DNA of 40,989 nucleotides from Candidatus Jordarchaeia archaeon (GTDB taxonomy: Archaea; Asgardarchaeota; Jordiarchaeia; Jordiarchaeales; Jordiarchaeaceae): contig JAHQXB010000179.1 in assembly GCA_029856435.1 (NCBI GenBank), positions 1 through 40,989 on the forward strand, written 5' to 3'. Every line of letters starts with the position of its first letter. The first letter of the stretch is position 1. Position numbers and translations under genes: made by a program. Positions 1-40,989 of the stretch are shown here, piece by piece. The notes below the pieces were generated by a model. It worked only from the letters and a program-made list of their open reading frames with translations, searched no databases and was not told the origin of the DNA.

Positions 1-205
1 TAATTTTTGGTTAAATTTAAATGCTTCAAACACGACTTCTGACATTGGGGTCACCACTGTTGGGATGGATTCGAGCCCAATTACTCTTTTTGAACCATCC
101 CAACAACCCACATACTTAAGGCGTCTTCTCTTAACATTGGTGGAAAGGTTTATAGATTTATAGATTCAACTACGCTATTATCTCTTTTAGAACTATTTTA
201 GGAAG

Positions 206-1327
206 ATGGCAGATTTGAGACAAGTTAGGATTGGAATTGTTGGTTGTGGAGCGGCGGCGGCACACCATGCTGTGGCGTGTAGAAGCATAAGTGATAAGGT
301 TAAGCTGGTGGTGGCTTATGATGCTAATGAGAAAAGGGCTAAACGTCTGGCTAAGACGCACGGAATGGAAACTTGCGACACTTATCAGAGTTTACTCGCA
401 AGGGATGACTTGGATGCAGTGCTCATTTGCTTGCCTCACTATCTTCACTCGGAAGTCACCATATCCGCATGTGAGGCTGGAAAGCATGTACTCTGCGAGA
501 AACCCATGGCCCCCACTCTTGAGGAATGTGACGCAATGATCAAGTCTGCGAAAAAGGCTGGAGTGAAATTTATGATTGCTGAGAATCATCGCTTTCTGCC
601 TGCACACGTAGTGGTTCATGATTATGTGTCAAAAGGAGCTATAGGTAGTGTTCTTCTTGCAAGAGCATACGAAGGAGTTTCCGAGATTCCTGACCTGTCC
701 AAGGCGGATCACTGGAAGGGCAGCCCCAAATTGGCGGGTGGAGGAGTCCTGATGGATGCGGGTGTACATCGCTTCTCTGTTTTGAGGTGGTTACTGGGAG
801 AAGTAGAATCAGCTTACTGCTGGCTGGCCAAGCAGGTGATTAAACTTGAGAACAAAGCAGAGGACAATGCTATGGTGTTTCTAAAATTTGAGAATGGAGC
901 GATTGCAGAAGTGGTGGTGAGCTTCACCGTAATTAGCCCTCCAACAAATAGGCTGGAGCTCTATGGAACTGAGGGAACAATTCTGGAAGACCATACTTGG
1001 GAAAACCCAGTTCAGATATTCTCCACTTCGAAAGATATGGGAGATAAAAGGAATCAGTGGTATAGTCCGAAGGTAGAACATCAGCCGTTTCCCGGATACT
1101 ATCCAATTAGTTTTAGATATGAAGATGAACACTTTGTAGACTGCATCATAAATGACAGGGAACCAGAATACACTCCCGAAATGGCTAAGGGCTCGGTGGC
1201 AACCGTACTCATGTGTTACCTCTCCGCAAAAACAGGTAAAATAGTAAAACGCAAGGATTTAGAAGAGATAGCTTCAACCAAAGGCACCCACAGCATAATT
1301 GAAGGATTGGAAAAAATAAGCATCTAA
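206..1327 (+). CDS. Gfo/Idh/MocA family NAD(P)-dependent oxidoreductase (paralog A)
   Basis: N-terminal Rossmann IGIVGCGAAA, LPHYLH, HVLCEKP motif, AENHRF, GGGVLMDAGVH; 373 aa. Confidence 0.92.
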   Translation: MADLRQVRIGIVGCGAAAAHHAVACRSISDKVKLVVAYDANEKRAKRLAKTHGMETCDTYQSLLARDDLDAVLICLPHYLHSEVTISACEAGKHVLCEKPMAPTLEECDAMIKSAKKAGVKFMIAENHRFLPAHVVVHDYVSKGAIGSVLLARAYEGVSEIPDLSKADHWKGSPKLAGGGVLMDAGVHRFSVLRWLLGEVESAYCWLAKQVIKLENKAEDNAMVFLKFENGAIAEVVVSFTVISPPTNRLELYGTEGTILEDHTWENPVQIFSTSKDMGDKRNQWYSPKVEHQPFPGYYPISFRYEDEHFVDCIINDREPEYTPEMAKGSVATVLMCYLSAKTGKIVKRKDLEEIASTKGTHSIIEGLEKISI

Positions 1328-1381
1328 TTAATTTCTGAAAAAAGATTCCTTGCTAGTTTATAGTAAAGGGAGATGATGTGA

Positions 1382-2368
1382 TTGGTGAGACTATCTGATT
1401 CAATAAAAATTAATTCCTTGGAGTTAAAAAATAGGATACTGATGGCACCCATGTGTATGGGTTACGCTGACGAAAAAGGGTACGTTACAGAGAGGTTGAC
1501 CAAACACTTCGTCGAAAGAGCGGAAGGAATCGGGATAATACTCACTGGACACGCATACATAGAGCCAGCTGGGAAATTTAACAAGGGCCAGATGGGAATA
1601 TACAGTGATGAACACATAGACGGACTAAAAAAACTAGTTGAATCGGTGCATGATAAAAACACGCCTATAGGTATCCAAATAAGCCACGCGGGAGGCGTTG
1701 CTTCTTCAAGTATTATGGGGCAAACTCCAGTGGCTCCCTCCGCAATTAACAGTGGTAAGGAAACTCCACGAGAGTTAGAGGAGAGCCAGATAGAAAGACT
1801 TGTGGAAAAGTTTGGTCAGGCTGCAGATAGAGCCTTAACAGCTGGTTTCGACCTCATAGAAATTCATGGAGCGCACGGCTTCCTTTTGAACCAGTTCGTT
1901 TCGCCTCTAACAAATAAGAGAAGAGACAAGTATGGTGGCTCACTAGAAAATAGAATAAGATTCCCCCTAGAAGTGGTAGCGAGGGTTAGGGAGGTTGTAG
2001 GTAAGAGCTTTCCTCTGGAGTACCGTCTAGGTTCTGATGATCTCACTCCAGGAGGAGTAACTATTGAAGACAGCAAAGTTTTCGCCAAAGAGCTTGTTAG
2101 AATGGGCGTTGATGCACTAAACATCTCAGGTGGATTATGTGGAGGTCAACCCTCAAGTCTCGCTGGAGAAGGATTCTTCATACCACAAGCTGAGGCCATC
2201 AAAAAGGCTGTTAAAGCTATTGTAATTGGTGGCGGGGGAATCATAACTCCCGAATTTGCGGACAAGGTAATTAAGGAAAAAAGAGTGGACATGGTCTTCG
2301 TTGGAAGAGCCTTGCTAAAAGATGCAAGGTGGGCGGCAAAAGCCATAAACAAGCTAAAAGGAAAATAG
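1382..2368 (+). CDS. NADH:flavin oxidoreductase / Old Yellow Enzyme family (stand-alone FMN TIM barrel)
   Basis: LKNRILMAPM, IGIQISHAG, AGFDLIEIHGAHGFLLNQFVSPLTNKRRDKYGGSLENR, VFVGRALL; TTG start. Confidence 0.92.
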   Translation: MVRLSDSIKINSLELKNRILMAPMCMGYADEKGYVTERLTKHFVERAEGIGIILTGHAYIEPAGKFNKGQMGIYSDEHIDGLKKLVESVHDKNTPIGIQISHAGGVASSSIMGQTPVAPSAINSGKETPRELEESQIERLVEKFGQAADRALTAGFDLIEIHGAHGFLLNQFVSPLTNKRRDKYGGSLENRIRFPLEVVARVREVVGKSFPLEYRLGSDDLTPGGVTIEDSKVFAKELVRMGVDALNISGGLCGGQPSSLAGEGFFIPQAEAIKKAVKAIVIGGGGIITPEFADKVIKEKRVDMVFVGRALLKDARWAAKAINKLKGK

Positions 2369-2473
2369 AAGAAAAAATTTTTTAACAATTCCAGAGTTTT
2401 AACCTTTTCAGTGATGGTATCCTAATTTATGTTCTGTGAAATTTTTGGTCTGAAAACATAGGAGGATTCTGAT

Positions 2474-3250
2474 TTGAAACTCAAGAATAAAGTTGCAATA
2501 ATTACTGGGGCTGCGACTGGAATAGGCAGAGCAACTGCTGTGCTGTTTGCAAAGGAAGGAGCTAAAACTGTACTTGCTGATGTGAATGTCAAAGAAGCAA
2601 ATGAGACCGTTAATCTCGTAAATAATGCTGGTGGAGAAACAATATTTGTCGAAGCAGACGTCTCCAAAGAGGCTGACGTAAAAAGGATGGTTGAAAAAAC
2701 CATGGAAAAATACGGCAGAATAGATATTCTAGTTAATAATGCGGGTGTGGTTCTCGTGAAGCCTGCTGAAGAAACAACAGAGCAGGATGTGGACAAGGTT
2801 ATCAGTGTAAACTTCAAGGGCGTCTTTTTCGGCTGTAAACACGTAATTCCAATAATGAAAAGACAGGGAGGCGGAGTAATAGTTAACATAGCCTCGGTAT
2901 CTGGACACATTGGACAGGTGAACCACGCCGTTTATGGAGGAACCAAAGGTGGAGTAATAGCAATGTCCCGCGCCCTAGCCGTAGAGCTTGCCCCCTTCAA
3001 AATACGGGTGAACAGCATAAGCCCCGGCGCAGTAGACACACCCATGCTCAGAGGCGACGTCAAAACAGAAGCAGCGCGTAGAGGAGTAAGTGAAGAAGAG
3101 ATAAAAAGGGAATTCGAAGAGCAGGGATTACTTAAGAGATGGGCAAAACCCGAGGAGATCGCACAAGGCATACTCTACTTAGCCTCAGATGACTCAAGCT
3201 ATATCACCGGAGGAGACATCCTAATAGATGGAGGATGGACCGCCCAGTAA
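2474..3250 (+). CDS. Short-chain dehydrogenase/reductase (classical SDR)
   Basis: TGAATGIG, NNAG, catalytic YGGTK (YxxxK), RVNSISPG, YITG-DGG. Confidence 0.93.
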   Translation: MKLKNKVAIITGAATGIGRATAVLFAKEGAKTVLADVNVKEANETVNLVNNAGGETIFVEADVSKEADVKRMVEKTMEKYGRIDILVNNAGVVLVKPAEETTEQDVDKVISVNFKGVFFGCKHVIPIMKRQGGGVIVNIASVSGHIGQVNHAVYGGTKGGVIAMSRALAVELAPFKIRVNSISPGAVDTPMLRGDVKTEAARRGVSEEEIKREFEEQGLLKRWAKPEEIAQGILYLASDDSSYITGGDILIDGGWTAQ

Positions 3251-3286
3251 AAATAACTTGAATTCAAGAAAAGTTTGGTGCATTAA

Positions 3287-4126
3287 ATGTCAGGAGAATA
3301 TCTGCTCAAATTAGTGGATTTGAAAAGATTCGAAGGTGCTGAGAAACTAATAATAACTGTAACGCTTGCGCACTCATGGATATACCCAGACGTCAAAAAC
3401 TATCCTGCCACCGCAAAAGAAATTATAGATGATGCATGTAAGTGTTGCGAGGCCGGTGCCAGCATTGTCCACATTCATACGCCAGAGGGTAAAGCCAAAG
3501 AGATAGTAGATTCGATTCGAGAAAAGTGTGATGTAATAATTCAGTTGGGGATGTCGAGTGAACCCCTAGAGAAGAGAACCGAGCTTTTTGATAGTAGACC
3601 AGATATGCTATCAGTTATTCTGAACCATCACGATGAATGCTTTCCAAAAGTTGAAGTGAACCAAATACACACCAGAAAAGAGTTGGAAGAATACTGCAAA
3701 ATCTTCCGCAAAACAGGCATAAAGCCAGAATTTGAAAATTGGCACTACGGGTCCGTCTGGAACCTAAACTATCTCATAAAGAAAAAACTGCTTGAAAAAC
3801 CCTATTATCAAACCCTATTCTTCGGATGGCCCGGAGGAACATGGTCTCCCCCAACTCCCGACGAGTTTTTCCACAGAATAAAGTACCTCCCAGAGGGAAG
3901 CATATACTCCGTGAGCATAATGGGACCAGAACAGAGCACAATCGTTCCACTGTCCATCTCTGTAGGAGGACATGTACGGGTGGGAACAGAGGACTACCCC
4001 TTCATCAGTGAGGGTACTCCCGCAAAGAGTAACTTGGAAATCGTTCAGAAAACCGTAAAACTGAGTAGAGAAATGGGCAGGGAAGTCGCAACCCCTTCTG
4101 AAGCGAGAAAAATTCTAGGCATCTGA
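3287..4126 (+). CDS. Beta-keto acid cleavage enzyme (BKACE/DUF849, 3-keto-5-aminohexanoate cleavage family)
   Basis: EAGASIVHIH (metal-binding HxH), GGHVRVGTED, REVATPSEARKILG C-terminal signature. Confidence 0.88.
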   Translation: MSGEYLLKLVDLKRFEGAEKLIITVTLAHSWIYPDVKNYPATAKEIIDDACKCCEAGASIVHIHTPEGKAKEIVDSIREKCDVIIQLGMSSEPLEKRTELFDSRPDMLSVILNHHDECFPKVEVNQIHTRKELEEYCKIFRKTGIKPEFENWHYGSVWNLNYLIKKKLLEKPYYQTLFFGWPGGTWSPPTPDEFFHRIKYLPEGSIYSVSIMGPEQSTIVPLSISVGGHVRVGTEDYPFISEGTPAKSNLEIVQKTVKLSREMGREVATPSEARKILGI

Positions 4127-4172
4127 AAACCCTTTCCTAACTAGTTTGTGAGTGGAGTATTGTGGGATAGAA

Positions 4173-5096
4173 ATGAAGCTGGTCACTTTTTCCCAAAACC
4201 AAACTTTAAAGATTGGAATCCTTTTTCAGGAGAGCAAAGTCATAGATTTGATCGCTGCATGCAAACTTTACAAATCAGAGAATGAAGATTTGACGTTCGA
4301 TATGCCTAGCGACATGGTAGAACTTCTAAATACTGGCGAAGTGGGAATCAAAGCTGTCCAGAAAATCTTCAACTTTGCCAAAAAGGTATGTGATAGTGAA
4401 CCACAGAAACTAAACCGTATATCATATGATATTGGGCAGGTTAAGATAAAGGCGCCCGTACTGAATCCCAAAAAAATTATCTGTCTGGGACTAAACTATT
4501 ATGATCATGCGGCAGAAGCAGGACTAGCAACTCCTGATAGACCAATCCTGTTCTCAAAACCTGCAACAACAATCATTGGGCCTGAGGAACCCGTAATATA
4601 TCCCAAAATCTCTAAAAAGGTTGATTATGAGGTCGAGTTAGCAGTAGTTATGGGTAAGACTGGTAGGGAAATCCCAGAGAGCAAAGCCTACGATTACGTA
4701 GCCGGCTACACCGTTTTCAACGATATATCCGCCAGAGACATTCAGTTCAGTGATGGACAATGGTTTAGAGGCAAAAGCTTCGATACATTTGCCCCCACAG
4801 GGCCCTGCCTCACCCTAAAGGAGCAGATACCCGACCCCCAAAACCTTAAACTACAGATGAAAGTCAACGGGGAAATAATGCAGGACAGCTCCACAAAAAA
4901 TATGGTCTTCAAAATTCCTCACATTATATCTTTCATATCCGACGTTATGACACTAGAACCAGGCGACATAATAGCCACGGGAACACCTTCGGGAGTAGGA
5001 GTGTACAAGAAGCCCGAACCCCGACTACTAAAAATAGGCGATGTCATGGAAGCCTACGTGGAAAAAATAGGGGTTCTGAGGAATCCCGTAGAGTAG
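4173..5096 (+). CDS. Fumarylacetoacetate hydrolase (FAH) family protein
   Basis: KIICLGLNYYDHAAE, VDYEVELAVV, NDISARD, GKSFDTFAPTGP, LEPGDIIATGTPSGVG; ATG at 4173 (MKLVTF) preferred over the ORF-track start at 4152. Confidence 0.93.
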   Translation: MKLVTFSQNQTLKIGILFQESKVIDLIAACKLYKSENEDLTFDMPSDMVELLNTGEVGIKAVQKIFNFAKKVCDSEPQKLNRISYDIGQVKIKAPVLNPKKIICLGLNYYDHAAEAGLATPDRPILFSKPATTIIGPEEPVIYPKISKKVDYEVELAVVMGKTGREIPESKAYDYVAGYTVFNDISARDIQFSDGQWFRGKSFDTFAPTGPCLTLKEQIPDPQNLKLQMKVNGEIMQDSSTKNMVFKIPHIISFISDVMTLEPGDIIATGTPSGVGVYKKPEPRLLKIGDVMEAYVEKIGVLRNPVE

Positions 5097-5156
5097 AAAC
5101 ACTCCCTTAAAATCTTTAGAGAATTCAAGATTGGGGTTTCGTGCTACATTTTATCT

Positions 5157-6287
5157 TTAGACTGTGAAGATTTTCATATCCAACTTGGATATTCTTTCGC
5201 AGCCGGAGTCGGTCACTAGGTAGGTGTCCTCGTTACCTATTAACCCCCCTTTTGAATGTAGGTTCCAAGCTTCAATGTCTAGAACGGCGTTTTTCACAAA
5301 CTTCCTCTCAGACGTTCCTTTCAACACGTCTAACCAGTGGAACTCCTCTGTCTGTAGACCTACGCTGTGTATGGTTATAAAAACTGGGTCCTTGCGTCTT
5401 TGGGCTTGCCATGTTTCCAGAGCCAACTTGTTAACCTCTTTGGGATCTGCTCCGGGTCTAATAGCCTTAACACAAGCCTTCTGTACCTCCACGATGGCAT
5501 CAAAGGATTCTTGAATGTCTGGGGGCACCTCTCCCAGGACGGCGTGTCTACTAACATCGGAGTTATATCCCTTATATATTGCACCGATGTCGAAACGGGT
5601 GATATCCCCTCTTTTCATTTTGACTCCGGTTCCCGGAGCCTCGGGATCGCTGTTACCTATTGCTAGGGTAACATGGTCAACTCCCGCTGCTCCCTCCTCA
5701 ATGGCTGTCGTTTTTGCAATTTTGAGGAAGTCAAAATCACTAACGCCTTCAGCAATATTTTCAATTAGGACTTGGATTGTCTTCTCCGCAATTCTTGTGG
5801 ATTCCCTTATTCTACTTATCTCTTCTTCTGATTTGCTAAGCCTCATGTCCAGAAAAAGGTCGTCAGAAACCCTAAATTTTGCGTCTGGAAATGTTTTTCT
5901 CAGTTTGTCATACTGATAATAGGGCATCAGAGATTCAATGCCTATCACACCTTTCTCGTATCCGTGTTTCTTAATGAAAGAAGCAATGGCATCTATGGCT
6001 TGTTCAGGATTCAAGATGCCTTGAACTTCCTCAACCCAACTGAGGGCTGCATTGTAAAGCGCCCAAGTAACCATGCTTTCGCTACCATCCCTATAGACCG
6101 CCACAATTGTGGGATACTGATTAGAAAGAGCATAAAGAATAGGATTATTCTCCACCGCTCTAACCGCAAGGCCACAAGTGTAAAAGACGTTCTCTGGACT
6201 CGAAGCTATAAGAGCATCGACGCCTCTCTCTTCCAACAGCCGAGAGGCCCTTTCTTTATCAAATCCAATGGGCTTAGGACGATTCAT
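5157..6287 (-). CDS. M24 family Xaa-Pro peptidase/creatinase-like metallopeptidase
   Basis: Creatinase-N motif GVDALIASSPENVFY; pita-bread metal ligands D/D (RFDIG..YNSDVSR), H (IHSVGL), E (DIEAW), E (GNEDT); ATG at 6287 preferred (ORF track extends to 6341). Confidence 0.9.
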   Translation of the reverse strand: MNRPKPIGFDKERASRLLEERGVDALIASSPENVFYTCGLAVRAVENNPILYALSNQYPTIVAVYRDGSESMVTWALYNAALSWVEEVQGILNPEQAIDAIASFIKKHGYEKGVIGIESLMPYYQYDKLRKTFPDAKFRVSDDLFLDMRLSKSEEEISRIRESTRIAEKTIQVLIENIAEGVSDFDFLKIAKTTAIEEGAAGVDHVTLAIGNSDPEAPGTGVKMKRGDITRFDIGAIYKGYNSDVSRHAVLGEVPPDIQESFDAIVEVQKACVKAIRPGADPKEVNKLALETWQAQRRKDPVFITIHSVGLQTEEFHWLDVLKGTSERKFVKNAVLDIEAWNLHSKGGLIGNEDTYLVTDSGCERISKLDMKIFTV

Positions 6288-6457
6288 AAAACGTTTTTCG
6301 CTTTTAAACGATTTAAAGCTTTTGTAAATCCAACTGCACAATTTAAATGCTAGTTTTCAAATCGCGGGGCGTGTTAAAGGTTCAAAGAACACATTTTGCA
6401 TCATACCTGTATAGCTACTCTCCGATTTTGACTACAAAGGATTTAGGAAATGTATGG

Positions 6458-6858
6458 CTACAACTCTATAAGTTCTTTGCTGATTTTAGTGAATTGTTCA
6501 TAACCGTCCTCTGTAACTTGAATCATATCCTCTATTTGGAATGGCTCCTATCTTATATAGAGTTTCTCATTAATTTTTTCCTAAACCTCTCCTTGACCGG
6601 GGTTATTTAAGGCTTCTTTCCCCAAAAAAAGGCGGAAAAAACCATACTTTCTGGAAGCGAAAAGGAAAAAATTAAATGGAAAGTCTATATCCTAACCGGA
6701 TCATAACTCTCCAATGTTTGAACAACTACAATTGCCAAACCAGCAATTCTCCCAGTATAAAGAATGTAACTAGGACATTCACAACAATAGTAAAACTTCT
6801 CGGGGCTTAAAGCTAACACCGCATCCAATCCGGCTTCCAGCAGCCATACGCACCCCAT
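6458..6858 (-). pseudogene. Disrupted second M24 peptidase: N-terminal fragment (6691-6858) and C-terminal fragment (6458-6547) joined through a MITE-like element, central part missing
   Basis: Manual translation: LLEAGLDAVLALSPEKFYYCCECPSYILY (Creatinase-N-like) on one side of the repeat and EPFQIEDMIQVTEDGYEQFTKISKELIEL* (M24 C-terminal IED..VTEDG motif) on the other. Confidence 0.72.
6555..6690. mobile_element. MITE-like element family 1, copy 1 (136 bp, 28-bp imperfect terminal inverted repeats)
   Basis: Left ATATAGAGTTTCTCATTAATTTTTTCCT (6555-6582) vs reverse complement of right end 6663-6690 ATATAGACTTTCCATTTAATTTTTTCCT = 24/28; near-identical second copy at 12640; no ORF. Confidence 0.75.
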
Positions 6859-7092
6859 CTAAAACATTCATACCTGCAGGGCCTCTGGCATCTGAATTAA
6901 ACTCCAAGACCTTTAACTAATTTCACTCTGTTCTCAAAAAATATTTTTTAACATTTTTCCCATTTATTCAGTGTAAAAACAATGTTACTAGCCTTTATCA
7001 ATGAACGGAGACCTCTATACCCTCTGGTGAACCTTTTCTCACTTTAATATTTTGTTGGTGAAGACTAGATAGTTTACCTTCCCCATTAGTTG

Positions 7093-9276
7093 CTATCCTT
7101 TAGCCAATTCTTTTAGCAGCGACCTTACGTCGCTTACAGATTTTAGATGGTACTTTGCTCGTGACGGTCCTAGACCTACTTTTATTGTGTATGCGTGTTC
7201 TGGAAGTGCGGCGAATGTGTCCTCGTCTGTTAAATCGTCGCCTACTGCTATTATGAAGTCCCAGTTTCTTTTCGATAGCCAGTGTGATGTAGCAAGTCCT
7301 TTATCTACACCTGCGTTTTTAATTTCAATTACTTTGTTACCTTCTAAAACCCCAAGATTAAGACTGGCGGCAACGTGCAAAAGGTCGTCCTTTAACTGCC
7401 TCACATTCATTGCACCCATTTCGGGGTCTGCTTTCCTATAGTGCCAAACGAGAGAGAATTCCTTCTCCTCTATGAAGGAACCAGGAGTTCTATCGGTGTA
7501 TAGCTCTAGGTAGGGGCGGATTGCTTTTTTCCAATCATTTTTTAAGGGTTTTATGATCTCCCATGTTTTTGCCTTATCTTTAACCCAAACTCCGTGCTCT
7601 GCAGTTAAGCCCACATTAAGGCTGCCGAACCAGCTTTCTAGTGTTCCTCTTTCCCTCCCACTTATTAGTATTACTTCATTCTTGGAATCTTGAACTAGTG
7701 TTCTGAGTAGGTTTAGGATTTCCTCGTCTGGTTTTGCGTCTTGGGGTCTTGGAACAAATGGGATGAGGGTGCCGTCATAATCCAACAAGATTAGGCGGTT
7801 ATTACTTTTAGCGTAATCCTCAATTATCTTTTTCCTGTCATCATTTGTTAATATTTTTGCGTTTAATTCTTTTTGTAGTCTTTTAATGTTGTCTAACCTC
7901 TCCATGAATTCGTTCACCCACCTTACGATATCGTAGCGGCGTAGTCTGCTTTGCATATTTCTGCTTCTTTCGATTTGTTCTTCCTCCGACATCTCCAAAG
8001 CTTCTCTTATGGCTTCTGCGATCTCCTCTCTGTTGTTTGGATTTACTATGATTGCTTCACTTAACTCTTTTGCGGCCCCCGTCATCTCGCTAAGAATCAG
8101 AACGCCTTTTCCATCAGTTTTTGTTGCAATGAATTCTTTGGATATTAGGTTCATTCCGTCTCTGAGAGGCGTTACTAGGGCAACATCTGCAACCCGATAC
8201 AGGCTGACCAAGGTATAAAAAGGCAAGGAACGATAAAGGTACCACACTGGCATCCAGCCTATTGTTCCATGAGTGCCATTAATTCTGCCGACGAGTTCAT
8301 CAACTTGCCTTTTTAACATAATGTAGCTTTCTATTTCTGTGCGTGAAGGCACAGCAATCATAACCAGAGTAACCTTCTGCCTGTATTCTGGATGATTCGT
8401 TAAAAAGGTGTCAAATGCTTCCAATCTTTGAGGTATACCCTTAGTGTAGTCCAAACGGTCAATTGACAAAATTATTTTACGCCCCCCCACCTTTTCACGG
8501 ATATTTCTGATTTCCCTCTGCACCTTAGGGTCACGTTCAATCCTGGCGAATTTCTCGTACTCTATCCCCATAGGGAAAGTTTCCACCCTTACCAAGCGGT
8601 TTTCTATGGTAATCTGTCCCAGAGTATGTTCCAGCCCCAAAATCCTCCGTACACTAGACAAAAAGTATCTAACATAGTCATAAGTGTGAAAACCAATGAG
8701 ATCAGCCCCCAAGATGCCCTTAACAATTTCATTACGCCACGGAAGCAGATGAAACACTTCAAAGGAGGGAAAGGGAATATGAAGAAAAAAGCCTATGGTC
8801 GCATCTGGCAACTGGTCTCTTACCATCTTTGGAAGCAGCATCAAATGATAGTCATGAATCCAAATTACATCCTCAGGCTGTGCATTTTCAACAATCGCTT
8901 CACAAAAAGCCCGGTTCACTCTGACGTATGAATCCCAGTAATCTTTGTTATACACGGTGAATTCTGGAAAGTAATGAAAAAGGGGCCATATTGTTTCGTT
9001 ACAAAAGCCATTATAGTAATTTTCAACATCTTCTTCGGACAGAAAAACTGGCGACAAACCTTTAGAAGCCAATCTTTCAAGAATCTCCTCCCTTTCCTCC
9101 TCTCCAAATTTATCTAGTGTAACTCCCAACCACCCAATCCACAAACTATCTCGCGACTCATGAACCGGTCCTAACCCCGTAACCAGGCCTCCAACACTAG
9201 ACTGTAACCTCAATTTACCTCCTCTTTTCACAATGCTTATCGGCAATCTATTCGAAACTATTAACAACCTTGCCAA
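7093..9276 (-). CDS. otsAB: Bifunctional trehalose-6-phosphate synthase/phosphatase (GT20 + HAD fusion)
   Basis: LLIVSNRLP, SVGGLVTGL, WIHDYHLMLLP, GFFLHIPFP, IDRLDYTKGI, LRDGMNL..KE; HAD motifs LLDYDGTL and GDDLTDED; TTG at 9276 preferred (ORF track extends to 9306). Confidence 0.95.
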   Translation of the reverse strand: MARLLIVSNRLPISIVKRGGKLRLQSSVGGLVTGLGPVHESRDSLWIGWLGVTLDKFGEEEREEILERLASKGLSPVFLSEEDVENYYNGFCNETIWPLFHYFPEFTVYNKDYWDSYVRVNRAFCEAIVENAQPEDVIWIHDYHLMLLPKMVRDQLPDATIGFFLHIPFPSFEVFHLLPWRNEIVKGILGADLIGFHTYDYVRYFLSSVRRILGLEHTLGQITIENRLVRVETFPMGIEYEKFARIERDPKVQREIRNIREKVGGRKIILSIDRLDYTKGIPQRLEAFDTFLTNHPEYRQKVTLVMIAVPSRTEIESYIMLKRQVDELVGRINGTHGTIGWMPVWYLYRSLPFYTLVSLYRVADVALVTPLRDGMNLISKEFIATKTDGKGVLILSEMTGAAKELSEAIIVNPNNREEIAEAIREALEMSEEEQIERSRNMQSRLRRYDIVRWVNEFMERLDNIKRLQKELNAKILTNDDRKKIIEDYAKSNNRLILLDYDGTLIPFVPRPQDAKPDEEILNLLRTLVQDSKNEVILISGRERGTLESWFGSLNVGLTAEHGVWVKDKAKTWEIIKPLKNDWKKAIRPYLELYTDRTPGSFIEEKEFSLVWHYRKADPEMGAMNVRQLKDDLLHVAASLNLGVLEGNKVIEIKNAGVDKGLATSHWLSKRNWDFIIAVGDDLTDEDTFAALPEHAYTIKVGLGPSRAKYHLKSVSDVRSLLKELAKG

Positions 9277-9390
9277 ATCCAACCACACCCTAAAATCAAC
9301 AAACATTTACCTAACATCAATAAAACCATATTTTAAGTGCTAACTTTTTTGGTCAGTTTGAAGAGTTAAAGATAGGGAAATATTCATAAA

Positions 9391-9990
9391 TTAATAGATG
9401 CTGTATCTCTCCTCTCTCCAGGGGTCACCATGATTGTGGTACCCACGTTCTTCCCAAAATCCCCTCTTATCCTTCTCCATAAACTCCACGCCAGTTACCC
9501 ATTTTGCGCTTTTCCAGAAATACAGTCTGGGAACTACTAATCTCACTGGGTAACCGTGGGCTGGTGTGATTGTTTCTCCGTCGTGTTTGACGGCAAACAA
9601 GGCGTCCAGTTGGAAGAAGTCGCTAATAGTCAGGTTAGTTGTGTACCCTCCCACCGAGTGAACCATAACGAATTTAGCTTCTGGAAGTATATCCACAAGT
9701 TCTTTTATGACACTGGTGCTCACTCCCTCCCAGAGATTATTAAGTTTGGACCAGCCAGTAACACAGTGAACATCTGAGAACACCTTCACCATGGGAAGCG
9801 ACATAAACTCCTCATAATTAAGGATTCGTTCTTTTCTCACTAAGCCCCAAATTCTAAATGTCCACTTTGAAACATTTATCTCAGGTATCCCTCCATAGTG
9901 AAGAACCGGCAATTTCTCTACGACTCTCTGACCTGGAGGAACCCTATCCTCCCTTTCAGTGGCAGGGCTTCTAATAATCCTTTTTTTCAT
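9391..9990 (-). CDS. Sulfite oxidase-like molybdopterin-dependent oxidoreductase (MsrP/YedY-like, single domain)
   Basis: DVHCVTGWS (Mo-ligating Cys), HGYPVRLVVPRLYFWKSAKW, GFWEERGYH..GDPW.EERY. Confidence 0.9.
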   Translation of the reverse strand: MKKRIIRSPATEREDRVPPGQRVVEKLPVLHYGGIPEINVSKWTFRIWGLVRKERILNYEEFMSLPMVKVFSDVHCVTGWSKLNNLWEGVSTSVIKELVDILPEAKFVMVHSVGGYTTNLTISDFFQLDALFAVKHDGETITPAHGYPVRLVVPRLYFWKSAKWVTGVEFMEKDKRGFWEERGYHNHGDPWREERYSIY

Positions 9991-10255
9991 AATCTACCCT
10001 CATTTAGAAAAACTTCTTTTCTGTTTTTAGAGGACACATCCAAGTTTTAAAGTCTTCTTATGACCTTTTAAACAATTCACTTCATTTAAACTCGATCCAT
10101 CACTCTTTTACAACTTTCGTGTTTCTTCTTGTTGCTCTTTGTTTCTTCTGGTGTCAATTCAGACTTCCTAAAATTTAGGCAGAAAAGCTTTCCCCCAAAT
10201 ATCACTTCTGATTGTGCCAAAAAGAAAGAATTAATCGAAGGGTTTGGAATGCGGG

Positions 10256-12412
10256 TTACACTACTTGTCTGAATCCTTCATATTGTGTCATGCCTACAAT
10301 TCCTGGAGACATGGTATAACATCTAGCCATAGATATGTACTTGTCTGGAAGACTTCCCGAGAAGGGCACCATAATACATTTTTGGGTGTACACTCCTCGA
10401 AAGGCTTCCATGGGGTCATTTGAGTAGGTTGACTCTGCCTTAAATAAGCTAATCTCTGTCTCATCGTCTCTAATTTCTTTGAATGATCGAATCTTTCCAT
10501 CTCCCGCTAGGATTAAGCCTTTTTTGCCATCGGATATAGCCAGCCAATCATTAACAAAGGGATGGAACTTTCTATTACCGCTAACCTCTAATGGGACCAG
10601 GCAACTTCCCAAGTCTCTCCAGAGCTTCCTCGGCCTATTTATACCCGGTCTAATATTTAAAGGCTCGATACGCCCCGCATGGCTACCTCTCACATCAACT
10701 TGGCTTTCTACCTCCAGTAAAGGAAGGCCGCGATAAACTCTGAACTTCGTAGATATGCTGGAACTATTAGTTAATCTCCTAGTGTATTTAACTTCGGCAA
10801 AAACACCCCTGCTTCCCCTGTTTGACACTTCCAGCAAGGGAGCTGATTCCAACGAATCTTCATCTAAAAAGAAGGCTAAAGAATCTATGAACGCTTTGCC
10901 CTCCACACCATAAACAGTACCTTCAGACTTGTCAACCAGCCGCAAAGGAACTCCCTCCTCAAACTGTAGCTCAACCAGTTCGTTGCCCAAAACCTTCTCC
11001 GAAACTGAGAAGGTGTTTTTACCGATAACTTCCGCTTTACCTCTAACTATTCGGGCTGTGGCAATCTCTCCGGGCTTTAAACCTCCAATGTAAACTAGGT
11101 TCGCCTCATTTAGTGTTCCATCAAAATGGTTTCTGAAACTTGTAAAATCACAAGCAACAGTTTCTCCCCTAACTTGAAAAATTAGCTCCTCCATTTTTAG
11201 AACCCGGTCTTCCAGCTTGATTCCAATGTTTAGAGGCATAAGTGGCACCTCATACGGGTGGTAATTAAAAATTAGATATCTTTTGAGAGAATCTCTTGGG
11301 AAATCAAAGTTCAATCTTGAAAAAATCTTTTCACTGGCAAATGCACCCGCAATACTTGCGATTTCAAAGGCGTATCGGTACTCATATTCTCCCTGAAACC
11401 TCTTATAGGGGCAGGGGGCCCAACCTAATTTGTCCGAGTTTTGGCCCAAAAGGAGCCACTTCTTCGCCTCCTCTAATTCACGTTCCTCTCCACTCACATC
11501 GATACCCTGATTTTTAGCCCAATTTATCCAGAACTCGGCTTTACGTATTTCCTGTCTAACGTTTTCATTCAAGGTCCATAAATGCTGATCCCAAGGGTCT
11601 CTAACCCAAAGCAGGTGGTCGTAGGGACCTGTAACCCATGTTAAATCCTGGACTTTTAAACGTCTTCCCACTTTTGCTTTGCGTATAAAATCGCTGCAAA
11701 GAGTGTACTTCACATATTTCAGCTTTTCAAACTCTCTTATGTATTCTTCAAGTACATCCGTTCGCAAAACCTCAGCGTCTTCCAAGATTACAACTAGAAC
11801 ATCGCCAAACTTGTGATCTCTCATTTCTTTTATCTTGGAGACTGGATCCTCCACAACACCAGTTATAAACAACACACAAGGAATAGTGGTTTCCCCATCA
11901 AAGGCCACCAACTCATGCATTCTATAATCCAAGTCTGATAGGTCTTGCATCCAGTTGCGAACCGCAGCCATTTGGGTTATAAAGTACTCTATGTCGTTTC
12001 TCCGAAGAAGGATGGGCATAGCAGAGTGATAGGAGCACTCCTGGGCAAAATATCCCCTGGAGACACGTTTAAAAGTTTCACTTAAGGTTTTCAGTGCCAA
12101 CTTGTGCTGAAAATCAAATTCTTCACCCGTATGCATGGAAGGAAGACTAAAACTCCATGTGTCCAGCAAAATTTCAAACTGTCCCCTCTCAATACCTTTA
12201 TTAAGTCTCTCAATAACATCGGGAGCGGCTCTCTTAAGAAAATTAATGGATCGGGAAGACTCAATATCCCATCCCGCCCTAATCTCAGGGAAGCGGTCAA
12301 AAAAGTCCAGCAAAGCCCTATAAACGTTTGGGAAACGCCTAATCACTTCCTCATCCGTATACTCTGCATAAAACATGTTCAAGTGGAAGTGAAAATTCAC
12401 ATACACCGTCAT
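10256..12412 (-). CDS. Glycoside hydrolase family 57/38-like protein (N-terminal (beta/alpha)7 barrel plus beta-rich C-terminus)
   Basis: NFHFHLN (region I-like), GQFEILL (II), GYFAQE (III, putative nucleophile Glu), VILEDAE (IV), LLGQNSDKLGW (V-like); 718 aa. Confidence 0.65.
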   Translation of the reverse strand: MTVYVNFHFHLNMFYAEYTDEEVIRRFPNVYRALLDFFDRFPEIRAGWDIESSRSINFLKRAAPDVIERLNKGIERGQFEILLDTWSFSLPSMHTGEEFDFQHKLALKTLSETFKRVSRGYFAQECSYHSAMPILLRRNDIEYFITQMAAVRNWMQDLSDLDYRMHELVAFDGETTIPCVLFITGVVEDPVSKIKEMRDHKFGDVLVVILEDAEVLRTDVLEEYIREFEKLKYVKYTLCSDFIRKAKVGRRLKVQDLTWVTGPYDHLLWVRDPWDQHLWTLNENVRQEIRKAEFWINWAKNQGIDVSGEERELEEAKKWLLLGQNSDKLGWAPCPYKRFQGEYEYRYAFEIASIAGAFASEKIFSRLNFDFPRDSLKRYLIFNYHPYEVPLMPLNIGIKLEDRVLKMEELIFQVRGETVACDFTSFRNHFDGTLNEANLVYIGGLKPGEIATARIVRGKAEVIGKNTFSVSEKVLGNELVELQFEEGVPLRLVDKSEGTVYGVEGKAFIDSLAFFLDEDSLESAPLLEVSNRGSRGVFAEVKYTRRLTNSSSISTKFRVYRGLPLLEVESQVDVRGSHAGRIEPLNIRPGINRPRKLWRDLGSCLVPLEVSGNRKFHPFVNDWLAISDGKKGLILAGDGKIRSFKEIRDDETEISLFKAESTYSNDPMEAFRGVYTQKCIMVPFSGSLPDKYISMARCYTMSPGIVGMTQYEGFRQVV

Positions 12413-12639
12413 AGCTAAACCTTCTTCTCAAAACAATTTAAATGTCGAATAACGAAATTATTTTTCCTACCACGCAAAGATTTCAGATTACTCACGTATT
12501 CTCACTATTTTAGTTTTTCTATAATTAGAGGTGTAAGCAAGTACTCCATTACAGAATGTATAGATGTGAGAGAAACTAGCGTCGTTAAATAAGCTTGTCG
12601 AAAACCATCACGCCGCATTTAGGGGTAACTTTTAGTAAT

Positions 12640-12776
12640 ATATAGATTTTCTTATTAATTTTTTCTAAACCTCTCCTTAACCCGAGGGGGTTATTTAAGG
12701 CTTCTTTCCCCAAAAAAGGCGGAAAAAACCATATTTTCTGAAAGCGAAAAGGAAAAAATTAAATGGAAGGTCTATA
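12640..12776. mobile_element. MITE-like element family 1, copy 2
   Basis: Direct-orientation copy of 6555-6690 with a few substitutions and indels (roughly 90% by eye); ends TATAG...CTATA; lies 66 bp upstream of the Gfo paralog B start. Confidence 0.75.
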
Positions 12777-12842
12777 GGAAAAAATAAACTAAAGATGTGA
12801 GAAAATTTATTACACTTACCCATTTTTAAGGAGTATGAAACA

Positions 12843-13952
12843 ATGAGACAAGTGAAAATTGGTGTTTTGGGATGTGGGACAGCAGCTCATTTTCATGCTT
12901 CAGCATGTAAATACTTGGACAATATTAGGCTAGTGTCTGCCTTTGATGTGAACTATGAAAACGCTAAGAAATTGGCTGATATTTACAATCTAACAGTAAG
13001 CAGAAATTACCAAGACATTATGAAAAATGAGAATATTGATGCAGTCCTCATAACCCTCCCCCACTACCTGCACGCCGAGCTAACCATCACAGCGGCAGAG
13101 GCTGGCAAACACATTCTCTGTGAGAAACCTATGGCTCCAACCCTGGAAGAGTGTGACAAAATGATAAAGGCGGCAAGAAAGGCTGGAGTTAAACTTATGA
13201 TAGCAGAAAATCACCGCTTCCTACCCGCACATCAACTCATCAAAAAAACACTGGAATCAGGGCTAATAGGAACCCCCTTACTTGTAAGAGGTTATGAAGG
13301 TGTAGATGAAACTCCGGATCTTGCAAAGCCTGAACATTGGAAGGGCTCACCAGAAAAAGCAGGCGGCGGCGTGTTAATGGACGCAGCAGTGCACAAATTC
13401 GCCATACTGAATTGGATGTTAGGAGATGTTCATTCAGCTTACTGCTGGCTAGCTAAACAGATTATAAAACTGCAGAATAAGGCAGAAGACAACGCCATGA
13501 TGCTTCTAAAATTTGAAAATGGTTGCGTTGGGAGTGTTGTTGTGAGTGACACGGTGTTTAGCCCTCCGAACAACAGGCTGGAATTTTATGGAACAGAGGG
13601 AACCATTCTGGAGGATCACTCCTGGAAAAAACCGGTACAGATTTTCTCAACTAGTAAGGAAGCTGGCGAACACAGGTACCAGTGGTTCAGCCCTGACGTA
13701 GAGCACGAGCCTTTTCCAATGTATTACATTATCTCATTTAGAAACGAAGACGCACATTTCGCCGAATGTGTACTCGACGGCAGGGAGCCAGACTTCTCCC
13801 CCGAAGAGGCAAAAAAAGCTGTAGAGGTGGCTCTTCTATGTTACCTATCGGCAAAAACGGGTAAAATAGTAACACGTTCAGACATAGAAAAAGTAGCAAT
13901 AAGCAAGGGAACCCAGAGCATAATTGAGGGTTTAGAGAAAATATACATATAA
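12843..13952 (+). CDS. Gfo/Idh/MocA family oxidoreductase (paralog B, close paralog of 206-1327)
   Basis: GVLGCG, LPHYLH, CEKPMAPTLEECD, GGGVLMDAAVH; same C-terminus as paralog A (KGTQSIIEGLEKIYI vs KGTHSIIEGLEKISI). Confidence 0.92.
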   Translation: MRQVKIGVLGCGTAAHFHASACKYLDNIRLVSAFDVNYENAKKLADIYNLTVSRNYQDIMKNENIDAVLITLPHYLHAELTITAAEAGKHILCEKPMAPTLEECDKMIKAARKAGVKLMIAENHRFLPAHQLIKKTLESGLIGTPLLVRGYEGVDETPDLAKPEHWKGSPEKAGGGVLMDAAVHKFAILNWMLGDVHSAYCWLAKQIIKLQNKAEDNAMMLLKFENGCVGSVVVSDTVFSPPNNRLEFYGTEGTILEDHSWKKPVQIFSTSKEAGEHRYQWFSPDVEHEPFPMYYIISFRNEDAHFAECVLDGREPDFSPEEAKKAVEVALLCYLSAKTGKIVTRSDIEKVAISKGTQSIIEGLEKIYI

Positions 13953-14035
13953 AAAGATGCAAAGATACTGGTGATTACCATCCATATTGTTCACTTTTCT
14001 CCTCAAGGACTCTCTCCCTGTCACCAATTTTCGAT

Positions 14036-14362
14036 TTAGAGCTCGAATTTTTTCAAAATTTCCCCGACAAGTTGTATTAACAGGTTTATTATGAATCCCT
14101 GATTTACCATATATCCTTCAGGCGTGCGGGTTATGAATCCTGTTTCCTCAAGCCTACGCGCCGCATTAGTAGCCGCCTGTTTCGAAATCCCCAGCTTATC
14201 CTTTATATCACTGGCAGAAACCGGTTCACTTTTCACGTTCTGAAGCAGAAGCTCCAAGATGGAATACATAGTTCTGGCTCTAGGATCAATTAACTTCTTC
14301 AATATGGTCTTGTAATCTCCCCCAATTGTCTCTCCTTCTCCAAATACACCTTCATCTTCCAT
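14036..14362 (-). CDS. Small winged helix-turn-helix protein (wHTH-5)
   Basis: ILELLL..PVSASDIKDKLGISKQAATNAARRLEETGFI...GYMVN; GGAGG upstream of ATG; C-terminal hydrophobic helix. Confidence 0.8.
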   Translation of the reverse strand: MEDEGVFGEGETIGGDYKTILKKLIDPRARTMYSILELLLQNVKSEPVSASDIKDKLGISKQAATNAARRLEETGFITRTPEGYMVNQGFIINLLIQLVGEILKKFEL

Positions 14363-14714
14363 TTGTCAAACCTCCAACACATTGAGTTAAATTTTAAATC
14401 ATAAACTATAATTCCTCTTGTTTTCTTTTCCCTACTCTTTATCCCCTTTAATCAGTGTTTATCACGATTTCCAGAATTTTAGCCATTAAGGATCTTCTAT
14501 TTGGGACATATCTTCCCTTCACTTGACTATTTGATTGAACCCATATTTAAACTACAAGAAGGCTAATAAACCCAAATCTTTCTATATTTTGAAGGAAGCC
14601 GCCGAGTACACCTCTAGTTTATAGAGAATTTGGTCCCGGGGTGGAAAACGCTCTTACCCGGAAAATTTTAATGGTCTGCAAATTTTTCCACTTTCAAGTT
14701 ACTCCTTCTTGGAT

Positions 14715-15026
14715 TCACCTCCTCTTCACTTCTCTCAATTTTTCAGCCATATCGCTTAGTGTGAAAAGAACCATAGCTAAAATAAATCCTACATTTGCCT
14801 CGTACTCCCCCCTACTCTTGGTAACAAGGAAACCAATTTTTTGCAATCTACTTAACGCATTCCAAGCTGTGCCCTCCGTAATTCCCAACTTTTCCACCAG
14901 CTCCTTAGGAGTCACAGGTTTAGTTGAGCAAAGTATGTACTCAATTATCTGAATGGAGGACTCACCCAGCCTCAATAATTTATTAAACGCCTCCTTGGAA
15001 CTAATCTGCTCTTCATCCTCACCCAT
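14715..15026 (-). CDS. Small winged helix-turn-helix protein (wHTH-4)
   Basis: YILCSTKPVTPKELVEKLGITEGTAWNALSRLQKIGFL..RGEYEAN; 4-bp gap to upstream paralog. Confidence 0.82.
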   Translation of the reverse strand: MGEDEEQISSKEAFNKLLRLGESSIQIIEYILCSTKPVTPKELVEKLGITEGTAWNALSRLQKIGFLVTKSRGEYEANVGFILAMVLFTLSDMAEKLREVKRR

Positions 15027-15030
15027 CCAA

Positions 15031-15330
15031 TCATCCCTTTTCTAACATTTTGATTAACTCCTGCACTTTAAACAGAAGAAGCGCGGTTAACAAACCCAAA
15101 TTAGGTTCATACTCCCCCCTACCAACTAGTCTAAGAAAACCATCTGCTTCTAAACGCCTGACAGTTTTCCAAACACTATTCTCCGTTAAACCCAAATTAT
15201 CCATAAGCTCCTTAGGAGTCACTGGCTTGGAGCTAGTTAGAATGTAGATGAGCACCTTATTTGCATTGTCCCTCATCCTCATAAGTTTGTCGAACTTGTC
15301 AAAAAGATTATCGCTATCCTCGGAACTCAA
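15031..15330 (-). CDS. Small winged helix-turn-helix protein (wHTH-3)
   Basis: YILTSSKPVTPKELMDNLGLTENSVWKTVRRLEADGFL..RGEYEPN; 29/51 identical to wHTH-4 over the core. Confidence 0.82.
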   Translation of the reverse strand: MSSEDSDNLFDKFDKLMRMRDNANKVLIYILTSSKPVTPKELMDNLGLTENSVWKTVRRLEADGFLRLVGRGEYEPNLGLLTALLLFKVQELIKMLEKG

Positions 15331-15357
15331 AAAGCAGCCCCCATTCCTAAATAGGCC

Positions 15358-15636
15358 CTACTCCAAATTCCTTAATCTACGCTCATGGTCCAGCACAAGT
15401 TCCAGAATATCTAGGTTTGAAGTGTAACCAGTGGAATTACCATTCAAGTTAACCTTCGAAACCAGCCCTTTACTAGTCAACCTAGTAAGATACTTTCCCA
15501 CATCGTTGAGCTGCATGCCCAGAATATCCGCTATCTCAACTGGCCTTAAGGGACGGTGCGAAGTGGATAGAAGCGATAGAACCTTTAGACTGCCACCTCG
15601 GAGCCGCAGCACCGTATCGTCTAATAGACCACTCAA
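15358..15636 (-). CDS. Small winged helix-turn-helix protein (wHTH-2)
   Basis: VLSLLSTSHRPLRPVEIADILGMQLNDVGKYLTRLTSKGLVSK. Confidence 0.8.
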   Translation of the reverse strand: MSGLLDDTVLRLRGGSLKVLSLLSTSHRPLRPVEIADILGMQLNDVGKYLTRLTSKGLVSKVNLNGNSTGYTSNLDILELVLDHERRLRNLE

Positions 15637-15656
15637 CCTTGCTTTTCACCTCCCAC

Positions 15657-15953
15657 TCACTTTGTGTATTCTTCAAGACTCTTACCAGCATAACCACTAA
15701 CCTTAGAACCTAAAAGAAAAGTTAGAAACGCCTTACAGAAGGCATAAACATTGACCTCATACATGCCACGCTCAACCTTATTCAAAAGACGCGCCTTATT
15801 CAAATAGTGGATAGCAATATTCGCAGCATTAAGGCTGATATTCAGCCTTTCCGCTATCTCTGAAGCTGATAAGGGTCTACCCTCATCCAACATAAGGTTT
15901 ACAATATCCAAACGTGTTTTTGATCTACCCAAACCTAGTAATTCATCTATCAT
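15657..15953 (-). CDS. Small winged helix-turn-helix protein (wHTH-1; ArsR/TrmB-like)
   Basis: TRLDIVNLML..RPLSASEIAERLNISLNAANIAIHYLNKARLLNKVERGMYEVN. Confidence 0.8.
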   Translation of the reverse strand: MIDELLGLGRSKTRLDIVNLMLDEGRPLSASEIAERLNISLNAANIAIHYLNKARLLNKVERGMYEVNVYAFCKAFLTFLLGSKVSGYAGKSLEEYTK

Positions 15954-16140
15954 CTAGGACGCCTCGAAATCATCACTAATTTTCCCGTAGGTGAGACGAA
16001 TAAACCTGTCAATATTATTTTATTTATTTCTAAACGAGTGGAAGTGGTGGTTTTTGTATGAAATATTATATATCCTGTATATATATTTTATGGTCTTTTC
16101 AGAAATATCCCCTTAAAGCACAATACGCACAACATAGCTA

Positions 16141-16180
16141 CTATCACAATCATTCAAATTTATTTATAAATAATGATAGG
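16141..16180. promoter_or_regulatory. 40-bp box copy 1: CTATCA-N27-TGATAG enclosing TTTATAAA
   Basis: CTATCACAATCATTCAAATTTATTTATAAATAATGATAGG; 32/40 identical to 16326-16365. Confidence 0.6.
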
Positions 16181-16325
16181 AATAAGCTTGTCCTCCGGAC
16201 CAGCCAGCAGACCAGTAAAATTGTTCAAAAAGCATCCAAACTTTCCCCAAAACATCATACTTTCTTCTTTTTTGCTCCTGCCACTTTAACAATTTTAAGA
16301 AAGTTTTTTCAGTAAATGAGAAGTC

Positions 16326-16365
16326 CTATCACAAAAATCGCATTTTATTTATATATTATGATAGG
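16326..16365. promoter_or_regulatory. 40-bp box copy 2: CTATCA-N27-TGATAG enclosing TTTATATA, upstream of herA
   Basis: CTATCACAAAAATCGCATTTTATTTATATATTATGATAGG; same half-site spacing as copy 1. Confidence 0.6.
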
Positions 16366-16433
16366 TTATCCTTCCATTAATTCAAAAATTTTTTGTGTTT
16401 TCCACTAAATTTAAATAGTGGTTCTCCTATAAA

Positions 16434-18068
16434 ATGAACAAGTTAAAACCCTACAGGGTAATTTGTATGACGGTTGAGGAAACAGGCCTCGAAACATCCG
16501 TGCTGCGAGCCGTTATGAGCTCCGAAGTCGAAGAATATGAGTATTTGCGTTCAAAAGAACAAATCTTGAAGGGCGCCTCTCCCGTAGGTTTCGTAACAAG
16601 TCCAACCAGCACTAAAAAGTGCGATTTCGCAGTCTTCGACTACGCCACGGATTATGTTTATGAGGGCCAACTCCTCACCGTCAGCCACCAAAAAACTAAA
16701 GTAATCGGGCTAGTTTCAAACCTTTTCGCTGCCACAAGAGGGGCAACCACAGACGTTTTGAACTACTTCTCCAGCCTTTACGGTGAAGTACCCCGACTAG
16801 ATCAAAATATGAAGTTCGGCGAACTCCGCATATATGGAATTCCCGCCCATCCCGGAGTGCGCAGGTTATCCCACCCCCCCAAACCCTGCTCCCCCATATT
16901 CATATCTAACAAGGAAGATTACGAAGCCCTCTTCCGAGATCCCGCTAGGGAGGGAGAATACTATCCTGTGGGTAAGATTCGCGAAACCGATTACCCCGTG
17001 GATCTGGACGCCTCGGCTATACTACGTTTGGGGGTGGGAATATTTGCTCGTATAGGTATGGGCAAGAGCGTTACCACTGCGGCTAATATTGTGGGGTTAT
17101 CCTCTCTGAAAAAGAAAGTTAATGTTATAGTTTGGGATCATACTGGTGAATATGCTACCAGCAATCTGGACAAGTTGTGTAGCAATTTCCAGGTGATGTC
17201 TAGTTTAGAATTACCGGTGGTTCCTACAGATGCTAACGATATTGTTAAAACTCTGGCATTAGATGTGCTTCCCTCTCAGGCTAGGAAGGCTGTAGAGGTG
17301 GCGGCGGATATTTTCGTTATGGATTTTACGTGTGGCGCTGCGGAACTCAACAGTGAATGTTTTATGTCCTACGTGAATGAGTGGCTAGACGAATTCTATA
17401 AAAAAGATGGTTCTATAAGCAGCTGGAGTGCGGCCATACGGCGTCGGGTTAAATTGCTGGGTAAAGATATTTTTGCAGGGGGCAGCGTGGATCAGTACAA
17501 CACAATTTGGAAGAGGGCTGCTGGAAACATATTGGTTATTGACGCTTCTTGTGACACATTGGATGCTAGACAGGCTAAGATTGGAACCATTGCGGATTTG
17601 ATTCTTCGAAACAGATACCCGATTCACCTAGTAATTGACGAGGCGAAAAACTATATTCCTGAGATGGGTGGCTCCTACGGTCAAATAACTGTTGGAAAGC
17701 CCTACCTTTCCTCAGGAAAAATAACAAGCCTTTCTGAGGAGGGCCGCAAGTTCGGGGCAAACCTAACCATCATTAATCAAAGAATATCCCGAATCTCAAA
17801 AACAGTCTTCTCAAACCTCAGCACCCTTTTCTGTGGCTGTTTAACAGCAGCAAATGATATGAGAGCCATAGAAGACTACACCGATTTTCCAGAGATTCAA
17901 AAGATTCTTCCTCGTTTGGGGGTGGGAGAGTTCCTGATAGCTGGTATGGCCACTCCGCTGAAGGACCCTCTCTGTGTAACCATTGAAAAGGGAGACATAC
18001 AGCTGGGCTACGGCGGAAACACAGTCTTTGATCTCCATAGGGACTTCGCGGAGAGGAATAGAATGTGA
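16434..18068 (+). CDS. herA: HerA/FtsK-superfamily ATPase (DUF87-type), HerA paralog
   Basis: Walker A ARIGMGKS, VWDHTGEY, Walker B LVIDEAKNY, EEGRKFG (Arg finger), INQRIS..VFSNLST; HAS-barrel-like N-terminus; true start may be the second Met (MTVEE). Confidence 0.88.
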   Translation: MNKLKPYRVICMTVEETGLETSVLRAVMSSEVEEYEYLRSKEQILKGASPVGFVTSPTSTKKCDFAVFDYATDYVYEGQLLTVSHQKTKVIGLVSNLFAATRGATTDVLNYFSSLYGEVPRLDQNMKFGELRIYGIPAHPGVRRLSHPPKPCSPIFISNKEDYEALFRDPAREGEYYPVGKIRETDYPVDLDASAILRLGVGIFARIGMGKSVTTAANIVGLSSLKKKVNVIVWDHTGEYATSNLDKLCSNFQVMSSLELPVVPTDANDIVKTLALDVLPSQARKAVEVAADIFVMDFTCGAAELNSECFMSYVNEWLDEFYKKDGSISSWSAAIRRRVKLLGKDIFAGGSVDQYNTIWKRAAGNILVIDASCDTLDARQAKIGTIADLILRNRYPIHLVIDEAKNYIPEMGGSYGQITVGKPYLSSGKITSLSEEGRKFGANLTIINQRISRISKTVFSNLSTLFCGCLTAANDMRAIEDYTDFPEIQKILPRLGVGEFLIAGMATPLKDPLCVTIEKGDIQLGYGGNTVFDLHRDFAERNRM

Positions 18069-19276
18069 ACAACCTTTTAAAATTCTTGGAAGAGGAGAAA
18101 AGTGGAAGTCGTGGTGGAGAAATTTTCCACCAGACACTGGACATACTTGAGTCTGAAGTGTATCGGTTCTACGACGTGTATCTGAATCTCATAGAGTCAG
18201 TTGAGAATCTAAGTGAGAGTAAGCAGCTTGAAACCCTTACACTTAACACCAATCCCTCAGCCCGAGATGCTGTTACAGTTGCAGTTGACGGTTCCTCCAA
18301 TAGAAGCCAAAGGGCGGGATTGGATCTCATTGTAGTTTCAGCGGCAGGAATAACCTTCAAGTGTAACAATCCCGTGGCACACAACCCCTATATTGTTGGA
18401 AAGTGTATACCTGTTATGGGCCTGGTAGACGAGGACGTGGAGAGGATTCAAGCAGTTTCCCGCCAGTACCTTGAGCGCCTTGTTAGTCTACGTGCACTTG
18501 AGGGAAACAGTTGCGATCTCGTTTTGCTGGACGGTCCCTTCGTCCCTCACTATGATCTTCTGCCCTATAGTCTGGGGGAATCAGAAATTTTCAGCAACCA
18601 GAGTCGAGAGGTGCAACAGGAGTACAAAATGGTTTTCGAAAAAATCTATGGAAACCAGGGCACTGCAGATATACTGGCTGAAAAGCTCTTAGAGACACTC
18701 CATGCTTTTGTGATAAAGTCCCCCCACTCTATGGATCTAATTTCAAAGTACAAGAACGTTTCCTACTGGTTAAGTGGAGTTTATGGCCGAATAAATGATG
18801 TCAACCTTTTGGATTCCCTTCTCCGACCGGGTAATCGGGAGGAGCTCAACATCACAGTTCCCCAAACAAGTGATCTGTGGACAACTCTGGCAAATAGGAA
18901 AATATTCGGCGAACGTTACTCCAAATTTCTCTCCCAGCAAAAGTTCTTCTACATAAAACCCCACCAAGAGGCTCTCCCCATCAGAGTGGAGGTGCACAAG
19001 GACATAGCGGAAAGCGAAAAGCAACTCGAATATGTGTGCTCCGCCATTTATTACCAGGCAAGCAACCTGAACAATGTGCCTTGGTCGCTTGAGTTTGCCC
19101 ACGCGTTCAGCCTCATAGAAACAGATTTACCCAACTTTCTCGCGGACGAGTTATTAGCCAAGATCGTCAAAATAGCCCGGCAGAATAAAATTTCTCCCAA
19201 AAAGTTTTATCGCCTTTTTAAACCAAAACATGGATTAGAGGTGATTTGGAAGGTAAGCAAGCCTAGGGGGGTTTGA
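18065..19276 (+). CDS. nurA: NurA-family 5'-3' nuclease (RNase H-like fold)
   Basis: VAVDGSS, LVLLDGP, FVIKS, IRVE, VPWSLEFAH; GTG start overlaps the herA stop (GTGA). Confidence 0.82.
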   Translation: MNNLLKFLEEEKSGSRGGEIFHQTLDILESEVYRFYDVYLNLIESVENLSESKQLETLTLNTNPSARDAVTVAVDGSSNRSQRAGLDLIVVSAAGITFKCNNPVAHNPYIVGKCIPVMGLVDEDVERIQAVSRQYLERLVSLRALEGNSCDLVLLDGPFVPHYDLLPYSLGESEIFSNQSREVQQEYKMVFEKIYGNQGTADILAEKLLETLHAFVIKSPHSMDLISKYKNVSYWLSGVYGRINDVNLLDSLLRPGNREELNITVPQTSDLWTTLANRKIFGERYSKFLSQQKFFYIKPHQEALPIRVEVHKDIAESEKQLEYVCSAIYYQASNLNNVPWSLEFAHAFSLIETDLPNFLADELLAKIVKIARQNKISPKKFYRLFKPKHGLEVIWKVSKPRGV

Positions 19277-19277
19277 T

Positions 19278-20165
19278 TTGAACAATAAACACTCGGATTC
19301 AATGGGCTTTATCCGAGCGAATAGGGATGCGGTATCATTCACCACACTTTTCCCATCACTGGAGGTAGGGCAAGAACTCCGAAGAAAATTCATTGACCAG
19401 TGCATAAAAAAATTCTGTGAAAAAAAGCCCATCCTGCCCACCCAGCAGATAAGGAAACTCATAGATGTTTTCTACTCCCGGGGAATAGAATCAATCATCG
19501 CTCGAGCCACAAGGCTACTCATCATACCAGCCGAACTACCCGAACTGGTAACAGAAATAACTGGACTAACACCAAACGGTAACGGTTGCCTAAAAACACT
19601 TATCCAAAAAGTCGAAAAGGAACTATCCCCCATCTTGGAAAAAGACGGAAGACTTTCTGCGTTAAAATACAGTCCCCTTCCCCTTGAGGGAACACATCAA
19701 GACTGGAATGAAACCAGAAAACTATTCGATGCCATACTTCACTTCCCCCCACTCGTAAACAAGGAAGAAATTATAAAAATCACCCAAAACATTTCTGACA
19801 ACCCCAAACTAATCATAAAACAGCTCCATGACAACAAAATAATAAACCTCCAAGGACTGGGAAAAGAAACACTCATATGGAAAGTGGGAATACCGCCCCC
19901 CAAAAACATTGTATCCGCCCTAAGAGAAATACGCCAGAAAAAACTAGAAGTGACCACCCTCCAAATTCTGCAGCACCAAACCATAAACCAAATTAAAAAC
20001 TTCAATTCCCAGGAACGCCTAATAGAAACCCTAGAAATACTAATAAAACACAACATACTAAAAGAAGAAGGGGGAAAATATCAGATAGACCAATACCCTT
20101 CCATAAGCCTCGAAGCCGCCATAAACGATGTAACCCCCCTCATCCAACTATACCGCTGCATATAA
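19278..20165 (+). CDS. Hypothetical protein, probable tandem winged-helix domains in the C-terminal half
   Basis: 295-aa ORF 1 bp after the nurA stop; segments KLFDAIL...NKEEII...IIKQLHDNKII and IVSAL...LIETLEILIKHNILKEEGGKYQI resemble wHTH helix3/wing patterns. Confidence 0.65.
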   Translation: MNNKHSDSMGFIRANRDAVSFTTLFPSLEVGQELRRKFIDQCIKKFCEKKPILPTQQIRKLIDVFYSRGIESIIARATRLLIIPAELPELVTEITGLTPNGNGCLKTLIQKVEKELSPILEKDGRLSALKYSPLPLEGTHQDWNETRKLFDAILHFPPLVNKEEIIKITQNISDNPKLIIKQLHDNKIINLQGLGKETLIWKVGIPPPKNIVSALREIRQKKLEVTTLQILQHQTINQIKNFNSQERLIETLEILIKHNILKEEGGKYQIDQYPSISLEAAINDVTPLIQLYRCI

Positions 20166-20170
20166 CCTTC

Positions 20171-21343
20171 CTAGAAGTCAACCTCCCTACCATAATAAAT
20201 ACATTCATAGATCTTCTCTATATCCTCTCTGGTAAATGTTCTAGGATTCAGTGTACTTGAAGCATCCTGAATTGTCAGCCTAACCAAACGCTCAAAATTT
20301 TCTCTAAAATCCTTCTCCCCAATACCCAAATCCCTTAAACACATGGGAATTTCAATCTCCCTTAAAAGATTCCTTGTCCTTTCAGCCAGAGCCTTAGCCG
20401 CCCTCCACTCATCCTTCTCCCTAATCCCAATAAGTTCCGCCAGCTCAGCTAGGTGCTTTGCAGAGGTGGGAATATTATACTCAATGACATAGGGTAAAGC
20501 AACACCACAAACCAAGCCATGCGGTAAACCAAACACCGCCCCCACCGAGTGAGCTACCCCATGTGCAATGCCCACAGAAGCATTTCCAAAAGCCAAGCCA
20601 GCCATAGTTGCCGCGTTTGCCATCTTGGTGCGGGCCTCCATATCCCTACCATCCCTGTAAGCCCTAGGAAGATACTCAAAAATAAACTGGATAGCCCTCA
20701 TAGCAAAGGCATCAGAAAAATCGTTCTTCCAAGAATTAATGTAACTCTCCACAACATGGGTCAAAGCATCCAGACCAGTAACCGCAGTCAATCTAGGGGG
20801 CATACTAAGCGTAAGTTTGGGATCAACAATCGCCGCAAAGGGGACAATCTCCTTCGCCATCAAAATCATCTTCCTATGCTCCCTAGTATCAGTAACCACC
20901 GCAGCCCAAGTAACCTCAGAACCCGTACCACTAGTGGTTGTAATAGTAATGAGCCGCGCCCTCTGATTAACCCTCACTGGAGTAAAGGCGTTAATGTCCT
21001 CCAATCTCTTTTCCGGATTCTCCCACAACACCCAAGCAGCCTTAGCAGCGTCCATGCTGGAGCCACCACCCAAGCCCACTATCCAATCCGGCTCATAATC
21101 ATTCAGCATATCTAAAATTTTAAACACCGTAGTATCTGAAGGATCCGGCTCCACCTCATCAAAAACCTCACACTCTATACCTGCAGTCTTCAACTTTTCC
21201 CTAACCCTGTCAACAATCCCCAAATCTGCTATAACTCTATCCGTAACTATAAGCGCCTTGCTGCCCTTAACTTGCTCTAGGTAATCCAAAGCGTCTTCTC
21301 CAAAAACCACTTTAGGTCCGATAAAAAACCACAAAACCATCAC
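20171..21343 (-). CDS. Iron-containing alcohol dehydrogenase
   Basis: GLGGGSSMDAAK, TTSGTGSEVT, GLDALTH..E, GIAHGVAH, PHG. Confidence 0.95.
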   Translation of the reverse strand: MMVLWFFIGPKVVFGEDALDYLEQVKGSKALIVTDRVIADLGIVDRVREKLKTAGIECEVFDEVEPDPSDTTVFKILDMLNDYEPDWIVGLGGGSSMDAAKAAWVLWENPEKRLEDINAFTPVRVNQRARLITITTTSGTGSEVTWAAVVTDTREHRKMILMAKEIVPFAAIVDPKLTLSMPPRLTAVTGLDALTHVVESYINSWKNDFSDAFAMRAIQFIFEYLPRAYRDGRDMEARTKMANAATMAGLAFGNASVGIAHGVAHSVGAVFGLPHGLVCGVALPYVIEYNIPTSAKHLAELAELIGIREKDEWRAAKALAERTRNLLREIEIPMCLRDLGIGEKDFRENFERLVRLTIQDASSTLNPRTFTREDIEKIYECIYYGREVDF

Positions 21344-21367
21344 CCACCCAAAGATAATAAAAAAGAT

Positions 21368-21772
21368 TTAGAGAAATTCACTCTGAATTGCGGTGGTGGT
21401 GTTAACCATCTCCTGTGCTGCCTTAGTGTACCGCATTACCTTAGCCATATCGCCCTTCAACTTTAACTTCCCCGTCATCAATCCTCGAATTGCATCCAGT
21501 TCCTTCTTAATCACTCTAACCCAAACACTGTAGGGAGCCTCGATGACAAAACTCGTCTTTTTCTCCTCACCTGGCTTCAAAACATAAGCTTCCCTGCACT
21601 TCCCATGATGAAGATCAAGGTATATGGCTGTCCTCTGCTTCAATTTATCATCAGGATCCAGAACGAAAAGAAAGTCGCCCTCCCAGTCCAGAGCCGCATC
21701 CTCATAAGCCTTATTCTCGTTTAAAGCCTTCATATACGCCTTCGCCCAATCGTCGCTAGGAAACTTAACCAT
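21368..21772 (-). CDS. SCP2 sterol/lipid-binding domain protein
   Basis: FPSDDW..Y..ALN.N..Y..AA..WEGDF, LDAIRGLMTGKLKLKGDMAKVMR. Confidence 0.88.
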   Translation of the reverse strand: MVKFPSDDWAKAYMKALNENKAYEDAALDWEGDFLFVLDPDDKLKQRTAIYLDLHHGKCREAYVLKPGEEKKTSFVIEAPYSVWVRVIKKELDAIRGLMTGKLKLKGDMAKVMRYTKAAQEMVNTTTAIQSEFL

Positions 21773-22137
21773 AAAACCAACTCCAATTCACTAATACTCC
21801 TTAAAAATTAAGAAACCAACACCATAGAATATAAATCTTGTCAAAAAAAGGACGAAAAGTTCTGAAAACTGCTCATGAACCTAAAATTTCCCTTCACTAA
21901 ATGTTTCTATAAAAACTCCCAAACTATTGGGCAACCAACTGGTTTCTGCCTAAAAAATAGAGAAAAATATAATATAAATAATAATAAGAACAAAGGAATA
22001 GTCATAGCTAATATCTTATGCTAGCATAGATACGGCAAATGTTGAAAAGTTTTTAAAATTTAGAACTGAGGCGAAAATAATTTTAAGAACATATACCAAA
22101 AAATATTCACTCAAACATGTTAGAAAGGAGGATAGAC

Positions 22138-23463
22138 ATGGCAAAATCTGAAGTATTTTATATGGACGACAGAAGTGAAAGCACAGCAACCAGCCTAGTA
22201 GCAAAAGCACTCCACCTATTTGAACAGGCCAAACTAAACGAGTGCGTAGACAAAGGCGACTATGTGGCAATAAAAGTACATATGGGCGAATGGAACAACA
22301 CCGCCTACCTCCGACCAGTCTACGTGAGAGCAATCGCGGACAAAGTTAAAGAACTGGGAGGAAGGCCCTTCGTTGTTGATACAACCACCCTACCCTACGC
22401 TCCCTACGTGTTCCGGACAAACGCTTGGGACGAGTACATGACCATAGAGAGAAACGGTTTCAATTCAGGAACAGTAGGATGCCCCGTAATAATAGGAGAC
22501 GGCTTCCTAGGAACAGACGATGTCCGAGTAGACCTACCCGAAGGATACATACTCAAAGAACAATATATAGCAACTGCAATTGCATGTGCGGATGCTATGA
22601 TAGTACTAACCCACTTTAAGGGACACCCAATGGGGGTATTCGGAGGATCCATCAAAAACATCGGTGTAGGATGTGCATCTAAGAGAGGGAAATACAATCT
22701 ACATCTGGGGGTTCATCCCGTACTAGGTTTGCAGGCGTTAGGTTACTTCCCACAATACTGTAACGGTAGAGAATGCGAGAAGTGGGAAACATGCATCTCT
22801 TGTTGCCCTGAGGGTGCACTGTCTGTTCCTGAAGATGGGCCGATTCAATTTAATCGAGAACTGTGCAAGGGTTGTTTGGCTCACCTATTTATGACCTTAG
22901 ATTGTGGTGTTTTCGCAACCCTTGAAGTGCTAGACACCCTTGAAGCGAGCTGTGTTGCAATAGCTGACTCAGCACTTGCCTGTATGAAAACCTTCGAGCC
23001 GGGAAAAGTGGGATTCATAAACTTTGCAATAGACAGCACTCCCTGGTGCGATTGCATCCCCTACTCCGACCGACCCATTATCCCAAACATGGGCGTCTTC
23101 GCCGGTAAAGATCCGGTAGCGATAGACCGAGCCTGCTTAGACATGGCTATAAAATCAGTGGGAATGCCGGGCTCAGCAGCCGAACAAAAATTCGTAGCAG
23201 CCCCAGGCTTACCCAAGTTCAGTGCTGCGGGCTCCTTTATGGGTATAAGCGAAGACATACAGTGCAATGTGGGGCAGGAGATAGGTTTAGGCAGTAAAGA
23301 TTACGTGCTGAAAACTGTTGAACCTATGGAATCAGCGCTGTCAACCTTTCTGTACCCGCAAACCGCAGGCTCCACTTTGAGGAAATTCTACAAGAAGATA
23401 CACCCCGTCCCCAAAGAGGGATTCAAACGAGTTGAACACCCCGACTTACAAAAAGTGAGGTGA
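22138..23463 (+). CDS. DUF362 domain-containing Fe-S protein
   Basis: VAIKVHMGE, LTHFKGH..GVFGGSIKNIGVGCAS, Cys cluster CISCCPEG, PWCDC, DPVAIDRAC; GGAGG then ATG at 22138. Confidence 0.88.
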   Translation: MAKSEVFYMDDRSESTATSLVAKALHLFEQAKLNECVDKGDYVAIKVHMGEWNNTAYLRPVYVRAIADKVKELGGRPFVVDTTTLPYAPYVFRTNAWDEYMTIERNGFNSGTVGCPVIIGDGFLGTDDVRVDLPEGYILKEQYIATAIACADAMIVLTHFKGHPMGVFGGSIKNIGVGCASKRGKYNLHLGVHPVLGLQALGYFPQYCNGRECEKWETCISCCPEGALSVPEDGPIQFNRELCKGCLAHLFMTLDCGVFATLEVLDTLEASCVAIADSALACMKTFEPGKVGFINFAIDSTPWCDCIPYSDRPIIPNMGVFAGKDPVAIDRACLDMAIKSVGMPGSAAEQKFVAAPGLPKFSAAGSFMGISEDIQCNVGQEIGLGSKDYVLKTVEPMESALSTFLYPQTAGSTLRKFYKKIHPVPKEGFKRVEHPDLQKVR

Positions 23464-25322
23464 GCGAAATGTTCGGATGGATGGGTAAATACCTAAGAGT
23501 AAACCTAACAGAAGAAAAAATAAAAGAGGTACCTATAGACGAGCAATGGGCCAAAACATGGATTGGAGGCAGCGGATTTGGAGCGCGCCTACTCTACGAC
23601 GAGGTCCCTCCAAAGATAGACGAGTTCGACGAAAAAAACAAACTCTACTTCTTCACCGGACCCCTATCAGGAGGCTTGCCCTGTAGTTCAAGATTCACCG
23701 TAGTATTCAAATCTCCCATATCTCACGGGTATGGAGAAGCAAACTCCGGCGGATACTTCGCCTTTGAAATGAAGAGAGCTGGATACGATGGAATAGTCAT
23801 CGAAGGAAAATCCAAAAAACCAGTATACCTCTCAGTAAAAGACAACAAATACGAGCTGAGAGACGCTTCAAAAATCTGGGGGCAAGGCACATTCAAGACC
23901 CAGGAAATGATACGAGAAGAACTGGGCGAGAAAAAAGCCAGAGTCCTGTGTATAGGGCCAGCTGGCGAGAAGAAATCTAAACTAGCCTGCATCATAAACG
24001 ATGAAGCCCGGGCCCTAGGAAGAGGCGGGGCCGGAGCAGTGATGGGAAGCAAAAACTTCAAGGCCATAGCCATCAAAGGAACAGGAGACATACAGTGGGC
24101 AAACCCAGACGCAGTAAAAGAACAAATCAAAAAGTATACCCACTGGATAGAAATCAACCCCATGGTGGCACTAGGCCTAGGAAAATATGGAACCGAATAC
24201 TTTATGGACTCCATGAAGCCCCTCGGAGACATCCCCATCAAAAACTGGCAACTAGGAGAATGGGAAGGAACAGACAAAATCGGCGGCGGAGCCATGTACA
24301 AAACCATACTCAAAAAACAAACTGCCTGCTACAACTGTCCCATAAGGTGCGGAAGGTGGGTGGAAATCAAGGGAGGACCCTACAAATACGAGGGACCAGG
24401 ACCAGAATACGAAACCTGCGGAACATTCGGCTCACTACTACTCATTGATAACCTTGAGCCCATATCTTGGATCAACTACCTCTGCAACGATTATGGAGTG
24501 GACACCATATCCACAGGAGCCACAGTAGCTTGGGCCATAGAAGCCTACGAAAAGGGAATAATAAAAAAGAACGACATAGACGGAATAGAACTAGCATGGG
24601 GAAACGCCGATGCAGTGGTCAGACTCACAGAAAAAATAGTGAGAAGAGAAGGAAAAGCTGGACAACTATTGGCAGACGGCTCACAAGCGGCAGCTGACAA
24701 ACTGGGTAAAGGACACGAATTTCTAACAACAGTCAAAGGACTCGAAGCTCCAATGCACGACCCCCGAGCATTCTACAGTATGGGAGTAGAGTATGCCACT
24801 GCACCACGAGGCGCATGCCACGTGACGGGATATCCCTCTATAGCGGATATGGGACTACTACAACCACCCGCAGGTATAACCAAAAGAACCGGAAGATTCG
24901 ACCCCACAGGAAAGGGTACACTCACTGCAGTCATGCAAGACGTTTTCGCGGTACTGGCAGCAGGAGTCATTTGTATGTTTGGTGGCACCGCTATGAGTAC
25001 GCCCACTTTCTTGGAGGCCTTCAGAAATTGTTGTGGTTGGAACATCGATGAGCTAACACTAAACATTACCGCCGACCGCTTGTTTAACCTTAAGTGGGCT
25101 TACTGTGTTCGTGCCGGTATGTCTGCCAAGGACAACAAGCTTCCCCCAAGACTCCTGACACCTACCAAAGAGGGCGGCCAGAAGGGCAGGGTTCCCCCAA
25201 TGGACATAATGATGAAAGAGTACTATGCATTCCGCGGCTGGACCGAGGACGCTATTCCCACCAAAGACCGCTTAATAATTATTGGCCTGCCTGATGTGGC
25301 AAAAGACCTGTGGGGCACCTAA
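23460..25322 (+). CDS. aor: Aldehyde:ferredoxin oxidoreductase (W/Mo-pterin AOR family)
   Basis: LRVNLT, KSP....YGEANSGG, GYDGIVIEGK, IGPAGE, GRGGAGAVMGSKN.KAI, CYNCPIRC, GPEYET, DTIS, RGACH; overlaps the DUF362 stop. Confidence 0.95.
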   Translation: MSEMFGWMGKYLRVNLTEEKIKEVPIDEQWAKTWIGGSGFGARLLYDEVPPKIDEFDEKNKLYFFTGPLSGGLPCSSRFTVVFKSPISHGYGEANSGGYFAFEMKRAGYDGIVIEGKSKKPVYLSVKDNKYELRDASKIWGQGTFKTQEMIREELGEKKARVLCIGPAGEKKSKLACIINDEARALGRGGAGAVMGSKNFKAIAIKGTGDIQWANPDAVKEQIKKYTHWIEINPMVALGLGKYGTEYFMDSMKPLGDIPIKNWQLGEWEGTDKIGGGAMYKTILKKQTACYNCPIRCGRWVEIKGGPYKYEGPGPEYETCGTFGSLLLIDNLEPISWINYLCNDYGVDTISTGATVAWAIEAYEKGIIKKNDIDGIELAWGNADAVVRLTEKIVRREGKAGQLLADGSQAAADKLGKGHEFLTTVKGLEAPMHDPRAFYSMGVEYATAPRGACHVTGYPSIADMGLLQPPAGITKRTGRFDPTGKGTLTAVMQDVFAVLAAGVICMFGGTAMSTPTFLEAFRNCCGWNIDELTLNITADRLFNLKWAYCVRAGMSAKDNKLPPRLLTPTKEGGQKGRVPPMDIMMKEYYAFRGWTEDAIPTKDRLIIIGLPDVAKDLWGT

Positions 25323-25490
25323 AGCCGTTTGAACTGAGTATACCTCACTACTTATTCTCTTTTTTGATTCGACAGTTCTTTCCTTGGGTACCCCTTCCTG
25401 GCACCATATTCAAAAGGCTAAAATACTATTTTTCGATTAGTTAACCTTGCTTAATGCTTTGCTTGGCCTATGGACTCTCGAGGTGGTTTT

Positions 25491-25784
25491 ATGAGGGTTA
25501 CCGTCAAGTATTATGGTGTGATTAAGGAGCTTGCTGGCACTTCTTGGGAAGAGTATGATTTACCGCAAGGTTCTTCTCTTAAGGATTTAATGAATCTAAT
25601 TGTTGACAAGCATAGAGGGGATGGGTTGTATGATAAACTTTGGGACAAGAAGGAGAACGAACTTAAACCCCTAGTTATGGTGGTTGTCGACGGAGAGGAC
25701 CCCATAGAGCGAGGCGGCTACAACATGGTGAAGCTTAAGGAGGGCTCCAAGGTGGAGTTGACTATGGCTTTTGCTGGAGGGTGA
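25491..25784 (+). CDS. moaD: MoaD/ThiS-family ubiquitin-like sulfur carrier
   Basis: MRVTVKYYG beta-grasp start, C-terminal FAGG; directly downstream of aor. Confidence 0.88.
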   Translation: MRVTVKYYGVIKELAGTSWEEYDLPQGSSLKDLMNLIVDKHRGDGLYDKLWDKKENELKPLVMVVVDGEDPIERGGYNMVKLKEGSKVELTMAFAGG

Positions 25785-25922
25785 AGACTTATTTTGTGGC
25801 GCTTTTTAATTGTTCCTCAGATTTATATATCCAAAATAGGTGAATTTAGATTTAAAAATATGAATCGAATGTTGGTTTTCTGAAACTGGTTAGAACTTAA
25901 TTTTGAAATTTAAATTTGTAAG

Positions 25923-27008
25923 GTGTTGAAATTGAAGCCTTTAGGTGTTGGAATTATTGGGTGTGGTCGAATTTTCGACCTTAATGTTCTCGGCTATCTA
26001 CAGACTGATAAGGCTAAGATTGTGGCTCTTTGTGATTCGAGAGGAGTGAGAGCAAAAAAGAGGGCAAAAGAGTATGGTTTATCCGAAGCTAAAATATACA
26101 GGGATTACAATGATTTACTCAAGGACGAACAGGTAGACATGGTGGAGATACTGCTTCCTCACTATTTGCACAAAGAGGTAGCCGTTGCTGCAGCTGAAGC
26201 TGGTAAACATGTTTCGGTTCAGAAACCACCCGCTATGAATGTGAAGGAAATGGATGAGATGATAAGTGCCGCCAGAAAGGCGGGAGTCAAATTTAAGGTT
26301 TATGAAAACTTTATCTTTTATCCCCCCTACCGCAAGGCAAAGGAGCTAATGGATGCTGGAGAAATTGGAAACCCGCACATGATTCGAATCAAGATGACTT
26401 CGGGCTCCGTGGAATGTGGCTGGGAGGTGCCCTTGGAGGCTTGGATGTGGCGTTTTACTCCAGAACAGTGTGGCGGGGGACCCACAATCTGGGATGACGG
26501 CTATCACAAGTTTTCTATAGCACGCTACTTTATGGGAGATGTGGACAAGGTATTTGCCTGGATTGAAACCACAGAGCTGGGACCAGGCTTATATCTTGAC
26601 TCTCCAGCCATAATTATGTGGAAGTACAAGTCTCCCGGAAAATTGGGAGTATGGGACACATCCTTCGCTCCAGAAATGAAAATTAAATCCAAGTATTATG
26701 GTACTGACGAGAGAGTGGAAATCACAGGGACAAAAGGTTACATCTGGATAAACCAGTGCACTGGACAACTGCTAGATATTCCCTCAGTCATAATGTATAA
26801 AGATGGAGAATTGACACGATTCGAGAATCTTCGATGCGATTGGGCGGACAGCTTCATTGACTCCACCCTTCACTTCATCGATGCCATATTAGAAGATAAG
26901 GAACCAATACTATCAGGAGAGGAGGGAAAAAAGGTTCTCCAATTCGCCCTCGCCGCCCTAAAATCCGCAGAAACCCACAAAGAAGTAAGCCCAGACGAAA
27001 TCAAATAA
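25923..27008 (+). CDS. Gfo/Idh/MocA family oxidoreductase (paralog C)
   Basis: GIIGCG, LPHYLH, HVSVQKP (E to Q variant of EKP), GGGPTIWDDGYH. Confidence 0.9.
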   Translation: MLKLKPLGVGIIGCGRIFDLNVLGYLQTDKAKIVALCDSRGVRAKKRAKEYGLSEAKIYRDYNDLLKDEQVDMVEILLPHYLHKEVAVAAAEAGKHVSVQKPPAMNVKEMDEMISAARKAGVKFKVYENFIFYPPYRKAKELMDAGEIGNPHMIRIKMTSGSVECGWEVPLEAWMWRFTPEQCGGGPTIWDDGYHKFSIARYFMGDVDKVFAWIETTELGPGLYLDSPAIIMWKYKSPGKLGVWDTSFAPEMKIKSKYYGTDERVEITGTKGYIWINQCTGQLLDIPSVIMYKDGELTRFENLRCDWADSFIDSTLHFIDAILEDKEPILSGEEGKKVLQFALAALKSAETHKEVSPDEIK

Positions 27009-27335
27009 TAAATAAAAACTAAATATGTATTTAGCTCCTGGGAGCCGACCTGGTTTTATACGCTTCCTTTCCCTGAAAAGGAGGGCTACCTTATTTTCTT
27101 TTCCATGGTGGGAGACATTCGCCAAAGCCTTCCTTCGGGGTTTTAGAGCCCCAATATTGTTATTCAACCACGACAGCTAAACACATACAAAACTAACTAA
27201 ACACCACTCGAAGGTCCGCAAAGGTGTGGTAAGAAACAGAGAAAATGGAAAGGTAGAAAAAAGAATCACACTTGCAAATTTACTAACCCTTCTCTTTTTT
27301 CTTTTATCAAACTGTTAATAGACAGATTGTAACCT

Positions 27336-29087
27336 CTATCTTTTTAGGTACTTGGGTATAGGGACATCCCACCAGCCGTAAGCTTTACCCTGACTTCTGG
27401 GGTGCTCCAGAGCTACCTCTAATTCTATCACTGCAGGTTTACCTGAGCTCATTGCATTTTTGATAGCCGCTGCTACCTGTTCACCTCTATCTATTTTTTC
27501 TGCATAGCACCCAAAGGATTCAGCTAGTTTCACATAGTCTGGGGAGTAGAGTTGCCCGGCTTTGTTCCTAAACTCCACACCATAACTTCTTTCTTTACCA
27601 TAAACGTCAATTTGAAGGTCGCGTATAGCAATCCAGCCATAATTGTTGAAAATAGTGACCAATATAGGTACCTCGTACTGCACAGCTGTCGCCAGTTCTT
27701 GGCAGGTCATAAGGAATGAACCATCACCCTCTATAGCAATTACTGGCACTTCAGGTTTGGCCAGCTTAGCCCCTATGGCTGCGGGGACACCGAACCCCAT
27801 AGTTGAAAAACCTCCGGGGGAGATATGAGTCCTTGGATAGTAAACTGGAAACTCTTGGAATCCCGACGCTTGGGCGTGTCCAGCGCTCGTCACCACTATA
27901 GTTTCACGAGGCAAAACTTTTCTCAACTCCTTAAGATAGCAAGATATGGTAGTGGGATAGCCCTCCCTTAACTTTTGCAATTCCTTTTTCCAATCTTCCT
28001 TAAGTCTGCAAAGCCTCTTGAAGTAGTCTGACTGCTCATACTTCCTTTTTGAAGTTATTTTCTGAAGAGCTTTGAACAGCTCTCCCAAAACACTCTTCGC
28101 GTCACCAAGTATTGGCACTTCAACTGGATAATTTTTCCCAATTTCGCCCGGGTCGATATCCACGTGTATCAGTTTAGTGGGAGGAATATTGAAGGATTCA
28201 CCAGGCTTATAGGAACTGGTGGTTTCGTCAGCAAAGCGGCATCCCACCGCAAGAATCACATCTGCTTCCCTTCCAATTACGCTTCCCACAGGTGAACCCT
28301 TAGAACCAGTATAAAAGGCGCTAAGCGGATGATCCTCTGGAATCACACCCTTTCCCATCATGGTCGTTATTACTGGGGCTCCCAAAAATTCTGCCAGCTC
28401 CACAAGCTCTTTTTCAGCATTTGCGAGTATCACTCCTCCACCAGCAAGAATCACGGGTCTTTCAGCCTTTGCCAAAAGTTTAGCGGCTTCAATTATTTTC
28501 TCAGGGTCACCCTGAACTCTTCCCCCAAGTCTGGAACCGATGGGCTTAGGAAGTTCCACTTCGGCAGCCTCTGCCTGAACATCCATAGGCAAATCTATAT
28601 GTACGGGGCCAGGCCGCCCGCCCAATGCAGTTCTGAGGGCGTTGTTTAAAACCCATGGCAACTGGTCAACCCTTGTTACTTGGTAACTCTTTTTGACCAC
28701 CGGCTCCATAACTCTGGGGAAATCCGCCCAGTGTTTTCTCTCAATTTCTTGAAGAACACCCCTTCCAAACATGTAGGTGTGAACCGACCCAGTAAAAATC
28801 AGCATAGGAATACTGTCAAGATAGGCGGTGGCTGCACCAATAACCGTGTTACAGGCGCCGGGACCTATAGAGGTGAAAACCGCTAATGGTTTACCAGTGA
28901 CCCTACAGTAACCGTCTGCTAGGTGGCATGCGGACTGCTCGTGTCTAACCTGAATAATAGGAACTTCATGTTCTTTAAAGGCATCAACCAAACCTAGATT
29001 ACCATGCCCAGGAATTCCCACTGCATAAGGAATTTTCTCAGCTAAGAGAGTCTTGGCAATTATCTCTCCACCAGTCAAGTAAGGCAT
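27336..29087 (-). CDS. ThDP-dependent enzyme, acetolactate synthase/IolD-like
   Basis: GIPGHGNLG, RHEQ, TSIGPG, GPVHIDLP, FSTMGFG, GDGSFLM...NNYGW; ATG at 29087 preferred. Confidence 0.9.
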   Translation of the reverse strand: MPYLTGGEIIAKTLLAEKIPYAVGIPGHGNLGLVDAFKEHEVPIIQVRHEQSACHLADGYCRVTGKPLAVFTSIGPGACNTVIGAATAYLDSIPMLIFTGSVHTYMFGRGVLQEIERKHWADFPRVMEPVVKKSYQVTRVDQLPWVLNNALRTALGGRPGPVHIDLPMDVQAEAAEVELPKPIGSRLGGRVQGDPEKIIEAAKLLAKAERPVILAGGGVILANAEKELVELAEFLGAPVITTMMGKGVIPEDHPLSAFYTGSKGSPVGSVIGREADVILAVGCRFADETTSSYKPGESFNIPPTKLIHVDIDPGEIGKNYPVEVPILGDAKSVLGELFKALQKITSKRKYEQSDYFKRLCRLKEDWKKELQKLREGYPTTISCYLKELRKVLPRETIVVTSAGHAQASGFQEFPVYYPRTHISPGGFSTMGFGVPAAIGAKLAKPEVPVIAIEGDGSFLMTCQELATAVQYEVPILVTIFNNYGWIAIRDLQIDVYGKERSYGVEFRNKAGQLYSPDYVKLAESFGCYAEKIDRGEQVAAAIKNAMSSGKPAVIELEVALEHPRSQGKAYGWWDVPIPKYLKR

Positions 29088-29302
29088 AGAATCACAACCC
29101 AAAACATTTTACATCAGAAATGTATGAACCCTTTCCCCTAATAATCGTTATCCAAAAAACATTCATAATGAAAATCTCTCAATAAACAATTTCTACCGCC
29201 AAAAATTTCCCCGAAAAAGGACGCCCAACAATAAAAAAGAGAGAGGATAAATGGATAACCTAAGTAATTAGTGGGGGGCGGGAAAATAAATGGGAGTTTT
29301 TC

Positions 29303-29635
29303 TTACAATTCGTTTATGTTTATCTTTACTTTGAGTTTTTCCATTCTCTCCTTTAGATCCGGGTGCTCCTCCAGATAGGCGTTTATCTCTTCTTCGTGCT
29401 CTTTTTGGTATTTGAGGAATTCTTCGGCTGTCATTCCTGTTTTTTTCTTGATTTGAGGCTCAAATTTTTTGATGACTTCCATTGTAATTTCCATCATTTT
29501 TTGCATTATGAGAAAAGGGTTCTTTTCCCTTTTTTTGTTCAATTGTTTGTTAAGCTCCGCCATTCTAGAAGTCATTGCATCCTTGATGGGTGGGAAAACC
29601 TCCAAAAAATTTGCAACATAAGTTTCAGTATCCAT
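29303..29635 (-). CDS. Hypothetical all-helical protein (110 aa)
   Basis: Clean ORF between ilvD and the ThDP gene on the same strand, K/E/M-rich amphipathic helices, no recognised motif. Confidence 0.7.
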   Translation of the reverse strand: MDTETYVANFLEVFPPIKDAMTSRMAELNKQLNKKREKNPFLIMQKMMEITMEVIKKFEPQIKKKTGMTAEEFLKYQKEHEEEINAYLEEHPDLKERMEKLKVKININEL

Positions 29636-29683
29636 AAGTTAATATGGTCCAAAACCAAAAATATTCTTTTCGTATGTAACGGA

Positions 29684-31384
29684 TTATTTGCCCAAGACAA
29701 GATCACCATTTGGCTCTTTTAGTATCGCACCCATATCTGCGGAAGTAACGAAAAAGCGGTAACGCTGAAGATAACCCTCAGCTCCCTTAAGCTTTGGGGG
29801 TTGGCTCCTCCACTCGTCTAGACGCCTTTTAAGTTCATCGCCAGACACTTCCATGTTTAGTCTCCTTTTGGGGATATCAATTAGTATCAGATCTCCATTC
29901 TTTACTACTGCTATGGGGCCGCCTTCGGCGGCTTCGGGGGAGACATGCCCAATCATGGCTCCTCTGGTGGAACCAGAAAAACGCCCATCAGTTATTAATG
30001 CCACTTTGTCCCCCAGCCCCATCCCATTTATTATAGACGCTATCTGGTGCATTTCACGCATTCCCGGCCCGCCCTTCGGGCCCTCATACCTGATGATTAT
30101 GACATCGCCGGCCACTATTTGTCCACCTAATAGGGCTTCTATAGCCTCCTCCATGGAGTCAAAAACCTTTGCAGGACCTCTGTGAACCAGCATTTCTTTA
30201 ACTACTGCTACGTGCTTGCACACAGATCCATTTGGGGCTAGATTTCCTTTGAGTACTGCGAGTCCCCCCTCTGGATGAACTGGATTGTCAAAGGGTCTTA
30301 TGACCTCTGGTCTCAATGTTCTCGCATCACTAATATTCTCTCTGACCGTTTTTCCAGTCACCGTAATACAGTCAAGGTTGAGAATTCCGCTTAACTCCTT
30401 CATAACTGCGGGGATTCCTCCCGCCTCATCTAAATCTTTGAGGTTGTAGGGACCAGATGGCAGAAGGTTACAAATGTGCCGTGTTAACGAGTTCAACTCA
30501 TCCATCCTGTCTAGACCAATGTTTAGCTTTGCCTCCCGAGCTATGGCTGGAATGTGTAGAGTAGCATTAAGAGAGCCTCCCAAAGCCAAGTCCACTATAA
30601 TAGCGTTTTCAAATGCTTGCTGCGTCATTATATCCCTGGGAAGCAATGCTTCTTCCACTAGTTTGACTGCTCTTTTTCCTGTCTCATGGGCTATGCGGAT
30701 CTTTTTGGCATCCACAGCGTGGGCTGTAGCGCAGCCGGGAAGCGACATGCCCAGCGCTTCAGTAACTGCGGCCATGGTGTTTGCGGTTCCCAGCATGGCA
30801 CAGGAGCCTGGGCCTGGGCAAGCTAATCCCTCGATTATGTTTAGCTCCTCCTCGCTTAGCTCACCCAACTTAAATTTGCCCATAAACTCTCGCATCTCTA
30901 CTGTAGTAATTTTTTTACCCCTATATGAGCCGGGGAGCATAGGGCCGCCCGTTACTACAATGGAGGGAATATTCAGTCTGGCTGCAGCCATTAAGTGTCC
31001 CGGAACCGTTTTATCACAGGAGGGAATAAGTACCATGGAGTCAAACATGTGGGCCTGAACCATGACTTCAATACTATCAGCAATAATATCTCTACTGGGG
31101 AGAGGGTACCTCATACCGATAGTTCCCTGGCATAAACCGTCACAAATAGCTATGGTGTCAAATTCGAAGGGTGTGCCCCCCGCGGAAATAATTCCCGCCT
31201 TAACCGCTCTACTAATAGATCTGAGATGTATGTGACCCGGAACAATCTCATTCCAAGAGTTAACAACCGCCACCCAGGGTCTCTCAATAGCTCCATCGTC
31301 TAGACCTAAAGATTTAAGCAGCGCCCTCTGAGTACACCTCTGAAACCCCTTCTTAATAAGGTCGCTCCGCAAACCCTGCTTCAT
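29684..31384 (-). CDS. ilvD: Dihydroxy-acid dehydratase (IlvD/Edd family)
   Basis: [67 protein letters not shown]. Confidence 0.95.
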
Positions 31385-31535
31385 AAAAATTCACATCCAT
31401 AAAGGTTCCATTTGAAATCCCATTCCAATTTTCAAACTATTTTCCCATAAACATTAACAACTAGAAGAGTGATGATACAAGGGTTTTTAAAACTAGTTAT
31501 AAACAAAAAATTTGGGAGATCGGATCCAAACCCTA

Positions 31536-32720
31536 CTAGGACACGTGCTCCAACACTAACTCCGATAAATCATAAAGTTTGAGTTTAGAATCCAATCTCT
31601 TAATAGCTAGATCCAAATTTGTTCTACAGAGAGGGCAGGTTGTAACTAATGCGTCTGCTCCGGTTTCCTCAGCTTCCTTTATACGTTTTTCAGCGATTGC
31701 CACAGAGTTTTCTGGAAAAGCGGTAAAGTATCCTCCTCCACCACCACAACACTGTGAATCTTCCCTGCTGTGCTCCATTTCTACCAACTCCACTCCAGGA
31801 ATGGATTTGATTACTTCTCTGGGGGCATCGTATATTCCAGCATGTCTCCCCAAGTGGCAGGGGTCGTGGTAGGTCACCTTCATGGGAGACTTTTTCTTGA
31901 GTTTGAGCTTACCTTTCTTAATCAGTTCCAGTAGGAGCTCTGAGAAGTGCCTTAGTTTGAAGTCGAAATTTTCCACGAGCATAGGATAGACGTTTTTGAA
32001 GGTAGAATAGCATCCAGCGCAGGCGGTGACTATCTCTTTCGCCCCAGTTTTCCTGAATATTTCCAAGTTTTCCTTGGCTATTTCCGCAGAAAGTTTGATT
32101 TCTCCATCCCAATAGGGGTGCATACCACAGCAGCCTTCATCGGAAGTTATTGTGAATTTGTACCCAGCCTTCCTGAGCAGTTCCACAATGGCCCTGCCCG
32201 TTTCTCCATACCGATAAGCTGTTACACAGCCAAAATAGAGCAGAGTATCCGCAGTTTTTGGAACCTTAACCTCCAACCAGCTAAAACGTCTCTCCTGAGG
32301 CTCCCTGTAAGGATTCCTATATTCCCTTATTCTCCTATCCATTTTTTTCTCCTCTGGAAGAGGACCCAGACCTTGTTCCGTGAGTTCCCTTCTTGCAACT
32401 TTGAGAATGTCAAATGGGCGAACCTCTGCGTCGCATTGCTGGTTGCAAATCTGACAGGTGGTGCAGGAGAAAATTCTCTCCGCAACCTGTGGTGTGGGCT
32501 TAATCCACCCCTTAACCACATTCCTGAGTATCTGCATCTTTCCTCTTGGCGTCACCGACTCCCACTTAACCTGTTGATAAACTGGACAGCGAATCCTGCA
32601 AAAGGCACAAATATTGCACATAGCAAGCTGTGTCCGAAAATCATTTAGAGTCTTCTTCTCCGCAGCCTTTAATTTTTCCCAATCTTCCATTGCCTTCTTT
32701 TTCTCTTCCTCTGTCGACAT
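31536..32720 (-). CDS. Fe-S protein with 4Fe-4S dicluster and two CCG domains (GlcF/HdrD-like)
   Basis: CNICAFC...CP, CTTCQIC...C, EGCCG, TACAGC, TYHDPCHLGR, CCGGGG, TTCPLC; 1-bp overlap with the upstream FAD gene. Confidence 0.92.
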   Translation of the reverse strand: MSTEEEKKKAMEDWEKLKAAEKKTLNDFRTQLAMCNICAFCRIRCPVYQQVKWESVTPRGKMQILRNVVKGWIKPTPQVAERIFSCTTCQICNQQCDAEVRPFDILKVARRELTEQGLGPLPEEKKMDRRIREYRNPYREPQERRFSWLEVKVPKTADTLLYFGCVTAYRYGETGRAIVELLRKAGYKFTITSDEGCCGMHPYWDGEIKLSAEIAKENLEIFRKTGAKEIVTACAGCYSTFKNVYPMLVENFDFKLRHFSELLLELIKKGKLKLKKKSPMKVTYHDPCHLGRHAGIYDAPREVIKSIPGVELVEMEHSREDSQCCGGGGGYFTAFPENSVAIAEKRIKEAEETGADALVTTCPLCRTNLDLAIKRLDSKLKLYDLSELVLEHVS

Positions 32721-34162
32721 TACTTCACACCCGCCATGTAAACAAATTCATCCTTTGGTACTTCTGTGAGTCCCATCACCATAGGGTTCAAGATGTTGTG
32801 TGGGTCAAAAACCTTCTTAATTCCCCGCATCAGGGTAAGGGTGTCCCGGTGTTCCAACTCGATGAACGCCGCCTTTGATACCCCCGTCCCGTGCTCCGCC
32901 GATAGGGTTCCACCATGCTTCCTGATGATAATGTCCACTGCTTCGCTTGCAAACTTCACAGCCATCTCCCTCTGCGCAGGATCCTCCACATTTATTGCGC
33001 TACCTAGGTGGACATTTCCATCGGCGATGTGTCCAAAGGCCACCATAAGTCTCCCATATTTGGCAGCCAACGCTTTAACCTCCTTAATGGCCTCAGGCAC
33101 GTGAGATATGGGTACTGCAAAGTCTTGGATACTGTTTATAGCAATGTTTTCTCCCCTCAGTTTTGCTAACAGGTTTGCTAGGGAATGTCTAAGTTTCCAG
33201 AGCTCCTCCGTTCTCTTGGGATCTGTGGAGTATATAATTTGTTTCACACCTATTTTTTCGCAAACCTTCCTAACTGTCTCCGCCTCTTCCTTGACAACCT
33301 CTTGGTTGCTTCCGTCCACCTCAATGAATAGTACTGCGCCAGCTGGTGGGAGTCTGTCCTGCTCCTTGAGGGCAGAATTCAGAACCATTATGCACACGTC
33401 GTCTAGAATCTCCATCGCTGAGGGCAGAATCCCCGTATTAATAATTTCCGTGGCTGCCTCTAACCCCTGCTCATACTTTTCGAAGACTGGTACAATCATG
33501 GCAGTGTACTTTGGTGCGGGTGTTATCTTCAAGATTATTTCTGTGAATATTCCTAGGCTTCCCTCAGAACCCACCAGAAGCTTAGTCAGGTTGTAGCCCG
33601 AGGAGCTTTTCCAGACTCGCCCCCCAGTTCTAATAATTTTTCCTCCCGGCAGAACAACTTCCAACCCGAGAACATGGTCTACTGTGGCTCCATACTTTAC
33701 CGCTCTAATTCCGCTGGCGTTGTTTCCCACCATTCCTCCCACTGTACAGGCGATTGCGGAGCCTGGGTCTGGGGGGAAGCAGTAGCCATACTTTCTAAGC
33801 TCCTTGTTCAGCTCTCCATAGATTACTCCCGGTTGAACCACTGCTACTCTATCTTTCAGGTTGATTTCTAAGATTTTATCCATTTTGACGAAATCTATGA
33901 GAATCGCGTTGTTATATGCTAAGGATTGTCCCGCGTAACTTGTCCCTGCACCTCTAGGGGTAACTGGTATTCTGTTTTCATCTGCGAATTTGAGGATTTC
34001 TGCGACTTCCTCCTTGTTTTCTGGTCTTACCACCGCCACTGGTATAGCTCTCAGAAACGAGGCATCTGAAGCATAGGCCACTAGCTCAACGGGATCTATA
34101 GTGACGTCGTCTTCACCCACAATTGCCGCAAGGGCTTCATAAATCTCCTTTTGATCCATCAA
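32720..34162 (-). CDS. FAD-binding oxidoreductase, GlcD/D-lactate dehydrogenase family
   Basis: TPRGAGTS, FPPDPGS...CTVGG....NASG, GYNLTKLLVGSEGSLGIFTE, FGHIADGNVH, SAEHGTG, FDPHNILNP. Confidence 0.93.
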   Translation of the reverse strand: MMDQKEIYEALAAIVGEDDVTIDPVELVAYASDASFLRAIPVAVVRPENKEEVAEILKFADENRIPVTPRGAGTSYAGQSLAYNNAILIDFVKMDKILEINLKDRVAVVQPGVIYGELNKELRKYGYCFPPDPGSAIACTVGGMVGNNASGIRAVKYGATVDHVLGLEVVLPGGKIIRTGGRVWKSSSGYNLTKLLVGSEGSLGIFTEIILKITPAPKYTAMIVPVFEKYEQGLEAATEIINTGILPSAMEILDDVCIMVLNSALKEQDRLPPAGAVLFIEVDGSNQEVVKEEAETVRKVCEKIGVKQIIYSTDPKRTEELWKLRHSLANLLAKLRGENIAINSIQDFAVPISHVPEAIKEVKALAAKYGRLMVAFGHIADGNVHLGSAINVEDPAQREMAVKFASEAVDIIIRKHGGTLSAEHGTGVSKAAFIELEHRDTLTLMRGIKKVFDPHNILNPMVMGLTEVPKDEFVYMAGVK

Positions 34163-34279
34163 TCATTCACCCAAAAATTGTCTGTTTTACAGAGATTGAT
34201 TATGATTATATCCTTTATCCTCTACTAGGCATTAAAAGTAACGTTTTCAACTCGCACATTTTTATCAATATCGCCGGTA

Positions 34280-34464
34280 TCGTATGTTTGGAGACACACT
34301 TCCCCTTTTTTTGGGAATCCTTTTATGGCTGGTTTTTGGGGAAGTGGGTGTTCCCTATTTTTAACATTATCCTGATTAGTGGAGGTGGGAGGGATTATGA
34401 ACGCAGAATAAAAAGGGCAAGGCAGAACGAGAAACTAGCCCGATAGTGCTGTTTAAACCTATGG
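34280..34464. repeat. Degenerate copy of inverted-repeat element family 2 (~185 bp)
   Basis: Collinear blocks shared with 40307-40491: TGGCTGG, TTCCC..TTTTTAACA, TGGAGGTGGGA(A)GGGAT, AAAG(G)GCAAGGC, terminal GTGCTGTTTAAACCTATGG; same length. Confidence 0.55.
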
Positions 34465-34622
34465 TCGGCGCCGCCTTTAAACTGCTGTGGTTCCAAGAGT
34501 AGGACAAAAGCTAAACGGGATCTATGCTAATATTCTTTTCACCCGCGTGGAGGTGATGACTTGTTTCATTTGAATCTGTTAACAGTTCCCAACTTTCTCC
34601 CCTTAAATTAAGAATGGGGTTA

Positions 34623-36326
34623 TCAGCGTATTCCTCTTGTGGCCTTTTCCGCATCGATTCCTCTTAGTCTTGAGCTTGCTTTTAGATTTAGCGGCGGAAA
34701 CGCTACGGGATCTATTTTCACATCTATTACAGCTGGTTTTCCACAATCCAGTGCGCTTTTTACCGTGTCGGCAATCTCGCTTGGTTTCTCTACCGTCCAG
34801 CCACATGCTCCGAAGTTCTCAGCTACTTTAGCAAAATTGGGGTTGGTGTAATCATTACCGAAATCTGTACCGAAGTTTACCTTTTGGAACATCTTTGGCG
34901 CAGCGTAGCAGTTGTTATTCATAATAATTGTTACCACATTGAAGCCACATCTCACAGCGGTTTCCAAGTCCATTATGGTCATCATAAAGTCCCCATCTCC
35001 CACCAGACAAACCACAGGTTCTTCGGGTTTAGCGGCCTTTGCGCCTATCGCTGCGGGGAATGCGAAACCCATAGCTCCCAGATTAACCGAACCAATGAAT
35101 GTTCTGGGGTGAATTGTCTTTGTATAAGCAGTTATGAACAAGCGATGAAGCCCAGCTCCAGAGACAATTATGGACTTTTTAGGAATAGTATTTTGCACGT
35201 CCCGAAGCAAACGCTGAGGCTTCACAGGTGCACTTTCCGAATCTACATCAGCTCCCCAGATGGCGTTCCACTCCTCCTTCTTCTTTTTTATTTCTTCCGC
35301 CCTTGAAGATGACTTTTTTACCGCTCCCCTAGAATCAAGGATTTTTATCATCTCTAAAAGCACAGTTTTCGCGTCTCCCACGATGCCATATTCACAGTGA
35401 TAATTTTGACCTATTGATGAGGGATCAATATTGATTTGAATGATATCCCCTTTTATTGGAGTTGTGAAGTTGTAGGTGGTCAGGGAAGAAATAGTACAAC
35501 CCACTGCAAGGACTACATCAGCCTCCTCTAGGGCGTCATCAGCTACACTAATTCCCCCACACCAGCCGCTTACTCCCAATGCTAAGGGGTGATCCTCGGG
35601 GAAGCATCCTCTGCCATTCTGAGTTGTTGTTACAGGTATCTGAAGCATCTCTGATATTATTCTAAGCTCTTCTGAAGCATTAGACCATATTACTCCCCCA
35701 CCAGCCAAAATCACCGGTTTTTCGGCTTCTATCAATCTATCCGTTGCTTCCTCAATGATTGAGGGAGAAACTATTTGTGAATCAACTCTAATTGGAAAGT
35801 CTGGCTCCACCTCTCCTTCCTCATTGTATATGTCCTCAGGCATCTCTACCATAACTGGTCCTGGTCTACCCGCTCTTGCTAGGTAAAAAGCATTATTGAT
35901 GATCCTTGGAATCTCGCTTACACGTCCGATGCGTTGGCAGGATTTGGTATAGGGCTTAAGAACTGCAAACTGGTTAGCCTCACCAAAGATTTCGCGTCCA
36001 ATAAGTTTCCTCTCTACTTGGCCCGCGAGTAGAACAACTGGGGAGGAATCCCTATAGGCATCGACTATACTAAGCACACCGTTTAACGTTCCAGGGCCAG
36101 AATGCATCTGGCAAACGCCAACTCTTCCGCTGGCGCGAGCATAACCATCGGCCATGCTACCTGCGCACCGCTCATGACGCGCAACCACATACTTTATGCG
36201 GTTCTCCGTGCTCAGGGCAGATAAGAATCCAGCAACAGAAGTGCCACAAATACCGAATATGTATTCCACATCATTTTCTACAAGTGCATCCACAATTGCC
36301 TTATTTCCCTTTACAGTAACCATCAA
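34623..36326 (-). CDS. ThDP-binding protein, acetolactate synthase large-subunit-like
   Basis: RHE...MADGY, SGPG, RPGPVMVEMP, PVILAGGG, GAMGFAFPAAIG, GDGDFMM...NNCY. Confidence 0.9.
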   Translation of the reverse strand: MMVTVKGNKAIVDALVENDVEYIFGICGTSVAGFLSALSTENRIKYVVARHERCAGSMADGYARASGRVGVCQMHSGPGTLNGVLSIVDAYRDSSPVVLLAGQVERKLIGREIFGEANQFAVLKPYTKSCQRIGRVSEIPRIINNAFYLARAGRPGPVMVEMPEDIYNEEGEVEPDFPIRVDSQIVSPSIIEEATDRLIEAEKPVILAGGGVIWSNASEELRIISEMLQIPVTTTQNGRGCFPEDHPLALGVSGWCGGISVADDALEEADVVLAVGCTISSLTTYNFTTPIKGDIIQINIDPSSIGQNYHCEYGIVGDAKTVLLEMIKILDSRGAVKKSSSRAEEIKKKKEEWNAIWGADVDSESAPVKPQRLLRDVQNTIPKKSIIVSGAGLHRLFITAYTKTIHPRTFIGSVNLGAMGFAFPAAIGAKAAKPEEPVVCLVGDGDFMMTIMDLETAVRCGFNVVTIIMNNNCYAAPKMFQKVNFGTDFGNDYTNPNFAKVAENFGACGWTVEKPSEIADTVKSALDCGKPAVIDVKIDPVAFPPLNLKASSRLRGIDAEKATRGIR

Positions 36327-36509
36327 TTTTAGCCTCCTAATCTTTAGTTATACACGTTACAATATAAAAAGAATTATGCCGACCCCTAAAAATAAAATCA
36401 TCTATCCTCTCCACCTATCTCTCTATTGATACCTTAAAAGCAATATTCGCCCTCCTCGGAAACACCACAAATCCCTTTTTTATCCTAATTCGTAGGAAGA
36501 CTAATATGC

Positions 36510-38105
36510 TTGATGTTCAAAATTGAATTAAATCACTTTATGGAGGAAATTTTTGTGGACAAATTCCCTTGGTGGAATGAAACTCAAAAAAAGCTTGCAG
36601 ATGAGGTAGAAGCCTTCGCAGACCAATACTACCCGGACGCAGAAGAAGCCGCTTGGAGGAAGCAAACTCCTTGGAAAGTTCTAAACGCCGTAAAAGAAAA
36701 AGGATGGTTCGGAGCACTAATCCCCAAAAGGTATGGGGGAATGCGGGAGGAATTAGCAATAACAGGTGCCTGCATAATAAACGAGGGAATATCAAGACTG
36801 GGGGTAGTAGGAACAATATATGGGGGATCTCAATTCGGAGGAGTTCATCAAATCGAAACCTTTGGAACCGATGAGCAGCGTGAGAGATGGCTACCGGCAA
36901 TGGCAACCGGCGAAAAAATTGGCGCAATATGCATTACTGAACCGCCAGTAGGTTCAGATGCAGCTGCGGTGGCAACAGAGGCTAAACTGGAGGGAGACTA
37001 TTATGTCCTCAATGGTAAGAAAAGATTTACCACAGGTCTGGGAATCGCAGACATATATATGTTATACGCTAGAACCAGTCAAGACCCCAAAGACAGGGCG
37101 GCAAACAGACATCTAACCGCATTTATTGTTGAAAAAGGTATGAAAGGATTCACAGTGGAAAAAATTAACGAACTATGCGGGGGAGACGGGTTACTTAACG
37201 GATATCTTAACCTAGACGAAGTAAAAGTACCAGTAGGAAACCGTTTAGCTGGAGAGGGAGATGGCTGGACAATTATGATGTCCGGCTTAAACGTGGAGAG
37301 AACCATAGCTTCATCCCAACTACTCGGACAAATGAAGGAATCAATAAGATTCGCTCACTTCCACTCGCAAAGAAGAGTCCAATTCGACCAGCCCACAATG
37401 CTCGCCCAAACCAACCAGTTCAAAATAGCGGACATGATAATGCGCCTCAAAACCTGCAGACTACTCGTCTACTATGCGGCACACCTCCTAGACATTGGAG
37501 GAGGAGGCCCCTATGGACCAGTAATAGAAGCCACAGCTGCAAAACTTATGACCTCCGAATCATACGTTTGGACCTCAGCCAACGCCATGCAAGTAATGGG
37601 TGGAGACGGTTGGACACGTTTTTACCCAGTTGAAGCAGCATACAGAGCCTCTAAAGTAACTGAGATTGCCGCCGGAACGAGTGAAGTTATGCGTATGATA
37701 CTCTACCGCTTGGGCACAAGACTCATGGAAAACGAGATAAAGCCTCCACGGAGAGTTATTCACCCTGAACTTAAGGTTCCCCTTGACCATTTCGATAAGG
37801 TTCCTGATTCAGAAAAAATGAAGATAACTGAGGAAAACGTAATTCAGGTGCTTGCCGAGAACTACCGGGTAAATCCGGGTTTGTACATGTCTCGTGAAGA
37901 CCTTTTAATGTATTTGAAGGGAACCGAGGAAGAACTCGACGAAGTTCTTATGGAGCTAGAGGAAAAGAAGCTTGCGGTCTTGAGTAGAGACCGGAGGGGC
38001 GTGATTAAACTAGCGAATGCCACTTACGCCGGCCTTAAGAAAGCTCATCCGCTGGAATATTATCAGTACTATCCGAAGTGGGTAAATATTAATGAGCTAT
38101 TCTAA
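36510..38105 (+). CDS. Acyl-CoA dehydrogenase with ~130-aa C-terminal winged-helix-like extension
   Basis: ICITEPPVGSD, YVLNGKKRF, GLNVERT, RRVQFDQ, QFKIADM, QVMGGDG, EIAAGTSE; start may be GTG 36555 (GGAGG upstream). Confidence 0.92.
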   Translation: MMFKIELNHFMEEIFVDKFPWWNETQKKLADEVEAFADQYYPDAEEAAWRKQTPWKVLNAVKEKGWFGALIPKRYGGMREELAITGACIINEGISRLGVVGTIYGGSQFGGVHQIETFGTDEQRERWLPAMATGEKIGAICITEPPVGSDAAAVATEAKLEGDYYVLNGKKRFTTGLGIADIYMLYARTSQDPKDRAANRHLTAFIVEKGMKGFTVEKINELCGGDGLLNGYLNLDEVKVPVGNRLAGEGDGWTIMMSGLNVERTIASSQLLGQMKESIRFAHFHSQRRVQFDQPTMLAQTNQFKIADMIMRLKTCRLLVYYAAHLLDIGGGGPYGPVIEATAAKLMTSESYVWTSANAMQVMGGDGWTRFYPVEAAYRASKVTEIAAGTSEVMRMILYRLGTRLMENEIKPPRRVIHPELKVPLDHFDKVPDSEKMKITEENVIQVLAENYRVNPGLYMSREDLLMYLKGTEEELDEVLMELEEKKLAVLSRDRRGVIKLANATYAGLKKAHPLEYYQYYPKWVNINELF

Positions 38106-38328
38106 AAACCCACTCTTCCCCCCTCTTTTAGTTGGAATATGCGGAGATTGGTGCAGACTGTAGATGTGGAGATTACGCTGCAAGTGTAATCGCCGCTCTC
38201 GGCAGAAGTTCGAATCATCCACTAAAATGAGAGAGATAGATGTTACTCTCAGTTCCTTTATTTATTCACTGTCTCTATGTGAAAAATTTTCTACTATAAA
38301 GTTGGGAGCTTGCGTATTTGGCTACTTT

Positions 38329-40095
38329 TCATATGGTTTCAGGATGCATCATCCTTTCCATTAGGCTCTTATCTATCTGTTTCAGTTCTTCCTCCTTCTC
38401 TAATAATTTTCTAATCTTCTCGTCCATAATTCGTTTTCTTTCTACTGCCAGTCTTTCCTCTTCTCCACTTTCTCTTTGTTTCGCCACGTTGATAAAATCG
38501 TCAATTCTTAAAATGGCGTTGGCGGTTTCACCTGCGGCTATAAGTGCGTGCTTTTTGACTTTGTACACCTCCACCAATCCTTTTTCCATCACATCTTCGA
38601 CTTCCCGTTTTAAAGCGTTGACTCCCAGATTTGTGAAGCCGTTATTATGTCTGGCCCTTAACTCCATCAAAACATTAATGGGGTCTAGTCCAGCGTTGGT
38701 TGCGAGGGTCTTCGGAATAGCTTCCATGGCAGACGCAAAGGCTTCTATTGCCAGCTGTTCCCTTCCCTTAAATGTTCTTGAAAATTCTCTTAGTTCACCT
38801 GCCACCTCCATTTCTGTGGCGCCGCCGCCCGCAATGATTTTTCCGCACTCAATTGTAACAGCCACAGCTTTAAGGCTGGCTTTAATAATCCTCTCCAATT
38901 CTTCCATTGCTTGTTCCGTTCCCCCTCGGATAAGGATTGAGGTAGCCTTCGGGTTTTTGCAGCGATCAATAAACAGCATCTCGTCACCCGAGATTTTTCT
39001 AAACTCCACCAAACCAGCTTCGCCCAAGTCTTTTTCGCTTAACTCGTTTATGTTTGAAACGATTTTGCCTCCGGTGGCCTTCTCCAATCTTACCATATCT
39101 TTCTTTCCAGTCATGTCCAGAGCTATTATCCCCTCCCGGGCAAAGCAGCTAAGTATTGATTCACTAATACGCTTACAGCAGAACAAAACTCGTGCACCAA
39201 CACGTTTAACGTTCTCCACGATTCCCCTGTTAAATTCCTTCTCCTCCACAATGAATTCTTTCAGTTGCTCCGGCATCTTAATTAAATATTCTTTTCTCCA
39301 ATCCACGTTTTTCCGCGCGAAGGGTTCAAGTGAACAGTTAAGCAGAGCAATTTTGGCATTCTCAACCCTCCAAGGCATTCTTGGATGAGGCCTGCCTTTA
39401 TATATGATTACTCCATTCATTAATTTCGAATCGTTCAGGCTTCCTCCGCCCTTTTTTGTTAAATCAACATTATCCACATTCACAACTATTTTGCCCAAAT
39501 CTTCCTCCGCAACACGTCTAGCAGCAATAACAACTATTTCGGCAAGATGGTTCTGCAAATCCATAGCTATTCTGCTTCCCATAACTGTTCGTACAACATT
39601 TTTCAATACTTCATCGTCTTCTATAGACACTGGTTTCGACAAGCGTTCTAAAATCTCCAAAGTTTTCTTAATGGCCTCTTCATACCCTCTAATTATAACT
39701 GTGGGATGAATATTTTGACCCAGCAACTTACCTGCTTCCTTAAGCAGTTCAGCTGCAAGTATTACAGCCGTCTTCGTACCATCACCAGCAGTAGTATACT
39801 GTGTCTTCGCAACATCTATGAGAATTCTAGCTATGGGGTGTGTAACATTTAATTTCTCCAATGTTGTCTTTCCCTCACTTGTAATCACCACATCCCCTGT
39901 AGCAGTGACTAACATTTTGCTCATTCCCTTAGGTCCCAGCATCGTTTTCAGAATCTCGGAAATCACGGTTGCGACCATAATGCTCGTTCTTCTAGCCTCC
40001 TTATGTCTAACATGATCCCTAAACAAAGTAGAAATTGCATGAGTGGTGCGTGTTGCTGCCAGGTTAACCACCTCATTTAGGCAACTAAAATCCAA
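38329..40095 (-). CDS. Group II chaperonin (thermosome) subunit, divergent paralog
   Basis: LGPKGM, HP, GDGTKT, GGG..DS, ILIRGG, GGGATE, IPKTLA.NAG, ILRIDD; charged C-terminal tail. Confidence 0.92.
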   Translation of the reverse strand: MDFSCLNEVVNLAATRTTHAISTLFRDHVRHKEARRTSIMVATVISEILKTMLGPKGMSKMLVTATGDVVITSEGKTTLEKLNVTHPIARILIDVAKTQYTTAGDGTKTAVILAAELLKEAGKLLGQNIHPTVIIRGYEEAIKKTLEILERLSKPVSIEDDEVLKNVVRTVMGSRIAMDLQNHLAEIVVIAARRVAEEDLGKIVVNVDNVDLTKKGGGSLNDSKLMNGVIIYKGRPHPRMPWRVENAKIALLNCSLEPFARKNVDWRKEYLIKMPEQLKEFIVEEKEFNRGIVENVKRVGARVLFCCKRISESILSCFAREGIIALDMTGKKDMVRLEKATGGKIVSNINELSEKDLGEAGLVEFRKISGDEMLFIDRCKNPKATSILIRGGTEQAMEELERIIKASLKAVAVTIECGKIIAGGGATEMEVAGELREFSRTFKGREQLAIEAFASAMEAIPKTLATNAGLDPINVLMELRARHNNGFTNLGVNALKREVEDVMEKGLVEVYKVKKHALIAAGETANAILRIDDFINVAKQRESGEEERLAVERKRIMDEKIRKLLEKEEELKQIDKSLMERMMHPETI

Positions 40096-40301
40096 TTTAA
40101 AAACGTTCCAGAATTAGATTAAACTCTCAACTTAAATAATATAAGCTTATTTATCTTCTCATAAGTTAAACTTACCATAAATGCTGCATTTATGCGGCAT
40201 GGAGAGTGGCGAACTGTTTAATATTGCCCTCGCAGAACTGGATTTCCTCTTGGATCTCCTTCAACTACCCTTCAAGCTCTTCCTTATACCAAAAAGGGCT
40301 C

Positions 40302-40671
40302 AAAAACCACATGTTTAGGCAGCACTCCTGTTTGTAGGGATCTGTTTTTGTGGCTGGCTTTGAGAGAAACCATTTTCCCCTCTTTTTTAACACCTTGTTT
40401 AGAAAAATGGAGGTGGGAAGGGATGCAGAGGCAGGCTAAAGGCAAGGCCACCACAAAAATTCAGCCCCCGGAGTGTTGCTTAAACATATGGGACAGACTC
40501 CTTATGGCTGGTTTTTATGGCGTTATCGCCCTGGATCTTTTCCTCTGTACGCCTTCCAGCTCCCATTTTTATACATTTTTATGTCAAAAATGGGGAGAAC
40601 TTCCTCTCAAAAAGTCCAGCTACAAAAAATGAATCCTACAAATAGGAGTGATGCTTAAACATATGGTTTTT
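40302..40671. repeat. ~370-bp imperfect palindrome made of two tail-to-tail copies of repeat family 2
   Basis: Reverse complement of 40307-40357 matches 40616-40666 at 42/51; similarity continues inward to GGAGT(40474)/ACTCC(40497); terminal motif GGAGTG(T/A)TGCTTAAACATATGG at 40470 and 40645 (21/22) and inverted at 40307-40328. Confidence 0.75.
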
Positions 40672-40989
40672 ACTTCGCCTTCCCTCCCAAAAAGGGTAGA
40701 AAAAGGCTTATTTCCGGAAACTAAAAATTCCCGTATGTTCAATTAAAGACACTGGGACATGGGAATTTGTTTGTGGTGACTTTTTGGAAACGTCTCGTTT
40801 CCTGTTTTTCGCTCCACACCGTTACCTGATTTTTAACACCTGTATAGAGTATTTTAGGTGCAGGAACGCGTAATAATTTTGAAAAGTTTTTTGTCATTTG
40901 GTGTCCCGGGCATAAACGGTTAATGAAGTCTTCTTTTCCCCAAAAAAAGCGTTTTTTGCCCTCTTTTTCACGGAGACCAATATAACTAA

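Follow-up and report, generated by a model that had tools for sequence, protein, structure and literature searches.

What role does a herA–nurA pair play when it stands apart from mre11 and rad50 and faces an array of small DNA-binding genes? The question is raised by a locus of Freyarchaeum (order Jordarchaeales, Asgard; 3.54-Mb genome), contained in a stretch of 40,989 nucleotides that was analysed as a whole and is referred to below as the window. Five minus-strand winged helix-turn-helix (wHTH) genes face a plus-strand operon of herA, nurA and a third gene, ORF3, across an AT-rich spacer. An earlier note, made from the sequence alone, had proposed this block as an undescribed DNA-processing or anti-MGE module, and every open reading frame described there proved real.

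All flanking genes are metabolic (GH57, GFO/IDH/MocA, Fe-ADH, SCP2, DUF362, AFOR, OYE, SDR, trehalose-P synthase and others), as the note had described. The window holds no CRISPR array or tRNA, and no integrase or defence island. In family searches, neither the block nor its neighbours showed a metallophosphatase or SMC/Rad50 gene, and Pfam and PADLOC found no Sir2, DUF4297, cas or csm6 genes at the locus, in agreement with the reported lack of mre11, rad50, cas and sir2. The GC content of the block is ordinary; the spacer reaches 31%, compared with 43.7% for the window. An 85-aa ORF within the spacer (16058–16315) has no family match and, in BLAST comparisons with related loci, some of which have a HerA about 99% identical, no counterpart; for these reasons it was treated as spurious.

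The herA paralog (16467..18068, plus strand) encodes 533 aa from the ATG at 16467; the longest ORF begins at 16434. Because its orthologs are 533 aa long and one of them (in genome G005) has a stop inside the N-terminal extension, we moved the start to 16467, the most likely initiation codon. The spacer would accordingly measure 513 bp instead of the 480 bp given in the note, whose description of it as AT-rich and furnished with duplicated boxes stands. The protein matches DUF87 (PF01935; 48.1 bits, Pfam cut-off 23.2) and carries Walker A (ARIGMGKS) and Walker B (VIDEA) motifs. Its scores on the NCBIfam HerA equivalogs fall far below their cut-offs, so we consider it a divergent family member. 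Pfam recognizes no HAS barrel in this protein; nevertheless, its residues 63–522 align by hhalign (99.5% probability) to residues 26–497 of the other HerA proteins of the genome, HAS-barrel region included, and two of these targets have Pfam HAS-barrel matches. Together with the Walker motifs, this alignment gives the HerA architecture, in which a HAS barrel at the N-terminus precedes a RecA-like ATPase.

No other Asgard HerA exceeds 30% identity to the block HerA. Among PDB sequences, those nearest to it are labelled "ATP-binding protein" or "HerA" and rank above the repair HerA of Sulfolobus (4d2i); some of these nearest entries may be anti-phage HerAs, and all these matches are weak and confined to the C-terminal ATPase part. 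Among orthologs, identity is 88–99% within the genus and 71–73% between families. Between two genomes, G000 and G006, it is 72–73%, compared with 65% for MCM, 80–82% for RadA and 64% for the other order-wide HerA. The block HerA is thus more alike between the families than MCM, therefore under strong constraint; judged from these sequences, it is a very divergent yet slowly evolving protein.

The nurA paralog (18065..19276, plus strand) starts with GTG and encodes 403 aa, of which residues 71–332 match the Pfam NurA family (PF09376; 50.1 bits, cut-off 21). The herA stop codon and this GTG overlap in the sequence GTGA, and ORF3 starts 1 bp after nurA, preceded by a GGGGG stretch; the three genes are thus coupled as the note had read them. 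In nine orthologs, including that from Korarchaeota, NurA is invariant at DGS (D75), E123, RQYxER, E137, DGP (D156), H213, E309/H311 and LExAH346 (E343/H346). "DG" has been described as the NurA active-site motif (PMC13748450); the catalytic motifs listed here were assigned by conservation among orthologs, not by mapping residues onto a solved NurA, and a comparison of the protein with PDB sequences returned no match. Gene coupling, in the form of the GTGA overlap, supports a putative HerA–NurA complex, which in this family would be a hexameric HerA ring docking a NurA dimer.

ORF3 (19278..20165, plus strand) encodes a basic orphan protein (295 aa, pI 9.1) that is restricted to the order and matches no family. 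It was found in all ten other Jordarchaeales genomes and in none of 30 other Asgard genomes, and its profile, searched against 1.84 billion representative proteins, retrieved three clusters (all E ≤ 2e-38), which look like one narrow family. Prediction gives a helical N-terminal half, then a winged-helix domain with good confidence and a second, probable one. A full-length AF2 model built from 8 sequences was unusable (pLDDT 47.7). In a model of residues 132–295, residues 141–201 adopt the H1-b1-H2-H3-b2-b3 winged-helix topology at pLDDT 80–86, and a second unit (211–295) reaches pLDDT 50–66. The tandem winged helices proposed in the note are therefore only partly borne out, the first being the better predicted of the two. 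Top Foldseek matches of the model are nearly all winged-helix proteins (SlyA/MarR, RPC34, Nse1/3, MecI, TFE-alpha), at E ≥ 0.009 and TM ~0.3. An ESM Atlas feature search gave nothing above 0.88 and no informative family, and the ORF3 profile matched no PDB sequence. Comparison of this profile with that of the wHTH array yields 3% probability, so that sequence kinship between the two is undetectable. Prediction of a NurA–ORF3 complex returned a score of 0.00 ("no answer") and is neutral on binding.

Opposite the operon, the note had counted five wHTH paralogs of about 100 aa. The five genes are present, all on the minus strand. The gene wh5 (15657..15953; 98 aa; Pfam HTH_24/HTH_20; orthogroup A), the first of the array, shares 80% identity with its ortholog in G005, 53–54% with those of the second family and 45% with that of the WJIK MAG. 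It is followed by wh4 (15358..15636; 92 aa; Pfam HTH_IclR; orthogroup B), the most conserved member, at 74–79% between families, equal to the conservation of HerA, and 42% to the WJIK MAG. The next genes, wh3 (15031..15330; 99 aa; orthogroup C) and wh2 (14715..15026; 103 aa; orthogroup D), both match Pfam HTH_11/HTH_24 and are respectively 79% and 84% identical to the G005 proteins and 48–52% and 59–61% identical to those of the second family. The last gene, wh1 (14036..14362; 108 aa; Pfam MarR_2/MarR/HTH_11; orthogroup F), shares 72% with G005 and 43% with the WJIK MAG. Isoelectric points are near neutral except for the acidic wh1 (pI 5.2), and do not discriminate between the hypotheses discussed below. 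Genes in the array are tightly spaced, at 4–27 bp.

As an original number, five does not hold. The 352-bp gap between the first two wHTH genes in coordinate order contains the remnant of a sixth (about 14445..14528, minus strand), the C-terminal ~27 codons of an orthogroup E gene. With the intact G005 gene (L036:13630-13956) as query, tblastn finds a 28-residue match there, 50% identical and ending at a stop. Intact E genes occur in G005, in the second family and in the WJIK MAG, and the genome studied here yielded no intact copy elsewhere. By this comparison, the ancestral array comprises six orthogroups and five is the derived state. The six are ancient, with distinct recognition-helix signatures conserved across the families and into the WJIK MAG. 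Members nevertheless appear individually dispensable: E has decayed in the genome studied here, and in the second family F was not found in genus g2 and lies 11 kb away from the array in G009. In addition to their matches to Pfam MarR, HTH_11, HTH_24 and IclR, the proteins weakly match NCBIfam Lrs14 (NF040939; best 28.3 bits, cut-off 90) and Sta1 (NF053606; 20.8 bits, cut-off 80), scores that indicate resemblance and not membership. In another Asgard genome, one without an ortholog of the block HerA, a B-like and an F-like wHTH gene form a pair divergent from nrdD.

The spacer contains two unstranded operator-like boxes, 40/41 bp long, both palindromic and centred on TATA boxes. The distal one (16140..16180) reads (A)CTATCA-N27-TGATAGG and is centred on TTTATTTATAAATAA; the proximal one (16325..16365) reads CCTATCA-N27-TGATAGG, is centred on TTTATTTATATAT and is followed by a conserved CTTCCATT. 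The proximal box is nearly invariant across both families, although the spacer around it does not align. Two boxes also occur in the second family, where the distal one has one degenerate half-site and lies ~87 bp away from where the first wHTH gene begins. The spacer of the WJIK MAG yielded no CCTATCA half-sites; two identical TATA palindromes are found there instead. With this spacing and an AT-rich core, the two boxes are the only ones in the 3.54-Mb genome. A relaxed search of the whole genome (up to 2 mismatches, gaps of 23–29) gave 67 matches compared with 81–99 in shuffled genomes, and since this is the shuffled level, no regulon is detectable by such a search.

The pair is an extra one, as the note had supposed. 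A separate nurA/herA-mre11-rad50 locus lies on another contig (C144), and two more NurA–HerA pairs exist besides, making four NurA loci and several HerAs; the note had named these being the only copies in the genome, jointly with a place in the canonical repair clade, as grounds for abandoning its proposal. On sequence grounds, the block herA–nurA is an extra pair and not a redundant copy. Of 10 other Jordarchaeales genomes, 9 have an ortholog of its HerA, and none was found among 389 other Asgard species; the one Jordarchaeales genome lacking it is 83% complete and has its ORF3 at a contig end. Outside the order, we found one in a distant Asgard MAG, where the HerA is 61% identical and the wHTH genes follow the same sequence, and one on a contig from Korarchaeota (39%). 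The genus and the second family both keep the arrangement wh(A,B,C,D,(E),(F)) ↔ herA-nurA-ORF3. All contiguous assemblies of Jordarchaeales that were examined link the array and ORF3 to herA–nurA, a linkage that the note had made the touchstone of its proposal. The flanking genes vary from one lineage to another around an unbroken block; in one MAG with the head-to-head layout, they are only 27–49% identical to those of the Freyarchaeum genome. Such a distribution fits vertical descent.

HerA ATPases are the motors of several anti-phage systems. PADLOC returned only generic HerA models (best PDLC04105, 80 bits) and wHTH look-alikes of Csa3/CARF C-termini, with none for NurA or ORF3, and the signature partners of known HerA defence systems (Sir2-HerA, DUF4297-HerA, MADS, CRISPR-associated HerA/NurA) were not found at the locus. 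Our literature search found no paper describing the arrangement. Both results agree with the opinion that this is not a named system. Like the defence systems (Sir2-HerA, DUF4297-HerA, MADS mad8) and the CRISPR-associated NurA/HerA (PMC3396285), the block combines a HerA-family ATPase with an effector nuclease; it differs in that its partner is NurA, matched by no PADLOC model, and in being order-wide, syntenic and slowly evolving.

The canonical archaeal HerA–NurA is encoded in herA-mre11-rad50-nurA operons in Sulfolobales and Thermococcales (reviewed in PMC13748450 and PMC7690668). With that end-resection complex the block shares the HAS barrel, the RecA-like ATPase with Walker A/B, the acidic/His motifs of NurA and translational coupling. 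However, it is not linked to mre11 and rad50, both of which are on C144, its sequences are extremely divergent, and it adds a coupled ORF3, an array of divergently oriented wHTH genes and a pair of operators. Bacterial stand-alone NurA–HerA pairs (Deinococcus, Thermus; PMC9960219, PMC5448004) are likewise encoded without Mre11-Rad50; as far as the available text of these papers goes, a wHTH array and operators are not reported for them, whereas the block has both, along with the order herA then nurA plus ORF3, an archaeal host and a place as one of four in its genome. Small archaeal regulators of the Lrs14/Sta1 and MarR/ArsR types are also ~100 aa long, with a single wHTH domain and a C-terminal helix, but the block proteins, compared with the Lrs14/Sta1 type, are six ancient paralogs arrayed in a fixed order and tied to herA–nurA.

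We favour, with about half of our confidence, the view that the block is a vertically inherited, repressor-gated HerA–NurA variant for genome maintenance. The herA–nurA–ORF3 operon, with its ATPase and nuclease motifs kept, would be a lineage-specific variant of the HerA–NurA translocase–nuclease machine, and ORF3, basic and containing winged helices, may act as an accessory DNA-binding subunit or adaptor. The TATA box in the middle of the conserved palindrome would belong to the promoter of the operon, the second box lying toward the divergent wHTH operon. At least one of the wHTH proteins would, we infer, bind both boxes and occlude TBP/TFB or RNA polymerase, which would hold a potentially dangerous nuclease, along with the wHTH operon itself, repressed until a signal releases both; the remaining paralogs may add further inputs or targets. 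Because the pattern of conservation points to core genome maintenance or DNA processing in Jordarchaeales and not to a mobile defence island, we propose this as the cellular role. The same pattern, with the metabolic neighbourhood, the ordinary GC and a HerA evolving more slowly than MCM, weakens the anti-MGE flavour of the earlier note.

The conserved TATA-centred operators favour regulation over specificity as the more likely role of the wHTH proteins. Two observations count against a simple repressor: the half-sites are 34 bp apart centre-to-centre, an uncommon spacing for one wHTH dimer, and six diverged paralogs with their own recognition helices far exceed the need of one operon. In an alternative that is on balance improbable, the wHTH proteins and ORF3 would not regulate genes but serve as subunits for DNA recognition or as adaptors, loading HerA–NurA at specific sites or structures in DNA or aiming it there, possibly as hetero-oligomers through a shared C-terminal hydrophobic helix. 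Its strength lies in the six orthogroups with fixed order, tight spacing and conserved recognition helices, in wh4 being as conserved as HerA, in the predicted winged-helix domains of ORF3 and in the single operator type found for six proteins. Against this, the module survives loss or relocation of E and F, relatives of B and F stand beside nrdD without the block HerA, local repressors are classically arranged in this way, in a divergent operon of their own with palindromes centred on TATA boxes, and profile comparison relates ORF3 to no part of the array. The bolder form of this alternative, that six orthogroups and ORF3 aim HerA–NurA at defined sequences or structures, with the palindromes as natural targets rather than simple operators, seems to us quite doubtful.

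A chromosomally fixed module against viruses or plasmids, in which HerA–NurA–ORF3 degrades invading linear dsDNA and the wHTH array silences it until infection or senses the infection, is in our estimation also unlikely. Its case would draw on the defence-type HerA model PDLC04105 as best PADLOC match, on nearest PDB HerA entries that carry no repair label, on tight TATA-occluding control suiting a toxic effector, and on the presence of this pair in addition to the one linked to Mre11-Rad50. According to a recent study, the canonical HerA–NurA, too, may destroy foreign dsDNA rather than resect ends (PMC12977600); on that view, core conservation would be compatible with an immune role. The single fixed arrangement, not patchy and present almost throughout the order, speaks against it, as do the slow evolution of HerA, the metabolic window described above, the lack of a NurA model or complete system in PADLOC and the restriction of the defence-HerA matches to the generic C-terminal ATPase part. 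Small wHTH genes are plentiful in Asgard genomes, and relatives of two members adjoin the unrelated nrdD, so a general transcription-factor cluster might lie beside an extra herA–nurA operon by chance. We consider such incidental adjacency very improbable: head-to-head layout and gene order are kept between families at 65% MCM identity and in the MAG with diverged flanks, the block stays whole as its flanks change, and the spacer holds conserved paired operators.

A 2026 review flagged NurA and HerA of Asgard archaea as a knowledge gap and left the four NurA homologs of Freyarchaeum unexplained (PMC13748450). One of the four belongs to a distinct, strongly constrained module that is order-wide and equipped with an accessory protein, regulators and operators of its own. 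If HerA–NurA were indeed aimed by its neighbours, one Asgard lineage would possess a DNA-processing machine of its own that is directed by sequence. The locus offers testable parts, namely a defined operator, six candidate binders and a three-gene machine, for asking whether extra HerA–NurA pairs serve repair, controlled DNA degradation or immunity, a question that is now raised for the canonical complex as well (PMC12977600).

The block consists of five minus-strand genes, wh1 (14036–14362), wh2 (14715–15026), wh3 (15031–15330), wh4 (15358–15636) and wh5 (15657–15953), placed head-to-head with plus-strand herA, nurA and ORF3. The five ORFs encode proteins of 92–108 aa, all matching winged-helix-turn-helix (wHTH) families of the MarR, HTH_11, HTH_24 and IclR type in Pfam; their likeness to Lrs14/Sta1 is weak (best NCBIfam score 28 bits versus a cut-off of 90). 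The herA product matches DUF87 (48 bits) and the nurA product matches NurA (50 bits), and no Pfam family was found for the 295-aa orphan ORF3, located 3′ of nurA. The GTG start of nurA overlaps the TGA stop of herA (GTGA), and its own stop lies 1 bp from the start of ORF3, which is preceded by a G-run. The ORF listing and Pfam annotation bear out this layout, as described in the earlier note. We place the herA start probably at ATG 16467, because the orthologs are 533 aa long and the upstream extension contains a stop in the complete chromosome of a same-genus relative (G005, Freyarchaeia SRVP19). An 85-aa ORF in the spacer was rejected as a gene: it has no family match and no counterpart in the related loci compared, including those with ~99% identical HerA.

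Every neighboring gene scanned in the window is metabolic, as had been claimed, and neither a CRISPR-like repeat array nor a tRNA was found in the window. It includes three GFO/IDH/MocA oxidoreductase paralogs (206–1327, 12843–13952 and 25923–27008) and other redox and sugar-metabolism genes (OYE, SDR, BKACE, FAA hydrolase, trehalose-P synthase/phosphatase, GH57, AFOR and DUF362). The Fe-ADH/SCP2 pair downstream of ORF3 occurs as two tandem copies in one congener (L039:4079–9455, G002:C413), showing 82/87% and 72/69% identity to the window pair.

Judging by its motifs, the HerA–NurA pair appears intact. HerA possesses Walker A (ARIGMGKS) and Walker B (VIDEA) motifs, and its residues 63–522 align with the ordinary HerAs of the genome with 99.5% probability in a profile–profile alignment, a span that takes in the region of HAS-barrel Pfam matches in the paralogs. 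The NurA motifs DGS, E123, RQYxER, DGP, H213, E309/H311 and LExAH346 are invariant in 9/9 aligned orthologs, consistent with the "DG" motif by which the NurA active site is described (PMC13748450). At the sequence level both proteins are very divergent. The next-best Asgard HerAs share at most 30% identity with the window HerA; its sequence matches in PDB are confined to the C-terminal ATPase part, the top scorers carry no repair-HerA label, and the Sulfolobus repair HerA 4d2i is matched at 6e-6. NurA has no sequence match in PDB.

The assembly (3.54 Mb) contains four NurA loci and several HerAs. Contig C144 (L022:7805–15072) encodes contiguous rad50 (676 aa), mre11 (416 aa) and herA (519 aa) with nurA just upstream, so that the separate mre11–rad50-linked locus the earlier note proposed to look for is present. 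Contig C108 (L023:7142–11194) carries nurA–herA adjoining a metallo-beta-lactamase gene. On C63 (L024:3776–7520) a NurA-like protein of 638 aa and a HerA-like one of 623 aa, both enlarged, are encoded as a pair close to an ATPase_2/DUF234 gene; on C169 (L025:2261–5255) HerA stands alone, its start overlapping the end of an orphan ORF of 494 aa. With four NurA loci, one of them linked to mre11–rad50, the window pair is therefore surplus to the Mre11–Rad50-linked one. Four NurA homologs are also listed for Freyarchaeum in a 2026 review, which calls all Asgard NurAs uncharacterised (PMC13748450). Four genomes from the second Jordarchaeales family (G006, G007, G009 and G010) yielded no counterpart to the Mre11–Rad50-linked HerA at E ≤ 1e-20. 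The C108-type HerA is found in all four, at 62–64% identity.

ORF3 was recovered from each of the ten other Jordarchaeales genomes, which span two families, but from none of 30 Asgard genomes outside the order. Among 1.84 billion representative proteins, its profile matched only three clusters. Nine of the same ten genomes encode a HerA ortholog with more than 70% identity, the exception being 83% complete with ORF3 at a contig end; none was found among the 389 other Asgard species representatives. Searching related loci with the window proteins (BLAST) revealed the full arrangement in two further settings, the same genus and the second family, so the wHTH array and ORF3 are linked to herA–nurA in other genomes, a point the earlier note had marked for checking. 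Identities of HerA, NurA and ORF3 to the window proteins are 90%, 80% and 71% in G005, and 71–73%, 52–55% and 34–35% in the second family (G006, G010 and locus L046).

The wider protein database yielded only two further relatives. WJIK01000119, a 104-kb contig from a MAG labelled Heimdallarchaeota, encodes a 61% identical HerA as well as nurA and an array of six or seven wHTH genes with the gene order retained, which extends the linkage of array and herA–nurA beyond Jordarchaeales; ORF3 is not detectable on this contig. A Korarchaeota contig (5.4 kb, cut at the herA end) encodes herA and nurA products with 39–41% and 32% identity. Flanking genes on WJIK01000119 are only 27–49% identical to the window genome, and the flanks of G005 and the window are not alike; the block therefore stays intact amid changing surroundings. 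WJIK01000119 also carries an extra long-branch wHTH gene nearest herA (L060:7979–8272), a 63-aa ORF between array and herA (L060:8606–8797) whose product shows a zinc-ribbon-like CPRC...CNHC pattern, and a 205-aa gene without family match beyond the array.

Between G000, the genome of the window, and G006 of the second family, the window HerA retains 72–73% identity (88–90% within the genus), compared to 65% for MCM (82%), 80–82% for RadA (87–88%) and 64% for the C108-type HerA. These values point to the window HerA as the most constrained HerA paralog of Jordarchaeales, evolving more slowly than MCM. By this measure it behaves as a core gene, not an arms-race gene.

A maximum-likelihood tree of array members (n = 29) resolved six groups, lying outward from herA in the order A–B–C–D–E–F (wh5, wh4, wh3, wh2, a decayed gene and wh1 in the window). 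Support was obtained for A, B, E, a joint C+D clade and the window–G005 pair of F; long-branch members from WJIK and G111 (another Asgard family), including those put in F, were assigned tentatively by BLAST best match, and their branches were flagged. G005 encodes all six groups, the second family A–E, and the window and its closest relatives A–D and F plus a wreck of E. The "five paralogs" of the earlier note thus hold as intact ORFs, but the 352-bp gap in the array contains the C-terminal remnant of a sixth wHTH gene (~14445–14528); no intact E exists elsewhere in the window's genome. Genus g2 of the second family yielded no F gene, and in G009 F lies 11 kb from the array. Recognition-helix signatures are group-specific and kept across families: NAxNIAxHYL (A), DVGKYLxRL (B), NSVWKxVRRL (C), GTxWNALSRL (D), SNLSHxG (E) and Q(A/S)xTNxxxRL (F). 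All groups share a hydrophobic C-terminal helix, and wh4 is 74–79% identical between families. In G111, B-like and F-like genes (40–41% identity to wh4 and 33% to wh1; L068:9760–10487, G111:C21) adjoin each other and point away from a gene for anaerobic ribonucleotide reductase (nrdD, L068:7362–9554; NrdD + ATP-cone), and this genome has no ortholog of the block's HerA.

The spacer (31% GC versus 43.7% for the whole window) contains the duplicated operator-like boxes claimed earlier, a distal (16140–16180) and a proximal one (16325–16365), each with a TATA-like core (TTTATTTATAAATAA and TTTATTTATATAT) inside CCTATCA-N27-TGATAGG. The proximal box and the following CTTCCATT are almost invariant between both families, the remaining spacer being unalignable; the second family also has the distal box, with one half-site degenerate, ~87 bp from the start codon of the first wHTH gene. 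Half-sites with the 27-nt gap and AT-rich core occur only at these two sites in the 3.54-Mb genome, and relaxed operator matches number 67 versus 81–99 in shuffled genomes. The CCTATCA/TGATAGG half-sites were not found in the WJIK spacer, which instead carries two copies of one 16-nt TATA palindrome, spaced by 118 bp.

The full-length AF2 model of ORF3, a basic protein (pI 9.1), is unusable (pLDDT 47.7). Residues 132–295, refolded separately, gave a winged-helix unit at 141–201 (pLDDT 80–86). Nearly all Foldseek matches in PDB were winged-helix proteins (SlyA/MarR, RPC34, Nse1/Nse3, MecI/BlaI and TFE-alpha; E ≥ 0.009, TM ~0.3). Profile comparison of ORF3 with the wHTH array detected no similarity, and a protein atlas offered no lead. 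The model thus indicates at least one winged-helix domain; the tandem suggested in the earlier note is plausible, but its second unit, a helix–helix–hairpin–helix at 211–295, reaches pLDDT of only 50–66.

The earlier note had allowed for a match to an already described system. PADLOC recognises none for the block, and we found no description of the herA–nurA–ORF3 and wHTH array arrangement in the literature. The nearest known entity is the canonical HerA–NurA complex, of which the block is a variant new to the literature searched. A fixed role in innate immunity gains plausibility because the end-resection role of canonical HerA–NurA has been questioned (PMC12977600); no recognisable defence or mobile context surrounds the block, and we regard this role as unlikely. 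Similarly, the wHTH proteins might have a DNA-targeting or a structural function, which would fit their excess of conserved, distinct recognition helices, but E and F are dispensable and relatives are linked to nrdD, and such a function seems doubtful. Chance adjacency of array and herA–nurA is highly improbable; through a long stretch of evolution, herA–nurA has stayed inseparable from the six ancient wHTH paralogs and the paired TATA-centered palindromes.

We lean, with middling confidence, towards a wHTH-gated HerA–NurA. One or more of the wHTH proteins may bind both palindromes, gating transcription of both operons, and ORF3 may act as an accessory DNA-binding subunit. This HerA–NurA machine, which occurs throughout one Asgard order and is under strong constraint, would serve genome maintenance or controlled DNA processing.
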